Shown: piece after piece, positions 1 to 13,691 of the stretch | Position numbering within the stretch: position 1 is the first letter of the stretch | Layout of the letters: each line of letters starts with the position of its first letter | Virus record (IMG/VR): IMGVR_UViG_2734482780_000014 | Location: 1-13,691 of that record | DNA length: 13,691 nucleotides | Origin: a virus | Taxonomy: Duplodnaviria > Heunggongvirae > Uroviricota > Caudoviricetes | Direction: 5' to 3' (one strand) | Made by a program: the position numbers and the translations under genes | The notes under the pieces: generated by a model | What the model saw: only the letters and a program-made list of their open reading frames with translations | Database searches by the model: none | What the model was told of the DNA's origin: nothing

Positions 1-1254
1 ATGCTGGAACAAATGGGCATTGCCGCGAAGCAAGCCTCGTATAAATTAGCGCAACTCTCCAGCCGCGAAAAAAATCGCGTGCTGGAAAAAATCGCCGATG
101 AACTGGAAGCACAAAGCGAAATCATCCTCAACGCTAACGCCCAGGATGTTGCTGACGCGCGTGCCAATGGCCTTGGCGAAGCGATGCTTGACCGTCTGGC
201 ACTGACGCCCGCACGGCTGAAAGGCATTGCCGATGATGTGCGCCAGGTGTGTAACCTCGCCGATCCGGTGGGGCAGGTAATCGATGGCAGCGTACTGGAC
301 AGCGGCCTGCGTCTTGAGCGTCGTCGCGTGCCGCTGGGGGTGATTGGCGTGATTTATGAAGCGCGCCCGAACGTGACGGTTGATGTCGCTTCGCTGTGCC
401 TGAAAACCGGTAATGCGGTGATCCTGCGTGGTGGCAAAGAAACCTGTCGCACTAACGCGGCAACGGTGGCGGTGATTCAGGACGCCCTGAAATCCTGTGG
501 CTTACCGGCGGGTGCCGTGCAGGCGATTGATAATCCTGACCGTGCGCTGGTCAGTGAAATGCTGCGTATGGATAAATACATCGACATGCTGATCCCGCGC
601 GGCGGGGCTGGTTTGCATAAACTGTGCCGCGAACAGTCGACAATCCCGGTGATCACAGGTGGTATAGGCGTATGCCATATTTACGTTGATGAAAGCGCAG
701 AGATCGCTGAAGCATTAAAAGTGATCGTCAACGCGAAAACTCAGCGACCGAGCACATGTAATACGGTAGAAACGTTGCTGGTGAATAAAAACATCGCCGA
801 TAGCTTCCTGCCCGCATTAAGCAAACAAATGGCGGAAAGCGGCGTGACATTACACGCAGATGCAGCTGCGCTGGCGCAGTTGCAGACAGGCCCTGCGAAG
901 GTGGTGGCGGTTAAAGCCGAAGAGTATGACGATGAATTTCTGTCATTAGATTTGAACGTTAAAATCGTCAGCGATCTTGACGATGCCATCGCCCATATTC
1001 GTGAACACGGCACACAACACTCCGATGCGATCCTGACCCGCGATATGCGCAACGCCCAGCGTTTTGTTAACGAAGTGGATTCGTCCGCTGTTTACGTTAA
1101 CGCCTCTACGCGTTTTACCGACGGCGGCCAGTTTGGTCTGGGTGCGGAAGTGGCGGTAAGCACACAAAAACTCCACGCGCGTGGCCCAATGGGGCTGGAA
1201 GCACTGACCACTTACAAGTGGATCGGCATTGGTGATTACACCATTCGTGCGTAA
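1..1254 (+). CDS. proA: gamma-glutamyl phosphate reductase (glutamate-5-semialdehyde dehydrogenase), complete 417 aa
   Basis: Full-length ORF starting at ATG at position 1; translation recognised as E. coli ProA over its whole length (from memory); followed by thrW as in the E. coli proBA-thrW locus. Confidence 0.96.
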
Positions 1255-1299
1255 ATAAAACCGGGTGATGCAAAAGTAGCCATTTGATTCACAAGGCCA

Positions 1300-1328
1300 T
1301 TGACGCATCGCCCGGTTAGTTTTAACCT
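1300..1328 (+). promoter_or_regulatory. candidate sigma70 promoter for thrW (-35 TTGACG 1300-1305, 17-nt spacer, -10 TAACCT 1323-1328)
   Basis: Hexamers read directly about 40 nt upstream of the tRNA 5' end; the -10 match is weak. Confidence 0.3.
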
Positions 1329-1368
1329 TGTCCACCGTGATTCACGTTCGTGAACATGTCCTTTCAGG

Positions 1369-1444
1369 GCCGATATAGCTCAGTTGGTAGAGCAGCGCAT
1401 TCGTAATGCGAAGGTCGTAGGTTCGACTCCTATTATCGGCACCA
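1369..1444 (+). tRNA. thrW: tRNA-Thr (anticodon CGU), 76 nt with encoded CCA
   Basis: GCCGATATAGCTCAGTTGGTAGAGCAGCGCATTCGTAATGCGAAGGTCGTAGGTTCGACTCCTATTATCGGCACCA: cloverleaf with D-loop AGCTCAGTTGGTAGAGC, anticodon loop TTCGTAA, T-loop GGTTCGACTCC. Position immediately after proA fits thrW. Confidence 0.95.
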
Positions 1445-1458
1445 TTAAAATCAATAAG

Positions 1459-2622
1459 TTATACATCATTAGTACCTTCCTTATTTTTTGACTGGGACAA
1501 ATTTGGGACCGATGGGTTCAGGATCGAGTCTATTTGCCGTGCGTGTTCGGTAAGGTGATTAGGTGCAAGGTGAGCATATCGACGAACCATTTCGATAGAC
1601 TCCCAGCCTCCCATTTCCTGTAAAACTGACAACGGGACTCCGGCTTGAACCAGCCAACTTGCCCAGGTGTGTCTCAAGTCGTGAAATCTGAAATCATCAA
1701 TACCAGCCCGTCTCAGCGCCGCTTTCCAGGCTGTGTTTGCGTCATACCGCATCTTCCTTACTGTTGGCGCTTTCGTTCCGTCTGGTTTGGTACAGCTTTC
1801 CTTGTACACAAATACCCAACGGTGATGATTCCCGATTTGTTTTTTCAATACGCGACATGCAGTATCATTCAGCGCAACGCCAATTGCGCGGTTTGATTTA
1901 CTCTCTTCCGGGTTTATCCATGCCACCCGGCGCTGCATATCTATTTGTTGCCATTCAAGGTTGATGATGTTCGAGCGTCTTAAGCCTGTTGCCAGTGCAA
2001 ATTCAACAACAGACTTTAATGGCTCCGGACATTCATCAATCAGCCTTTGTGCTTCATGGGGCTCCAGCCAGCGGATCCGTTTATTCTTTGGTTGAGGCAC
2101 TTTAATAATTGGTGCCTTATCCAGCATTTTCCATTCACGCTCTGCGGCTCTTAGTAGGGCCTTTATAAATGAAAGATGCGTAGCCTTCGTTGCAACGGAC
2201 GCTGGTTTTGGCGTGTATTCTGGAACAGGTTTCCCTTTTTTTCTGCATGCTTCTGCCCTGAGTTTCCAGTTTTCCTCATGACGCCGGTTCGTCATTTTCT
2301 GCATTGCTGAATAAATTTTTGATTCAGTAATGTCTCTTAGTTGCATTCCTGCGAAATGTTGAAGCCAGAATCCGATCCGGCTTTTGTCATCGTCCAGTGA
2401 TTTTTTATGTGCTTTCTCTTCAAGCCACCTGACACACGCTTCCTCGAACGTTATATCAGGTATTTCACCAAGTTTGCTGACCCGCCATGCTTCAGCCTTT
2501 AGCTTGTCATGGAGTTCTGTCGCCTGCCTTTTGTCCTTTGTTCCAAGAGACTGTTTAAATCTTTTACCGTTCGGCAATGTGAAACTGGCGTACCATATTT
2601 CACCTCTGCGGAAGAGTGACAT
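1459..2622 (-). CDS. int: tyrosine site-specific integrase, P22 Int-like, 387 aa
   Basis: 387-aa ORF adjacent to thrW; translation closely resembles phage P22 integrase as remembered (MSLFRRGE...HDLRHTWAS...VRRYAHL); ATG at 2622 with SD AGAGGAAAG upstream. Confidence 0.94.
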
Positions 2623-2849
2623 TTTCTTTCCTCTGTTATGCCATCACCCGCGCTCACCTGGACAGTATGCAGCGGAGACTGAAGAGCCGCAATGCAGGCT
2701 TGTCGTGTTGTGAGGTAAGGAGATTTATTCTTAGTGGGATCTTTGCGTGTTGCCTGAAGACGCCCTGTGCGTATCCAGTTAATGGCAGTCGGTCTGGATA
2801 TCTTGAGAAAATGACAGGCCTCATCGAGTGTGAGGCTGTATGGCTCCAT
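2499..2849 (-). CDS. xis: excisionase (P22 Xis-like), 116 aa from internal ATG at 2849
   Basis: ATG at 2849 preceded by AAGAGGTGAAATA; product [38 protein letters not shown]... resembles P22 Xis; overlaps the int 5' end by 124 nt. The ORF-track start at 2933 is probably an upstream extension. Confidence 0.8.
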
Positions 2850-3154
2850 TATTTCACCTCTTGCTGTGACATTGTTGAAAAATGGATACCAGCTCGTTGC
2901 TGCCAGACGATCCAACCGAGAGTCATATCCCATGCCATGTATTCGTTATCGCCGTTTTTTGCTCTCCGACGATCTACTAAGTCACCGAAACGCTTTTCCA
3001 TGAATAATTCATAAGCTTCGCGTTCATCTGGTTCTACTTCCAGAGATAGGAGTGCGATTTCATAAGCACGGCGCTCAATATCGTCTCGCACGTCAAGGCT
3101 GCTGATACGCTCTTTAATTTCTTTAATCAGTTCTTTGTCGGTAAAAGTGGTCAT
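2849..3154 (-). CDS. yfdT: hypothetical early-left phage protein, 101 aa (YfdT-like by size and position)
   Basis: ORF with ATG at 3154; its stop overlaps the xis ATG (TAATG). Symbol assigned from remembered CPS-53 gene sizes and order (yfdP 120, yfdQ 274, yfdR 178, yfdS 120, yfdT 101), not from alignment. Confidence 0.55.
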   Translation of the reverse strand: MTTFTDKELIKEIKERISSLDVRDDIERRAYEIALLSLEVEPDEREAYELFMEKRFGDLVDRRRAKNGDNEYMAWDMTLGWIVWQQRAGIHFSTMSQQEVK

Positions 3155-3516
3155 TATGCTCCAGCCTCCGGTGCTTTTGGCATTACTGCCCAGTGAGTGA
3201 TATTGACGTTTTCAAGGTCCCCGACCTGAAATGTCCACTGCCATTCTCCGGTTTCTTTTTGTCCCCAGGTGTACCAGAGAGAACGCCAGCCAATTAGCCA
3301 GCCTTCTCCGTTAGCATCGAATAACAAAACACTTTCATTTGCTGGTGGCAGTTCAGTTGACACTGGTATTACTTTGTTTTCCTGTGCTGCACATTTAGCT
3401 TCAAGCGCATCGAATTTACGCACCAGGTATTCAGCATCTGTTTCATTTACTTTCAGATCTCGCGGTACACATCTCCCACGAAGAAACCCTTCCATTTCGA
3501 AAACATTCATGCGCAT
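3154..3516 (-). CDS. yfdS: hypothetical early-left phage protein, 120 aa (YfdS-like)
   Basis: ATG at 3516 (second ATG at 3510 forms an ATGA overlap with the upstream stop); its stop overlaps the next start as TAATG at 3154. Confidence 0.6.
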   Translation of the reverse strand: MRMNVFEMEGFLRGRCVPRDLKVNETDAEYLVRKFDALEAKCAAQENKVIPVSTELPPANESVLLFDANGEGWLIGWRSLWYTWGQKETGEWQWTFQVGDLENVNITHWAVMPKAPEAGA

Positions 3517-4043
3517 TTGCGTAACTCCGATAACTCGTTAAAGCGTTCCATAAACATCCCGTAGGCATGGCCCGGTGCCAGTGGAATCACGTTGAACATC
3601 TCTGTTGCCGGGATACCTTCCAGTACAGGCCAGAAAGAGCCATCATCAAGCCCGAGATCGCGGCGTTCGGTTGCCAGCATGATGAGATCGGCATATTTCA
3701 CGGGCGTACTCATAACTGGGGGTAACCCGTATTTCTCACGGATTACGGCGTCTATTTTTTCTTCCATTTGTTTATAGTCAGGAAGAAGGCGTTTCAGTGG
3801 TGCGGGAATGTCCTGGCAATACGCTTCTGTTGCATCATGCATTAACGCTTCAAAAGCAAATTCCTGCGGCACCAACTGGCTGCAAAGAACCGCATGTTGG
3901 GCGACGCTGTAGAAGTGCGAAAGATGACCGGCAAAGCGACAGATATTTGAAAGGGAAACCGCGATATCGTTAATATCGATGTCGTCTTTATTTATCCTGT
4001 CATAATAAAAATGCTTCCCGGAAAAAGTTTTAATAAATGACAT
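3507..4043 (-). CDS. yfdR: HD-domain phosphohydrolase (YfdR-like 5'-deoxynucleotidase family), 178 aa
   Basis: H...HD signature (..LMHDATEAY..) in the translation; ATG at 4043 preceded by GGAG 8 nt upstream. The ORF-track start at 4070 is a GTG extension. Confidence 0.8.
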   Translation of the reverse strand: MSFIKTFSGKHFYYDRINKDDIDINDIAVSLSNICRFAGHLSHFYSVAQHAVLCSQLVPQEFAFEALMHDATEAYCQDIPAPLKRLLPDYKQMEEKIDAVIREKYGLPPVMSTPVKYADLIMLATERRDLGLDDGSFWPVLEGIPATEMFNVIPLAPGHAYGMFMERFNELSELRKCA

Positions 4044-4170
4044 TTTGTTCTCCACGTATATGCGCTGCACCGCGCTGAATTCTGGTAAAAAGAATCCCTC
4101 ACCATCCGGCGATTATTGAGTAAATTACGTTTCCATAAATGCCCCCGCAGGGGCATTTGCAGTAATGAAA

Positions 4171-4995
4171 TCAGGCGGTGAAAGTACCAATAAAGGTTTC
4201 TACTTTGCTGTCCTTGAATTTCTCAACAAGCAGATCACGAAATTCGTTAGCCATTTCTTCCTGCACCGCCTCCAGCTGAATAATGCGCAGAACCAGTACA
4301 GGACGATCGCCAGTGATAATACTGAGGCGTAATTTAAACGGACGTTCTTTCAGACCTTCAAACGGAACGCATTTAAATTCAAATGCCACTGGCATAATGT
4401 CTTTGATCTTCGCTTCGACAGACTCCATCAGGGAGCGTTTGCCGCTGAAGTCATTATCTTCAAAATCAGCGGTCTGGTTTGCTTCAATCGTGATTTTACG
4501 GACAGCCGCAGCCGCTTTTGTTGCCTGAATAGCGTCACCATTAGCATCAAAGCCCACAAGATAGTCGGCCCAGTCTTCAATCCATTCTGCCAGTGACTTC
4601 TGGGAGTTACGCTCGCCGTTAACAGACAACAGAGCAGAGAACGGTGCTGTCTTTTTCAGTTTGAGTGTGGCGGTGTTATCTGCGTGACCTGGTTCATCAA
4701 TAGTACCCAGGTTAAGCACACTGACGGCACGCATATTATCAGCATCGATAAAGCAGCGGGTGCCTTCATCTGCAAGATCTTTAGAATAACGGGTAAAGTC
4801 ATCGATGCTGGCAGTGGAAAGCGCACCACGGAAACGGAAGCGATTTAAATTAAATTTTTCCAGATCATGAATGCGGAAATTCTCAGGCAATGCCACAGCA
4901 TCGGCACCAATCTTACTGATAATTTCATTAACACCCTGAGCAGAAATAAGGGCATGGATTTGATTAATTGAGGTTGCGTCTAAGTTCTGAGACAT
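4171..4995 (-). CDS. yfdQ: hypothetical phage protein, 274 aa (YfdQ-like, DUF2303-type by recollection)
   Basis: ATG at 4995 with SD GAGGA upstream; size and position match yfdQ of CPS-53. Confidence 0.65.
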
Positions 4996-5060
4996 AATAA
5001 GTCCTCACTATATAAAGATATTCAGTGATGAGATAAATAATCAGTTAATTAAAAACGATA

Positions 5061-5423
5061 TTAACGACCTGCTGCGCGGAGTTTTCCGTCAGGTTCACCG
5101 GCAAGAGTCAGTAACTGTCCCTGGTCTTCCTGCAGAATAGTCAGGCGACCACCGCGATTGACATACATCGGCGTTTCGGTGGTGTCTTCTTCGGAAATTT
5201 TCCCGCGGTTAGTCGGGCGAACATATGAGAGTTTGTGTTTGATTTTCACACGGTTCTCATCAAATGGTTCGATTTCCAGGTTGAGTGAGACCTTACCTTT
5301 GGTTTTCGTGTTCATCACACCGGAAGCGACTTCACTGAGAACTGCGCCGATTTTGGTTTCAAATACGCCGCCGTCCAGCTCCCCGATAAATGCCTGCACA
5401 TCAGTACTGCGTTCGCTAGCCAT
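5061..5423 (-). CDS. yfdP: hypothetical phage protein, 120 aa (YfdP-like)
   Basis: ATG at 5423 preceded by GAGGAG at 8 nt. The upstream 106 codons of ORF 5061-5741 are Arg/Cys-rich read-through of GC-rich non-coding DNA and were excluded. Confidence 0.65.
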   Translation of the reverse strand: MASERSTDVQAFIGELDGGVFETKIGAVLSEVASGVMNTKTKGKVSLNLEIEPFDENRVKIKHKLSYVRPTNRGKISEEDTTETPMYVNRGGRLTILQEDQGQLLTLAGEPDGKLRAAGR

Positions 5424-5471
5424 TTTGCTGCTCCTCATCATATCGACCCTGCAAGGCCGATTAGTTTCTCC

Positions 5472-5560
5472 ACAAAACAGAGAAGAACACCTGCGGTGGC
5501 AGCCGCCCGGATGGATTGGGTTATGAGCCCGTCGTCCGGTGATGCTCTTCTCTGTTTTGT
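5472..5560. repeat. perfect 14-bp inverted repeat (ACAAAACAGAGAAG / CTTCTCTGTTTTGT) flanking a 61-nt GC-rich spacer
   Basis: Arms at 5472-5485 and 5547-5560 read directly; lies in a ~470-bp region with no credible ORF on either strand. Confidence 0.7.
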
Positions 5561-5824
5561 AAAAAGGACGGTACCAGCCGGAAGCAAGGGTACAAACTGG
5601 TACCTCCAGGACTACACACAGCATAAAGTTGTGGTGCCGGGTGCCTCCCGGTGCCTGGCGAAGGTTGCACACCAGACGGGTGGGTATCCACAGAAGGTCG
5701 ACTGTCAGCCTCAACCTTAACCCGCGTGCGCTGAGCCGCATTCACCACAACGCTAAGGATTCTCTCTGGTTAAAAATACTTAGCTGTTATGTGCCTGCTT
5801 TTAGCCACATCAGGCGAGGTGGAC

Positions 5825-5876
5825 CTGGTTATTCCCCAACAACAAGGATTCGGTTAATCTGGTTATCCCCAACAAC
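5825..5876 (+). repeat. two direct repeats CTGGTTAT(T)CCCCAACAAC with 34-bp period, immediately upstream of the 5892 start codon
   Basis: Copies at 5825-5843 and 5859-5876 differ by one T; further GGTTA motifs at 5767 and 5853. Confidence 0.7.
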
Positions 5877-5891
5877 GCAAAAGGAAAAGAA

Positions 5892-6326
5892 ATGTCCGGT
5901 AATATCTACACGCTGTACAAATCCCACTGTGAAAATGTTGGAAAGTATCGGGGCATTGAAATCAGTGGGGTAGTGTCATCAGTCGAAATAAGCAAAGTGG
6001 AATCAAGGGCAACATTACTTACTCTTCTGGACCTTGTCTTACATGAGCACCGGAAGAAATTCGGCACTCCCTATAATCAGTTGAATGGGAAAAAGGCTCT
6101 GGTTCACCTTATTCTGATGAAGCATCACTGGATGCCAAAACAGATTAATGAGATGAAATTTGATGAACTTCTTCTTTCAATTCAGGATGAACTCACACTT
6201 GATAAAATAAGCGTAACCGCCCAGAAATTTTTAGATTATCGAGACTGGAGATCACAAATTCATCACTTTGATGATTTTGACGAAAATGAATGGGATCCTA
6301 ATTTGTCTGCACAATATCTAAAGTAA
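5892..6326 (+). CDS. hypothetical protein, 144 aa; AT-rich moron opposite to the leftward early operon
   Basis: ATG at 5892 with AAGGA 6 nt upstream; clearly more AT-rich than flanks; no recognisable motif; acidic C-terminus. Confidence 0.7.
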   Translation: MSGNIYTLYKSHCENVGKYRGIEISGVVSSVEISKVESRATLLTLLDLVLHEHRKKFGTPYNQLNGKKALVHLILMKHHWMPKQINEMKFDELLLSIQDELTLDKISVTAQKFLDYRDWRSQIHHFDDFDENEWDPNLSAQYLK

Positions 6327-6504
6327 CATCCTGTGATAAAACCGTGATTTCCTGATCCAGTTTTTTTAAGGAGTCTATTGTTTCCTGTCGATAAGACAGC
6401 ACTTCACGAAGCTGGTTTATAGCTGCCAGCTTCTTTGCCATCCACTCGTAAATTTCCTCATCTGTGTAGCCAGGCGCGACGATTTTGGGTTCTGTTTTGT
6501 GCAT
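6298..6504 (-). CDS. hypothetical small protein, 68 aa (first gene downstream of candidate pL; acidic, coiled-coil-like, not N-like)
   Basis: ATG at 6504 preceded by GAGGAG at 9 nt; the ORF-track start at 6519 is TTG. Its 3' end overlaps the 144-aa ORF convergently by 29 nt. Confidence 0.6.
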   Translation of the reverse strand: MHKTEPKIVAPGYTDEEIYEWMAKKLAAINQLREVLSYRQETIDSLKKLDQEITVLSQDVTLDIVQTN

Positions 6505-6548
6505 TTCACATCTCCTCAAGTTATCAGTTACTTGTTGATGGGGACCAG

Positions 6549-6561
6549 ATTGTTAAAGAGC
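6549..6561 (-). promoter_or_regulatory. rrn-type boxA-like element GCTCTTTAACAAT in the pL leader RNA, immediately 3' of a hairpin
   Basis: Minus-strand sequence matches the remembered rrn boxA core (TGCTCTTTAACAAT...) at 13 of 13 positions; lies between candidate pL and the first leftward gene. Confidence 0.5.
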
Positions 6562-6563
6562 TA

Positions 6564-6587
6564 AGCGTCCTGTAGGGCGCTTTTTTG
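6564..6587 (+). terminator. intrinsic terminator for plus-strand transcripts (stem AGCGUCC/GGGCGCU, loop UGUA, then UUUUUU)
   Basis: 7-bp stem with one G-U pair followed by a T6 run on the plus strand; the same hairpin on the minus strand precedes the boxA-like element. Confidence 0.55.
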
Positions 6588-6671
6588 TTGCTAACGAATC
6601 ATCCTGGACTTCATATGCCCCAGGCGGCTACTTCGTGGGCGTCCTGCCTGTTTGTTGTTTCGCTTGGGTAC

Positions 6672-6699
6672 ATTATGTATCTCAAAGGTACATTATCAA
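6672..6699 (-). promoter_or_regulatory. candidate pL (-35 TTGATA 6699-6694, 16-nt spacer, -10 CATAAT 6677-6672) overlapped by GGTACATTAT direct repeats (putative OL)
   Basis: Hexamers read on the minus strand just downstream of the repressor terminator; GGTACATTAT copies at 6667-6676 and 6687-6696 overlap the -10 and -35. Confidence 0.45.
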
Positions 6700-6702
6700 G
6701 TA

Positions 6703-6727
6703 TAAAAAAACCTGCCGAAGCAGGTTC
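6703..6727 (-). terminator. intrinsic terminator downstream of the repressor gene (stem AACCUGC, UUCG tetraloop, U7 tract)
   Basis: Minus strand reads GAACCUGC-UUCG-GCAGGUU followed by UUUUUUU, 12 nt after the repressor stop. Confidence 0.7.
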
Positions 6728-6738
6728 ATAAACATTGA

Positions 6739-7413
6739 TTAGGCTTTGATTTTGTATCTTCTTGGTTTTCCTGAGAAAATCACTGTACCAATTATAGAGC
6801 AATTACCGTTGATCTTAATGTAAGGCTCAGGCCAGTTTGGGTTTAACGCTTTGAGATAACGCTGTGTCCCATCTTCTATCAACCTTTTGAAGGTGGTTTC
6901 ACCTGTATCGTGCATCAATGCAATAACGTCGTCACCGTGGCAGGCAGGTACTTCAGGATCGACAAAAATCATGTCTCCCGGGCGGTACTCATCAATCATT
7001 GAATCACCTATCACCCGCAAGATATAAGTCATTTCCCCACAGGGTACAGGGCAGGGATACGTTTCTGCTGTGCTCAAATCAACCTCAGAATATCCAACTT
7101 CTTTCCATGCTCCGGCCTGTACCCATGATATGACAGGGACTAATGTGATTTGTTTATTAGTGATTGAAACATCAGGTTTTTTTGTGATGTTCGTTGTCTG
7201 GTGTTCTTGATCGAGCCATCCGACAGGCAGGTCGAAACATTTTTCGATGTGTCGTGCCATGCTGTCACCGATATTTTTAGTAGCACCATCTCCCATAAAC
7301 CTGCTGGTCTGGGTTGGCTCGCGATCAATCATAGTGGCAAAGGAAGAATTCCCGCCAACACCATCTCTCAGTTTTCTGGCGTTAGACCGCCGGATGTCAT
7401 GGATTGTTTTCAT
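6739..7413 (-). CDS. CI-type prophage repressor with C-terminal S24 LexA-like peptidase domain, 224 aa
   Basis: C-terminal region resembles P22 C2 (..VIGDSM.. and LNPNWPEPYIKINGNCSIIG vs remembered LNPQYPMIEINGNCKIIG); divergent to a cro-like gene across an operator region. Confidence 0.9.
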   Translation of the reverse strand: MKTIHDIRRSNARKLRDGVGGNSSFATMIDREPTQTSRFMGDGATKNIGDSMARHIEKCFDLPVGWLDQEHQTTNITKKPDVSITNKQITLVPVISWVQAGAWKEVGYSEVDLSTAETYPCPVPCGEMTYILRVIGDSMIDEYRPGDMIFVDPEVPACHGDDVIALMHDTGETTFKRLIEDGTQRYLKALNPNWPEPYIKINGNCSIIGTVIFSGKPRRYKIKA

Positions 7414-7428
7414 AACGAAATTAAAACC

Positions 7429-7449
7429 CTTGTACCGTTAAGGTACAAG
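7429..7449. promoter_or_regulatory. operator palindrome CTTGTACC-GTTAA-GGTACAAG (GTAC-N7-GTAC)
   Basis: Perfect 8-bp inverted arms in the repressor/cro intergenic region. Confidence 0.6.
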
Positions 7450-7453
7450 TATC

Positions 7454-7481
7454 TTGAAGGTTCATTTCAATCATGTAATAT
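7454..7481 (+). promoter_or_regulatory. candidate pR (-35 TTGAAG 7454-7459, 16-nt spacer, -10 TAATAT 7476-7481)
   Basis: Hexamers upstream of the cro SD GGAGG (7489-7493); the second operator overlaps the predicted start site. Confidence 0.4.
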
Positions 7482-7498
7482 GTACACCGGAGGTACAT
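7480..7498. promoter_or_regulatory. operator palindrome ATGTAC-ACCGGAG-GTACAT (GTAC-N7-GTAC)
   Basis: Same half-site and spacing as the 7429-7449 palindrome. Confidence 0.55.
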
Positions 7499-7503
7499 AT
7501 TGT

Positions 7504-7704
7504 ATGAAAGCGTATTGGGACTCTTTAACCAAAGAACAGCAGGGCGAGTTGGCCGGAAAAGTTGGCTCAACACCTGGCTACTTACGGCTGGTTTTCAATG
7601 GCTATAAAAAAGCCAGTTTTGTGCTGGCTAAAAAACTTGAGCAATGCACGTCAGGTGCAATTACGAAATCTGACTTAAGACCGGATATCTATCCGAAAGA
7701 TTAG
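7504..7704 (+). CDS. Cro-like HTH regulator, 66 aa (YdaS/Cro family with LRPDIY motif)
   Basis: ATG at 7504 preceded by GGAGG; divergent from the repressor. The larger ORF-track call 7201-7704 is antisense to the repressor and only its last 66 codons are credible. Confidence 0.75.
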   Translation: MKAYWDSLTKEQQGELAGKVGSTPGYLRLVFNGYKKASFVLAKKLEQCTSGAITKSDLRPDIYPKD

Positions 7705-7735
7705 CAGAACACTTTCAATTTTTAACCACAGAACG

Positions 7736-8299
7736 ATGAGGCTAATCGTGGGTAAGCATCACTGGAAAATAGAAAAACAGCCTGAGTGGTACGTGAAAGC
7801 TGTCAGAAAAACTATCGCGGCGTTGCCGGGTGGTTACGCTGAAGCGGCTGACTGGCTCGATGTAACAGAAAATGCTTTATTCAACCGCCTTCGTGCAGAT
7901 GGCGATCAGATTTTCCCGCTGGGATGGGCAATGGTTTTACAGCGTGCTGGTGGCACTCACTTCATTGCTGATGCTGTGGCGCAGTCTGCAAATGGCGTCT
8001 TTGTGTCTCTTCCTGACGTCGAGGATGTGGACAACGCCGATATCAACCAACGCCTGCTGGAGGTCATTGAACAGATCGGCAGTTATTCAAAACAGATTCG
8101 TTCAGCAATTGAAGACGGTGTAGTGGAACCGCATGAGAAGACAGCAATTAACGACGAGTTGTACCTCTCAATTTCGAAGCTGCAGGAGCATGCAGCACTG
8201 GTCTACAAAATTTTTTGCATTTCAGAAAGTAATGACGCCCGCGAGTGTGCAGCTCCGGGCGCCGTGGCGTGTCGTGACTGTGGAGAAACTAACGCATGA
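7736..8299 (+). CDS. hypothetical phage early protein, 187 aa (possible CII-like/YdaT-like regulator; function not verified)
   Basis: First gene after cro; ATG at 7736 (alternative GTG at 7748 after GAGG); its stop overlaps the next start as ATGA. Confidence 0.65.
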
Positions 8300-8634
8300 A
8301 CAGTTTAACAACACACTACCGTCGCTCGCAACTTATTGCGCTTCCTGTACCGGGTGGAAAAGCGAAGGTGGAGTATTGCTATGCAGTGAATGTACCAGGT
8401 GACAGGGAAATTGTAACCCACAGCTTTGCAGAGTGGGCTGTGGGGGATTTCAACCGGCAGAAGGAGGCAGTCCTTTGCGACAAGTTAACCGCTGGTTCAA
8501 AGATCACTACGGAGTGCCCGTCAGAGTCATTCGTTGGGAGCCGGAAACACAACGGGTTATCTACCTCCGTGAAGGCTATGAGCATGAGTGCTTCAGCCCG
8601 CTCGAACAGTTTCGTCGTAAATTCAGGGAAATAG
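8296..8634 (+). CDS. hypothetical protein, 112 aa (possibly YmfM-like by size and position; see frameshift finding)
   Basis: ATG at 8296 overlaps the upstream stop; the C-terminal third is Ser-rich and low-complexity, while an alternative frame (8433-8654) reads more protein-like. Confidence 0.45.
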
Positions 8635-8643
8635 AGGTCGGTC

Positions 8644-8886
8644 ATGAGCACTAAATTAACCGGCTATGTATGGGATGGTTGCGCAGCGTCAGGCATGAAA
8701 TTATCCAGCGTGGCAATTATGGCCCGCTTGGCTGATTTCAGTAATGACGAAGGTGTGTGCTGGCCATCAATTGAAACCATTGCCCGCCAGATTGGCGCGG
8801 GGATGAGTACCGTCAGAACGGCTATCGCACGGCTGGAAGCAGAAGGCTGGTTAACGCGTAAGGCGCGTCGCCAGGGTACCGGGTGA
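8644..8886 (+). pseudogene. N-terminal winged-HTH fragment (80 aa) of a phage replication initiator (O-like), truncated
   Basis: ATG at 8644 with GAGGT upstream; translation has the HTH pattern typical of phage replication-initiator N-termini (recognised from memory, not aligned); the ORF stops after 80 aa and is followed by tail-fibre sequence. Confidence 0.55.
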
Positions 8887-8950
8887 TGACTCTCCGGGAG
8901 AAAACAAAAGCCAGACCGACTACTGGCAGGAGCTGAAAGAGGGCTTCTCC

Positions 8951-9166
8951 GTGGTTGTCATACTGAGTAACGGGCGTGATGAGCGCGGTCAGTTTGCCTC
9001 GTATGATGTGGTGGACGATGTCCGGCAGATGCTCTTTAAGGCCCTGCTGGGCTGGAACCCGGCTATTACAGAGGGTGGTGTTGTTGCGGCAACGACTAAA
9101 CCTGCAGGTGCGAATGAAACACGCCCACGAAATGTCGCTTTTAACTATATTGTGAGGGCTGCATAA
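8951..9166 (+). pseudogene. C-terminal fragment of a side tail fibre protein (variable part)
   Basis: Ends ...NETRPRNVAFNYIVRAA with stop overlapping the tfa ATG (TAATG) as in stf-tfa pairs; the frame is open only back to 8855, so the N-terminal bulk is missing. Confidence 0.6.
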
Positions 9167-9768
9167 TGAATAACGCAGAATTAAACAGTGAATTAATTGC
9201 CACTATGGCAGGAGAAATTACTGTTTATAACTTTGACGTCATGAGTCGGGAGTATATTTCAGCTTCAACTGAATATCTTGCTGTTGGTGTCGGCATTCCG
9301 GCATATTCCTGTTTAGATGCTCCAGGCACCTACAAAGCTGGTTATGCAATCTGCCGCTCTGCAGATTTTAACTCATGGGAATATGTACCAGACCATCGCG
9401 GTGAAATTGTCTTTAGCACCGAAACAGGAGAATCAAAAGAAATCACAGCACCGGGTGATTACCCTGATAATACAACCACTATCGCCCCGTTAACGCCATA
9501 CGATAAATGGGATGGTGAGAAATGGGTGACGGATACCGAGGCACAGCATAGCGCCGTAGTAGATGCAGCAGAAGCACAGCGCCAGTCGCTGATTGATACA
9601 GCAATGGCTTCTATCAGTCTGATTCAACTGAAATTACAGGCCGGACGGAACCTGACGCAGGCAGAAACCGCCCGACTTAACGCTGCGCTGGATTACATTG
9701 ACGCGGTGACGGCAACAGATACCAGCACCGCACCGGATGTCATCTGGCCTGAACTGCCGGAGGCGTAG
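9166..9768 (+). CDS. tfa: tail fibre assembly protein (Tfa), 200 aa
   Basis: C-terminus ...DYIDAVTATDTSTAPDVIWPELP matches the conserved Tfa C-terminal motif. Confidence 0.88.
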   Translation: MNNAELNSELIATMAGEITVYNFDVMSREYISASTEYLAVGVGIPAYSCLDAPGTYKAGYAICRSADFNSWEYVPDHRGEIVFSTETGESKEITAPGDYPDNTTTIAPLTPYDKWDGEKWVTDTEAQHSAVVDAAEAQRQSLIDTAMASISLIQLKLQAGRNLTQAETARLNAALDYIDAVTATDTSTAPDVIWPELPEA

Positions 9769-10171
9769 GCCATTCAATATCTGGCGCACTGGAAGTATCG
9801 ACCAGTTCCAGTGCGTCCAGATAATCCAGCCACAAATTATATTGCGCCAGTTCCTCACCTTTCAGACGACCAATCGCCGCTTTACCAGGCCATTGTTTAC
9901 TGTTCATGTATTCGTTGGCCTGATTAACTAATCGCTGTTTATTTGATTCAGCGATTGAGATTAATTCTTCGCTGGTAAGTGGTGGCGCATCCTGCCATGC
10001 TGGAAAACCATTTTTATCTGAACCAAGTATTTTACCATCAGGCCATGCAACTCCTGCGAACTCAGAATAAATAGTAAAGTTTATTTTCGTAGCGTTCTCA
10101 GGAATGGTTTGGCTATCTGGTGAAATATAAAATCCCGAATCAGAGGGATTAAAATAATATGTCTTTTCCAT
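9740..10171 (-). CDS. tfa: tail fibre assembly protein (alternate, opposite orientation), 143 aa
   Basis: C-terminus ...WLDYLDALELVDTSSAPDIEWPTPP; convergent 29-nt overlap with the plus-strand tfa, as in invertible tail-fibre segments. Confidence 0.88.
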   Translation of the reverse strand: MEKTYYFNPSDSGFYISPDSQTIPENATKINFTIYSEFAGVAWPDGKILGSDKNGFPAWQDAPPLTSEELISIAESNKQRLVNQANEYMNSKQWPGKAAIGRLKGEELAQYNLWLDYLDALELVDTSSAPDIEWPTPPAVQAR

Positions 10172-10173
10172 AG

Positions 10174-10572
10174 TTAATACCCCACAGCCATCCAGTAAAT
10201 TGAATTTGTTGTAGCAGAAGTGTAAGTAAATCTGATTTTAGTTCTGTTGGTACTTCCAATATCAAAGCCCACAGAACGGGCAGAAGGATCATTAGTTGAA
10301 ATAAGAGCGTTTACCGAACGACAAGCAGCAGGGAAAGCTACAGGTAATGTTATATCAACTGTTCCAACACTTCCTCCGGTTGGTGAGACAGAAAAACTCC
10401 CCCATTGAATAATCATCCCCCCAGGTAATTTCTGGTATCCATTGGCGGTCAATGAGTTACCAAAGCTGTTTATATCCGGTACCTGATTTTCTCCTGTCCC
10501 CACATTCCTCTTTGCCGCTTCTCCCAAACCAACGTTTATGAAAATGCAGAAATAACGAGCAAATGGCATCAT
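10174..10572 (-). pseudogene. alternate tail fibre C-terminal variable domain (inverted orientation), lacking the constant N-terminal part
   Basis: Immediately upstream of tfa' on the minus strand; the N-terminal about 18 codons read through the recombination site and pin leader. Confidence 0.6.
10519..10544. promoter_or_regulatory. Hin/Gin/Pin-type recombination site (hix/gix-like) TTCTCCCAAACC-AA-CGTTTATGAAAA
   Basis: About 20 of 26 positions match the remembered hixL consensus, including AAACC/GTTT half-site cores and AA centre; located just upstream of pin. Confidence 0.5.
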
Positions 10573-10598
10573 TCCTGCTTTTGTCAGGGAGATCTACC

Positions 10599-10790
10599 AT
10601 GCTTATTGGCTATGTACGTGTGTCAACAAATGACCAGAACACAGATCTACAACGTAATGCGCTGAACTGTGCAGGATGCGAGCTGATTTTTGAAGATAAG
10701 ATAAGCGGTACAAAGTCCGAGAGCCTAGGGCTGACACTGCTGTTCTTGATGCAAATTAAAGGATTTAATAGTGAGTTGTGGCCTTACTAA
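10599..10790 (+). pseudogene. pin: truncated DNA invertase (Pin/Gin/Hin serine recombinase); homology covers only about 42 N-terminal residues
   Basis: MLIGYVRVSTNDQNTDLQRNAL.CAGCE.IFEDK.SGT... is nearly identical to the e14 Pin N-terminus as remembered, then diverges (..SESLGLTLLF..) and stops at 10790; ATG at 10599 after AGGGAG. Confidence 0.85.
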
Positions 10791-10799
10791 TGTAAGGCC
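10780..10799. terminator. hairpin GGCCTTAC-TAAT-GTAAGGCC between the convergent pin' and GmrSD-like genes (possible bidirectional terminator)
   Basis: Perfect 8-bp stem; moderately T-rich only on the plus-strand side; sits where pin homology breaks down. Confidence 0.3.
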
Positions 10800-10823
10800 G
10801 CTATAATCATTTTATTAATTGCA

Positions 10824-12713
10824 TTAATCGTGTTTTGGCCATACTTTCAATGCAATTTCCCCCAACTTTTTACCCCGCTCCAGGATTTCACCTTCATCCC
10901 ATTTATCCTTAAGTATAAGTGGTATGTTCAGTCGTAGATTGGTGTGGACGATGAGAGCATCACGTTTTTTCAGAAATACAGCATTCTGAACAGAACGGTT
11001 TACGCTAAGGTTAAGCAAAGTTAGATTTCCCAACGTAGCTATCGCTTGTTGCCGTTTCCTTACCAGTAGCTGTTCAGGGGTAAGATCTGTTCCAGACAGA
11101 ACAATTTGGTTCAATACCGTTGCATCTGAATTTGTCACCATATGACCATTTTCGAGAGGCCAACAGGAATACCAACTTTGAGGCATAAGATGATCGATAT
11201 CGAGATTGGAAAGATTTGGAACATCAGGCTTCTCTGTCTTCACTTGGCGACAAAGTTCTCTTTCAAGTTCCGTTAACATTGAGCGCATTTTCGGTGCGTC
11301 GAGCCTGCCAGGATAAAGTGGAGCATTGATGCAAGCATTGAGAAATTCTGAGTCACCAGGCCAACGTGAGGCTTCGCCATTTAAGCTATTGAGGATATTA
11401 CGTAACTCAACACTGGAAATTTCCGTTTTAGACAAGTGCCGCAATACATTCATAAATACATTGTTGTAATTCTTTGGCGTCAGGCCACATACGGCTCTTC
11501 GTACTACGTAGGAGACAAGATCATTATACATGGCTGCTTTCTCACCATCGGCGATGTTAGCTATCGAAATGAACAAAGCAAGCGGATAAAGTGTCGTCAC
11601 ATCATAGGCTGCGATGCGATGTCCAAAGTGTGAGATGGGGGTTGTGCCAAAACCACCAACCAATTCTTTATATTGTGATGCATATTGTTTGAGGCGCTTT
11701 ACTTGCAGATCAGCTCGTTGTGAAGGCAAGTCCTTACTTACATAATCACGATACTCATTGTAAAGACGAGACAGATCAATTTCACGTTGCCTTTCTGATT
11801 GCAATGTCGCATGCACTAGCCACTCCATGCGTGGTTTATTAATACGTCCACGGCGTTGCCTTTCCGACCAGTATGTATCTTCAAAGCTCTTCCACTCATT
11901 TTCATATAATTCAATAGCATTAATATTTTCATGCTCAGCGCACATAAAGATGTAGTTGCGAATAAGATCCGTGGCATGAAGTTCCGCCCCTCGGCCATTT
12001 AATGTTTCAAAAATTATTTGGGCATCATCTTCAGCTTCGAGAAATATGCTTACCAGTTTCAGATCCGTCAAGACAGCCTCAATTAGTGCTACAGCATTTT
12101 CATGTGGTGAGTACTTTTCTATTTTAATCCATTTTATAAAGGCTTCAGTAAAAAACCATAATGCCTCTAGTGACGGCGGGTGGTTGAAATGTTTACGTAA
12201 CGTACCATGTTGCGTGAAGCTATCAGAAAATACATCACGGAGATCGTCAATGTTTTCAACATTAAAACTTTGAATAAAATGAGTTTGGTCTCGAAAAGTT
12301 GGCCACAGTTTGAAGCATTCTACCTTTTTATTTCGCATAGTTGCTTCGTTTGTATTTTTCAAGCAAGTCAATACTAACCCTTCCAAATCAGAAAGGCCTG
12401 TAGCACGCAATGATAATCGAATGGATGCCAGAATATATTGAAGAGTGGTTAAACGTTGCTGGCCGTCAATAATATGTATGGTATCTACACCTAACAAGCT
12501 GTTTTTGAGTTGAGGTTCCAGCACCACCGCGCCAAGGAAATGGGGAGTTGGTTTTGTTCCCAAAAGTCGGCTATGTGCTTTTTCGAAGATATCCTCCAGC
12601 AAAGCTGACCATTGGTTTTGTTGCGTCCATACGTAGGCACGTTGATAGAATGGAACACGATATTGTCGTTGATTTTGGAAAAGTTGCTGGATGGTTAGCG
12701 TTTCGGATTTCAT
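10824..12713 (-). CDS. GmrSD-family type IV restriction endonuclease-like protein (N-terminal DUF262, C-terminal DUF1524 His-Me finger), 629 aa
   Basis: N-terminal VPFYQRAYVW and IIDGQQR motifs; C-terminal DIDHLMPQSW nuclease motif; ATG at 12713 with AGGT upstream; AT-rich compared with proA. Confidence 0.8.
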   Translation of the reverse strand: MKSETLTIQQLFQNQRQYRVPFYQRAYVWTQQNQWSALLEDIFEKAHSRLLGTKPTPHFLGAVVLEPQLKNSLLGVDTIHIIDGQQRLTTLQYILASIRLSLRATGLSDLEGLVLTCLKNTNEATMRNKKVECFKLWPTFRDQTHFIQSFNVENIDDLRDVFSDSFTQHGTLRKHFNHPPSLEALWFFTEAFIKWIKIEKYSPHENAVALIEAVLTDLKLVSIFLEAEDDAQIIFETLNGRGAELHATDLIRNYIFMCAEHENINAIELYENEWKSFEDTYWSERQRRGRINKPRMEWLVHATLQSERQREIDLSRLYNEYRDYVSKDLPSQRADLQVKRLKQYASQYKELVGGFGTTPISHFGHRIAAYDVTTLYPLALFISIANIADGEKAAMYNDLVSYVVRRAVCGLTPKNYNNVFMNVLRHLSKTEISSVELRNILNSLNGEASRWPGDSEFLNACINAPLYPGRLDAPKMRSMLTELERELCRQVKTEKPDVPNLSNLDIDHLMPQSWYSCWPLENGHMVTNSDATVLNQIVLSGTDLTPEQLLVRKRQQAIATLGNLTLLNLSVNRSVQNAVFLKKRDALIVHTNLRLNIPLILKDKWDEGEILERGKKLGEIALKVWPKHD

Positions 12714-13298
12714 TGTTTACCTATAAGTGACATTCCACAAGAGTAAGAAATTCATCTGAGTCAGAATAATCATTTTTATGTAGTCATGATACAGTGTATT
12801 TGTTGCTGGTGAAGTAAAAACGAGAAATCCCGCTTTTGAATGCTGACGTGCTACGGCTTCATTGGATATTCTCTTTTGTCTGTTCTCCATTGCGTCGGTG
12901 TTTTGTCGAGATTGTTAGCACACTGTTGCTGCTGTTTTTTTATCCAAGCGCTGCTAAATCATTGTAGATGGCACTATCGGGTATTGAAGCTGCAGACATG
13001 TCGTATACAATAGTCAGCTGCGACTGGCTGGTGAACTTCCGATAGTGCTAGTATTGAATTATGTCAAGCCGTTATCGATTTTACGTATTTTTTGTATGAG
13101 AGGATTTGCACCTCCTCCCACCGCTCCTCCATGACTTTACGCCACTGTCTCTAGGGCTGCTAAGTGCCAGGAACGGACATTGGTGGTATGCAGGATCAGA
13201 GGGGAATAAAAAACTTATTATATTGATTAAGATGGGGCTATTCTTGGCGACTTAAGCCGATATGATACAGATCAAGTGTGCTCTTTTAGGGTTCCATA

Positions 13299-13691
13299 TT
13301 GATTAACAGAAAATTAATTGTAGAGTTAATCGTATATTTCATGAGAGATGAATTGATTCGTGGATTTTCGAAGTGGGGGCGTCGGGTAAAGACTGACCTG
13401 ACACAGATGGATGAATCTTTCCCAATAATGCCGATTTTTAATGAGCACATCAATTCTATTTTCAAAGTGTATATTCTATTCAATGAAAAATATCACATCA
13501 CAAAAGCTTTAAAAGCAAAAGAATTCATAATAAACTTCATTGGAGAGAGAGAGGATTATATTGATGATGAATACATTATCGCAGAACTAAAAAATACACA
13601 AACAGGTTTGAGTATAAACAAAAAAACCATTCCTACATCAGCGCTTGAGAAAATATCCGATTTTTACAGAATAAAAGAATACCTATTTTAG
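13299..13691 (+). CDS. hypothetical protein, 130 aa (116 aa if it starts at ATG 13341); very AT-rich, divergent from the GmrSD-like gene
   Basis: ORF ending with TAG exactly at the window end; TTG at 13299 follows AGGG by 7 nt, ATG at 13341 has no SD; no recognisable motif. Confidence 0.5.
   Translation: MINRKLIVELIVYFMRDELIRGFSKWGRRVKTDLTQMDESFPIMPIFNEHINSIFKVYILFNEKYHITKALKAKEFIINFIGEREDYIDDEYIIAELKNTQTGLSINKKTIPTSALEKISDFYRIKEYLF

Follow-up and report, generated by a model that had tools for sequence, protein, structure and literature searches.

The window, a stretch of 13,691 nucleotides (positions 1 to 13,691 of IMG/VR record IMGVR_UViG_2734482780_000014), contains proA, a gene for tRNA-Thr (1369-1441), and an integrated prophage that is lambdoid and belongs to the SfV/SfIV/e14 type. 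The prophage genes on the minus strand are arranged in the order int, an HTH/xis-like gene, yfdT, yfdR, yfdQ, and yfdP. The block of interest (5424-5760), whose RNA is read on the minus strand, is located between yfdP and a moron of the ECs1072 family, and beyond this moron lie a small minus-strand ORF, ymfK, and a cro-like gene on the plus strand. The genes and annotated reading frames that border or cross the block are the following:

5421-5423, minus strand: ATG start codon of yfdP, the end of the leader, with the SD sequence GAGGAG at 5431-5436
5061-5741, minus strand: 226-aa ORF running through the block
5438-5748, minus strand: "frameshifted hypothetical protein" of the PGAP annotation
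5892-6326, plus strand: ECs1072-family moron, divergent, next to the block on the side away from yfdP
6739-7413, minus strand: ymfK, a LexA/CI-type repressor gene

An initial annotation, made from the letters of the DNA alone, described this gap as about 470 bp of GC-rich, repeat-dense DNA without a credible ORF, and regarded it as either a structured RNA or the relic of a mobile or recombination site. The gap measures 468 bp from the yfdP start (5421-5423) to the ECs1072 start (5892), and its GC content is moderately raised, reaching 0.55 at 5401-5700 and 0.60 in the core, compared with 0.38-0.46 in the flanks. The repeats listed at the time are present as described: the perfect 14-bp inverted repeat (5472-5485/5547-5560), which extends to 25-nt arms with 84% complementarity (5472-5496/5536-5560), the GGTACCAG/CTGGTACC palindrome (5570-5577/5597-5604), and the CCGGG-TGCCT-CCCGG hairpin (5637-5651), flanked by GGTGCC/CCGGTGCCT direct repeats. 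Each of these is a visible part of a larger minus-strand RNA.

An identical 601-bp stretch is present in many E. coli chromosomes, matches to 5424-5760 are found in 2779 of 5426 complete E. coli genomes, and the Shigella phage SfIV is 99.8% identical across 5424-5890. Within the window, the first ORF of the PL transcript encodes a 68-aa acidic protein, and the core of the element lies about 900 nt from the PL candidate, whose candidate -10 is at 6677-6672, past this ORF and the antisense moron. The PL leader of the window carries an rrn-type boxA at 6550-6561, around 800 nt upstream of the block, while no boxA or boxB is found inside the block itself.

A pseudoknotted fold on the minus strand

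The block is a folded non-coding leader RNA of the prophage's leftward early operon. The minus-strand RNA from 5790 to 5424 folds at -155 kcal/mol (z = -5.5, with none of 100 shuffles as good), compared with -135 kcal/mol (z = -3.3) for the plus strand. In its core, the closing helix P1 encloses P2, P3, P4, and P5, and the loop of P4 pairs back to the strand that follows P3, forming a pseudoknot. P1 is a perfect 9-bp long-range repeat, GTTGTGGTG/CACCACAAC (5628-5636/5743-5751). From 5' to 3', the RNA features are:

5752-5784, minus strand: P0 hairpin, GCUAAGUAUU ... AAUCCUUAGC, immediately 5' of the core (inverted repeat, MFE fold)
5623-5756, minus strand: core pseudoknotted domain of about 134 nt, STnc100/PasD-like (covariance model R1)
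5743-5751, minus strand: 5' strand of P1, GUUGUGGUG, followed by an invariant AAU and pairing with 5628-5636 (inverted repeat)
5724-5739, minus strand: P2 hairpin, GCG-[GCUCAGCGCA]-CGC, 100% paired
5712-5718, minus strand: 5' strand of the pseudoknot, AAGGUUG, pairing with CAACCUU (5661-5667) in the P4 loop
5653-5677, minus strand: P4 hairpin, GUCUGGUG-[UGCAACCUU]-CGCCAGGC, whose loop provides the 3' strand of the pseudoknot (5661-5667)
5637-5651, minus strand: P5 hairpin, CCGGG-AGGCA-CCCGG, nearly invariant and 100% paired
5628-5636, minus strand: 3' strand of P1, CACCACAAC (inverted repeat, covariation)
5610-5627, minus strand: single-stranded linker of 18 nt, UUUAUGCUGUGUGUAGUC, with the conserved motif GUGUG(U/G/A)AGU
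5561-5609, minus strand: T1, a terminator-like hairpin with an 11-12-bp stem and a 17-19-nt loop, followed by U5
5465-5565, minus strand: H2, a long hairpin with a 20-24-bp lower helix and a structured apex, whose base uses the T1 U-tract
5443-5460, minus strand: H3, a short hairpin ahead of the ribosome-binding site of yfdP (MFE fold)

Both the strand and the 9-bp helix that closes the main domain had escaped the initial annotation.

BLAST found homologues of the central 140 nt or so in phages of Salmonella (ST64B) and Cronobacter (phiES15) and in two P1-like phages, SJ46 and JL22. Two pattern scans of IMG/VR, each returning at least 120 DNA stretches, gave 159 unique variants among the matches listed. 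These fall into two groups, canonical STnc100 (AAU-CCCCC...GGGG) and the subfamily of the window (AAU-GCGGCU...). A third and more distant type, with P5 as GCCGG-AGAUCAGCA-CCGGU, occurs in mEp460 and Stx2c phages, where it precedes the same hairpins. The search patterns had partly set the blocks GGUGAAU and CCGGGAGGCACCCGG in advance, but these are nonetheless identical in the homologues found through BLAST alone, as is P5. The invariant 15-mer is absent from the full text of searchable papers. A covariance model built from 31 subfamily sequences (R1) scores 109.2 bits on the minus strand of the window (5756-5623, E 3.5e-30) against 7.6 bits on the plus strand and, with filters off, finds no second copy of the core in the window, rightward operon included.

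The initial annotation had suggested that folding be combined with an alignment of homologues in search of compensatory changes, and such changes are abundant. In an alignment of 66 distinct relatives fitted to the model, standard pairs fill 82.6% of cells, compared with 69.7% after shuffling (none of 500 shuffles as high), and two-sided changes occur in 27 of 35 pairs, compared with a shuffled mean of 17.6. For the covariation score, the observed value of 0.357 compares with 0.155 after shuffling and at most 0.116 with partners slid. Because it was fitted to the structure, this alignment leans towards it; plain MAFFT gives the same result for P1, P2, and P5. All nine pairs of P1 covary, with 96.8% of cells paired, and P2 has an ACG/CGU compensatory variant. 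Upstream of the core, P0 of ST64B reads GAUAAGAGUU/AACUCUUAUC at the same place, with a compensatory change from C-G to A-U.

As loop lengths vary among clades, P4 and the pseudoknot are under-counted by columns, and both were counted per sequence instead. P4 comprises 62 distinct arm pairs with a mean of 6.6 out of 7 positions paired, and shows two-sided changes in 8/8 pairs of the 66-sequence alignment. The pseudoknot is represented by 60 distinct complementary strand combinations (159 variants, among the matches listed), with a mean complementary run of 7.4 nt versus 5.0 nt for shuffled loops. Its pairs include AAGGUUG/CAACCUU in the window, and AAGGCUG/CAGCCUU, GACUGACA/UGUCAGUC, CAGUUAA/UUAACUG, and CCAGUC/GACUGG. 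The core is thus constrained at the RNA level, with its fold conserved by abundant compensatory changes.

The dense inverted and direct repeats, together with mosaic module boundaries near 5608 and 5800, could also speak for a site acting at the DNA level, be it a mobile-element relic, a recombination site, an operator, or an inverted-repeat origin. Such a site is hardly credible given the strand asymmetry of 109 versus 7.6 bits, the requirement of the helices for G-U pairs, and the covariation of the pseudoknot; besides, the block has neither flanking target duplications nor an associated recombinase, and the repressor operators are different GTAC palindromes sited elsewhere. Of the two possibilities raised by the initial annotation, the structured RNA is strongly supported by covariation, strand asymmetry, and the relationship to STnc100. 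The relic is not, as the constraints are those of an RNA (G-U pairs, compensatory changes, one strand only) and the element is intact and conserved in the functional phages SfV, SfIV, and ST64B.

Reading frames through the block

The 226-aa ORF and the PGAP frameshifted protein both cross the block and had been missed by the initial annotation. The 226-aa ORF is the yfdP frame, open by chance through the leader. The second reading frame corresponds to what PGAP takes for a decayed coding gene, a frameshifted ymfH, at 5438-5748 on the minus strand. This explanation can also draw on the K-12 e14 homologue, which is 89% identical and annotated as ymfH (103 aa), and on one tiny PHROG (33599), made up of annotated ORFs, which matches a 49-aa piece. 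Nevertheless, a decayed gene is a very improbable origin for the block. When the window is aligned with ST64B and e14, the copy in e14 proves to be short of one nucleotide, the A of the otherwise invariant P5 loop (CCGGG-GGCACCCGA), and it is solely through this deletion, which fuses two frames, that the K-12 ymfH frame is open. By this comparison, the window carries the ancestral RNA sequence.

The wider set of relatives points in the same direction. Among 59 distinct subfamily members, the distance between two invariant blocks falls into the three phases 25, 26, and 8 times, and this presence of all three phases means that the block is not coding. The column entropy of these members shows no codon periodicity (1.02/0.97/0.96), just 39 of the 59 variants have any open sense frame, no Pfam family matches, and the substitutions are those that compensate base pairing. 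The candidate protein-coding gene was accordingly rejected on the Pfam and PHROG scans, the frame and phase analysis, and the e14 comparison. Homology to a decayed gene, which the initial annotation had set against an RNA, seems to be supplied by the PGAP and ymfH entries, but ymfH and the PGAP pseudogene are artefacts of the structured RNA. Since the evidence speaks for such an RNA, these protein annotations should be dropped. The matter is of some extent: about half of the complete E. coli genomes contain the block, and present annotations make it a hypothetical protein, a frameshifted pseudogene, or the K-12 gene ymfH.

Relationship to STnc100 and place in phage genomes

The covariance-model scan against Rfam, also proposed by the initial annotation, yields a single meaningful match at permissive settings: STnc100 (RF02076), a gammaproteobacterial sRNA, on the minus strand at 5781-5559. 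The match spans the full model (1-206) with 38.4 bits and an E value of 8.6e-7, which is below the gathering score of 47. The copies of ST64B, phiES15, SJ46, and JL22 likewise score just under the STnc100 threshold, and the subfamily homologues as a whole reach 34-42 bits (34.4-41.9), while the canonical copies tested reach 61-148 bits.

STnc100 and PasD have been reported as prophage small RNAs seen by RIL-seq and northern blot (bioRxiv 10.64898/2026.05.13.724894). EcOnc27, a canonical STnc100 of EHEC, measures about 235/247 nt and loses stability when Hfq is missing (PMC4104026, Table S2), and PasD1 and PasD2 are sRNAs of EPEC, with PasD reported as a structural homologue of STnc100 (bioRxiv 10.64898/2026.05.13.724894). 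The element of the window resembles both in its closing helix GGUG...CACC followed by AAU, in a P2 hairpin with a UNNGCG loop, in the P4 hairpin, in the invariant CACCGGGAGGCACCCGGCACC hairpin region, and in its home in enterobacterial prophages and phages. A hairpin and U-tract also often follow about 22-25 nt downstream. The cmscan results, a joint alignment of 97 variants, and the covariation counts all recover the shared core of closing helix, P4, P5, and GGUGAAU/CACCGGGAGGCACCCGGCACC.

There are also differences. In the window subfamily, P2 and P3 are formed by GCG..CGC plus GGG/CCC, whereas the canonical type has CCCCC..GGGG. Its place is the early-left leader next to the repressor gene, while the literature describes canonical copies as lying downstream of stx2B, or else close to Q and the genes for lysis. 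Its terminator is weaker or absent, and its pseudoknot is missing from the Rfam STnc100 consensus line (cmscan). The core is thus a divergent pseudoknotted subfamily of the STnc100/PasD prophage RNA family; the element would probably work like these RNAs and is related to them, and it is best filed as a subfamily because of its score below the Rfam threshold and its different P2/P3, genomic position, and terminator strength. What appears to be new is the pseudoknot, the tie to the early-left leader, and the view of ymfH and the PGAP pseudogene as artefacts of this RNA.

The subfamily keeps to a fixed place in the genome, after the repressor gene and ahead of the first genes of the early-left operon. 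SfV has the order cI, terminator, PL, small ORF, element, and orf32 (YfdP), the core of ST64B lies between a cI-like gene and the yfdP homologue, and that of phiES15 has the repressor region on one side and kil on the other. The annotations of SfV and ST64B contain no N gene. Among nine diverse IMG/VR clades, the nearest co-directional upstream ORF encodes a CI-type repressor (HTH_3 with or without Peptidase_S24) in six, with the repressor ORFs ending 200-550 nt before the core, and the downstream ORFs include those for Kil and exonuclease-like proteins. In P1-like phages, the core is directly upstream of tciA-tciB-tciC-tRNA-ban, and a weaker second copy is found about 700 nt further upstream. 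No sigma-70-like promoter is seen within 100 nt upstream of the core in the window, nor consistently in relatives.

A scan of one genome per species, in which pattern matches were confirmed by the model, confines the subfamily to Enterobacterales, with Escherichia, Shigella, Klebsiella, Citrobacter, Enterobacter, Lelliottia, Pseudescherichia, Buttiauxella, Pantoea, Mixta, and Ca. Phlomobacter as host genera. Pattern matches in Streptomyces, Rhizobium, and others outside this order were unconfirmed by the model and set aside as chance. The prophage Sp5 of O157 Sakai, which encodes N, has no copy in its PL leader, and the EHEC Hfq-CRAC peak EcOnc20, considered as a possible homologue, was discarded, as it sits in this N leader, which lacks the element.

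Downstream modules and proposed function

The sequence around the core is mosaic, with module boundaries at about 5608, just after H2, and at about 5800. The same T1-H2 unit is found behind cores of different types, and the genes 3' of H2 vary. The features stressed by the initial annotation, such as the 14-bp repeat and GGTACC..., belong to these flanking hairpins and not to the conserved core. Between the core and T1, the linker motif is found again 10-20 nt after P1 in several clades with unrelated downstream hairpins.

The T1 stem includes GGUACCAG/CUGGUACC, which is the palindrome GGTACCAG/CTGGTACC mentioned above. Its loop is unusually large (17-19 nt) and its U-tract is just U5, and it went unlisted by the consensus terminator scan because the loop limit of that scan is 8 nt. 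The stem of ST64B is different (GUCGGCGUC/GACGCCGAC) but occupies the same place, with five compensatory pairs; phiES15 has a canonical terminator there, and a fourth clade has another long-loop hairpin with a U-tract. Four clades whose stems are unrelated in sequence thus have a hairpin and U-tract at 21-28 nt after P1. For canonical STnc100, such a hairpin lies about 24 nt downstream in 76 of 93 copies, compared with 95 of 454 random windows in the same permissive scan. Across 60 distinct subfamily contexts, a terminator-like hairpin is present in 32 and absent in 28, and an ORF starts 30-70 nt after the core in 16, the distance being 30-45 nt in some clades. Given the half without a terminator and the cores close to an ORF start, a cis-acting 5'-UTR element fits better there than a free sRNA.

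The lower helix of H2 corresponds to the 14-bp repeat (5472-5491/5541-5560) and is kept in e14, ST64B, and mEp460; between them, e14 and ST64B show one full compensatory change in it, besides several switches between G-U and G-C. With 20-24 bp, nearly uninterrupted, it has the length of an RNase III-type hairpin (at least 20 bp). T1 and H2 are both kept in the consensus fold of four homologues, where 8 of 50 pairs are compensatory. The position of H3 is taken by a GCCCC-UAC-GGGGGC hairpin in relatives with another downstream gene.

These features suggest a terminated sRNA, a cis-acting control of the leader, or both. The explanation that probably holds as a whole, favoured here with moderate confidence, is that of a PL-type early-operon leader with a pseudoknotted core, a T1-terminated RNA, read-through, and processing at H2. 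The core would fold as the leftward transcripts are made, and a fraction of them would stop at T1, yielding an RNA of about 200 nt. By analogy, this RNA would be built like the validated Hfq-dependent members of the family, with a structured 5' domain, a linker, and a terminator, and its conserved single-stranded linker (GCUGUGUGUAGUC) could serve as a seed or binding site; a search of the window for complements gave the self match only, with no phage-internal target. The remaining transcripts would read through into yfdP-yfdQ-yfdR...xis-int, and H2, judged by the length of its helix, is a putative RNase III-type processing or stabilising site that would part the leader from the message of yfdP. 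A conserved molecular partner would be implied by the nucleotides that are nearly invariant (GGUGAAU, CACCGGGAGGCACCCGGCACC). As no promoter is found nearby and PL is repressed in lysogens, the leader RNA may be made only after induction.

Some of these steps would have counterparts in other lambdoid phages. The N-leader of lambda carries nutL plus an RNase III hairpin, and leader-derived phage RNAs are known, such as lambda 6S and StxS. The likeness lies in a long structured leader ahead of the early genes, with a hairpin of at least 20 bp just upstream of the ribosome-binding site, and, as with 6S and StxS, a short terminated leader RNA could act in trans. The N-leader differs in that the block of the window has no internal boxA/boxB, the boxA of the prophage being located at 6550-6561.

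The position of the core also brings to mind a different kind of leader. In HK022, a lambdoid phage without N, the put RNA is a structured RNA made just after the early promoter, ahead of terminators and early genes (PMC9378689). The put RNAs are processive antiterminators made of RNA only, which suppress terminators independently of factors through the zinc-binding domain of RNAP beta'. The main alternative is that the core is a cis-acting processive antiterminator, a functional analogue rather than a homologue of put, that binds the transcribing RNA polymerase, alone or with Nus factors, so that PL transcripts pass T1 and later terminators in phages without an N gene. It would sit where putL and nutL do, being the first conserved feature after the repressor gene in most clades and co-directional with the early-left genes, often with a terminator-like hairpin directly 3' of it. 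The lack of a visible N-like gene (in the annotation of SfV and ST64B and in one translation in the window), the N-encoding Sp5 leader without a copy, the core at the start of the tciA-ban operon in P1-like phages, and the clades that lack a terminator would all agree with this role, and the invariant nucleotides and pseudoknot would suit the binding of a conserved host machine. Even so, an antiterminator is possible but rather unlikely. The canonical relatives are discrete, terminated sRNAs of about 240 nt, unexpected if the core suppressed the next terminator, the rightward operon of the window has no second copy, and its PL leader already has an rrn-type boxA. Nor is there any similarity in sequence or structure to putL/putR: once located in the HK022 genome, these share no motif with the element, and neither R1 nor Rfam finds a match in the HK022 immunity region, so that homology to put was rejected. 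The likeness to put would be one of position and logic only, put having about 70 nt and two stem-loops and the element about 134 nt, five helices, and a pseudoknot, without a rightward copy in the window.

A broader version of this idea, a speculative one to which little weight is given, is that the core represents a new class of cis-acting leader RNA that binds RNA polymerase or another conserved host factor and gates the early operons of temperate enterobacterial phages without N, the STnc100/PasD sRNAs being terminated by-products. If true, this gating RNA would be a second RNA solution, unrelated to HK022 put.

The conserved pseudoknotted domain of about 130 nt, with its invariant junction nucleotides and variable downstream modules (some clades have intrinsic terminators, others an ORF that starts after 30-45 nt), also recalls a riboswitch-like sensor, in which an aptamer for a ligand or factor would tune the early-left genes through varied expression platforms. 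A possible switch is seen in most window-clade relatives, where the base of T1 contains CCUGGCG, the complement of the 3' arm of P4 (CGCCAGG). This alternative pairing is treated as unproven because it is absent in ST64B, although present in most E. coli relatives, and the T1 base of the window itself reads CCUGGAG. In addition, neither the canonical nor the window type shows any overlap of P1 with the terminators, ligand-related genes are absent nearby, and no Rfam riboswitch matches, all of which makes a sensor improbable.

With the element of the window, the STnc100/PasD family gains a subfamily left out by the Rfam threshold, as well as a well-supported pseudoknot. The place of this subfamily is fixed too: in lambdoid phages it heads the early-left operon, and in P1-like phages it likewise stands first in an operon. 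Through its position, its invariant nucleotides, and the terminator that follows, the control of early-left transcription in phages of the SfV/ST64B/e14 type, which have no recognisable N, becomes directly testable.

Core variants and their exchange

A third, distant type of the RNA core is found in mEp460 and the Stx2c phage (2692-2836 in both loci, L223 and L224), where the P5 helix takes the form GCCGG-AGAUCAGCA-CCGGU and R1, the covariance model built from core relatives, gives about 30 bits. Directly downstream lies the same module as in the window, consisting of the terminator-like hairpin T1, the long hairpin H2 and yfdP. Since a distant core type precedes this same module, core variants are swapped as cassettes. 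Many phage contigs carry two to three diverged core copies within 0.2-1 kb, as listed for the IMG/VR loci L013, L017, L026, L027, L032, L071 and L075, as well as for L007 (1807-1951) and L151 (6675-6813), and in the P1-like JL22 the first copy is preceded upstream by a second, weak one.

Repeats and hairpin upstream of the core

Upstream of the core, the minus strand of the window holds the following elements:

5859-5876 and 5825-5843, minus: two direct repeats, GTTGTTGGGGA(A)TAACCAG
5805-5822, minus: hairpin CCAC-CUCGCCUGAU-GUGG, located after the repeats and followed by CUAAAAGCAGGCA

In many unrelated clades, the hairpin and its tail occur again on the 5' side of the core, with the consensus ACCAC-CGAGCCUGAA-GUGGU GAAAAGACAGGCA and a covarying stem. 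In every case they separate the core from the start of a divergent moron, be it ECs1072, ymfI or a small ORF in SfV. The region 5792-5876 may serve as a promoter or form an additional RNA hairpin.

Candidate regulatory sites and likely prophage attachment site

Repeated GTAC palindromes (TTGTACCGTTAAGGTACAA, ATGTACA..GGTACAT), present in the PR/PRM region and at a PL candidate lying directly 3' of the ymfK terminator, are probably the repressor operators; their half-sites overlap the PL candidate.

7430-7500: GTAC palindromes, cI-cro intergenic region
6672-6699: GTAC palindromes, PL candidate
6727-6708, minus: ymfK terminator
6699-6694, minus: candidate -35, TTGATA
6677-6672, minus: candidate -10, CATAAT
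6582-6563, minus: hairpin AAGCGCCCUACAGGACGCUU, about 95 nt downstream of the PL candidate
6561-6550, minus: exact rrn-type boxA, GCUCUUUAACAA, directly after the hairpin
6298-6519, minus: ORF of 68-73 aa (phrog_1744), behind boxA

Together, the hairpin and boxA resemble an antitermination site of the nut or rrn kind. The ORF product is acidic and not N-like.

At the proA side, tRNA-Thr (1369-1441) adjoins proA and is immediately followed by the prophage integrase gene (1459-2622) on the opposite strand, a junction that is likely the attachment site.

In the Salmonella phage ST64B, a full-length match to the IsrK sRNA (L004 21-97, minus; 64.3 bits, above the gathering score) lies close to sb41 and is overlapped by a weak c4-a1b1 match.

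Open reading frames across the RNA

The e14 copy of the core (L222 2689-2821, E. coli K-12-type prophage) has lost 1 nt from the P5 hairpin, which is invariant elsewhere, and also shows a G-to-A substitution there; the annotated 103-aa ymfH ORF is due to these changes. This copy scores 94.7 bits with R1, versus 109 bits for the window, and its RNA is probably damaged. In the window, the yfdP frame continues upstream without a stop through the entire leader; the resulting ORF (5061-5741, minus) begins with an ATG at 5741 and encodes 226 aa. Its upstream extension is rich in Arg, Cys and Pro and lacks conservation, and the ORF is a trap for gene callers.

Follow-up and report, generated by a model that had tools for sequence, protein, structure and literature searches.

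The segment at 5823-6592 of the window (the whole stretch of DNA analysed, 13,691 nucleotides) is probably one of many interchangeable accessory, or moron, cassettes carried in a fixed slot. It holds a 144-aa gene of the ECs1072 family on the plus strand (5892-6326), antisense to the leftward early operon, as the initial annotation had proposed, and the sole plus-strand open reading frame (ORF) with homology support between yfdP (5061-5411) and cI (6739-7413), both on the minus strand. On the evidence of sequence comparison, 5823-6592 is a cargo hotspot. SfV is collinear with the window up to 5822 (99% identity) and again from 6593 (95% identity), with other cargo in between, which supports the proposed accessory module; relatives lack or replace it. 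Among 122 IMG/VR loci with the same left flank, 14 clusters were identified, at least 10 of them distinct cargo cassettes. Seven cassette types (type B) share the leader, both direct repeats, and the terminator, and one type-A cassette carries ymfI of e14. The earlier use of e14 lit as an example of cargo in this slot was not upheld: on the e14 map, lit presumably lies outside int and ymfI/ymfJ are the e14 genes found here, a YmfI-family cassette filling the slot. The neighbouring phages are serotype-converting and rich in conversion genes.

The composition of the cassette agrees with the AT-richness noted initially, with a GC content of 0.37-0.42 over 5851-6600 vs 0.52-0.55 over 5251-5850. 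A composition unlike the flanks (GC lower than in the sequence to the left), presence, absence, or replacement among close relatives, and a terminator of its own were all found for this cassette, and the moron reading is supported. Classical morons (lambda bor, HK97 gp15, and sieB-esc of P22/lambda) are independent units embedded in phage operons, with a composition unlike their surroundings, present or absent in close relatives, and expressed in the lysogen; the functions demonstrated for them are serum resistance and superinfection exclusion. The present cassette resembles them as an embedded unit of odd composition with a presence/absence distribution, and lambda bor, too, faces against its operon. 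In contrast, the ECs1072-family cassette shows no sequence or fold similarity to them, and its leader and terminator are common to several cargoes, which is not described for classical morons.

The 144-aa protein matched NF033230 (NCBIfam “ECs1072 family”) at 157.8 bits (E 1.7e-46) over 141 of 142 model positions, against a curated cut-off of 70 bits, and is thus a whole-protein member of this family. A match to PHROG 5286 (phrog_5286) was also observed (E 1.5e-90), and both families are annotated as function unknown. The description of the protein as having no recognisable domain therefore holds for Pfam, where no domain was found for it or for 44 family members, but not for the curated named families. 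None of the PADLOC-DB v2 defence models matched the 144-aa protein, its 68-aa partner, or eight alternative cargo proteins, and the PDB sequence-profile search returned nothing for the ECs1072-family protein. Apart from LprI and coiled-coil matches that fell below threshold, none of the alternative cargoes could be assigned to a known defence or Pfam family. Structure prediction yielded a confident, all-helical fold that had no match among solved (PDB) and viral (BFVD) structures, and neither a signal peptide, nor a transmembrane segment, nor similarity to effectors or regulators was detected. The protein is predicted to be soluble, mildly acidic, and all-helical, without a catalytic signature, and most likely acts by binding another protein. 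A search of the literature for ECs1072, WP_000016389, and PhiR29 found no functional study.

Comparison with the E. albertii allele gave a dN/dS of 0.20 (dS 0.83) for the ORF between flanks that are 92-100% identical, and by this codon-level measure the ORF is truly coding. Complete E. coli genomes carrying the gene number 422 of 5426 (7.8%) and come from many hosts. As annotated initially, it is preceded by a Shine-Dalgarno sequence, AAGGA at 5881-5885, 6 nt ahead of the ATG. Of 200 shuffled versions of the leader at 5822-5900, 199 are more structured than the leader itself.

Convergent to this gene lies a 68-aa gene of the YdfC family (6298-6504, minus strand, ATG at 6504; phrog_1744), and the 29-nt 3' overlap between the two reading frames was confirmed. 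In tblastn comparisons, the 68-aa protein showed 39-41% identity (E 3e-9) to ydfC of PPompW and PhiR42_1 phages, with 97% of its length aligned, placing it in the family by full-length similarity; the aligned motif is EPxI..P.YTD.E...WM. With hhalign, it also matched the Sb50-type partners at 92.7% probability (E 4e-7). The initial annotation called this the first pL gene, which is correct insofar as it is the first gene behind the pL-like promoter; it is not simply a resident of the operon, since it sits inside the swapped segment. ECs1072-family genes of other phage types again face a convergent gene of the YdfC family. A YdfC-like partner is present in four of the seven ECs1072-family lineages and missing beside the family genes in L007, L091, and L093. 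In 19 of 25 phage records, a YdfC-like gene stands without an ECs1072 gene, and in E. albertii the C-terminus of the partner is frameshifted.

The cargo slot has a constant limit on its left, a structured RNA on the minus strand (5559-5781). Rfam RF02076 aligned here over its full model length with 38.4 bits (E 2e-6), short of the gathering score of 47 bits. The element is best named STnc100/PasD-like; in published work, the STnc100 and PasD families blur. Folding of 5412-5891 gave z = -4.6 on the minus strand vs -1.7 on the plus strand. The RNA belongs to the leftward early transcript. STnc100 was detected at 108 bits in the same position beside the Klebsiella phage homologue, and it has been reported 75 nt downstream of stx2AB (PMC12370729). 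Next to the RNA, the conserved junction segment (5777-5822) is the last sequence in common with SfV-type phages, and its 21-mer at 5777-5797 is present in at least 120 IMG/VR loci. The junction contains a palindrome, GCCTG (5793-5797) and CAGGC (5811-5815). Homologues of ECs1072 in Pectobacterium, Proteus, and Lonsdalea have this motif conserved upstream, and in Pantoea both half-sites are altered together (GCCGG/CCGGC). As an RNA hairpin, the palindrome is no stabler than shuffles (z about 0) and this reading was rejected; any function would more likely be that of a DNA site. At the other end of the slot, a pL-like promoter, TTGATA-16-CATAAT (6699-6672, minus strand), lies in a region (6656-6699, minus strand) that includes two operator-like repeats, GGTACATTA; the cI terminator is at 6727-6708 (minus strand).

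The two direct repeats reported upstream of the ORF were found again on the plus strand, with starts 34 nt apart: CTGGTTATTCCCCAACAAC at 5825-5843 and CTGGTTAT-CCCCAACAAC, that is, CTGGTTATCCCCAACAAC, at 5859-5876. Repeat 1, directly followed by an SD-like AAGGA at 5844-5848, is a constant part of the type-B leader and is invariant across 57 type-B loci except for one C/T site. Repeat 2 marks the left edge of the variable cargo and precedes it, in diverged versions, in all seven type-B cassette types. Going by this conservation across type-B loci, the pair is not a chance match. A diverged two-repeat leader was also observed upstream of the L007 homologue (56% identical). On the plus strand, the predicted terminator was confirmed as an 8-bp stem at 6563-6582 followed by TTTTTTG; type-B cassettes always close on the right with this intrinsic terminator (6563-6590), and from its end about 80 nt remain to the pL-like promoter. 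Its centroid hairpin is more stable on the plus strand (-11.5 kcal/mol) than on the minus strand (-4.6), which indicates that the terminator is orientation-specific. The repeats and terminator had been described as the gene's own; they are present, but six other cargoes share both. Because the seven cassettes have leader, both repeats, and terminator in common, these features belong to the slot and not to the ECs1072-family gene.

The scan for a consensus sigma-70 promoter upstream of the ORF in the window found none. A candidate -10 element, GTTAAT, was located at 5853-5858 and appears as a perfect TATAAT in one sister cassette. Type-A leaders carry a good promoter, TTCACC-17-TGgTATCTT, and this site is disrupted in the type-B leader of the window. 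No cI operators were found close to the plus-strand leader. Motifs of the ACAAGGA and (ARN)n kinds occur in the leader, but the count of ACARGGA in the window, 4 against an expected 3.2, shows no enrichment, and control by CsrA or Hfq is put forward here purely as an idea drawn from these motifs.

Distant members of the family are nearly always lone genes antisense within phage operons, often converging on a YdfC-like small gene and adjoining an STnc100-like RNA. These antisense contexts include the interval between Q and holin in ST64B and Klebsiella phages, positions beside cI in Pectobacterium, Proteus, and Lonsdalea, the Cox-to-A operon of a Pantoea P2-like phage, and a RecE-type early region. 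STMMW_20121 of ST64B belongs to the same family (E 3.7e-41 with a profile of 44 members; BLASTP to the window protein, 29% identity, E 5e-16) and, like it, is a protein of 144 aa encoded by 435 bp antisense to the surrounding phage operon. It lies 161 nt from the holin gene, with a 71-nt 3' overlap with the YdfC-like Sb50/STMMW_20131. Unlike the gene in the window, it is placed between Q and holin, not beside cI, and has neither the two-repeat leader nor the plus-strand terminator.

The same slot and left flank, with cargo likewise of unknown function, are found in the ymfI/ymfJ region of e14 and the orf33 region of SfV, where a small plus-strand ORF converges on at least one small minus-strand ORF. 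The proteins are unrelated, however, and the type-A leader there lacks repeats and a plus-strand terminator but does have a recognisable promoter. The dicBF operon of Qin (ydfA-ydfB-ydfC, a long UTR with DicF, and dicB-ydfD) presents the same operon-strand backbone of immunity promoter, ydfC-like gene, long untranslated stretch, STnc100-like RNA, and downstream early genes; in Qin-like phages the untranslated stretch harbours the sense-strand sRNA DicF, whereas here it harbours an antisense protein-coding gene. In the stx2AB moron slot of Stx2 phages, the cargo is also directly upstream of STnc100 in a phage operon (PMC12370729), but stx2 reads with the late operon and is Q-dependent, whereas the ECs1072 gene reads against its operon.

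Expression in lysogens was observed for homologues, at about 29% identity (ST64B) or as a different allele (Sakai). According to published RNA-seq, STMMW_20121 is transcribed in lysogens from its own mapped promoter, at 60-270 TPM in 16 of 17 conditions, with a peak of 269 TPM in InSPI2 and 4.9 TPM in late stationary phase, and Q and holin of ST64B remain mostly below 10 TPM (PMC7067206). Its convergent partner is also on in lysogens (23-258 TPM), and in late stationary phase the ratio flips, with 4.9 TPM for STMMW_20121 vs 101 TPM for the partner (PMC7067206). A simple division into a lysogeny gene and a lysis gene thus does not fit ST64B. In Sakai, ECs1072 was detected by microarray and falls at the transition to stationary phase. 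The activity of a relative in dormant Salmonella prophages makes the cassette a testable, still ordinary, accessory-gene candidate.

According to the explanation we favour, the slot would be a long untranslated stretch of the leftward early operon in SfV/SfIV/e14-type prophages, limited by the pL-like promoter on one side and the STnc100-like RNA on the other. The cargo would consist of the ECs1072-family gene facing against the operon, 3'-to-3' with a YdfC-like gene reading along it. In the lysogen, with pL held off by cI, the plus-strand gene would be read from a weak promoter located within the repeat region or immediately ahead of it and translated from an unstructured, C/A-rich leader, and its transcript would run antisense over the ydfC-like gene and stop at the terminator just short of pL. 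Upon induction, strong leftward transcription from pL would oppose the plus-strand gene through polymerase collision and fully complementary RNA, so that expression would be biased to the lysogenic state. The prophage carrying the cassette is a deletion remnant, and selection on a lysis-linked switch may therefore be relaxed here.

As to its biological role, the cassette may serve in conflict between phages, through exclusion or abortive infection, and the YdfC-like partner may be involved as well; we regard this as a tentative reading, and defence or exclusion as a candidate role, given that neither the gene nor the alternative cargoes match a known defence family. A more speculative and rather doubtful extension is that ECs1072 and YdfC-like proteins form an unrecognised two-gene conflict system and that the ydfC-STnc100 interval is a plug-in site for genes that are on in lysogeny. 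Were this the case, the system would have a new all-helical fold, occur in about 8% of E. coli genomes, and be widespread in Enterobacterales phages; the shared leader and terminator would keep orphan cargoes on in lysogeny, and operon read-through would oppose them on induction.

Alternatively, the cassette may be a regulatory module of the prophage, whose protein and/or antisense transcript tunes its own lysis-lysogeny decision and not other phages or the host, for instance by damping leaky pL expression or modulating induction. Its position beside the immunity region, a transcript complementary to the pL leader and the first pL gene, and the label “accessory or regulatory” given to STMMW_20121 by Owen et al. 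2020 (PMC7067206) are consistent with this, as is the growth-phase dependence seen in ST64B (4.9 TPM in late stationary phase vs 60-270) and in the falling Sakai signal. We nevertheless consider it unlikely, as the family also occupies Q-holin and P2-like early operon slots without a nearby immunity promoter, the many unrelated cargoes of near-identical phages are unlike a core regulator, and purifying selection at the protein level argues for more than an antisense RNA alone.

The recurrence of the convergent 3' overlap in four divergent lineages and two kinds of slot raises another alternative, a toxin-antidote or addiction-like pair in which the ECs1072 and YdfC-like proteins neutralise each other. 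Convergent transcripts would couple their levels, stabilising the prophage or, on disturbance of transcription, causing abortive infection. The two proteins are small and soluble, and co-expression in ST64B lysogens with the late-stationary flip (4.9 vs 101 TPM) would suit such a pair. Each gene, however, also occurs alone (YdfC-like in 19 of 25 records, ECs1072 in L007, L091, and L093), the E. albertii partner is frameshifted at its C-terminus, no likeness to known toxins or antitoxins was found, and insertion into a common ydfC-to-STnc100 backbone might be all that lies behind the pairing. We regard this reading as improbable. We give a similarly low probability to a host-directed lysogenic-conversion factor that alters host physiology or virulence and not phage sensitivity: the ST64B homologue is expressed in nearly all conditions, not specifically in infection, and the protein has no signal peptide, transmembrane segment, or effector/regulator similarity, against which stand the many conversion genes of the neighbouring serotype-converting phages, the maximum of the homologue in infection-like media (269 TPM in InSPI2), and the presence of the gene, across many hosts, in 7.8% of complete E. 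coli genomes. Finally, a type III toxin-antitoxin system (ToxIN-like), with the repeats as RNA antitoxin and the ORF as toxin, would fit two direct repeats just 5' of a prophage ORF of about 150 aa but is extremely improbable and in practice refuted by a leader shared with unrelated cargoes, since the repeats also stand before six unrelated cargo genes, there are two copies only (18-19 nt repeated per 34-nt period), repeats and ORF are not set apart by a terminator, the leader has unusually little structure, and the all-helical protein has no PADLOC or PDB match.

If the accessory cassette has a phenotype, it would extend the catalogue of lysogen-expressed prophage functions by a previously unlisted family of small proteins and by some nine orphan cargoes of sister cassettes, all sitting in one easily cloned frame. 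The gene itself occurs in about 8% of complete E. coli genomes and in Shigella serotype-converting phages. The shared leader and terminator and the recurrent ydfC-like and STnc100-like flanks mark accessory-cargo sites in lambdoid and P2-like phages, including that of stx2, and such a map could be used by annotation pipelines and defence-gene screens. ECs1072-family members are unannotated in ST64B and the Klebsiella phages, and likely mis-annotations were observed over the STnc100-like RNA.

The window spans proA and the tRNA-Thr gene thrW (1369-1444), followed by an SfV/SfIV/e14-type prophage. On the minus strand, this prophage carries int, xis and yfdT/S/R/Q/P (2849-5411), a pL-like promoter with two GGTACATTA repeats (6699-6656), a cI terminator (6727-6708) and cI itself (6739-7413), beside which the immunity region also holds cro and a cII-like gene. 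The cassette at 5823-6592 has the anatomy proposed in the initial annotation. The 144-aa ORF (5892-6326, plus strand) has its own Shine-Dalgarno sequence (AAGGA, 6 nt ahead of the ATG) and is preceded on the same strand by two direct repeats of 18-19 nt, CTGGTTATTCCCCAACAAC (5825-5843) and CTGGTTATCCCCAACAAC (5859-5876), whose starts lie 34 nt apart. The convergent 68-aa gene (6504 down to 6298, minus strand) overlaps it by 29 nt, and an 8-bp hairpin with a T-run (6563-6590) forms a plus-strand terminator, far weaker on the opposite strand. The GC content is 0.37-0.42 in the cassette versus 0.52-0.55 to its left.

Judged by a dN/dS of 0.20 (dS 0.83) against the E. albertii allele (L008 699-1133), the 144-aa ORF is truly coding. 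The two alleles are 68-87% identical and the flanking regions 92-100% (leader, 97-100%; partner and terminator, 92-95%), so that a divergent allele is set exactly between conserved flanks. The allele exchange between E. coli and E. albertii coincides exactly with the ORF boundaries. Additionally, the C-terminus of the E. albertii partner gene is frameshifted.

The 144-aa protein is a clear member of the NCBIfam family NF033230, "ECs1072 family phage-associated protein" (157.8 bits), and of PHROG 5286, both catalogued without an assigned function; Pfam and PADLOC searches gave no match. An exhaustive profile search yielded representatives of 76 clusters built at 50% identity; almost all of these proteins stand alone and are 145-155 aa long, and all organism-named members are from Enterobacterales. 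Conservation is modest, with W134 invariant and L50, R54, L64, G66, A69 and H72 nearly so, and no catalytic motif was found within it. AlphaFold, using a 44-sequence alignment, produced a confident seven-helix model (pLDDT 94.3) of a protein predicted to be soluble and mildly acidic.

The module is identical in Shigella phage SfIV and three coliphages; among 5426 complete E. coli genomes, 422 have the module. SfV is collinear with the window up to 5822 and again from 6593, with other cargo in between, while PhiR29_1 retains the leader, both repeats and the terminator around a different 171-aa plus-strand gene. Searching with a conserved 21-mer of the left flank, we retrieved at least 120 IMG/VR loci, whose post-flank sequences fell into 14 clusters, at least 10 of which are distinct cassettes. 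In seven of these (type B), a common leader with a near-invariant repeat 1 is followed by a diverged repeat 2 bordering the cargo, and a common terminator closes the cassette; each encloses one plus-strand gene of ~145-175 aa that differs in every cassette. The direct repeats thus belong to the slot. In three others (type A), including the SfV, SfII and e14 ymfI cassettes, the leader is shorter and contains a good promoter, TTCACC-17-TGgTATCTT, and convergent small genes lie on the minus strand. Apart from YmfI (NCBIfam), the alternative cargoes had no match in Pfam, NCBIfam or PADLOC. In the SfV-type cargo (L003 ~3125-3421) there is an 81-aa plus-strand ORF that lacks annotation; adjacent to it and likewise part of the cargo, a 73-aa minus-strand ORF has an N-terminus resembling the ClpX zinc finger (NCBIfam ClpX, E 5e-6).

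A promoter scan ahead of the 144-aa ORF returned no consensus site. The type-A -10 element is interrupted in the type-B leader, and a candidate -10, GTTAAT, lies at 5853-5858, where one sister cassette has a perfect TATAAT. Compared with 200 shuffles, the leader has less structure than 199, and it abounds in C/A and SD-like AAGGA motifs, as would suit a 5' UTR that stays open and is translated efficiently. Upstream of a 56%-identical homologue in an unrelated RecE-type prophage (L007) there is likewise a two-repeat leader, in diverged form; on this comparison, the duplication looks maintained rather than accidental. Just downstream of that homologue, a GC-rich stretch of strongly structured appearance (L007 5560-5950) had no Rfam match at E < 0.01 and is followed by a 56-aa plus-strand ORF.

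To the left of the cassette, most of the gap to yfdP is occupied by an STnc100/PasD-like structured RNA (5559-5781, minus strand), a full-length Rfam match of 38.4 bits (E 2e-6) that is under the gathering score; the minus-strand fold has z = -4.6, and the Klebsiella phage carries a 108-bit STnc100 in the equivalent position. STnc100 has also been reported 75 nt downstream of stx2AB (PMC12370729). Between this RNA and the yfdP start, a 25-nt inverted repeat (5472-5496/5536-5560, 84% complementary) would give the leftward transcript a long hairpin. SfIV_34 (in GenBank a 226-aa ORF extending yfdP), SfIV_35 and a pseudogene that RefSeq labels "frameshifted hypothetical protein" are apparently non-coding RNA sequence annotated in error (5438-5748, 5061-5741).

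The 68-aa partner belongs to the YdfC family and is part of the segment that is swapped. Three other lineages also have a homologous small gene convergent with the ECs1072-family gene, with 3'-end overlaps of 62-95 nt in the ST64B/Klebsiella and Pantoea lineages; in Proteus, it lies one gene further away. Profile-profile comparison linked the two partner types (92.7% probability, E 4e-7). YdfC-like genes also occur without ECs1072, and in Qin-like phages DicF and an STnc100-like RNA come next. The most parsimonious picture is a backbone of ydfC-like gene, long untranslated stretch and STnc100-like RNA, in which the untranslated stretch takes cargo. In phage PhiR42_1 (L098 3061-3319, plus strand), DicF (76.7 bits) and immediately thereafter an STnc100-like element (34.4 bits) lie downstream of ydfC; two annotated minus-strand "hypothetical proteins" overlying them are probably spurious.

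ECs1072-family relatives at 22-56% identity are almost always lone genes antisense to the enclosing phage operon, one non-phage-looking locus being the exception. They occupy the Q-holin interval in ST64B and Klebsiella phages, adjoin cI in Pectobacterium, Proteus and Lonsdalea prophages, and are found within the early operon running from Cox to A in a P2-like Pantoea prophage and among early genes in the RecE-type prophage. The full-length ORFs of ST64B (L009 2845-3279, plus strand) and Klebsiella phage KPP5665-2 (L010 2848-3291, plus strand) carry no annotation in the GenBank records of these phages, where only the overlapping opposite-strand genes sb50 and GP45 are marked.

The ST64B ORF corresponds exactly to STMMW_20121 (435 bp, 161 nt past the holin gene, overlapping the 360-bp STMMW_20131 by 71 nt), which Owen et al. 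singled out as independently transcribed antisense to lytic genes and as a candidate accessory or regulatory gene (PMC7067206). In lysogens, STMMW_20121 is expressed at 60-270 TPM under 16 of 17 conditions and at 4.9 TPM in late stationary phase, with Q, holin and adjacent lytic genes mostly <10 TPM (PMC7067206). Sakai ECs1072 was also detected, dropping about fourfold at the stationary transition. These expression data come from the homologues rather than the window locus. Together with the replaced cargo between collinear SfV flanks, the cassette's own terminator and its low GC, which bear out its earlier description as a moron, they make a functional, independently expressed accessory unit probable.

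From the geometry, the ECs1072 gene and the leftward operon would be wired as an antisense on/off pair. The ST64B partner gene is expressed in lysogens (23-258 TPM; PMC7067206), which shows that this wiring cannot be a simple toggle. As to the role of the cassette, phage exclusion or defence is a tentative suggestion, drawn from general knowledge of lysogen-expressed hotspot cargo. Prophage regulation appears rather unlikely. A toxin-antidote-like pair is improbable, and host conversion equally so. A type III toxin-antitoxin system, prompted by the direct repeats, was rejected since type-B cassettes with different genes have the same repeats. The family is already catalogued and a homologue was earlier flagged as lysogen-expressed; within the literature searched, three features appear undescribed: a leader-terminator frame common to exchangeable orphan cargoes, the conserved convergence with a YdfC-like partner gene, and a slot bounded by an STnc100-like RNA.

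The prophage in the window is a deletion remnant (remnant part, 8644-10790). A cut at 8886 truncates the replication gene, leaving a product of 80 aa. Directly after it come fragments of two tail-fibre-assembly genes in opposed orientation, the C-terminal part of a tail-fibre gene and a 75-aa stump of a truncated Pin/Hin-type invertase. Just past the remnant, a full-length GmrSD-type type IV (modification-dependent) restriction enzyme is encoded at 10824-12713 on the minus strand (PADLOC mREase_IV, E = 0; Pfam GmrSD_N and GmrSD_C), so that the thrW locus also holds a recognised defence gene.

Follow-up and report, generated by a model that had tools for sequence, protein, structure and literature searches.

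The leader of the leftward early operon in a lambdoid prophage of the SfIV/e14 type, which has no recognizable N gene, carries a boxA of the kind found in the rRNA operons of Escherichia coli, and comparison across related leaders gives good evidence that the conserved motif is a boxA of the sense strand. We consider it somewhat probable that, where a long antisense stretch begins, this boxA protects the transcript from Rho independently of N, through a complex nucleated by NusB/E; the binding of Nus factors, the target of Rho, and the direction in which boxA acts are inferred.

The prophage and its leftward leader

The window, by which we mean the whole stretch of 13,691 nucleotides that was analyzed, comprises proA, a tRNA-Thr(CGU) gene (positions 1369 to 1441), and part of a prophage, namely its left arm and immunity region; the prophage is 98% identical to Shigella phage SfIV across the region in question, and the same type of immunity region is found in SfV and in e14, a cryptic prophage of E. 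coli K-12. On the minus strand, cI (6739 to 7413) is followed by its terminator (6708 to 6727), a promoter-like site, a 160-nucleotide leader, a gene for a 68-amino-acid protein, yfdP/Q/R-like genes, xis, and int, and cro and a cII-like gene are read rightward. To the right of position 8886 the prophage is truncated. From 8644 to 13691 it is truncated or rearranged, a replication-gene fragment (8644 to 8886) abutting tail-fiber assembly genes (9166 to 10572), with a GmrSD-type restriction gene next in order (10824 to 12713).

The candidate pL occupies positions 6672 to 6699 of the minus strand (predicted TTGATA and CATAAT, separated by 16 nt) and is flanked by repeated ATAATGTACC operator-like motifs. 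Its position is that of a promoter annotated in phage Ayreon, and promoter-like matches in the window do not exceed those in shuffled sequence; e14 of E. coli K-12 has a nearly identical pL sequence downstream of ymfK. When folded as a whole, the leader was no more stable than its shuffles (z = -0.07). BLAST comparisons revealed a modular construction, with the first ~70 nt and the block formed by a hairpin and boxA having different relatives. Thus, SfV has the promoter and the first part of the leader in common with the window and diverges before the hairpin; for phages Kati, 689R6, and 569R4, the similarity covers the hairpin, boxA, and first gene and leaves out the promoter; and Klebsiella phage Kp4882-1 shares 42 nt only, consisting of the hairpin and boxA.

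A perfect rrn-type boxA

The element (GCUCUUUAACAAU with the 3' extension CUGG) spans positions 6545 to 6561 of the minus strand, boxA itself being located at 6549 to 6561 and CUGG at 6545 to 6548, ~105 nt past the predicted pL and 33 nt ahead of the 68-amino-acid gene's ribosome-binding site. The 13-mer GCTCTTTAACAAT at 6549 to 6561 has no other exact copy in the window. The initial annotation had matched it to the rrn boxA core at 13 of 13 positions and had put the chance of such a match at about 4 in 10,000. Both statements hold, since the MG1655 rrnB leader that we fetched (...gcggcacTGCTCTTTAACAATttatcag / TGCTCTTTAACAATTTATCAG) is identical at all 13 positions and the analytic expectation is 2 x 13691 / 4^13 = 4e-4; with up to two mismatches allowed, shuffled sequences average 0.5 matches to the 13-mer. 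Within it, GCTCTTTAACA (6551 to 6561, minus strand) is the sole perfect match, both in the window and in the 14.8 kb of SfIV, to GYTCTTTAANA, the published functional boxA consensus (PMC5725501). A scan of the window and of the same 14.8 kb with this consensus disclosed no second boxA in the rightward operon.

The match runs past the consensus into UCUGG(AU), an extension also present in the T7 early leader and in the 16S-23S spacer of rrn operons. The alignment to rrn sequences that had been proposed as a check gave, beyond the 13/13 leader match, 16/17 identity between GCUCUUUAACAAUCUGG and the rrnB 16S-23S spacer boxA region GCUCUUUAAAAAUCUGGAU, where the order is hairpin-U-GCUCUUUAAAAAUCUGGAUCAAGC; identity with the T7 early leader past promoter A3 is 17/17. 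Phage variants reading GCUCUUUAAAAAUCUGGAU, with A at position 10, match the rrnB spacer at 19 of 19 positions, and A for C at this position is the natural difference between rrn leader and rrn spacer. Some 900 phage records, mostly T7-like, have 17 to 20 nt in common with the extended boxA. The extension beyond the 11-nt consensus may be of functional importance. Written in full, the extended motif GCUCUUUAA(C/A)AAUCUGG(AU) is common to T7 (L338, nt about 812 to 829), the rrnB spacer (L342, locus positions 342 to 366), and the prophage module.

Conservation of boxA across leaders

To avoid the circularity of a scan that takes boxA as its own anchor, other anchors were used. The first, the invariant core of an upstream leader RNA (Element 1, described below), recovered 110 unique leaders, 15 of which contained the exact 13-mer within 260 nt and 2 of which contained it with one mismatch, with the rest at background. 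The second, the hairpin plus Element 1, recovered 32 unique leaders, and in 29 a perfect GYTCTTTAANA begins 0 to 1 nt past the hairpin; the other 3 comprise 1 with a substitution at position 2 and 2 with a decayed motif. Across the 29, 12 of the 13 boxA positions are invariant and position 10, the N of the consensus, alone varies (C in 26, A in 3); the single spacer base has four states, and the hairpin loop has eight variants. The sequences compared are related by descent and recombination, so that these counts overstate their independence. At the level of sequence, the conservation of boxA follows the NusB/NusE-binding consensus, and the element looks functional.

The boxA module is always found in the sense orientation past an early promoter, behind several different immunity regions, and is present, never annotated, in ~20% of complete E. 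coli genomes. In one viral contig (L080), boxA-CUGGAUAUCC follows the promoter with neither hairpin nor Element 1. An exact 14-mer scan of viral contigs was discarded as evidence and its matches were left uncounted, because most of them were chance coding matches (in L126/L098, for example, IVKEL on the other strand).

The adjacent hairpin is a probable terminator of the opposite strand

The hairpin beside boxA is predicted to be the intrinsic terminator of an accessory-gene slot on the plus strand (6563 to 6586), with stem AAGCGTCC/GGGCGCTT, loop TGTA, and a following T-tract. Read in the pL sense it is weak (-7.5 kcal/mol, with one C.A mismatch; z = -0.67, no better than shuffles); on the plus strand the mismatch becomes U.G, giving an 8-bp stem of -12.1 kcal/mol followed by T6. 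These values, together with a convergent gene upstream on that strand, bear out the earlier suggestion that the hairpin serves as a plus-strand terminator. As a sense-strand terminator it was rejected, being unflagged by the scan, weak, and poor in its U-tract. The same hairpin (AAAAGCGCCC-N3-4-GGACGCTT) occurs in many unrelated phage contexts that have no boxA and is therefore a generic terminator. The A-run ahead of it is invariant and forms the T-tract of the other strand, some of its loops read UUCG on that strand, and no covariation was detected in its stem.

Counted with the 8-bp stem, the hairpin (6563 to 6582) ends 1 nt from boxA, or 3 nt if the G-C core alone is considered, and in rrnB the corresponding gaps are 2 nt for the leader and 1 nt for the spacer. 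The initial annotation had accordingly compared the arrangement to the boxB-then-boxA order of rrn leaders. The location of the hairpin directly 5' of boxA stands; its role as a boxB analogue was rejected, given its generic character, its retained A-run, the convergent gene beyond it, and its stem devoid of covariation, and the likeness to the rrn order is probably incidental. What survives of the original interpretation is a boxA in the sense strand of the pL leader, with consensus-type conservation and no N. The hairpin may also keep boxA single stranded.

Convergent accessory genes behind boxA

The first pL-sense gene (6298 to 6504, minus strand; ATG at 6504, stop at 6298, Shine-Dalgarno sequence GAGGAG at 6512 to 6517) encodes an acidic 68-amino-acid protein with a predicted coiled coil (PHROG 1744). 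Facing it on the plus strand is an accessory gene, or "moron," for a 144-amino-acid protein (5892 to 6326; PHROG 5286; low GC); the 3' ends of the two genes overlap by 29 nt, and the terminator at 6563 to 6586 lies downstream of the 144-amino-acid gene. G+C content is 35 to 40% at 6000 to 6400, ~50 to 57% in the left flank (5100 to 5800), and 38 to 48% on the right. Both members of the convergent pair are low in G+C, and a homologous pair (148 and 64 amino acids) is found behind a different immunity region in one further locus (L128). The SfIV genome paper describes orf35/36 as unique and of unknown function (PMC3851460).

A convergent open reading frame of at least 100 codons lies within 800 nt in 15/15 boxA-positive leaders, compared with 16/89 boxA-negative leaders, some of the reading frames in the latter group being spurious. 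In each variant with boxA that was examined, the convergent stop codon is located 23 to 41 nt past boxA, except that a small sense gene in between, present in the window, brings the distance to ~235 nt. Among the variants examined, five unrelated convergent cassettes occur behind boxA: the 144-amino-acid PHROG 5286 type of the window, with its small sense gene ahead; SieB-like membrane proteins accompanied by Pro-rich mini-ORFs; coiled-coil proteins of 160 to 173 amino acids; DUF1311-like periplasmic proteins; and a Zn-ribbon protein. The mini-ORFs, of 22 to 27 amino acids (e.g., MSRPIEPFHIPPRPRPPDPGPK), lie between the SieB-like genes and the terminator in L069, L106, L186, and L137. Just upstream of the 144-amino-acid gene, the plus strand bears two copies of a direct repeat, GGTTAT(T)CCCCAACAAC (5829 to 5845 and 5862 to 5877); this region seems to recur upstream of most convergent cassettes elsewhere, judged from similar spurious-ORF translations only, and the repeat may serve as a promoter or a regulator site, or it may mark where the slot ends on its left.

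Such an association with convergent genes is equally expected if the block, which reads CCAG-ATTGTTAAAGAGC-N-hairpin-T6 on the plus strand, is a mere cassette flank, that is, the 3' border of the accessory slot, kept by recombination at the junction and without a function as RNA in the pL direction. In favor of this reading, a convergent cassette is always present beside the block, which moves as one unit between immunity types and whose hairpin is itself a generic terminator. A passive flank, however, leaves unexplained the 13- to 19-nt identity to the rrn leader and spacer boxA and to the T7 leader, where there is no convergent gene, the restriction of variation to the N of the consensus, and the retention of boxA without the hairpin in L080. 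As the T7 and rrn contexts have no convergent gene, the conservation of boxA is not owed to the opposite strand in general, and we regard a fortuitous origin as unlikely relative to a boxA that serves the pL transcript.

A conserved structured RNA at the start of the leader

The first part of the leader specifies a conserved structured RNA of 68 nt, designated Element 1 (6591 to 6658, minus strand), which was delineated by covariation and a covariance model; it falls within the coordinates of the initial annotation but is not mentioned there. In its outer helix, P1, positions 6651 to 6655 pair with 6594 to 6598, and in its hairpin, P2, 6620 to 6624 pair with 6603 to 6607; between P1 and P2 are an invariant AGGCAGGACGCCCACGAAGUAGC core, a GGCAUAYGAA loop, and GAUGA. 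In an alignment of 50 distinct copies, in which the invariant core was fixed by the search pattern, 97.5% of the cells assigned to pairs were paired compared with 21 to 50% in slid controls, 9 of the 10 pairs showed compensatory changes, and the covariation score was 0.625 compared with at most 0.13 in controls. Element 1 is present in more than 100 distinct N-less lambdoid leaders and is kept in phages of Escherichia, Shigella, Salmonella, Klebsiella, Citrobacter, Yersinia, Pectobacterium, and Pantoea. The covariance model found one copy in the window (87 bits, E = 1e-27) and one in SfIV, in each case just past pL, as well as one in e14 of E. coli K-12 (72.8 bits; NC_000913.3, about 1202110 to 1202178, between ymfK and ymfJ), and none in the rightward operon, lambda, HK022, or HK639. 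A search of Rfam with the whole window and with the leader alone returned nothing relevant to the leader or to Element 1, the best E value being 0.24, far under gathering scores.

Identity with the put RNAs of HK022 and HK639 was considered and rejected, as the put sequences were read and the covariance model gave no match at putL or putR; the annotated putL-like RNA of HK639 resembles HK022 putL, not Element 1. The resemblance to put is one of position and size only (both are RNAs of ~65 to 70 nt with which the pL transcript of a lambdoid phage without N begins), whereas sequence and structure differ and Element 1 is single copy and leftward only. Its extreme 5' position in phages without N and its loops, which do not vary between host genera, suggest, as a conjecture, a host partner such as RNA polymerase. 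It is possible, and we put it forward tentatively, that Element 1 is a new class of cis-acting RNA, a put analogue acting on the host transcription machinery that would give SfV-, SfIV-, ST64B-, e14-, and Gifsy-like phages N-independent antitermination, with boxA as an add-on acquired together with convergent accessory genes as a defense against Rho.

A second leader motif, GCGCAGYAGGU...AACGUUCCGCYRGCCNGGCGAYAAGGC, with a small covarying hairpin, was seen in L009, L011, L013, L014, L015, and L071. It lies ~70 to 130 nt past Element 1 in RecE/Kil-type phages, occurs also in K-12 Rac (L340, about 9500), and in some phages precedes the hairpin-boxA block.

Absence of N and of a nut arrangement

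PHROG and Pfam searches detected no N-like or Arg-rich protein in the window or among the SfIV early ORFs, a Q-like protein being the only antiterminator-type match in these early genes, and the SfIV genome paper reports that SfIV, SfV, and SfII lack N (PMC3851460). The initial annotation was therefore right to describe a leftward operon with no N-like first gene, and also in its description of that gene's product as acidic and not Arg-rich, with a pI of 4.78 and 2 Arg residues compared with a pI of 10.7 and 16 Arg residues for annotated lambda N. In the interval from boxA to the start codon, where the lambda-type order would place boxB, no hairpin is predicted, and the proposed alignment to the lambda and P22 nut sites yielded a reversed order and no boxB-like loop of the GNRA type. 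Neither a cognate N nor a second, rightward site, by which a lambda-type nut is recognized, was found. Given that there is no N and that the single boxA is leftward, the arrangement is best read as one that uses Nus factors independently of N. The "Nus-dependent" mEp phages were considered as an N-less parallel and rejected, because they use an N-like protein (PMC11893012).

An unrecognized phage antiterminator might nonetheless be served by a nut-like half-site, with either the hairpin or Element 1 as the boxB equivalent, since proteins of the N type vary greatly and their genes may lie apart from pL, as for mEp021 Gp17 (PMC11893012), and since one viral locus, L032, has boxA followed by hairpins in both of its divergent early operons. 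We consider this very improbable. The early genes just described offer no candidate of the Arg-rich or N family, the one boxA and the one Element 1 are both leftward, ~85% of leaders with Element 1 have no boxA, and the core of Element 1, being invariant in phages of six host genera, suggests a partner supplied by the host.

An untranslated stretch and a proposed protection from Rho

Beyond the first gene, the pL transcript runs for ~865 nt (5433 to 6297, minus strand) without a sense-strand gene, antisense to the accessory gene, and includes a C-rich, G-poor tract (31% C and 12% G at about 5925 to 6015). Just upstream of the yfdP-like gene it contains an STnc100-like structured RNA (5559 to 5781, minus strand; 38 bits and E = 1.8e-5, under the gathering score). 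Our scan found no convincing sense-strand intrinsic terminator between boxA and int. A second, weaker STnc100-like match lies at 4000 to 4179 of the minus strand. The 226-amino-acid ORF at 5061 to 5741 in the SfIV annotation runs into the STnc100-like RNA and is probably overextended, with its real start likely to be near 5432. A similar CACCUGGAGGCACC motif occurs in the kilS region of K-12 Rac.

Untranslated RNA that is rich in C and poor in G is the classic substrate of Rho. A boxA alone shields untranslated CRISPR transcripts from Rho (PMC7665894). Given RNA of the Rho type here and this precedent for a lone boxA, protection from Rho is therefore the best-supported reading. On this account, the 13-mer would be a true BoxA RNA element within the pL leader of an SfIV/e14-type prophage without N and, once transcribed, would be bound by host NusB-NusE(S10); NusA, NusG, and SuhB would then join to form a modified elongation complex of the rrn type. 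Resistant to Rho, this complex would allow polymerase to cross the ~865 nt that are untranslatable in the pL direction, comprising the antisense of the convergent accessory gene and the structured STnc100-like RNA, and so to reach the yfdP/Q/R-like genes, xis, and int, while the hairpin beside boxA would halt rightward transcription before it enters pL and cI. The related leaders of L211, L235, L171, and YeP1 cross convergent genes without a boxA, so that boxA is not indispensable.

BoxA and Nus factors can, depending on context, promote rather than prevent Rho termination, and boxA can repress translation of a nearby downstream gene (PMC5725501), so that antitermination is not the sole possible outcome. 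A Nus complex tethered at boxA could block ribosomes at the 68-amino-acid gene, uncouple translation, promote Rho termination, and damp the leftward operon. There are precedents in a ParE-like toxin gene, in suhB, and in lambda N/nutL. The window has a perfect consensus boxA within 50 nt of an ORF start, as the criterion used in PMC5725501 demands; according to the same paper, boxA still represses when the Shine-Dalgarno sequence is up to 100 nt away, and here that sequence lies 33 nt downstream. Most versions of the module, however, have a convergent gene and not a sense gene past boxA, so that repression is not their common function, and shutting off xis and int after induction would make little biological sense. 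We accordingly assign repression a low probability and retain protection from Rho as the preferred function.

Comparison with known systems

The closest counterpart is the E. coli rrn system (NusB/E, NusA, NusG, SuhB, and S4), with which the window shares the 13/13 leader and 16/17 spacer boxA followed by UCUGG, the hairpin 1 to 2 nt upstream, and a presumed independence from any phage protein; it differs in that its boxA lies in a phage mRNA leader and its hairpin is a predicted opposite-strand terminator, not a boxB. The boxA of CRISPR arrays (Stringer et al. 2020, PMC7665894) may be regarded as analogous, as a lone boxA ahead of a long untranslated transcript exposed to Rho, although the stretch in the window is the antisense of an inserted accessory gene within a protein-coding phage operon. 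In the T7 early leader, past A1 to A3, CGCUCUUUAACAAUCUGG is identical over 17 nt, in a transcript made by host RNA polymerase without N, but T7, a podovirus, is lytic, and no convergent gene faces its boxA. With the nut sites and N of lambda and P22, the window has in common a boxA in the pL leader and the presumed use of host Nus factors, and it diverges in its reversed order and in having no GNRA-type boxB loop, no N, and no nutR counterpart. The boxA sites of suhB and the ParE toxin gene (Baniulyte et al. 2017, PMC5725501) likewise have a start codon no more than 50 nt from a consensus boxA, but those sites repress, and the module seen here mostly has no sense gene next to it.

Several other phage sequences were noted in passing. 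The Stx2a phage P13374 (L339, about 1390 to 1520) has a promoter-like site, UGCUCUUUAACAAUCUGGAG, and a ~350-nt untranslated leader ahead of regulator and antirepressor genes, and is another instance of a lone boxA in the leader of a phage operon. In viral contigs L074/L110 and L058, a consensus sigma-70 promoter is followed within ~10 to 15 nt by boxA and then by tRNA genes, and these phage tRNA operons appear to use boxA. In L032 (reverse complement, about 7040 and 7195), each of the divergent early promoters precedes CAUCAACGGC...GCGCUCUUUAACAAU, with hairpins after it, in a nutL/nutR-like arrangement.

Significance

That boxA-mediated regulation extends beyond rRNA is already established, and Element 1 is the part of this locus that may be new. 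We found neither Element 1 nor the occurrence of boxA in pL leaders of lambdoid phages without N described in the literature that we searched, whose coverage is incomplete, and a literal-sequence search of the literature for the boxA block and Element 1 matched only a T7 construct. For N-less lambdoid phages, among them SfV, SfII, SfIV, ST64B, e14, and many prophages, put of the HK022 type is to our knowledge the only means so far described by which early transcription reaches xis and int. The locus offers two testable devices in this respect, a host-type boxA and a widespread structured leader RNA. If the reading that we favor is true, antitermination by Nus factors extends from rRNA and CRISPR arrays to protein-coding phage operons, and the arrangement would show how such an operon can tolerate an accessory gene inserted in the opposite orientation.

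Follow-up and report, generated by a model that had tools for sequence, protein, structure and literature searches.

Lysis/lysogeny switch of an e14/SfV/SfIV-type lambdoid prophage: a candidate operator map and a conserved leader RNA downstream of the putative pL promoter

Gene content and relatives of the locus

The immunity region was analysed within the window (the whole stretch of 13,691 nucleotides), whose left end carries tRNA-Thr(CGU) and an integrase. Its repressor gene (minus strand) and cro gene (plus strand) are divergent and separated by a 90-bp intergenic region:

6739..7413, minus strand: cI-type repressor gene (ymfK/cohE homologue), 224 aa; open reading frame with a presumed N-terminal DNA-binding domain and a C-terminal S24 autoprotease domain
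7504..7704, plus strand: cro gene (ymfT/croE homologue), 66 aa, YdaS/HTH_3-like, by open reading frame, Pfam and PHROG
7736..8299, plus strand: ymfL homologue, CII-like activator, second gene of the pR operon; Pfam Phage_CP76 (1.4e-13) and phrog_101 CII-like transcriptional activator (2e-70)

The repressor gene showed about 99% DNA identity to K-12 ymfK, and its product was assigned to PHROG phrog_4 (transcriptional repressor). Residues 93-212 matched Pfam Peptidase_S24 (PF00717, 1.5e-26), and A100-G101, S138 and K176 (in VQA100-G101AW, GDS138M and TFK176RL) aligned with A111-G112, S149 and K192 of lambda cI; by Pfam and this alignment, the S24 autoprotease, the Ala-Gly cleavage site and the Ser/Lys dyad are all present. 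At the N-terminus, residues 1-74 matched phrog_12107 ('transcriptional repressor', 8.7e-13) and residues 1-76 weakly matched the solved repressor 5d50 (E = 0.0018); no Pfam HTH match was obtained for this domain at E <= 0.01. The ATG of cro lies at 7504, not 7505. Cro matched Pfam YdaS_toxin at 1.5e-5 (25.1 bits, under the Pfam curated cut-off of 30), HTH_3 at 0.0065 and phrog_35 (transcriptional repressor), with a weak match to the solved 'phage antirepressor protein Cro' (8c7k/8co2).

At the DNA level, positions 6593-7520 were about 99% identical to the cryptic prophage e14 of E. coli K-12 (ymfK/ymfT), which has ymfK/cohE, ymfT/croE, ymfL and ymfJ and shares the gene order of the window. Shigella phage SfIV showed 98% DNA identity over 2 kb (6300-8300) and 98.8% across 6560-7710, and SfV 95% over 6300-8300. 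Roughly every second complete E. coli genome carries the set of ymfK, ymfT and ymfL. Phylogenetic footprinting was performed with 21 distinct diverged relatives from at least 15 genera, with cI 73-100% identical in amino acid sequence.

Predicted operator sites and promoters between repressor and cro

The initial annotation had described two palindromes with identical half-sites and spacing between the repressor and cro genes, and both were recovered, as CTTGTACCGTTAAGGTACAAG at 7429-7449 and ATGTACACCGGAGGTACAT at 7480-7498. The pattern GTAC-N7-GTAC has exactly two matches in 13.7 kb (7432-7446 and 7482-7496; 0.07 expected, and two reached in 0 of 200 shuffles), both between the repressor start (7413, minus strand) and cro. 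Based on conserved half-sites and free spacers, the operator would be a 17-bp sequence, TGTACC-N5-GGTACA, which the 224-aa repressor most likely binds as a dimer. Three sites of this form were delineated:

7431..7447, no strand: OR site A, TGTACC-GTTAA-GGTACA, perfect (extended palindrome 7429-7449); motif scan and fixed offset in 21 of 21 relatives
7448..7464, no strand: OR site B, AGTATC-TTGAA-GGTTCA, weak, three mismatches; motif scan and conservation, presumed operator role
7481..7497, no strand: OR site C, TGTACA-CCGGA-GGTACA, one mismatch (palindrome 7480-7498); motif scan and conservation

Across the 21 relatives, half-site conservation was 0.94-0.99, with 99% for the half-site columns of site A against 46% (0.46) for its 5-bp spacer, and 94% for those of site B, whose right half GGTTCA is invariant. 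This conservation argues that the sites are more than chance occurrences. The same layout recurs in two phages whose DNA is only about 70% identical, yong2 of Hafnia and EPP-1 of Edwardsiella. In a scan of the window allowing up to three mismatches, seven matches were obtained against 3.7 expected; the enrichment of the motif is limited to the two control regions, the matches at 7032-7048 (inside cI, two mismatches) and 12716-12732 being taken as chance on these figures. The searchable literature yielded no footprint, EMSA or ChIP with either YmfK or YmfT, and we therefore infer repressor binding at the operators.

The sites were placed relative to the two divergent promoters, whose hexamers were read from the sequence:

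7420..7448, minus strand: PRM; -35 TTGTAC (7448-7443), 17-nt spacer, -10 TTTAAT (7425-7420)
7454..7482, plus strand: pR candidate; -35 TTGAAG (7454-7459), 16-nt spacer, -10 TAATAT (7476-7481), predicted start at about 7488

The transcription start site of K-12 ymfK has been mapped by dRNA-seq, with a leader length of 0 (Romero et al. 2014, PMC4681348, Fig. 2E, Table S3). Since the window hardly differs from K-12 e14 in sequence, with 100% identity over OR, this start site and the SOS data from K-12 apply directly here; by the published start site, the cI mRNA is leaderless and starts with the A of its ATG (7413), which fixes the position of PRM and the roles of the OR sites. In 18 of the 21 relatives the distance between the PRM -10 (TNTAAT) and the ATG is constant at 6 nt; in L005, L017 and L022 it is one base longer. 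The hexamers of the pR candidate have eight of 12 consensus matches and were not listed by the consensus promoter scan; the TTG of its -35 and the GTAATATG/GCATAATG block are conserved in the relatives.

Site A overlaps the -35 and spacer of PRM, with its centre at -26 from the cI start, and may be the functional analogue of lambda OR3. Site B contains the pR -35, and its centre at -43 from the cI start corresponds to the lambda OR2 position. Site C overlaps the pR -10 and predicted +1, includes the cro Shine-Dalgarno sequence GGAGG (7489-7493) and may be the analogue of lambda OR1. Of the two operators originally proposed for OR, both are thus strong sites that hold, and the weak conserved sequence at 7448-7464 makes a third likely; on this site rests the reading that OR most likely has three sites, not two.

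Terminator, candidate pL and putative left operator sites

The features on the far side of the repressor gene were as follows:

6704..6727, minus strand: intrinsic terminator ending the cI transcript; stem 6727-6708, UUCG loop, U7 tail to 6704
6672..6699, minus strand: pL candidate; TTGATA (6699-6694), 16-nt spacer, CATAAT (6677-6672), ten of 12 consensus positions, predicted start A6665/A6664
6676..6692, no strand: putative OL1, TGTACC-TTTGA-GATACA (minus strand), one mismatch; motif scan; fills the pL spacer and the first two -10 bases
6656..6672, no strand: putative OL2, TGTACC-CAAGC-GAAACA (minus strand), two mismatches; motif scan; from the last -10 base through about +9

A UUCG-tetraloop terminator had been noted downstream of the repressor, and this was borne out by the stem GAACCTGC/GCAGGTTT with its UUCG loop and U run. 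Its fold reached -15.1 kcal/mol (z = -4.0; 0 of 200 shuffles as good), and the stem varies with compensation among relatives, for example ACCCGCTTGTGCGGGT and GACCCGCATTGCGGGTC. The candidate pL was likewise found right after the terminator, TTGATA-16-CATAAT beginning 4 nt past the U run; in K-12 and nearly all relatives the promoter reads TTGACA-16-CATAAT. In the record of phage Ayreon, a terminator and a 'promoter' are marked at the corresponding sites, the latter at the pL candidate.

The two direct repeats that had been described over pL are exact (GGTACATTAT at 6667-6676 and 6687-6696), but as direct repeats they are not the operators. Judged from sequence and geometry, each appears to be the conserved half of a 17-bp inverted-repeat site built like those at OR. 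The repeat alone is weak evidence, as at least two matches with at most one mismatch occurred in 34 of 200 shuffles, and its exactness is peculiar to this strain, the second copy being GGTACATTGT in relatives including K-12. OL1 is a perfect TGTACC-N5-GGTACA in many relatives, with variable spacers. The centres of OL1 and OL2 are 20 bp apart. Conservation at OL2 is restricted to its promoter-proximal half, and this site may be a half-site dependent on cooperative binding.

Alternative explanations for the palindromes

It was considered whether OR holds the two strong operators only, with 7448-7464 kept for the pR -35 and the upstream region of PRM, or for binding of Cro or of the CII-like YmfL. 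Site B has three mismatches to the consensus, its left half varies in relatives (AGTATC, AGTACC, AGTGCC, AGGTCC) and the TTG of the pR -35 lies in its middle, so that part of its conservation could come from this hexamer; moreover, it directly adjoins site A, and a centre distance of only 17 bp is unusual for cooperative dimers. Against this, GGTTCA(T) is invariant in 21 of 21 relatives despite its location in the normally unconstrained pR spacer, site B is just two mismatches from the consensus in most relatives and shares the 6-5-6 geometry of the strong sites, and it is centred where activators classically bind, at -43 of the mapped PRM start. A two-operator OR is consequently considered rather unlikely. 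The order of the sites is itself unusual: site A, the best match, would shut off the repressor's own promoter, the reverse of the lambda affinity order for CI, yet ymfK is transcribed in K-12 lysogens.

Readings in which the palindromes are not phage operators at all were considered much less probable. Sites for a host regulator such as LexA would directly explain the SOS induction of e14 genes, and ymfJ and intE appear in lists of LexA-regulated genes (PMC11002266); however, induction is late, unlike that of LexA targets, and was credited by the authors to the CI-like repressor (PMC11002266). CTGT-N8-ACAG with up to one mismatch is absent from OR and OL (all five matches in the window lie elsewhere, at chance level), and across genera the presence of the sites goes along with that of this cI type, which makes a host regulator very improbable. 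A role of the palindromes in RNA, as terminator or attenuator hairpins instead of protein-binding DNA sites, could be suspected because the scan reported a terminator-like structure with a GGTTTTAATT tail at 7449-7429 (minus strand), but every palindromic operator scores as a hairpin. Moreover, the cI start at 7413 is downstream of this hairpin, which therefore lies outside the maintenance transcript; the half-sites recur at pL with one half degenerate, where a hairpin is impossible; and specific bases are conserved, not merely pairing. An RNA role for the palindromes is accordingly hardly credible.

Proposed operation of the switch

Taken together, the locus is very probably the lysis/lysogeny switch of an e14/SfV/SfIV-type lambdoid prophage at tRNA-Thr (thrW), with a YmfK-type repressor acting on TGTACC-N5-GGTACA operators. 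In the proposed scheme, occupancy of site C would cover the pR -10 and start as well as the cro ribosome-binding site. Site B would cover the pR -35 and would be placed at -43 of PRM, where lambda CI at OR2 activates PRM. Occupancy of site A, by excess repressor or by Cro, would switch repressor synthesis off. The cI transcript would stop at the UUCG hairpin (6704-6727), and pL would be covered by OL1 over its spacer and -10 and by OL2 from the -10 to about +9, the distance between the two centres placing them on the same helix face. Upon DNA damage, RecA-stimulated self-cleavage of the repressor at Ala100-Gly101 by the Ser138/Lys176 dyad would free pR and pL, and Cro (YmfT) would next occupy the same sites. 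Sequence features, conservation, protein domains, the PRM start and the SOS induction of flanking e14 genes are documented in this analysis or in published work, whereas we infer the protein-operator contacts, the start points of pR and pL, and the activator role of site B.

For e14, late SOS induction has been reported for ymfJ and intE on the pL side and for ymfM on the pR side and was credited to the CI-like repressor (PMC11002266); the literature on this identical region thus describes SOS-inducible derepression of both early operons. The e14 repressor of K-12 controls the SOS-inducible division inhibitor YmfM.

The half-site differs from those of lambda and P22, as had been pointed out when a distinct immunity specificity was proposed; the specificity is of the e14/SfV type, however, and so is not new. 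Shared repressor and operator sequences place the window in the e14/SfV immunity group, whose members should be homo-immune. This family of E. coli and Shigella prophages is well known, and the switch described here is ordinary for it: what was found is once more the immunity region of a prophage type that ranks among the commonest in E. coli and Shigella, K-12 e14 included. In the SfV GenBank record, 26377-26445 (69 bp, corresponding to 7430-7498 of the window) is marked 'putative operator region', and the terminator after cI is also marked. The main value lies in an operator map that is clean and open to testing: it provides a consensus of 17 bp, two OL sites, and three OR sites positioned against an experimentally mapped leaderless PRM. 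No comparable map was found in the accessible literature, and it could go straight into the K-12 annotation.

A conserved structured leader RNA downstream of pL

The lambda-like order of terminator and pL that had been proposed holds as far as pL; beyond it there is no N gene or boxB but a different structured leader RNA:

6593..6656, minus strand: conserved structured leader, 64 nt, from about +9 to about +72 relative to the predicted pL start, by covariation

Helix P1 (6651-6656 with 6593-6598) closes the structure, which further comprises a small hairpin GGC-N5-GCC, an unpaired conserved CACGAAGUAGCCG stretch and a hairpin P2 (6620-6624 with 6604-6608) with a conserved loop. Though so far unannotated, the leader occurs in roughly one in three complete E. 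coli genomes, K-12 e14 included, and follows the early-left promoters of N-less phages with at least 15 different immunity types, covarying strongly. The structure emerged from covariation only, the single-sequence fold of the pL leader being no better than shuffles (z = +0.42). With Rfam 15 at gathering thresholds, only tRNA-Thr was matched in the whole window; at E <= 10 on 6250-7550, only sub-threshold matches to terminator-like sRNAs (STnc370, STnc50) were obtained, none of them on the leader. A second scan of the collection yielded core variants but no compensatory changes for pairing inside the invariant core. The strand was ambiguous by G-U versus C-A pairs and was decided by promoter context: read in the pL sense, the leader has strong sigma-70 promoters 12-25 nt upstream, and read the other way it has only poor ones, so it was assigned to the minus (pL) strand.

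No open reading frame of the pL operon matched an antiterminator family in Pfam or PHROG, and SfII, SfIV and SfV have been reported to be without N. The first pL reading frame (6298-6504) belongs to phrog_1744 (function unknown) and is not arginine-rich. A boxA-like GCUCUUUAACAA at 6550-6561 (minus strand) is not followed by boxB; boxA was rejected as a general partner of the leader, since no more than 16 of the 103 distinct downstream flanks contain it and these 16 share a single module type.

The leader resembles the put antiterminator RNAs of HK022 and HK639 in its length (about 65-70 nt), in beginning no more than about 10 nt from the pL start, and in belonging to phages that lack N. It was nevertheless rejected as a put homologue: covariance model R1 scored 89.6 bits on the window against at most 11.2 bits (E at least 0.27) in HK022 and HK639, with no hit at the put sites; the two putL sequences are clearly alike. 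The architectures also differ, with a closing helix around two hairpins in the leader and two open stems in put. Unlike the HK022 putL/putR pair, the leader has no second (putR-like) copy in the window, the right operon included.

It is possible, and is put forward tentatively, that the leader represents a new class of cis-acting RNA that replaces N and nutL in N-less lambdoid phages; most likely it would act as an antiterminator in the manner of put, or otherwise by engaging RNA polymerase or a conserved factor of the host. If it is an antiterminator, it would, after HK022 put, be the second way of achieving early antitermination through an RNA, and a far more widespread one. The leader is more interesting than the switch itself and of larger potential value.

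Comparison with lambda and related phages

The locus resembles lambda in its divergent cI and cro genes, 17-bp operators, leaderless cI mRNA and site at -43 of PRM, in the terminator followed by pL/OL on the cI strand, and in the S24 domain, which matched the C-terminal domain of lambda cI at 1.9e-9 and has the same cleavage and catalytic residues. It differs in its half-site (TGTACC/GGTACA against TATCAC in lambda), in the OR centre spacings (17 and 33 bp against 23 and 24), in having two recognisable OL sites against OL1-3 and in the PRM-proximal position of the strongest-looking site. Also unlike lambda, it has no rexAB between cI and the terminator, a Cro of YdaS type, and neither N gene nor boxB.

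Differences from K-12 e14 are found on the left side. The pL -35 is TTGATA in the window and TTGACA in e14, the P2 stem of the leader is CCTGG/CCAGG against CCCGG/CCGGG in e14, with a 1-nt insertion, and the DNA module left of the leader is a different one. The window prophage is located at thrW like SfV and SfIV, whereas e14 is at icd. Compared with SfV and SfIV, the window has every part of the switch; the cI and Cro of these two phages have been reported to be 100% identical to each other. According to published notes cII is absent from them, but both Pfam and PHROG class the ymfL homologue as CII-like. To the left of the leader RNA the SfV sequence differs, and for the left operon it is SfII that resembles the window.

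Identity of the locus

The left end of the window contains the following features:
1–1254, proA, inside which the window begins
1369–1444, tRNA-Thr(CGU), thrW
1459–2622, minus strand, integrase gene

The proA sequence, tRNA-Thr(CGU) and the integrase identify the window as the left arm of a prophage inserted at thrW, the attachment site also used by SfV and SfIV. DNA identity over 6300–8300 was 98% with Shigella phage SfIV and 95% with SfV. Of 5426 complete E. coli genomes, 2658 had matching DNA, with query coverage of 80% or more in 1304; in these genomes the genes are named ymfK (LexA-family repressor), ymfT (YdaS-family HTH) and ymfL. On alignment to K-12 MG1655, prophage e14 was ~99% identical to 6593–7520, and every base of the cI-cro intergenic region was the same. 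Given the e14 identity, the base-for-base match at OR and the likeness to SfIV and SfV, the locus is, by sequence, the e14/SfV immunity region.

In the SfV GenBank record, 26377–26445 is labelled 'putative operator region' and maps exactly to 7430–7498; a terminator is marked after cI as well. The phage Ayreon record annotates a terminator with a promoter right behind it. The immunity-region finding is correct; given these annotations and the e14/SfV identity, neither its type nor its sequence is new. The observation made in the initial annotation was thus confirmed as a whole, and its interpretation was supported with refinements: a resolved 17-bp consensus and a probable third OR site were added, the OL sites were recognised as palindromic, and sites were placed relative to the mapped PRM. 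The searchable literature yielded no experiments that map operators for YmfK/CohE or YmfT/CroE. Inside the leftward operon, two plus-strand ORFs (5629–6326) converge on the 68-aa ORF that comes first from pL (6298–6504); the SfIV paper lists them as unique proteins of unknown function.

Predicted operators and their conservation

The control region is bounded by two genes:
6739–7413, minus strand, repressor ORF
7504, ATG of cro

Both palindromes assigned to the space between them (7429–7449 and 7480–7498) were read directly in the sequence. GTAC-N7-GTAC matched twice in the window (0.07 expected), solely at these palindromes. A search with TGTACC-N5-GGTACA, mismatches allowed, gave a cluster of three sites at OR, adjacent or close to one another, and a pair at pL:
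7431–7447, OR site A, 0 mismatches
7448–7464, OR site B, 3 mismatches
7481–7497, OR site C, 1 mismatch
6676–6692, OL1, 1 mismatch
6656–6672, OL2, 2 mismatches

The pL sites have the same 6-5-6 geometry as those at OR. The direct repeats noted earlier at pL are real in this strain (GGTACATTAT, exact at 6667–6676 and 6687–6696), and each proved to be the well-matching half of an inverted repeat. The second copy reads GGTACATTGT in K-12 and nearly all relatives, and the exact repeat is peculiar to this strain, being due to a single change, TTGACA to TTGATA, in the pL –35.

Repressor relatives were gathered from one genome per species, giving 19 loci (cI 73–100% amino acid identity) from Pseudocitrobacter, Klebsiella, Atlantibacter, Leclercia, Phytobacter, Enterobacter, Pantoea, Trabulsiella, Kluyvera, Limnobaculum, Rahnella, Edwardsiella and other genera; phages SfV, Ayreon, Hafnia yong2 and Edwardsiella EPP-1 were added. 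The operator layout was common to all, with nearly fixed offsets; in three loci (L005, L017 and L022), site A lies one base further from the cI start codon. Among 21 distinct OR sequences, half-site columns of site A were 99% conserved versus 46% for the spacer, half-sites of B and C were 94% conserved, and the right half of site B, GGTTCA, was invariant despite its position in the pR spacer. OL1 was conserved like site A; of OL2, the promoter-proximal half alone was kept. As aligned, the OR/OL conservation has the form of a classical phylogenetic footprint, as left by a protein that binds DNA as a dimer. Neither OR nor OL contained a LexA-box-like sequence.

Terminator and promoters

The terminator proposed after the repressor was borne out: a stem GAACCUGC-UUCG-GCAGGUUU lies 3' of the stop codon and is followed by a U run (folding –15.1 kcal/mol, z = –4.0). 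The promoter scan likewise placed the candidate pL on the same strand, four bases past the U run. For K-12, differential RNA-seq identified five leaderless E. coli mRNAs, ymfK among them, and placed the ymfK TSS on the A of its start codon (Romero et al. 2014, PMC4681348, Fig. 2E, Table S3); as OR is identical in K-12, the repressor transcript should start at 7413 in the window. PRM was read backward from this position:
–10 TTTAAT 7425–7420 and –35 TTGTAC 7448–7443, minus strand, PRM
TTGAAG-16-TAATAT 7454–7481, plus strand, pR candidate read from the sequence, start near 7488
TTGATA-16-CATAAT, minus strand, pL candidate, predicted start ~6665, OL1 in the spacer and OL2 over –10 to ~+9

In 18 of 21 relatives the PRM –10 (TNTAAT) keeps this spacing to the ATG; in the remaining three the spacing is one base longer. 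Site A covers the PRM –35 and spacer (centre –26), and site B is centred at –43. In lambda, OR2 is centred at –42 and CI bound there touches sigma region 4; the position of site B essentially matches it. The pR candidate is weak against consensus (8/12) and was unlisted by the promoter scan; its –35 lies under site B, and its –10, start and the cro Shine-Dalgarno lie under site C. At the pL –35 (6694–6699), TTGATA in this strain contrasts with TTGACA in K-12 e14 and nearly all relatives, a change that may weaken pL.

Regulatory proteins

The repressor carries an S24 domain and aligns with the lambda cI C-terminal domain, Ala100-Gly101 falling at the lambda cleavage site and Ser138 and Lys176 at the catalytic dyad; for its N-terminal 75 residues, the only hits were to repressor families of PHROG, plus a weak one to the solved repressor 5d50. 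Cro is YdaS/HTH_3-like. In a K-12 SOS multi-omics time course, the pL-side genes ymfJ and intE and the pR-side gene ymfM were induced late, which the authors ascribed to the CI-like repressor being cleaved slowly (PMC11002266). The ymfL homologue (7736–8299) is CII-like (Pfam Phage_CP76, 1.4e-13; phrog_101, 2e-70), so the repressor may have a CII-dependent promoter for its establishment; the SfIV genome paper describes SfII, SfIV and SfV as without cII.

A leader RNA downstream of pL

Of the lambda-like arrangement first proposed, terminator followed by pL held, and the pL operon departed from it, with no N-like ORF among its ORFs. The predicted pL transcript contains a 64-nt structured RNA at ~+9 to +72:
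6593–6656, minus strand, leader RNA
6651–6656/6593–6598, helix P1
6620–6624/6604–6608, helix P2

Distant BLAST matches showed 6588–6659 to be conserved, always without annotation, in many phages of differing immunity regions (SfII, ST64B, mEp237, mEp460, ZF40, YeP1-3, SPN3UB, SEN34 and Klebsiella phages). The leader was also present in the compared loci L001, L003, L006–L019 and L030–L186. Among 5426 complete E. coli genomes, 1845 carried it, K-12 (in e14) being one of them, and it had no feature annotation there. Rfam 15 gave no match to it even at E ≤ 10, and the covariance model found no second copy in the window.

A pattern scan of viral contigs yielded more than 100 distinct variants, with abundant compensatory changes in P1 (AACGAA/TTCGTT, GCGAA/TTCGC, CCACC/GGTGG, GTCATC/GATGAC) and P2 (CCTGG/CCAGG, CCGGT/ACCGG, CCCCA/TGGGG, CCGAC/GTCGG). 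Across 105 sequences, 95% of cells were paired and the covariation score was 0.588 versus 0.173 in shuffles (0 of 500 reached 0.588); with partners slid it was at most 0.13. RNAalifold independently recovered P1 and P2, plus a small GGC-N5-GCC hairpin. The central stretch was nearly invariant, with no compensatory changes among the variants, and this core behaves as would be expected for a recognition surface. Counts of G-U pairs left the strand undecided. It was assigned to pL sense because of the promoter context: in that sense the leader starts 12–25 nt past the –10 of strong sigma-70 promoters, and opposite-sense promoters are poor. These early-left promoters are embedded in repeats that look like operators and fall into at least 15 types, each taken as an immunity type.

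The leader occupies a position corresponding to that of HK022 putL (PMC9378689), and the Shigella phages that bear it, SfII, SfIV and SfV, are the ones reported to lack N (SfIV paper); in mEp237 it lies directly ahead of kil, with no N gene. Homology to the HK022 and HK639 put RNAs, which resemble each other, was ruled out, as the leader covariance model had no matches against either phage. That the leader represents a new class of put-like leader is possible, though less likely than not; the plain alternative is a role in mRNA stability or translation. Adjoining the immunity region, the leader deserves separate follow-up.

Hafnia phage yong2 (L004) has the same operators as the window but lacks the leader; a tRNA-Gly(CCC) gene lies at 1318–1391 of this locus on the pL-sense strand, ~110 nt downstream of pL. 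In the window, the pL-sense strand has a hairpin at 6582–6563 and, after one base, a boxA-like GCUCUUUAACAA (6561–6550), which we take to match the rrn-type boxA consensus; no boxB-like hairpin follows GCUCUUUAACAA. Read on the plus strand, the 6582–6563 hairpin forms a strong intrinsic terminator (AAGCGTCCTGTAGGGCGCTT + TTTTTGTT). The boxA-like motif stood beside the leader in 16 of 103 distinct flanks, all with one type of downstream module. Another large subfamily (loci L032, L041, L047, L050, L055, L058, L061, L062, L114 and others) has a second conserved block, ACGCGCAGCAGGT...AACGTTCCGCCAGCCTGGCGAYAAGGSCAA, 10–60 nt downstream of the leader in pL sense; it contains a short hairpin (CGCCAG/CTGGCG) and could be an additional RNA element in the early-left leader. 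On the OL side of the Klebsiella spallanzanii locus (L010), the leader has lost its 5' half, comprising the 5' arm of P1, the small hairpin and the core, and pL runs straight into the P2 hairpin, a natural truncation that could serve as a comparison.

Follow-up and report, generated by a model that had tools for sequence, protein, structure and literature searches.

The loss of function in prophages is usually viewed as the outcome of random deletion filtered by selection. The phages closest to the element described here are those of the Sf group, which are reported to integrate in thrW beside proA (PMC3636060). Intact phages of the SfIV type carry an O-like replication initiator gene of 313 codons with iterons inside it and, beside attP, the O-antigen genes gtr; their nin, lysis, head and tail genes together span about 26 kb. 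Deletion hotspots are likewise familiar from other systems: in those mediated by terB/Tus and by gyrase, one endpoint is fixed within 1-2 nt and the other is variable, with little or no homology at the joints.

The window analysed here, a stretch of 13,691 nucleotides taken at its full length, contains an SfIV-type element in much reduced form. Open reading frames, a tRNA search and homology to SfIV together show the arrangement of SfV/SfIV/e14-type integration, with the 3' end of thrW by proA and int adjacent. Positions 1399-8878 form a single 7.5-kb block with 99.3% identity to SfIV 23198-30677, running from attP through int and the early region to nt 235 of O, and this likeness, together with the site in thrW by proA, extends to the SfIV/SfII/SfV/SfI phages and vB_EcoM-720R4. 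The iteron-bearing full-length O and the nin, lysis, head and tail genes of the intact phages are absent, and the right end carries a truncated pin and a GmrSD gene instead of gtr. With a probability of roughly 0.8, we interpret positions 8644-9166 as a non-functional scar in a thrW prophage of the SfIV/e14 type, produced by two collinear illegitimate deletions, of which the first has its junction at a recurrently used, non-random TA dinucleotide. The features of the window are these:

1-1254: proA', left of the prophage
1369-1444, plus strand: tRNA-Thr (thrW), found by ARAGORN and Rfam; left end of the prophage, adjoining proA
1399-1453, plus strand: attL core; homology to SfIV begins at 1399, and this 55-bp repeat recurs at the far end of contig L179
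1459-2622, minus strand: SfIV-type integrase, a 387-aa ORF in the 99.3% block that matches SfIV int (SfIV_28)
6739-7413, minus strand: CI-like repressor, the immunity gene kept; a 224-aa ORF collinear with SfIV_37, 'repressor / cI'
7736-8299, plus strand: CII-like regulator, YmfL homologue (Pfam Phage_CP76, E=1e-13)
8296-8634, plus strand: YmfM homologue, an ORF containing GGTTATC (8555-8561), a GGNTAHC site
8644-8886, plus strand: truncated O-like replication initiator gene, an 80-codon ORF native to 8878
8820-8826 and 8849-8855, plus strand: GGCTATC and GGTTAAC, further GGNTAHC sites in O', second and third most used endpoints elsewhere and intact here
8875-8878: junction 1 (J1), a 4-bp microhomology (GGTA; TA at 8877-8878) joining O nt 235 to tail-terminator nt 129, from a three-way alignment
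8875-9062, plus strand: internal fragment of the tail-terminator gene, 188 bp (nt 129-316 of 561), read in the frame of the parent gene
8951-9166, plus strand: terminator-fibre chimeric ORF as called, with a GTG start
9056-9062: junction 2 (J2), a 7-bp microhomology (AACCCGG) joining the terminator fragment to the last 111 bp of the tail-fibre gene, from a three-way alignment
9056-9166, plus strand: 3' end of the tail-fibre (variable C-terminal) gene, its last 111 bp, 99.5% identity, in frame with the terminator fragment
9166-9768, plus strand: tfa, tail-fibre assembly gene (Pfam Caudo_TAP, E=9e-33), 99.5% identity to E. coli tfa genes
9740-10171, minus strand: alternative tfa', an ORF matching tfa annotations; half of the former invertible segment
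10174-10572, minus strand: alternative fibre C-terminus, an ORF matching tail-protein annotations; half of the former invertible segment
10519-10544, plus strand: pix-like invertase crossover site, TTCTCCCAAACC AA CGTTTATGAAAA, recognized from its sequence
10599-10734, plus strand: pin invertase remnant of about 45 codons; homology to K-12 pinE stops at 10734
10824-12713, minus strand: cargo, a GmrSD-family type IV restriction enzyme (DUF262/DUF1524; Pfam GmrSD_N, E=8e-34, and GmrSD_C, E=2e-18)

Nucleotides 8300-8881, with 99% identity to the ymfM-O region of phages SfIV and SfII, include most of the gene for the YmfM homologue, a protein annotated in K-12 as a cell division inhibitor. At the right end, an invertible segment of the Din family (Pin/Gin/Cin/Hin) is represented by one 26-bp site of two and an invertase that is not intact: no second crossover copy was present in the sequence searched, even with 7 mismatches allowed, and the pin remnant is annotated in 14EC001 as 'recombinase family protein, incomplete'. 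The partner, or left invertase site, has been lost through the second deletion; with a lone crossover site and pin cut to about 45 codons, the segment is thus frozen. The right arm bearing GmrSD occurs in 46 complete E. coli genomes.

The winged-HTH fragment of 80 codons ending at 8886, which the initial annotation had likened to O, is a part of such a gene (Pfam HTH_36, E=3e-12), composed of 78 native codons, corresponding to the wHTH domain, followed by two foreign codons and TGA. In an intact relative (L004 3940-4881, 313 aa), weaker N-terminal matches to DnaD_N and RP-C accompany HTH_36, and O genes of intact relatives contain 5-6 copies of a 15-bp, origin-type iteron at nt 303-450. Since these lie 65-215 bp downstream of the break, they have been deleted in the window; and because native O sequence stops at nt 235, removing both iterons and C-terminal domain, what remains is a gene fragment and not a lambda O-type member, having the N-terminal winged helix of that type and neither its in-gene iteron array nor its C-terminal domain. 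The second frame recognized in the same annotation indeed runs open over 8855-9166, with ...RPRNVAFNYIVRAA* at its end and TAATG at 9164-9168 as its overlap with the start of tfa, but only 9056-9166 derives from the fibre gene, and 8875-9062 comes from the tail terminator. This latter fragment is 100% identical to phage vB_EcoM-720R4 (20001-20188) and to over 1,000 E. coli records bearing the annotation 'phage tail terminator protein', matches SfIV 7178-7365, and is identical or nearly so throughout the SfIV/SfII/SfV/SfI phages. It covers profile positions 50-114 only of the roughly 150 in Pfam PF23840, well short of full length, and a function for the chimeric ORF is unlikely.

At both joints the two parents stand in phage order and orientation with no mobile element between them, as in microhomology-mediated illegitimate deletion; producing them takes two or more deletions, or else a single event in which the template switched twice. 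The first deletion runs from the TA at O nt 234/235 to terminator nt 129 (about 15.8 kb, measured on phage 720R4). Lost with it were the origin iterons, the part of O coding for the C-terminal domain, and the nin/Q, lysis, packaging and head modules. The second extends from terminator nt 316 to a point 111 bp before the end of the tail-fibre gene (about 10 kb, estimated from gene order in 14EC001 and 720R4), and with it went the genes for sheath, tube, tape measure and baseplate, the greater part of the fibre gene and the invertase site on the left. Together these events removed about 26 kb and left an element of about 12.8 kb. The initial annotation was right that replication, lysis, packaging and head genes are missing; nin/Q and nearly all of the tail genes are gone as well, and integration, immunity and cargo genes are kept, as the 1399-8878 block and GmrSD attest; of a late region comprising terminase, portal, capsid, sheath, tube, baseplate and fibre, only the 188 bp of terminator, 111 bp of fibre and the tfa genes are left. 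Nor are the missing modules just outside the window, a circumstance the annotation had said would overturn it: contig L179, from a food metagenome, shares both junctions (98.6% identity over 7.1 kb, 102 substitutions) and carries the 55-bp att repeat, as attR, about 490 bp past the window end, which places the limit of the prophage some 0.5 kb beyond it. The double junction is absent from complete RefSeq E. coli genomes. From its gene content, the element is probably unable to replicate, lyse or assemble particles. J2 looks like an ordinary 7-bp microhomology joining, without the TA pattern described below. Viewed simply as a remnant of decay in a defective SfIV/e14-type prophage at thrW, the locus is ordinary; the position of J1 is not.

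The K-12 e14 ymfN fusion and the yfdO fragment of CPS-53 have their endpoint at the TA of J1 (CAGGGTA|ACC) as well. One and the same left end, ...CGCCAGGGT(A), occurs in K-12 e14 ymfN, where it leads into terminase, in the e14 of PCP06173, where it leads into ymfQ, and in the window, where it leads into the tail terminator; CPS-53 retains the opposite side of the same TA (TA|ACCGC...). The identity of the O breakpoint with that of K-12 e14 ymfN had been missed in the initial annotation. Scans of IMG/VR and metagenomes, in which the patterns fixed part of the site and frequencies are therefore not unbiased, yielded about 14 further left-kept and 4 further right-kept junctions, their partners all different; in 120 viral contigs sampled without filtering, six distinct junction types lay within a 400-nt span, four of them at the J1 site. 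Scanning a large genome-contig collection with an 18-nt pattern returned chance matches only, in unrelated GC-rich genomes, and the metagenome scan chiefly returned chance matches of the same kind. Events of the J1 type are found in elements at three att sites (icd, argW and thrW), and partners include terminase, ymfQ, tail terminator, capsid, lysis genes, RusA, DUF968 and LexA-like genes. An IS66 in L009 and an IS3 orfA partner were also observed, internal or distant relative to the junctions.

A protein search extends this picture. Among its 140 candidates, each of at most 137 aa, which makes the counts lower bounds, distinct tails follow codon 78 in at least 49 cases, codon 60/61 in at least 17 and codon 70 in at least 2, distinct tails being counted as independent events although some could be secondary rearrangements of one ancestor. 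These codons are exactly the O gene's three GGNTAHC sites, which among the matches listed are also its three most used left endpoints, and of the tails listed after codon 78, 48 of 49 open with an A-codon, right after ...GGGTA. The ymfM site GGTTATC (8555-8561) is a recurrent deletion endpoint elsewhere, with four distinct chimeric tails directly after ...RKHNGL, and other e14 and CPS-53 junctions show like behaviour.

The same short motif is found at the partners. Where their context is intact, TA is present in 15/15 and C two bases later in 14/15 (P about 4e-8), and in right-kept events the deleted side of the partner likewise has C at +2 (5/5). Conserved positions reach only about 3 bp to either side of TA, and positions -3 and +1 show no excess of matches to the O site. 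A single central dinucleotide is shared by both partners, the exception being the K-12 e14 joint (GGT|G); the C at +2 is a preference, given that Met (ATG) opens five tails, and TAGA, TAAG or TACG stands on several retained sides. In L144 and L145 the allele has GGC-AAC in place of GGT-AAC. The same partner sites are reused with different left sites. All mapped events are collinear deletions of 1.2-26 kb, with no inversions among the 15. Few endpoints fall in the stretch of about 60 nt that separates codon 78 from the iterons. We found no published description of the hotspot in the literature searched, whose coverage excluded the 2004 e14 paper (Mehta et al.).

These junction statistics suggest a motif-directed break-and-join process, with a putative enzyme or intermediate. 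Tentatively, this could be a new host- or phage-encoded sequence-directed activity at GGNTA|HC that deletes between direct motif copies in e14/SfV/CPS-53-type prophages, its commonest product an initiator cut at codon 78. Breakage and rejoining at GGNTA|HC-like sites in direct orientation would fit the junction pattern at J1, and selection for losing the replication/lysis region probably acts alongside.

Several known agents were considered and rejected. Pin/Din invertase acting at pseudo-sites is disfavored by the pix core AA and its ACC/CGT flanks (...AAACC AA CGTTT...), which are unlike GGNTA|HC, and by the lack of inversions; Pin is the sole serine recombinase of these phages, so that no cognate recombinase matches the motif in core and flanks. 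The cos sequence of SfI/SfV, TGCCCGCCCC, is unrelated, which argues against terminase or cos-like cutting, and phage integrase acting at secondary sites is at odds with a hotspot used across three integrases and att sites (icd, argW, thrW). IS elements, whether by deleting DNA next to themselves or by excising imprecisely, are not supported: no IS end or foreign element lies at the junctions examined. A hairpin or quasi-palindrome is not apparent, the predicted fold being unremarkable (z = -0.4), and by inspection no Ter-like site for Tus is present, the pentamer GTAAC alone matching. Topoisomerase I cleavage follows a rule of a conserved C four nucleotides 5' of the cleaved TA (PMC9352719); here the base four nucleotides upstream of TA is G on either strand, not C. 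Cutting of the BstEII type (GGTNACC) fails because partner sites lack that sequence and the expected filled-in ends (...GTAAC) occur at 1 locus versus 10. Gyrase may be unsuited too, the GGNTAHC motif not matching the classical consensus GRYC. The origin iterons do not serve well as a break site: they begin 65 bp downstream of the J1 TA, and only 2 of the sampled junctions fall within them.

Among the broader alternatives, we consider replication arrest or template switching possible, if unlikely: needing no dedicated enzyme, and as at the terB deletion hotspot, a nascent 3' end would stall at ...GGGTA(AC) beside the origin region and re-anneal downstream through short homology. The J1 site lies 65 bp upstream of the iterons, only collinear deletions with microhomologies of 1-7 nt and no inversions are seen, and, given the replichore positions of icd, argW and thrW in K-12, O is co-directional with chromosome replication at all three host att sites. 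Arrest of this kind does not readily account for the motif at places remote from the origin, in ymfM, portal, baseplate J, RusA and DUF968, or for the +2 C on the partner's deleted side in 5/5 right-kept events. Annealing further predicts identity to the O site at -3/+1, which shows no enrichment, and the predicted hairpin is not unusual (z = -0.4).

That selection alone is responsible, with breaks arising at random and only truncations at codon 78 surviving as a clean wHTH fragment that is harmless or useful, seems improbable. Losing O and the origin while keeping immunity is plausibly favored, codon 78 does mark the end of the wHTH domain, and selection probably accounts for the O sites outnumbering the ymfM site in use; yet selection on a protein cannot yield single-nucleotide precision, and it leaves unexplained the right-kept events at the same TA, the TA-H-C at partner sites including the deleted side, and the reuse of partner nucleotides. 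Truncation anywhere from codon 78 up to the iterons ought to do just as little harm, yet few endpoints lie there. Common descent from one ancestral deletion, such as the e14 ymfN fusion, draws on a left flank that is near-identical across elements and on the wide distribution of e14-type elements; differing partners, three att sites and events that retain the opposite side of the TA make it very improbable, and the window cannot derive from K-12 e14, which lacks the terminator gene entirely.

The initial annotation had envisaged one deletion fusing truncated O directly to the tail-fibre 3' end, as the truncation of O at 8878 and a downstream frame ending as the fibre C-terminus before tfa would suggest. 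Of its expected breakpoint at about 8855-8950, alignment to intact relatives sustains J1, at 8875-8878, and adds J2, at 9056-9062, which it had not predicted; the downstream ORF is a three-part chimera with a terminator piece between. The intervening 188 bp (8875-9062), 100% identical to the middle of the terminator gene, creates two novel joints, and intact phages have that gene some 16 kb away from O and some 10 kb away from the fibre end. The three-way alignments already refute a single junction, and even one replicative event with two template switches would give two; we judge this reading highly improbable. Although automated assembly of public reads is the source of many chimeric ORFs, artefacts of assembly or sequencing can practically be dismissed, for the endpoint is present at two loci of finished K-12 MG1655 and in other complete genomes, the double junction of the window recurs in an independent metagenome contig (L179) with 102 substitutions, and assembly chimeras arise at long shared k-mers, not at 2-4 nt.

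We return to two collinear deletions, with J1 placed by a putative motif-directed process. Taken singly, the scar describes one more SfIV/e14-like prophage that has lost lytic functions and kept immunity, integration and restriction-type cargo. Across one phage family, however, endpoints are precise to the nucleotide, a short motif is found at both partners, and recurrences number in the dozens, among them the textbook K-12 elements e14 (ymfN) and CPS-53 (yfdO), whose complementary O fragments are broken at the same TA. Should one particular enzyme or replication intermediate prove to be the cause, the domestication of E. coli prophages would become directly testable, and the motif could predict where such elements break; a GGNTA|HC activity, if real, would provide a specific molecular route to 'grounded' prophages.

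Among described elements, e14 of K-12 is one of the closest. It shares with the window an early region of cI, cro, ymfL, ymfM and O', an O cut at the same nucleotide (234 nt, or 78 codons) and fused to a late gene (ymfN, oweE'/aaaE'), and a right end with a tail-fibre/tfa invertible segment, pin and type IV restriction cargo. It differs in residing in icd with IntE, whereas the window element lies in thrW with an SfIV-type Int; in its partner, the terminase gene, joined through a GGT microhomology; in retaining terminase, portal and baseplate fragments; and in carrying McrA rather than GmrSD. Unlike in e14, pin in the window is truncated and one crossover site remains. CPS-53 (KpLE1), through yfdO/oweS' of K-12, has its endpoint at the same TA of O with a 2-bp microhomology (TA), but there it is the right part of O that survives, with the immunity region lost; the joint reads yfdP-upstream|O nt 234, and the att site is argW. 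The J1 hotspot as a whole resembles the terB/Tus and gyrase hotspots in having one fixed endpoint, a varying second endpoint and joints with little or no homology. It departs from them in that both partners bear the same short motif, which brings it nearer to recombination between a primary site and pseudo-sites.

The interval 8644-9166 contains two novel joints and not the single junction between an O-like gene and a tail fibre gene that the initial annotation had proposed, since a 188-bp internal piece of a tail-terminator gene (8875-9062) lies between the O-like part and the fibre end. The genes to which the argument refers are as follows.

1-1254: part of proA, at the start of the window
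1369-1444: tRNA-Thr gene thrW, after proA
8644-8886: truncated O-like (replication initiator) ORF, 80 residues long and containing a winged-HTH domain (HTH_36, E=3e-12)
10824-12713, minus strand: cargo gene for a GmrSD-family type IV restriction protein of 629 aa (GmrSD_N and GmrSD_C)

The 80-codon O-like ORF stopping at 8886 is present as described; in intact relatives the protein has 313 residues, and the gene contains a run of 15-bp iterons 65-215 bp past the point at which the window diverges. Three-way alignment places the end of native O-like sequence (...CGCCAGGGTA) at 8878, followed by CCGGGTGATGAC... of other origin, with GGTA (8875-8878) present in both parents of this first junction. 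At 100% identity the terminator piece matches the intact phage vB_EcoM-720R4 as well as over 1,000 E. coli records whose annotation is tail terminator; its identity to SfV orf9 is 99.5%, and it has a match in Pfam (PF23840). At the second junction, AACCCGG (9056-9062) is common to the terminator and fibre parents. The frame open from 8855 overlaps the start of tfa and has the tail-fibre motif at its end, but the match to the fibre 3' end (99.5%) begins only at 9056; the breakpoint range expected from alignment to intact relatives, 8855-8950, includes the first junction but misses the second.

To the left, window 1399-8878 forms one block that corresponds without a break to Shigella phage SfIV 23198-30677 (99.3% identity), comprising attP, int, xis, early-left genes, cI, cro, a CII-like gene, ymfM, and the O-like gene to nt 235. 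Serotype-converting Sf phages integrate in thrW adjoining proA (PMC3636060) and the SfIV-like block starts within thrW, which identifies the element, as judged from sequence, as a prophage of the SfIV/e14 type in its usual attachment site. The early-left operon (2849-5400, minus strand) encodes YfdT/S/R/Q/P homologues, including a DUF2303 protein and an HD-domain 5'-deoxynucleotidase; no recognisable recombinase was found in it, although lambdoid phages usually carry recombination genes there. The GC-rich segment that separates the yfdP homologue from the next early gene (5400-5750) has long ORFs that overlap on the two strands; Rfam gives no match to it at gathering threshold, and the SfIV annotation lists only hypothetical proteins there.

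Both joints represent collinear deletions, with microhomology of 4 bp at the first and 7 bp at the second. The first deletion measures ~15.8 kb on phage 720R4, with its ends at O nt 235 and terminator nt 129; gone are the C-terminal part of O with the iterons, the nin and Q genes, and those for lysis, terminase, portal and head. The second, which would be about 10 kb judging from gene order in 720R4 and E. coli 14EC001, leaves little of the fibre gene and none of the genes for sheath, tube, tape measure and baseplate. They may have occurred sequentially or in one double template switch. The proposed absence of replication, lysis, packaging, head and most tail genes is therefore upheld, gene content indicating loss of ori and all lytic functions. 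Nor do the missing modules lie just outside the window: a food-metagenome contig (L179) with both junctions, 98.6% identical over 7.1 kb, ends in a copy of the 55-bp att core ~490 bp past the window's right end, making the whole element ~12.8 kb. The double junction occurs in no complete RefSeq E. coli genome.

The right arm is shared with E. coli 14EC001, which has the full late region; that element (3,980,000-4,027,000) became defective by another route, having lost its left arm, with a truncated tssM next to an IS3-family element. In the window one pix-like crossover site is left (10519-10544, TTCTCCCAAACCAACGTTTATGAAAA) and pin is cut to about 45 codons (10599-10734), so that the former invertible fibre segment is frozen; since 14EC001 has the same remnant, the pin truncation predates the two large deletions. 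The GmrSD-bearing arm is found in 46 complete E. coli genomes, with the GmrSD gene at the attR-proximal end, the position of mcrA in e14 and of gtr in Sf phages. The AT-rich right end (12714-13691) includes a 130-codon ORF (13299-13691, plus strand) that runs off the window and is conserved with this arm in other E. coli genomes.

The site of the first junction has been used repeatedly, to the nucleotide and from either side, with a short motif common to both partners. In the e14 variant of E. coli PCP06173 the O-like gene is cut at the same base, with the 3' end of ymfQ as its partner; ymfN of K-12 e14, annotated "chimeric replication protein/phage terminase" (oweE', 234 nt), has the same cut with a terminase partner; and K-12 CPS-53 holds the complementary part, yfdO homology from nt 234 joined to the region upstream of yfdP. 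Microhomologies with intact partners in the four events are GGTA, GTA, GGT and TA, and their ranges of break position overlap in CAGGG^T^AACC. Other K-12 joints are also TA-centred: the e14 portal-baseplate J joint (L006, 10136-10139) reads GTGTGGTA followed by TATGCG, and the second CPS-53 junction, methyltransferase to tail fibre (L007, 8122-8124), crosses over within TAC.

Pattern scans of IMG/VR, which hold part of the site fixed, yielded ten further loci with ...CAGGGTA and ten different following sequences. In scans from the opposite side, four further partners of TAACCGC... were seen, and no joint lay one or two bases more to the right; in scans for products keeping the left side, 1-3 bases right of TA, GGGTAA and GGGTAAC each occurred at a single locus and GGGTAACC at none. 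An unfiltered scan anchored 38 nt upstream returned 120 loci, ~104 with an intact gene start; leaving out iteron-number variants and a GGG-to-GG frameshift, the K-12 type and three other junction types fall at the hotspot and only two elsewhere, both in iterons. Metagenome data bring in two more partners, besides the contig L179 in which the window's own junction recurs. A search with the 78 N-terminal residues, sampling short ORFs only, gave 119 short proteins among the matches listed; these include at least 49 distinct C-terminal tails (a stand-in for independent events) directly after ...KARRQG, 48 of which open with an A-first codon, implying a DNA end of ...GGGTA. Among the same matches, at least 17 distinct tails follow codon 60/61, two follow codon 70, and one or two occur at every other position.

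Exactly three GGNTAHC sites occur in the O gene (GGCTATC at nt 177, GGTTAAC at nt 206, GGGTAAC at nt 231), and these are its three most-used break positions. An intact partner site was recovered for 15 events: TA lies at the crossover in all 15, C follows two bases downstream in 14 (P about 4e-8; phage background after TA, 31%), and G is over-represented at four and five bases upstream, while at -3 and +1 the O-site bases are not. The C at +2 is a preference and not a rule: ATG opens five of the tails, and TAGA, TAAG or TACG is seen on a few retained sides. Four partner sites, in DUF968 (...TVAFEEKYG), in a terminase gene (...NDDVVKPVKEQ), in RusA (...NRIRDLDNY) and one more (...IRRTGINELG), are each reused at the same nucleotides after both codon 78 and codon 60/61. 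Four distinct chimeric tails begin after the sole GGNTAHC in ymfM (8555-8561), other ymfM breakpoints being scattered singles.

Variation of other kinds was also seen in the O gene. One IMG/VR contig (L066) has lost 1 nt from the GGG run right before the hotspot TA (CCAGG-TAACC; window 8874-8876), frameshifting O, and two others (L144, L145) carry a synonymous GGC-AAC in which the TA is lost. Intact O of vB_EcoM-720R4 (L004, 4242-4390) has 5-6 iterons of 15-bp period (GTCAAAATCTGACNC), whose copy number varies among phages; in L087 and L024, unrelated deletion junctions both fall right after ...TCAAAAT at the iteron centre.

Every mappable event is a collinear deletion of 1.2-26 kb, and no inversions were found among them. 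We infer a break-and-rejoin process at directly oriented GGNTA/HC-like sites, with selection for loss of replication and lysis, immunity being kept, probably behind the dominance of the O sites over other motif sites. The main non-enzymatic rival, replication arrest with template switching, matches the deletion-only outcome and the position adjoining the origin, but we consider it rather unlikely, given that the motif also appears at sites far from the origin and that in all five right-kept events the conserved C sits on the partner's deleted side, where it is not explicable by pairing of a nascent end. Among agents of the preferred break-and-rejoin process, Pin (core and flanks differ, no inversions), terminase (cos is TGCCCGCCCC), integrase (three different ones among the elements), IS elements (none at any joint), a hairpin (z = -0.4), a BstEII-type cut (partner sites without the recognition site) and Topo I, for which a C must lie four bases upstream of the TA that it cleaves (PMC9352719), were rejected.

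The scar itself is one more case of the known decay of prophages by deletion; the recurrent site is a hotspot of illegitimate recombination in that decay. The agents that we presume to be candidates are Rpn-type RecA-independent recombination nucleases and the early-left yfdP-T homologues (2849-5400). No description of the recurrent TA endpoint, the complementary e14 and CPS-53 fragments or the motif was found in the literature searched, and earlier notice of the K-12 coincidence is possible. The closest known element to the scar is K-12 e14, which resembles it in the early region, the cut point in O, the order of fibre, tfa and pin, and the restriction-type cargo, but the two have different attachment sites, integrases and partner genes, and the extent of loss is not the same.

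Follow-up and report, generated by a model that had tools for sequence, protein, structure and literature searches.

The 13,691-nt stretch of DNA analysed here, referred to below as the window, very probably carries the right-hand two-thirds of a decayed invertible tail-fibre segment of the e14 P type, locked in one orientation. The switch is locked because its left crossover site has been lost: Din-family invertases require two sites, and a single site gives no invertase, whether resident or acting in trans, a partner. Judged by homology, the relic is a known and ordinary thing, a decayed copy of the textbook P segment of e14. Its importance beyond correct annotation is small, and its worth as an example is that the decay of a phage host-range switch in a cryptic prophage can be traced in full, as three events with their breakpoints mapped. 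The intact element would have worked as follows. The constant 5′ part of stf would lie outside the segment, a serine invertase would recombine two inverted 26-bp sites, and each inversion would join the constant part of stf to one of two alternative cassettes, each consisting of a C-terminal domain and a chaperone.

The window begins with proA (1–1254), followed by the thrW tRNA-Thr(CGU) gene (1369–1444), which is the sole match in an Rfam scan of the window. To the right of thrW lies a tyrosine integrase gene on the minus strand and then an early region with a LexA/S24-type repressor, and the left 8.9 kb of the window is 99% identical to thrW-integrated prophages in many E. coli. The right border of the prophage was located on a public contig with 100% identity to window positions 2951–13691. 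It is marked there by attR, in which the 3′ end of thrW is repeated, ~490 nt past the window's right end. By these comparisons the window is the E. coli proA–thrW locus with a decayed e14/SfV-like prophage of ~12.8 kb, and everything up to the right end of the window, including the GmrSD gene described below, falls between the borders of the prophage.

The right-hand crossover site is a 26-bp sequence at 10519–10544 on the plus strand, TTCTCCCAAACCAACGTTTATGAAAA, with the central dinucleotide AA at 10531–10532. As site references, the e14 region of K-12 and the G region of Mu were retrieved; the Mu sites extracted in this way fall on the annotated ends of the G segment, which validates the procedure. 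The sequence at 10519–10544 is found once in the window at ≤3 mismatches and in none of 200 shuffles. It is identical at 26/26 positions to the site beside pinE in K-12 e14, a proven site of the Din family, and likewise at 26/26 to the site in three other E. coli prophages. Mu gixL and gixR each share 17/26 positions with it, the conserved core included, and of the 16-nt e14 repeat described in the literature, CCTTCTCCCAAACCAA, it contains 15 nt (PMC12529663). The hix-like 26-bp site that the initial annotation had placed here is thus present, and it is the e14 site.

To look for a partner, every 26-mer of the window was scored, on both strands, against the left and right sites of e14 and Mu. 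A second crossover site is absent from the window: the best 26-mer other than the site itself has 9/26 mismatches, and the minima obtained from 30 shuffled sequences are 7–10 mismatches. The window therefore holds one site where a switch would have two inverted 26-bp sites flanking the segment. This pattern search on both strands, with mismatches allowed, agrees with the initial annotation in that there is no inverted partner. The place at which the partner had been expected, 8890–8960, does not hold, since the left site, CTCTCGAAAACCTTGGTTTGGGAGAA, falls inside the tail-fibre gene of the intact copies in K-12 e14, AH65, and Sx181-0-1, ~490–505 nt upstream of the stf stop codon, where it encodes a conserved ...ENLGLGE... 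join. The true left site of these relatives maps onto DNA that has been deleted from the window. The stretch visible to us is 13.7 kb, and partner sites may exist elsewhere in the same chromosome.

The deletion that took the left site can be read from the sequence to the left of the cassettes, as follows. The gene at 8644–8886 (plus strand; Pfam HTH_36) is a truncated early gene of a helix-turn-helix, replication type, with ~78 of ~313 codons left and 99% identity to full-length genes up to 8881/8882. It ends in deletion junction 1, mapped by comparison with prophage loci L003 and L008 to a GGTA microhomology at 8875–8878. The next segment, 8879–9055 on the plus strand (Pfam Phage_tail_terminator), comes from the interior of a tail-terminator gene of the SfV orf9 type; its 177 nt correspond to approximately nt 404–580 of the 561-nt tail-terminator gene in L008. 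More than 500 E. coli records contain a gene, named "phage tail terminator protein", to which the fragment is 100% identical, and the translation of the fragment gives 100% matches by tblastn in SfV (orf9), SfI, SfII, and SfIV. Deletion junction 2, at 9056–9062, is a 7-bp microhomology, AACCCGG, between the tail-terminator and tail-fibre genes on the plus strand, established by a base-by-base, three-way comparison of the window, L008, and the Sx181 prophage (L001). Tail-fibre homology to the intact relatives begins only at 9056. From there to 9166 (plus strand) is the end of an StfE-type variable part, comprising the last 36 codons and the stop, with the sequence ...NPAITEGG...ETRPRNVAFNYIVRAA. 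This stf gene has lost ~127 variable codons together with the left crossover site and its constant part. In short, the left site was lost because an internal microhomology deletion, beginning midway through the tail-terminator gene, extends to the last 36 codons of stf.

The same deletion fused the tail-terminator fragment in frame to the stf C-terminus, so that a chimeric 71-codon ORF extends over 8951–9166 on the plus strand; from its composition, the ORF is evidently an accidental by-product of the deletion. The initial annotation had taken the whole ORF for stf. That reading holds for 9056–9166, which is tail fibre, and fails for 8951–9055, which is tail-terminator sequence at 100% identity. 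Accordingly, the remnant of the segment begins not at 8951, as had been supposed, but at 9056, where tail-fibre homology starts. The chimeric ORF also served to recover the lineage, by an exact-protein look-up, and its exact protein is encoded on at least nine public contigs. Window positions 8600–10900 are 100% identical and colinear in four independent assemblies, two NCBI drafts and two Logan assemblies, and a fifth contig spans both deletion junctions. Assemblies GCA_000819245.1 and GCA_043676575.1 are among those that carry the locus. An exact scan for junction 2 in a one-genome-per-species contig collection, which is without this lineage, gave 0 matches, and the double junction is in no complete E. 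coli genome examined.

At the other end of the segment, the invertase gene is reduced to a stump. The pin remnant at 10599–10721 (plus strand) retains 41 of 184 codons, identical to K-12 PinE, its start being at 10599 and not at the ATG at 10563. Homology to pin stops at 10721/10722, and the ORF continues for 22 unrelated codons to a stop at 10788–10790. A likeness of codons 42–50 to PinE (GL..LL) was considered and is too weak to shift the breakpoint. The Pfam Resolvase N-terminal domain covers only residues 3–45 of the ORF, equivalent to profile positions 2–52 of 145. Thus the stump keeps the active-site serine region (VRVST) but has lost the remainder of the catalytic domain and all of the DNA-binding domain, and no full-length serine invertase, with catalytic domain and C-terminal HTH, adjoins the site. 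The truncation of pin noted in the initial annotation is confirmed.

The missing 3′ part of pin was removed by a replacement module at 10722–12991; homology to the Sx181 prophage resumes at 12992. The module encodes, at 10824–12713 on the minus strand, a 629-aa protein that from its domains is a GmrSD type IV restriction enzyme. Pfam GmrSD_N (DUF262; E = 8e-34) and GmrSD_C (DUF1524/HNH; E = 2e-18) are joined in one protein, and the PADLOC model mREase_IV matches it over its full length at 1478 bits. In the Sx181 prophage, pinE is intact and a GIY-YIG gene comes after it. What had been called an insertion is, by this comparison, the exchange of one cargo cassette for another downstream of pin, in the position that mcrA occupies in e14. 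Of 5426 complete E. coli genomes, 321 cover at ≥80% a 151-nt probe across the pin′/GmrSD breakpoint, and the breakpoint is both old and widespread. The genomes that share it include more complete prophages (AH65 and 14EC001) and a differently deleted one (IAL7252). It had been proposed that the recombination machinery was lost to the neighbouring insertion; this is correct for the 3′ part of pin, which gave way to the GmrSD module, and incorrect for the left site, which went in the separate microhomology deletion. In the hin system, a 65-bp enhancer is found ~100 bp from hix (PMC3798978). Since ~190 bp of pin 5′ sequence is retained past the centre of the relic's site, the Fis-dependent recombinational enhancer may, by analogy, be retained as well.

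Between the deletion and the site, three cassette ORFs remain. The tfa(+) gene at 9166–9768 encodes a TfaE-like tail-fibre assembly protein of 200 aa (Pfam Caudo_TAP, E = 9e-33), identical to K-12 TfaE at 175/201 positions (87%) and of the same length as in the Sx181 prophage. Convergent with it, the tfa′(−) gene at 9740–10171 on the minus strand encodes a TfaP-like assembly protein of 143 aa (Pfam Caudo_TAP, E = 5e-30) in which all 144 positions aligned with the Sx181 protein are identical. The third, stf′(−) at 10174–10572 on the minus strand, is an StfE2-type ORF of 132 aa (Pfam Gp53-like_C, E = 9e-19). Its 17-aa leader, MMPFARYFCIFINVGLGE, encoded at 10533–10572, is outside the segment, its Gp53-like C-terminal receptor-binding domain is inside, and the two are fused at the crossover site. 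The three ORFs are intact and have the lengths seen in functional relatives; either the deletion could be recent or the ORFs could keep some function. The order tfa(+), tfa′(−), stf′(−), site, and pin, which the initial annotation had likened to the P segment of e14, matches that of K-12 e14 directly. In place of two convergent cassettes plus a constant stf part outside the segment, the inventory is both tfa genes and one variable part intact, 36 codons of the other variable part, and no constant part.

Would the loss of pin have been enough to freeze the switch? Work in K-12 argues that it would not. PinQ, PinR, and PinE act in trans, inverting the e14 sites, and the P segment no longer inverts when one inverted repeat is removed by deleting stfP or stfE (PMC12529663). 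A switch with a dead pin would not be frozen by that alone, because other invertases can serve in trans, and genomes with the same dead pin do carry the cassette in either orientation. A synthetic flipped query, with an inverted StfE-type cassette joined to pin′–GmrSD, matched three complete genomes end to end at 98.4–98.9%, and AH65, with the same dead pin, has the other cassette orientation. This polymorphism among the siblings could reflect either inversion in trans after the death of pin or the exchange of cassettes by homologous recombination. It follows that a truncated invertase gene alone is no proof of a frozen switch.

The relic differs from the sibling loci that keep both sites and occur in both orientations. 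In the four independent assemblies spanning the locus, it has one orientation and a single site, bearing in mind that this is an assembly consensus and not a population state. With one site, no partner, and the same orientation in all four, the earlier suggestion that the segment is frozen is upheld. A search of complete genomes for the window's right-hand arrangement (stf′ cassette, pin′, and GmrSD) found none at ≥80% coverage. As to which state has been frozen, window positions 9116–9907 match the opposite strand of e14: with MG1655 as the reference, the TfaE-type cassette has been flipped. The locked state, read from this alignment, is the "inverted", StfE2-type one, with the TfaE-type cassette pointing rightward and the StfP/Gp53-like domain joined to the pin-proximal leader.

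Three events, in this probable order, led to the present structure. In the first, the GmrSD module replaced the 3′ three-quarters of pin; this event is old and common to many E. coli. In the second, a microhomology deletion joined the early gene for replication to a point midway along the tail-terminator gene. In the third, another microhomology deletion joined the tail-terminator gene to the last 36 codons of the tail-fibre gene, removing the left crossover site along with the constant part and the late promoter context of that part. The GmrSD replacement probably predates both deletions, and it is likely that no working tail fibre is expressed from the relic.

Several other readings of the locus bear on this history. 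The junctions themselves, which bring together a replication gene, a tail-terminator gene, and a tail-fibre end, have an unusual look, with two of them within 180 bp, and this look is all that would speak for their being assembly artefacts. It is scarcely credible that they are: two NCBI drafts and two Logan assemblies from different runs agree at 100% identity over these 2.3 kb, a fifth contig runs over the junctions, and both are at microhomologies, as is typical of real deletions. Nearly as improbable is a switch that still works through a degenerate and unrecognised left site in the window. Its one candidate is 6339–6350, where the core AAACCNNGGTTT is matched a further time with a single mismatch. 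We rejected this match as a partner: it is at the chance level, with ~0.4 expected per window by our estimate, its flanks are unfit, and its centre is GT, where TT would be needed to pair with AA. The match is also found in L003, at the equivalent position in the early region. Over the full 26 bp the best candidate, at 9 mismatches, is no better than shuffles, and the true left site of the relatives falls in the deleted DNA. A further proposal, very unlikely in our judgement though less so than the last, treats the orphan site as a live substrate, with Pin-family invertases of other prophages pairing their own sites with it and thereby causing large chromosomal inversions or deletions. The 26/26 identity to a proven functional e14 site is in keeping with this, as is the ~190 bp of pin 5′ sequence, which would include the enhancer if it is placed as in hin (PMC3798978), and Pin paralogues do act in trans (PMC12529663). 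Against it, each of the four assemblies that extend across the locus remains colinear there.

More attractive, and still unlikely, is the idea that the relic was kept for a function, the locked StfE2-type ORF and its Tfa chaperone forming a permanently ON, receptor-masking anti-phage protein. StfE2, the product of e14 inversion in K-12, has been reported to block the adsorption of T2 (PMC12529663). When its sequence was reconstructed by in silico inversion of the e14 segment, K-12 StfE2 proved to be 37% identical to the minus-strand ORF over the full length (E = 1e-15), with the same MPFAxYFxIFINVGLGE leader and the same domain layout. The locked state thus resembles the "defence-ON" StfE2 state of K-12 e14, as a structural parallel only. 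The three cassette ORFs are intact, with lengths as in functional relatives, and a GmrSD defence gene adjoins. However, a recent deletion predicts intact ORFs equally well, and the known copies of the relic are all 100% identical, which provides no signal of selection. Moreover, the sequence upstream of the minus-strand ORF contains no sigma-70-like promoter, promoter-like matches in 8600–10900 are no commoner than in shuffles, and the receptor-binding domain has diverged from that of K-12 StfE2. It is tempting to go one step further and, by analogy, suppose that the loss of the left site fixed the StfE2-type state and set constitutive receptor masking beside a type IV restriction gene in a defence hotspot at the prophage end, but we would give this version slightly less credence again. 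The reading that we prefer, which nothing in the sequence contradicts, remains that of a locked remnant of a P-type segment.

Siblings of the relic include the thrW prophage remnants of AH65, 14EC001, and IAL7252, which have the identical pin′/GmrSD breakpoint and the same chromosomal site. AH65 and 14EC001 keep the constant stf part, the left-hand site, and both cassettes, with the cassette they share in opposite orientations; the left-hand site of 14EC001 differs by 2 nt in its inner half. IAL7252 has a different internal deletion. We considered whether IAL7252 might be the flipped state of the same segment and rejected this, as it has a different stf allele beside pin′ and a deletion of its own. 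None of the three has the double junction of the window.

At a greater distance, the G segment of Mu, with Gin, has the same architecture, Sc / site / Sv-U / U′-S′v / site / invertase. The positions that gixL and gixR share with the relic's site include the core AAACC..G.TTT, and the 5′ end of pin has 77% DNA identity to gin. Compared with Mu G, the relic has one site and a 41-codon stump of an invertase, and its cassettes are from different sequence families. The C segment of P1 with Cin and the H segment of Salmonella with Hin are inversion switches of the same type as Mu G/Gin.

The P segment of K-12 e14 (stfP-tfaP-tfaE-stfE plus pinE) is the known system that the relic matches in its gene order, with convergent stf/tfa pairs adjoining pin. 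The two have an identical right site, the first 41 residues of Pin are identical, and TfaE is 87% identical. In contrast to e14, the relic has neither a left site nor the constant part of stf, one of its variable parts is mostly deleted, and its pin is cut after codon 41. Its prophage is at thrW, whereas e14 is at icd. The cassette adjoining pin in the relic is of the StfP/Gp53-like kind, flipped with respect to MG1655, and 37–42% identical to that of K-12. In K-12, inversion of e14 driven by PinQ, PinR, or PinE leads to StfE2, and the system needs both repeats (PMC12529663); the relic's ORF beside pin′ has the same leader and domain plan, in a state that is unswitchable. Finally, a defence gene follows pin in both elements, mcrA in e14 and GmrSD in the relic.

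The 3′ end of thrW is repeated directly, as attL and attR, at window 1399-1461 and at positions 11228-11290 of L009, a public contig that is 100% identical to window 2951-13691. The L009 copy lies ~490 nt past the right end of the window, and the pair of repeats encloses the entire prophage remnant, a segment of ~12.8 kb. The integrase gene (1459-2622, minus strand) is intact, so excision of the remnant might still be possible. The immunity and early region, at 6739-8299, is also intact and encodes an S24/LexA-like repressor homologous to YmfK, a Cro-like YmfT homologue, and YmfL. The region is 99% identical to its counterpart in full-length prophages, so a cell carrying the remnant may still be immune to superinfection.

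Next come two separate deletion junctions, each at a microhomology, GGTA at 8875-8878 and AACCCGG at 9056-9062, with 180 bp between them. Together they stitch a replication gene, a tail-terminator fragment, and the end of a tail-fibre gene into one open frame, the 71-aa chimeric ORF (8951-9166, plus strand), which is annotated as a gene in public assemblies. This ORF, and then the tail-fibre assembly gene tfa(+) (9166-9768), would now lie directly in the path of rightward early transcription.

Among E. coli genomes sharing the breakpoint of the pin invertase stump (10599-10721), the adjacent cassette varies, being either of the StfE type (“phage tail protein”) or of a Gp53-like type. A cassette shared by strains 14EC001 and AH65 is found in opposite orientations in the two. 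This variation beside a dead pin is consistent with inversion in trans by other Pin paralogues, with recombination as the alternative. The AH65 stump itself (7536-7679 of the AH65 sequence, L002) contains a short diverged patch, reading YVFVSTNDQKID where the window has YVRVSTNDQNTD, in otherwise near-identical surroundings. The pattern suggests that a small tract was acquired by recombination or gene conversion, the putative donor being another pin paralogue.

Beyond the stump lies an intact gene (10824-12713, minus strand) for a 629-aa GmrSD-type type IV, modification-dependent restriction enzyme (PADLOC mREase_IV, 1478 bits). Downstream of it, ~540 nt present in AH65 (L002 10255-10794) are missing at window ~13314-13318, inside a 903-nt hypothetical gene, so ORF 13299-13691 is a shortened variant. 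The cargo slot after pin holds the predicted GmrSD gene in the window, whereas in the K-12 prophage e14 it holds mcrA, and in strain Sx181-0-1, which carries an intact relative, a GIY-YIG gene and, after it, one for an ATP-dependent nuclease. This end of the prophage looks like a hotspot for the exchange of defence genes.

What the first reader, a model, noticed from the sequence alone, without database searches (positions are those of the whole stretch)
10599..12713. GmrSD-like type IV restriction gene occupying the place of the invertase 3' end
Pin-like homology stops after about 42 residues near 10735. An 8-bp-stem hairpin (10780-10799) sits at the break, followed by a convergent AT-rich 629-aa DUF262-DUF1524 gene. 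In e14 the invertase is followed by the type IV restriction gene mcrA (from memory), so this looks like a defence-cargo slot at the prophage end where a different type IV enzyme replaced the neighbour and destroyed the invertase.
Basis: partly seen in the sequence, partly recalled or inferred. Interest (0 to 1): 0.6.

Follow-up and report, generated by a model that had tools for sequence, protein, structure and literature searches.

The report
Known GmrSD restriction gene beside truncated invertase
The gene is a near-identical copy of GmrSD, a well-studied E. coli enzyme that cuts the sugar-modified DNA of T4-like phages; it sits in a prophage "defence cargo" slot where it cut off a tail-fibre invertase gene long ago, so the finding is correct but ordinary.

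Summary
Window 10824-12713 (- strand) encodes an intact 629-aa GmrSD_N/GmrSD_C protein. It is 96.8% identical, without gaps, to the characterised Eco94GmrSD and CT596 GmrSD, and 93.3% identical to the UTI89 enzyme. All known motifs are kept. Left of it is a Pin-type invertase stump: clean homology to 10720, degenerate to about 10749, then none. The 10780-10799 hairpin is real but belongs to the gmrSD 3' flank, not to the break.

The window is a decayed e14-like prophage at proA-thrW. gmrSD is its second-to-last gene before attR. The same pin'::gmrSD junction is in 299 of 305 complete E. coli genomes that match a probe spanning it, at thrW, ssrA and argW. It was therefore one old event, not a local one.

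Relatives with intact pinE carry other defence genes in this slot: McrA, PD-T4-3 and a type II R-M system. This supports the cargo-slot reading. Replacement of mcrA in particular is not shown.

One addition: the stump keeps the crossover site and probably the enhancer. UTI89 and IHE3034 have identical flanks but differ by a clean 1.94-kb inversion, so the switch still flips in relatives, probably through an invertase acting in trans. In this window the left site is deleted.

Novelty: already known. Interest: low.

The parts
10824..12713 (-). gmrSD: an intact single-chain type IV (modification-dependent) restriction endonuclease of 629 aa. It has an N-terminal DUF262/GmrS domain with DGQQR at residues 83-87 and a C-terminal DUF1524/GmrD His-Me (HNH) nuclease with D507-H508-N522.
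   Evidence: Pfam GmrSD_N and GmrSD_C. PADLOC mREase_IV PDLC03655, 1478 bits over 1-629 of 629. 96.8% identical to Eco94GmrSD and CT596 GmrSD and 93.3% to the UTI89 enzyme, with no gaps. The exact protein is on record on 177 contigs.
10599..10749 (+). pin': the 5' stump (about 41-50 codons) of a Pin/Gin/Hin-type serine DNA invertase gene. The catalytic-serine region MLIGYVRVSTNDQ is present. Helix B, helix E and the DNA-binding domain are absent. The open frame runs on into unrelated sequence to 10790.
   Evidence: Pfam Resolvase over residues 3-45 only. Alignment with five intact pinE genes. NCBI's PGAP pipeline annotates the same stump as a pseudogene in other genomes. A 1-bp indel separates the window from UTI89 and GPT24 in the stump tail.
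10519..10544 (+). The right crossover site of the invertible tail-fibre segment, TTCTCCCAAACC-AA-CGTTTATGAAAA. It is the only copy in the window; the inverted left copy has been deleted.
   Evidence: A pattern search finds one site in the window against 0 expected. The same site, plus an inverted left copy 1.85-1.93 kb away, is present in L001, L002, L004 (K-12 e14), L005 and L006. It contains the inverted repeat reported for the e14 P segment (PMC12529663).
10618..10685 (.). Inferred Fis-dependent recombinational enhancer inside the retained pin 5' end. This is assigned by position and homology only and was not tested.
   Evidence: In hin the 65-bp enhancer lies about 100 bp from a hix site and includes ATTTA and TAATG tracts (PMC3798978). 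The window has GATCTACAACGTAATGCG at the matching distance from the crossover site. The whole stretch lies left of the break.
10780..10799 (.). Stem-loop with an 8-bp stem, 24 nt downstream of the gmrSD stop codon. It is part of the gmrSD 3' flank (10750-10823), which travels with the gene.
   Evidence: Sequence. Folding z-scores of -3.9 and -5.0. It is conserved in UTI89 and in GPT24, where most of gmrSD itself has been replaced. The terminator scan did not call it.
12714..13065 (-). gmrSD upstream (promoter) region. It is shared, at only about 72% identity, with the UTI89-type allele. Homology between the two allele types ends at about 13065.
   Evidence: BLAST against L003 and L006 ends at 13062 and 13065. 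Identity by region. A sigma-70-like match lies at 12813-12786 on the - strand (consensus match only).
13299..13691 (+). Remnant of a 300-aa AT-rich gene of unknown function (phrog_30874). It is the last gene before attR. The window lacks 538 bp that are present in strain AH65.
   Evidence: Window 13318 and 13314 join L002 8847 and 9386. There are no Pfam, PADLOC or NCBIfam hits; the only match is a PHROG family of unknown function.
9166..10572 (.). What is left of the invertible tail-fibre segment: tfa (9166-9768, +), tfa (9740-10171, -) and the gp53-like tail-fibre C-terminal part (10174-10572, -).
   Evidence: Pfam Caudo_TAP twice and Gp53-like_C. Homologous segments occur in L001, L002 and L004-L006, in either orientation.
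1399..1454 (+). attL core (the 3' part of thrW) of the prophage that carries gmrSD. The matching attR repeat lies about 490 bp beyond the window end in syntenic genomes.
   Evidence: tRNA-Thr at 1369-1444. The 56-bp repeat is at L001 15660-15715, L002 10250-10304 and L003 18817-18872.

Best explanation
The 629-aa gene is a working allele of the prototype GmrSD, a type IV modification-dependent restriction endonuclease carried by a prophage. By homology to Eco94GmrSD and CT596 GmrSD, the N-terminal DUF262 (ParB/Srx-like, DGQQR) domain binds or hydrolyses NTP and senses the DNA. The C-terminal DUF1524 His-Me finger (D507-H508-N522) cuts DNA that carries 5-hydroxymethylcytosine or glucosyl-hmC. 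This protects the lysogen against T-even phages unless the phage injects a matching inhibitor such as T4 IPI*.

The gene has its own upstream region and a 3' hairpin. It lies in the variable cargo region between the tail-fibre invertase and attR of an e14-like prophage at thrW. One old rearrangement joined its 3' flank to about codon 45 of pin. That junction has since spread with the tail-fibre/pin 5' module among prophages at several att sites.

The pin stump cannot encode a recombinase, but it keeps the crossover site and, by position, the enhancer. In relatives that still have both crossover sites the tail-fibre segment therefore still inverts, most likely through another Pin-family invertase acting in trans.

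In this window the prophage is a roughly 12-kb remnant without the left crossover site. Here the switch is frozen, and gmrSD is probably the only functional part of the region examined (about 8,880 to the window end); the integrase and early genes to its left were not assessed.

Shown here: the domain and motif content, the identities, the synteny, the shared junction, and the clean inversion between near-identical genomes. Inferred: enzymatic activity and phage range of this allele, enhancer function, and which invertase acts in trans.
For: - Domains and subfamily. The top PADLOC hit is the full-length mREase_IV model (1478 bits), while SspE models reach 51 bits or less.
- Identity: 609 of 629 residues match Eco94GmrSD with no gaps, and the mutationally defined residues are conserved. 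Biochemistry and phage assays of Eco94, CT596 and UT enzymes are in PMC4437046.
- Purifying selection: dN/dS is 0.12-0.16. The exact protein is on 177 contigs.
- Prophage ends: attL at thrW and attR about 490 bp past the window end.
- Shared junction: 299 of 305 genomes matching the junction-spanning probe (window 10700-11300) cover at least 80% of it. It occurs at thrW, ssrA and argW.
- Slot content in relatives with intact pinE: McrA, PD-T4-3 and a type II R-M system.
- Inversion after truncation: an in-silico flipped UTI89 junction is found at 99.9-100% identity over 1000 bp in 23 of the 24 genomes with a full-length match (the other is 96.2%), against 79 for the native junction. IHE3034 and UTI89 have 100% identical flanks of 4.6 and 6.5 kb and an exact 1.94-kb inversion between the two crossover sites.
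- Precedent for trans inversion: PinQ, PinR and PinE all invert the e14 P segment (PMC12529663).
Against: - No activity data exist for this allele. It differs from Eco94GmrSD at 20 residues, including K280T, and the E278A/K280A double mutant of Eco94GmrSD had low or no activity.
- The purified UTI89 enzyme was inactive in vitro, so high identity does not guarantee the same substrate range.
- The enhancer assignment rests on position and on a short motif resemblance to hin only.
- Some genomes with the flipped orientation (PMV-1, APEC O1) show no second pinE-like 3' sequence on the chromosome at DNA level. The trans-acting invertase is therefore unidentified. It could be a distant paralogue, plasmid-borne, or no longer present.
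- The inversion could reflect very few events.
Confidence: 0.85

Rival explanations
1. The gene is intact but is an inactive or differently specific GmrSD allele. For example, it may act on other hypermodified bases, or be silenced in the lysogen. It would then not restrict glc-hmC phages in this strain.
For: K280T falls in the ExEx4ExK stretch whose double mutant is impaired. The UT enzyme, 93% identical, was inactive in vitro and does not restrict T4. The N-terminal 130 codons are highly divergent between alleles, with dS 0.72.
Against: The full-length frame is under purifying selection (dN/dS 0.12-0.16). All catalytic residues are kept. The protein is closest to the active Eco94 and CT596 enzymes, and the exact sequence is widespread.
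Confidence: 0.15
2. The pin stump is plain debris with no cis role. The two orientations seen next to it come from homologous exchange of whole tail-fibre segments between co-resident prophages, or from rare RecA or microhomology events, not from site-specific inversion in trans.
For: Tail-fibre segments are mosaic: the window and L001 segments are 89% identical while the right flank is 99.9% identical. Some flipped genomes have no detectable second pinE-like gene.
Against: IHE3034 and UTI89 differ by an exact inversion whose ends fall in the 26-bp crossover sites. The flanks are 100% identical and the inverted 1.94 kb is 99.9% identical. The shared inverted repeat is only about 14-20 bp, too short for efficient RecA recombination (inference from established knowledge). 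Trans inversion of the homologous e14 segment by PinQ and PinR has been shown experimentally.
Confidence: 0.2
3. GmrSD here is one component of a larger multi-gene system of the BREX/BrxU, Ssp/SspE or Dnd-linked type, rather than a stand-alone enzyme.
For: GmrSD-family domains do occur as BrxU and SspE. There are weak partial PADLOC hits to SspE models (51 bits or less, N-terminal about 100 residues only).
Against: There are no BREX, Ssp or Dnd genes in the window or in the syntenic loci. The only neighbour is a remnant of an unknown 300-aa gene, and that gene is absent from the UTI89-type module. Eco94GmrSD works alone when cloned.
Confidence: 0.03

Closest known systems
Eco94GmrSD (E. coli STEC_94C) and EcoCT596 GmrSD, the prototype type IV restriction enzymes for glc-5hmC and 5hmC DNA (He et al. 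2015, PMC4437046; Bair and Black 2007 as cited there)
   Same: Same length (629 aa) and collinear with no gaps. 96.8% identical. Same DGQQR, ExEx4E and D-H-N residues. Also prophage-borne and placed immediately after the tail-fibre genes. [quoted passage not shown]
   Different: There are 20 substitutions, 11 of them in residues 1-260, including K280T. The host prophage is a decayed e14-like remnant at thrW rather than an SfII-like 41.5-kb prophage. IPI* sensitivity and phage range of this allele are unknown.
UTI89 GmrSD (UTI89_C2960, the 'UT enzyme')
   Same: 93.3% identical. It has the identical pin'::gmrSD junction and 3' hairpin.
   Different: It sits in a Mu-like-tail prophage at ssrA and is followed by dinI', PD-T4-3 and an REase-like gene. 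The N-terminal 130 codons and the upstream region are strongly diverged. It is reported to be IPI*-insensitive and not to restrict T4.
e14 pinE-mcrA-attR (E. coli K-12)
   Same: The architecture is the same: an invertible tail-fibre segment, a Pin invertase, then a type IV restriction gene as the last cargo before attR. The crossover site is identical.
   Different: pinE is intact. McrA is an unrelated HNH enzyme, co-oriented with pin. The att site is icd rather than thrW. No mcrA sequence is present in the window.
Prophages with intact pinE followed by PD-T4-3 (thrW: LH10-b-1, O157:H7 7636, LR-33; ssrA: H1827/12)
   Same: They share the att sites and, for LR-33, the same left arm (98.8% identical). 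A defence gene convergent with pin sits about 60 nt downstream of it.
   Different: The invertase is complete. The cargo is a GIY-YIG PD-T4-3 homologue (with or without AraC, or a type II R-M system) instead of GmrSD.
Trans inversion of the e14 P segment by PinQ and PinR (NAR 2025, PMC12529663)
   Same: The crossover repeat is the same (CCTTCTCCCAAACCAA), and a tail-fibre segment is flipped by an invertase encoded elsewhere. This matches the inversion seen next to a dead pin in IHE3034 versus UTI89.
   Different: In e14 the local pinE is intact. Here the local gene is a stump, so inversion would depend wholly on trans factors. This was not tested experimentally.

Membership tests
GmrSD type IV restriction endonucleases (prototype clade) | N-terminal DUF262/GmrS domain with the near-invariant DGQQR motif | tested here: met
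   Pfam PF03235, E=8e-34, residues 8-256. DGQQR at 83-87. The motif definition is from PMC4619093.
GmrSD type IV restriction endonucleases (prototype clade) | C-terminal DUF1524/GmrD His-Me (HNH) nuclease with the catalytic D507-H508-N522 residues | tested here: met
   Pfam PF07510, E=2e-18, residues 451-619. D507, H508, N522, D505 and N528 are all present. The mutational evidence is in PMC4437046.
GmrSD type IV restriction endonucleases (prototype clade) | Single chain that is collinear with, and closely similar to, a biochemically characterised member | tested here: met
   629 aa, no gaps, 96.8% identical to Eco94GmrSD and CT596 GmrSD. Full-length match to PADLOC mREase_IV PDLC03655, 1478 bits.
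GmrSD type IV restriction endonucleases (prototype clade) | NTP-stimulated cleavage of 5hmC or glc-5hmC DNA but not unmodified DNA; restriction of T-even phages | not testable with these tools
   This needs enzyme and plating assays. It is shown for Eco94 and CT596 only.
BrxU / SspE (GmrSD-family effectors of BREX and Ssp systems) | Encoded within a BREX or Ssp/Dnd gene cluster; SspE- or BrxU-type sequence | tested here: not met
   No such genes are in the window or in syntenic loci. SspE models match only the first 100 residues or so, at 51 bits or less.
Din-family serine DNA invertases (Pin/Gin/Cin/Hin) | Complete catalytic domain (Ser10, helix B, helix E) plus a C-terminal helix-turn-helix DNA-binding domain, about 185 aa in all | tested here: not met
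   Only residues 3-45 match the Resolvase profile (2-52 of 145). Homology to five intact pinE genes ends between 10720 and 10749. The Ser10 region is present, but helix B (residues 47-51) and everything after it is missing, so this is a pseudogene.
Din-family invertible-segment switch | Two inverted 26-bp crossover sites flanking the segment, plus a Fis enhancer in cis | tested here: not met
   The window has only the right site, 10519-10544. Relatives L001, L002, L005 and L006 have both. The enhancer is inferred by position only. In relatives the switch has demonstrably inverted.
McrA (e14 type IV enzyme) | Sequence homology to EcoKMcrA | tested here: not met
   BLAST of window 8601-13691 against the K-12 e14 locus matches only the tfa and pin 5' parts. 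McrA hits a different PADLOC model, PDLC03656.

The most novel reading that the evidence does not exclude
The pin 5' stump may be kept by selection rather than by chance. It would supply the crossover site and the Fis enhancer, so that invertases from other prophages can still flip the tail-fibre segment. The inverted e14 segment makes a protein that blocks T2 adsorption (PMC12529663). If the same holds here, the GmrSD module and the adjacent trans-operated switch would form a two-layer anti-T-even defence that moves between prophages as one unit.
Probability: 0.12. Interest if true: 0.5.

Novelty: already known. Interest (0 to 1): 0.18.

Why it matters
It matters little for discovery. The enzyme family, its biochemistry, its prophage location next to tail-fibre genes, and even the neighbouring 'phage invertase' are already in the literature. 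What this work adds is an annotation and some context.

- The many E. coli 'DUF262 domain-containing protein' entries at this junction can be named GmrSD.
- The region between the tail-fibre invertase and att in e14-like and SfII/Mu-like-tail prophages is a recurrent defence-cargo slot. It holds McrA, PD-T4-3, a type II R-M system or GmrSD.
- A gene-dead invertase stump does not mean a dead switch. Near-identical ST95-type genomes differ by a clean inversion beside it.

That last point is a cheap, testable case of an invertible element that depends wholly on trans-acting recombinases.

Tried and rejected
- I looked for attR and for a second crossover site inside the window and found neither. 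The attR repeat lies beyond the window end, and the left site is deleted.
- I looked for an ancestral 'intact pin + gmrSD' arrangement. Every one of the 299 full matches to the junction probe carries the junction, and the partial match examined (GPT24) has lost most of gmrSD.
- A tblastn search of sequenced phages (INPHARED) gave only distant hits (30% identity or less for the near-full-length matches, at most 39% over short N-terminal stretches) in Gram-positive and uncultured phages. No isolated coliphage carries this gene.
- I looked for mcrA remnants and found none.
- A sequence search of solved structures gave only remote DUF262 entries (E=1e-6), so no structure work was pursued.
- The terminator scan did not call the hairpin.
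- The anchor-plus-pin-3' query, used to count second invertase genes in UTI89-type genomes, gave mixed results: 1-3 places per chromosome. It cannot see distant paralogues such as PinQ (38% aa identity to PinE), so the trans-acting invertase stays unidentified.
- Literature searches for the exact enhancer coordinates in pin found only the general hin statement.
- Pfam, PADLOC and NCBIfam searches on the 300-aa neighbour and on the GPT24 445-aa replacement gene gave nothing beyond PHROG families of unknown function and weak metallopeptidase-like hints.
- I considered positive selection as the cause of N-terminal GmrSD divergence and rejected it. dN/dS is about 0.15 there. The signal is a very high dS (0.72), which points to recombination with a divergent allele.
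Full report
**What the window is**

Bases 1-1254 encode the C-terminal part of proA. thrW (tRNA-Thr CGU) lies at 1369-1444, and a tyrosine integrase at 1459-2622 on the - strand. After these come e14-like early genes: yfdQ/R-like genes, the ymfK LexA-like repressor at 6739-7413, and ymfT and ymfL.

Homology to intact relatives stops at about 8879-8881. From 9056 onward only the C-terminal end of a tail fibre, two tail-fibre assembly genes and a gp53-like tail-fibre C-terminal part remain. No capsid, terminase or tail-body genes were identified between these joints. The element is therefore a decayed prophage of about 12 kb at the proA-thrW site.

The 56-bp thrW repeat that marks attR lies about 490 bp beyond the window end in syntenic genomes (L001, L002, L003).

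**Checking the observation**

- The 629-aa ORF at 10824-12713 (-) matches Pfam GmrSD_N (DUF262) and GmrSD_C (DUF1524) well above threshold.
- The + strand ORF from 10599 matches the Resolvase profile only over residues 3-45. Against five intact pinE genes the DNA is identical or near-identical up to 10720, degenerate to about 10749, and unrelated after that.
- The 8-bp-stem hairpin at 10780-10799 folds far better than shuffled sequence. It sits 24 nt after the gmrSD stop codon and 30-60 bp from the break. It has no U-tract and was not called as a terminator. It stays with the gmrSD 3' flank in other genomes, so it is a feature of the gene's 3' end, not of the breakpoint.
- GC content is 0.37-0.44 across the gene.
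- K-12 e14 does read pinE, mcrA, attR.

**What the gene is**

It is not just GmrSD-like. The protein aligns without gaps to the sequences printed in Supplementary Fig. S1 of He et al. 2015 (PMC4437046).

| Compared with | Identity |
|---|---|
| Eco94GmrSD | 609 of 629 residues (96.8%) |
| Single-chain CT596 GmrSD | 96.8% |
| UTI89 'UT' enzyme | 93.3% |

DGQQR (83-87), E271, E273, E278, D505, D507, H508, N522 and N528 are all conserved. K280 is T in the window.

PADLOC's full-length type IV model PDLC03655 scores 1478 bits, whereas SspE models score 51 bits or less over the first 100 residues or so. No BREX, Ssp or Dnd genes are nearby. The exact protein is on record on 177 contigs.

Between alleles dN/dS is 0.12-0.16, so the frame is maintained. 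Divergence is very uneven: dS is 0.72 in codons 1-130 and 0.08 in codons 451-629, and the upstream region is only 72% identical. This points to recombination with divergent 5' alleles rather than to positive selection.

**How it most likely works**

The following is by homology and was not tested here. Eco94GmrSD is an ATP-stimulated endonuclease that requires Mg2+ or Mn2+. It cuts hmC and glc-hmC DNA but not unmodified DNA, and D507A, H508A and N522A variants are dead. It restricts T4 delta-ip1 more than 10^6-fold, while wild-type T4 is protected by the injected inhibitor IPI*. The UT allele is IPI*-insensitive but has a different phage range and was inactive in vitro.

Machnicka et al. 2015 assign DUF262 to the ParB/Srx fold with DGQQR as the likely NTP site, and DUF1524 to the HNH nucleases.

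The window allele should therefore protect its host against T-even-type phages. Its inhibitor sensitivity and exact range cannot be predicted, and K280T is a caveat, because the E278A/K280A double mutant was impaired.

**The junction is old and shared**

A 601-bp probe across the junction finds 305 complete E. coli genomes. In 299 of them the match covers at least 80% of the probe, at 97-100% identity. The junction occurs in different prophages and at different att sites:

- thrW: YZ22PE67, AH65 and IAL7250;
- ssrA: UTI89, in a prophage with a Mu-like baseplate and tail;
- argW: GPT24-02.

In GPT24-02 the pin stump, the hairpin and the last 59 bp of gmrSD remain, but the rest of the gene has been replaced by a 445-aa gene of unknown function. 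That is a second replacement in the same place. No genome examined shows intact pin next to gmrSD.

[quoted passage not shown] He et al. also noted that the gene lies just after the tail-fibre genes. The context is therefore published, although the papers I searched do not mention that the invertase is truncated.

**The cargo slot**

Relatives with an intact pinE carry other defence genes in the same position.

| Locus | Site | pin | Cargo after pin |
|---|---|---|---|
| LH10-b-1, O157:H7 7636 | thrW | intact | convergent GIY-YIG gene about 60 nt after pinE |
| LR-33 | thrW | intact | same gene type, interrupted by IS3; left arm 98.8% identical to the window |
| H1827/12 | ssrA | intact | same gene type (PD-T4-3, 464 bits), then a cytosine methyltransferase and a type II REase |
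| UTI89 | ssrA | stump | gmrSD, dinI', PD-T4-3, an REase-like gene |
| K-12 e14 | icd | intact | McrA |

Homology between cargo variants resumes only about 200 bp before attR. The 'defence-cargo slot at the prophage end' reading is therefore supported. Replacement of mcrA in particular is not: there is no mcrA remnant, and the nearest relatives carry PD-T4-3 there.

**What remains of the switch**

The stump keeps the 26-bp crossover site at 10519-10544. This site contains the inverted repeat reported for the e14 P segment.

In hin the 65-bp Fis enhancer lies about 100 bp from a crossover site. The equivalent stretch here, about 10618-10685, lies wholly inside the retained fragment. This is an inference from position. 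It also draws on my recollection of the classical Hin, Gin and Cin work, which places the enhancer within the 5' end of the invertase gene.

Loci with the stump still have both crossover sites. I built the junction that inversion of the UTI89 segment would create and searched for it. It matches over its full length in 24 genomes, at 99.9-100% identity over 1000 bp in 23 of them, including IHE3034, PMV-1 and APEC O1. The native junction is in 79 genomes.

A direct comparison of IHE3034 with UTI89 shows 100% identity over 4,587 and 6,514 bp of flank, and an exact inversion of 1.94 kb (99.9% identical) between the two sites. In both strains pin is a 41-codon pseudogene. Inversion has therefore occurred since the truncation.

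The most economical cause is another Pin-family invertase acting in trans. This has been shown for PinQ and PinR on the e14 segment. I could not identify that enzyme: some flipped genomes show no second pinE-like 3' sequence at DNA level, and that test cannot see distant paralogues.

In the window itself the left site is gone, so its segment is frozen.

**Verdict**

However, the object is a close allele of a well-characterised enzyme in a context that has already been noted. I rate it as already known and of low interest. The only mildly new points are:

- the single-origin pin'::gmrSD junction, shared by about 300 genomes;
- the variety of defence genes in that slot;
- the evidence that the adjacent tail-fibre switch outlives its own invertase gene.

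Noticed in passing
window 8879-9166: There are two deletion joints. A helix-turn-helix (replication-region) gene is cut at about 8879. A short stretch follows with a weak Phage_tail_terminator match (E=0.0014). From about 9056 the C-terminal end of a tail-fibre gene begins (…RPRNVAFNYIVRAA*). All capsid, terminase and tail-body genes are gone.
   Followed up: partly
window 13299-13691; L002 8861-9763: The last gene before attR is a remnant. Strain AH65 has a 300-aa AT-rich ORF there (phrog_30874, unknown function, no Pfam, PADLOC or NCBIfam hit). The window lacks an internal 538 bp of it. The gene accompanies the window-type gmrSD allele but not the UTI89-type allele.
   Followed up: partly
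L005 6001-7540 (GPT24-02, argW prophage): gmrSD has been replaced by a 445-aa hypothetical gene with faint metallopeptidase-like matches (Lit, PD-Lambda-2_B, Peptidase_M48; E of about 1e-3 to 4e-2). The pin stump, the hairpin and 59 bp of the gmrSD 3' end are left behind. It may be an uncharacterised defence gene.
   Followed up: partly
L006 12065-14218 (UTI89, between gmrSD and ssrA): Further defence-type cargo lies in the same slot: a PD-T4-3 GIY-YIG gene (453 bits) and a 262-aa protein with a DpnII-MboI REase domain (Pfam 9.5e-49; PADLOC Aga_Helical-REase 1e-26), plus a decayed dinI.
   Followed up: partly
window 12324-12713 (gmrSD codons 1-130) and 12714-13065: Synonymous divergence between the window and UTI89 or IAL7250 alleles is about 9 times higher in the first 130 codons (dS 0.72) than in the C-terminal domain (0.08). 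The upstream region is only 72% identical. The alleles are mosaics, with the 5' end and promoter exchanged as a unit.
   Followed up: yes
window about 10730-10733: The window's pin stump has one more base (GAGAGCC) than UTI89 and GPT24-02 (GAGA-CC). The reading frame of the stump tail therefore differs between lineages, which fits a lack of selection on a protein product.
   Followed up: yes
window 11875-11877 (GmrSD residue 280): Eco94, CT596 and UT enzymes have K280, while the window allele has T280. K280 is part of the ExEx4ExK stretch, whose E278A/K280A double mutant had little or no activity.
   Followed up: no
phages collection: No sequenced enterobacterial phage in the INPHARED set carries a close GmrSD homologue, although the gene is in about 300 complete E. 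coli genomes inside prophages. He et al. also could not induce the UTI89 prophage. The carriers may mostly be defective or rarely induced.
   Followed up: no

Follow-up and report, generated by a model that had tools for sequence, protein, structure and literature searches.

At its right end, the e14 prophage of Escherichia coli K-12 carries tail-fibre genes, the pin invertase, mcrA and attR. Lambdoid prophages reportedly possess 'exchangeable effector loci' downstream of their tail-fibre genes, in the description attributed to Tobe et al. in 2006. Hotspots of antiviral systems have also been described in P2-like phages and P4-like satellites (Rousset et al. 2022, PMC9122126).

The locus analysed here, contained in a stretch of 13,691 nucleotides that we refer to as the window, resembles e14 in its early genes, in its invertible pair of tail-fibre-assembly genes, in its Pin-type invertase (truncated in the window) and in the position of its type IV restriction gene, which follows the invertase and precedes attR. 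It differs from e14 in two respects: the restriction enzyme is of the GmrSD (DUF262-DUF1524) type where e14 has the HNH enzyme McrA, and there is a second cargo slot, which holds a decayed 300-residue gene. As in the P2 and P4 hotspots, conserved flanks enclose unrelated defence genes that replace one another (PMC9122126); unlike in those hotspots, the lineage is e14-like, or lambdoid with a Mu-like tail, and the slot adjoins attR. The likeness to exchangeable effector loci lies in a short segment of the window (12988-13181), a copy of which in O157:H7 is found beside the T3SS effector genes espM2 and espW, adjoining attR at ssrA.

The thrW prophage remnant and its accessory slot

The window is part of the E. 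coli chromosome. It opens with proA (1-1254), followed by the tRNA-Thr(CGT) gene thrW (1369-1444) and by a tyrosine integrase on the minus strand (1459-2622), which belongs to a set of e14-type early genes together with those for a DUF2303/YfdQ protein, an S24 repressor and a CII-like protein. After the early genes come two opposed tail-fibre-assembly genes and then the truncated invertase. Because tail-fibre and tail-fibre-assembly genes are the only virion genes in the window, we regard the element as a cryptic prophage remnant of approximately 12 kb, integrated at thrW. The invertase remnant (10563-10790, plus strand; translation starting MLIGYVRVSTNDQNTDLQRNAL) is an N-terminal fragment, and the same position in sister loci bears the RefSeq label 'recombinase family protein, incomplete'. 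It forms the left neighbour of the GmrSD module, whose intact gene (10824-12713, minus strand) encodes a type IV restriction enzyme of 629 residues, identified by Pfam (GmrSD_N, 8.3e-34; GmrSD_C, 1.7e-18) and by PADLOC, in which mREase_IV is matched at full length with 1478 bits.

Divergent from this gene, across 585 bp, lies the 130-codon open reading frame (ORF) to which the original prediction had drawn attention. It runs on the plus strand from a TTG at 13299 to a TAG at 13689-13691, the end of the stop codon being the last base of the window. As had been described, the ORF is the most AT-rich part of the window, with 31.0% GC as compared with 45.8% for the whole window and 41.6% for the GmrSD gene; the lowest-GC interval of 400 bp in the profile is 13201-13600 (32.8% GC). 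It is also without a recognisable motif, having no match in Pfam, NCBIfam or PADLOC. In sister genomes, the region extends for about 500 bp beyond the end of the window to attR, a copy of the 3' half of tRNA-Thr, beyond which are found a LysR-type pseudogene (in the yagP position) and then paoDCBA. The proposal that the ORF might open an independent accessory island holds insofar as it belongs to a separate 1.3-kb cargo cassette; far from being the start of an island, however, the ORF is evidently, by comparison with these genomes, the last, decayed gene before attR, situated in the final kilobase of the prophage.

The cassette occupies an accessory slot between the tail-fibre/invertase end and attR of the e14-like cryptic prophage. 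Homology among cargo variants ends at window position 13170 and resumes at position 5748 of the corresponding locus of E. coli AH65 (L004), approximately 270 bp before attR. In a sample of about eight loci, the cargo seen after the GmrSD module comprised the RT/endonuclease of retron Ec67, a type ISP restriction-modification (R-M) enzyme (RefSeq annotation), the arrangement ydfV'-flxA-'4-fold beta flower', and a DinI pseudogene with a GIY-YIG protein; in a further variant, the module was followed directly by attR. The flanks are conserved, the cargo between them is unrelated and mutually exclusive, and established defence types (retron Ec67, type ISP and GmrSD) are represented by annotation. 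The e14-like prophages that carry the GmrSD module were integrated at thrW, ssrA and icd. We found no description of this particular slot in the literature, and the main text of the E. coli defence-island survey makes no mention of thrW, proA, yagP or GmrSD. Two possible relatives proved unrelated to the locus: GiPD474 of Gifsy is an ATPase, and the small RNA svsR/C0293 maps to cI.

Composition of the spacer

The 585 bp that separate the GmrSD gene from the ORF had been portrayed as an AT-rich intergenic region. This description does not survive: the GC content of the spacer is 41.5%, equal to that of the GmrSD gene (41.6%), and the alignments resolve it into what is evidently a mosaic of three pieces of different origin, namely the 5' region of the GmrSD gene, a homologue of the lambda b region and the leader of the cargo cassette.

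The first piece (12714-12890, minus strand), which moves together with the GmrSD gene, was delimited by a promoter scan and by substitution density. A promoter-like TTCACC-16-TATCAT occupies 12813-12786, some 70 nt upstream of the start codon (ATG) of GmrSD, and in comparison with a 93%-identical locus (L003) this piece contains 3 substitutions versus 28 in 12891-13170. One candidate for an upstream partner of GmrSD, a 57-codon ORF on the minus strand within this piece (12717-12890), was rejected, all three of its substitutions being non-synonymous and no family being matched; judged by this pattern, it is probably non-coding.

The second piece (approximately 12988-13181) is a non-coding homologue of the lambda b region, with 82% identity over 194 bp. 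Its counterpart in lambda (24160-24352) lies between ea47 and ea31, and we know of no function for that segment. Unlike the lambda b region itself, the segment in the window is only a relic between two cargo genes. Of 5426 complete E. coli genomes, 5271 have copies, and a single genome may have as many as nine; they are found at prophage ends beside cargo and belong to the widespread lambdoid backbone.

Such abundance could be read as a sign that the spacer hides a functional non-coding element, in the form of a small RNA or of a regulatory leader driving the cargo downstream. Indeed, copies of the segment often lie just upstream of SMODS+SLATT or of a gene for a 256-residue hypothetical protein, and a promoter-like TTGAAG-16-TACAAT is located at its left edge (12984-13011). 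We nevertheless consider this unlikely. Across the window, tRNA-Thr was the only Rfam match at gathering score, and 12600-13691 gave none even at E ≤ 1. On neither strand does the segment fold better than its shuffles (z-scores of +0.86 and -0.89), and the five promoter-like sites of the region fall within the shuffle expectation of 3.7 ± 1.7. Furthermore, in other prophages the segment is reduced to its first ~100 nt, with a convergent DinI-like gene coming next, and homology to the lambda b-region backbone is in itself a simple account of the segment. No terminator was found in the region.

The third piece (13171-13313, plus strand) is the left end of the cassette with its 5' leader, delimited by the slot boundary that emerges when L004 is compared with two loci carrying other cargo (L002 and L003). 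Across four genera, this leader is as conserved as the coding sequence. No sigma-70 consensus was found in the conserved 170-nt region upstream of the cassette's gene. A structured leader in this 170-nt region was also considered and is not supported, the covariation term being unfavourable in a comparison of four sequences only.

The truncated gene and its sister alleles

When 12714-13691 was compared by megablast with 5426 complete E. coli genomes, the whole stretch was recovered in 15, and in five of these the match was split, the subject being 543 bp longer. In E. coli AH65, the blastn alignment places query 1-605 at 4001-4605 and query 601-978 at 5144-5521 of L004, and RefSeq annotates a 300-residue protein (WP_129468631.1) at the matching locus (4619-5521). 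The initiation region of this parent gene reads GGGAGATAAGC-TTG and includes a GGGAG ribosome-binding site. The split alignment, together with three sequences set side by side, locates the deletion junction at a TTAAT microhomology (13314-13318, plus strand), where AGAAAATTAAT in the window is joined to TGTAGAGTTAATCG at one of the two TTAAT copies. Such an event would be explained by slippage mediated by the microhomology or by illegitimate recombination between the copies.

Lost to the deletion are 18 nt of the leader, with the Shine-Dalgarno sequence among them, and codons 1-175, of which the TTG start is the first. A frame of 130 codons survives because 543 is divisible by three and because a TTG in the leader, 33 nt upstream of the parent's true start, is in frame; the ORF therefore comprises five codons from the leader (MINRK), then residues 176-300 of the parent and its stop codon. 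This leader TTG is absent from the Morganella and Yersinia cassettes and hence is not a native start. From these alignments, the start of the ORF is evidently an artefact of the 543-bp deletion, which fused leader codons in frame to codons 176-300. A weak AGGG stands 7 nt upstream of it (AGGG-N7-TTG), and annotation pipelines place the start instead at the ATG at 13341, which yields 116 residues.

When compared with the intact orthologue at the same locus, the window allele has lost its start codon and its ribosome-binding site, and all of Y143, R150, H155 and P159, which are invariant in the family described below, have been deleted along with the near-invariant positions up to Q154. The ORF is very probably the dead 3' part of a 300-residue, single-gene cargo cassette and not a small gene in its own right; the truncated remnant would be non-functional. 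Its truncated nature is not visible from the sequence of the window alone. The frame is still open in the window, unlike in most sister alleles, and low-level translation of a C-terminal fragment is conceivable.

Seventeen complete E. coli genomes contain any part of the gene: five have it intact, ten carry the deletion and two have an ISKpn26 insertion at its 5' end. Both of the deletion alleles that were inspected (L001 and L025) have lost one base after an A6 run and bear an 89-residue annotation, L025 having a further 1-bp insertion in an A7 run; seven of the ten deletion alleles align across 372 bases instead of 373. Secondary disabling mutations of this kind in sister copies point to relaxed selection. 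On this comparison, the allele in the window evidently represents the earliest stage of a decaying allele. Proteins of 89, 116, 218, 254, 257 and 266 residues are on record. In a collection of 15 billion proteins, the 116-residue form (the product of the window from ATG 13341, labelled 'hypothetical protein') occurs on approximately 50 contigs, the frameshifted 89-residue sister form on at least 134, the IS-truncated 266-residue form on 68 and intact forms on at least 170. The deletion allele is common, perhaps because it hitch-hikes with a successful prophage or because some benefit has been retained.

One such benefit would be that the fragment 176-300 is kept as a working decoy, or dominant-negative, of incoming copies, or as the relic of a regulatory sensor domain. 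The open frame in the window, the initiation signals at TTG 13299 and the internal ATG 13341, and the occurrence of the 116-residue form on some 50 contigs are all compatible with this. It is quite unlikely, however. The frameshift in the larger sister group replaces the last ~27 residues, which argues against selection on the product; the native ribosome-binding site has been lost; and, in the predicted structure, the fragment would lack the whole helical bundle and three of the six paired beta-strands.

A mobile cassette and its protein family

The cassette measures 1.3 kb and has a GC content of 32% (approximately 4446-5753 of L004, corresponding to NZ_CP058302 3353364-3354671, with its left edge near window position 13159). 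Copies in three other genera share 81-88% nucleotide identity across 1.16-1.31 kb, the GC content of the gene being 31-33%. In Klebsiella, the cassette is found in the replication/nin region of a lambdoid prophage, between a lambda-P-like replication gene and dinI; in Morganella, it directly follows the integrase of a prophage; and in Yersinia, it resides in an integrative island beside HD, TIR and Mrr genes. More distant members of the family occur beside type III R-M and AAA_23 genes, beside HEPN_RiboL-PSP and integrase genes, or alone. A search of the cassette for terminal repeats found only one weak direct repeat of 22 nt (77% identity).

The original prediction had raised the possibility that the ORF serves the restriction gene as a partner or regulator, and as a genuine small gene it might be imagined as an immunity, anti-toxin or specificity factor for GmrSD. 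The divergent arrangement across a shared spacer would suit such a role, as would the 15 complete genomes in which the GmrSD gene and the ORF sequence stand side by side. Conversely, the ORF is a deletion derivative of a 300-residue gene, its sister alleles are frameshifted, and elsewhere the intact gene is found apart from GmrSD: seven homologue contexts were inspected, from Klebsiella, Morganella, Yersinia and more distant taxa, and none of them had GmrSD as an adjacent gene. The GmrSD module likewise has other neighbours. The block made up of invertase remnant, GmrSD gene and ~457 bp is present in at least 157 genomes (at least 80% of the junction probe), and the module is followed by unrelated cargo or by nothing in L002, L003, L026, L027 and L028. 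A two-gene GmrSD system would show conserved adjacency or co-occurrence across lineages, and neither was found; we regard a partnership as highly improbable. Since the gene travels without GmrSD and the GmrSD module without the gene, the two are separate tenants of a variable accessory slot.

The parent gene belongs to a large family. Nearly all of 49 homologues are 290-308 residues in length, and they originate from Escherichia, Klebsiella, Pantoea, Yersinia, Leclercia, Enterobacter, Morganella and Tatumella, as well as from metagenomes. A profile search of 1.84 billion cluster representatives (50% identity) retrieved 4770 clusters at E ≤ 1e-3 and 2897 at E ≤ 1e-10, and nearly all of the matches listed from it are ~280-310 residues in length. 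This distribution indicates that 300 residues is the ancestral length. The reverse, that the short form is ancestral and the 300-residue gene arose through a 543-bp insertion, draws on nothing beyond the formal symmetry of indels and can be dismissed, given that a length of ~300 residues recurs in at least eight genera and thousands of clusters, that the conserved core lies inside the 543 bp and that the short form is without a ribosome-binding site of its own.

Across 98 diverse members, Y143, R150, H155 and P159 are invariant, and N59, N94, N99, D109, H110, N151, Q154 and W196 are conserved in at least 90%; all of these positions except W196 precede residue 176. In the same part lie the strictly conserved motif KLRNxxQHCGMP, whose core RNxxQH (R150-N151-x-x-Q154-H155) is placed by the AF2 model in a helix of a bundle, and a second motif, [RK]TxLDH, at 105-110, two helices before RNxxQH. 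The model of the intact protein (pLDDT 92.9, pTM 0.87) predicts a beta-hairpin at the N-terminus, a long helical bundle spanning 30-156 and, after it, further hairpins and helices. Mapped onto this model, the deletion would remove strands 4-12, 21-27 and 161-170 together with helices 30-156, cutting through the 161-185 hairpin and eliminating the bundle and three of the six strands.

Comparison with catalogued families and structures gave little. Neither Pfam nor PADLOC has a model matching any of the 98 diverse members, and NCBIfam has none for the full-length protein; the only hits to PADLOC-DB 2.0.0 among the 98 were single-member matches with E of 0.003 or weaker, and the family thus corresponds to no catalogued defence HMM of that release. 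In PHROGs, the sole match is phrog_30874, whose label gives no function. Searches of PDB chains with two profiles produced chance-level coiled-coil matches only, and Foldseek found nothing at E ≤ 1e-3 in PDB or BFVD. WP_129468631 is mentioned in no paper that we found.

The HEPN signature is reportedly Rx4-6H with a polar residue after the R, in the account attributed to Anantharaman et al. in 2013. The parent family conforms to this pattern, R150 and H155 being invariant and N151 and Q154 at least 90% conserved among the 98 members. It does not conform at the level of sequence profiles: none of the 98 matches a HEPN Pfam family even at E ≤ 10, and hhalign against one HEPN_MAE_28990 protein from a Klebsiella locus returned a probability of 0.5%, with [RK]TxLDH aligned and not RNxxQH. 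Like HEPN Abi and toxin proteins (AbiD/F, AbiV, RnlA/LsoA and HepT), the family carries RNxxQH in a predicted helical bundle and is encoded by a stand-alone gene in prophage or island cargo positions. Unlike them, it has extra beta-hairpins and a C-terminal domain without known relative, in addition to having no HEPN Pfam match. The ORF of the window differs further in that the RNxxQH motif is absent; it is a fragment, and no member of a protein family in the functional sense.

The motif, the fold class and the genomic contexts suggest a role for the intact protein. Genes found as neighbours of the family or within the slot include those for retron Ec67, type ISP, type III R-M, TIR and Mrr. 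From such indications, the parent has close to an even chance of being a defence gene; that it acts as a HEPN-like RNase through R-N-x3-H is a more doubtful proposition. Our best guess would be a stand-alone abortive-infection or defence effector with a HEPN-like RNase site formed by R-N-x3-H. A single-gene abortive-infection effector would be in keeping with the presence of the gene in cargo positions and defence islands, with its weak TTG preceded by a strong ribosome-binding site and with its having been inactivated repeatedly in E. coli. We tentatively entertain, at somewhat less than even likelihood, the fuller proposal that the parent represents an undescribed but widespread single-gene anti-phage system of the abortive-infection type, a protein of roughly 300 residues whose invariant, HEPN-like RNxxQH site is set in a fold without close relative among solved structures, and that it is encoded by a self-contained, AT-rich cassette of 1.3 kb that hops among the cargo slots and defence islands of Enterobacterales.

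The feature that had been noticed is a pseudogene remnant of an ordinary kind, lying in the cargo slot of a prophage; the leads to which it gives rise are the intact 300-residue family and the slot itself. The 'hypothetical proteins' of 116 and 89 residues recorded on at least 190 contigs are fragments of one 300-residue gene, and it would be wrong to read these entries as accessory proteins of GmrSD. As a site of defence or accessory genes, the slot that adjoins attR in e14-like prophages (at thrW, ssrA and icd) constitutes a lead. The parent family is a candidate new single-gene defence system that would be cheap to test, because its 4770 clusters are without a Pfam, NCBIfam or PADLOC model and because it combines a confident AF2 prediction, an Arg/His motif and a portable cassette. 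It is tempting to speculate that, if the family does have this function, its repeated inactivation in E. coli by deletion, insertion sequence and frameshift would reflect the cost or toxicity of the effector, and the window would preserve the fossil of an arms race.

The remnant prophage at thrW

The thrW prophage (window 1459-10790) is a stripped e14-like remnant. Besides the integrase it retains DUF2303/YfdQ, an S24 repressor and a CII-like protein, together with a pair of tail-fibre-assembly genes in opposite orientation and a Pin invertase that is truncated; genes for the head or the tail shaft were not identified in this interval. Complete E. coli genomes covered at most 74% of the window at any single location. 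In E. coli PK8276 (locus L002), the slot that follows the GmrSD module is occupied by a retron Ec67-family reverse transcriptase/endonuclease together with a 53-aa upstream ORF (6470-8632), and a further prophage, of P22-like type, has inserted in tandem at the thrW copy that forms attR.

The intergenic region beside GmrSD

A 57-aa ORF on the minus strand (12717-12890) ends 3 nt ahead of the GmrSD start codon and overlaps a promoter-like site. This ORF is probably non-coding, judged from the sequence comparison, since all three substitutions relative to a 93%-identical locus are non-synonymous.

Further along, an unannotated segment of approximately 190 bp (12988-13181) shares homology with the b region of phage lambda (lambda 24160-24352). 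Of 5426 complete E. coli genomes, 5271 carry this segment, with up to nine copies per genome. These copies are located at prophage ends, adjoining cargo that includes SMODS+SLATT, sitABCD, T3SS effectors and DinI-like genes; further examples occur in the comparison loci L013 (3001-3184), L014 (3001-3158), L015 (3001-3097), L016 (3001-3110) and L017 (2501-2693). Neither an Rfam match nor a folding signal was found for the segment. A 63-bp part of it (L001 22506-22568, the counterpart of window 13025-13087) also occurs at 87% identity in the core chromosome, in the ykgJ-ecpE interval, where no prophage is annotated.

The 170-nt leader of the cassette carrying the 300-aa gene (window 13171-13313) is conserved to the same degree as the coding sequence across Escherichia, Klebsiella, Morganella and Yersinia, as seen at L004 4446-4618 (the intact E. 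coli AH65 locus), L005 7829-8000 (a Klebsiella lambdoid prophage), L007 7833-8000 and L010 7837-8000. The leader was searched for a sigma-70 consensus and for structure supported by covariation, and neither was found.

The 300-aa protein and its repeated inactivation

The intact parent protein, P0001, possesses two Arg/Lys-x4-His motifs, [RK]TxLDH (residues 105-110) and RNxxQH (residues 150-155), positioned on separate helices of one bundle; neither remains in the window. When P0001 was aligned by hhalign with a HEPN_MAE_28990 protein, the RNELAH motif of the latter was paired with [RK]TxLDH and not with the invariant RNxxQH, at a probability of only 0.5%. In the Klebsiella L005 prophage, the intact 300-aa gene lies 4 kb from a pair encoding a short GmrSD_N-only protein (385 aa) and a HEPN_MAE_28990/RiboL-PSP protein (12030-15881); this pair is located in the prophage late region, where a DNA methylase and HicAB flank it.

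Within E. coli, the 300-aa gene has been disrupted independently several times, through events that include a 543-bp deletion, an ISKpn26 insertion and 1-bp frameshifts, with broken alleles at L024 2874-4831, L001 14628-14897 and L025 2523-2792, and other truncated forms of the protein span 218-275 aa. This pattern of breakage hints at a cost or toxicity of the intact 300-aa gene.
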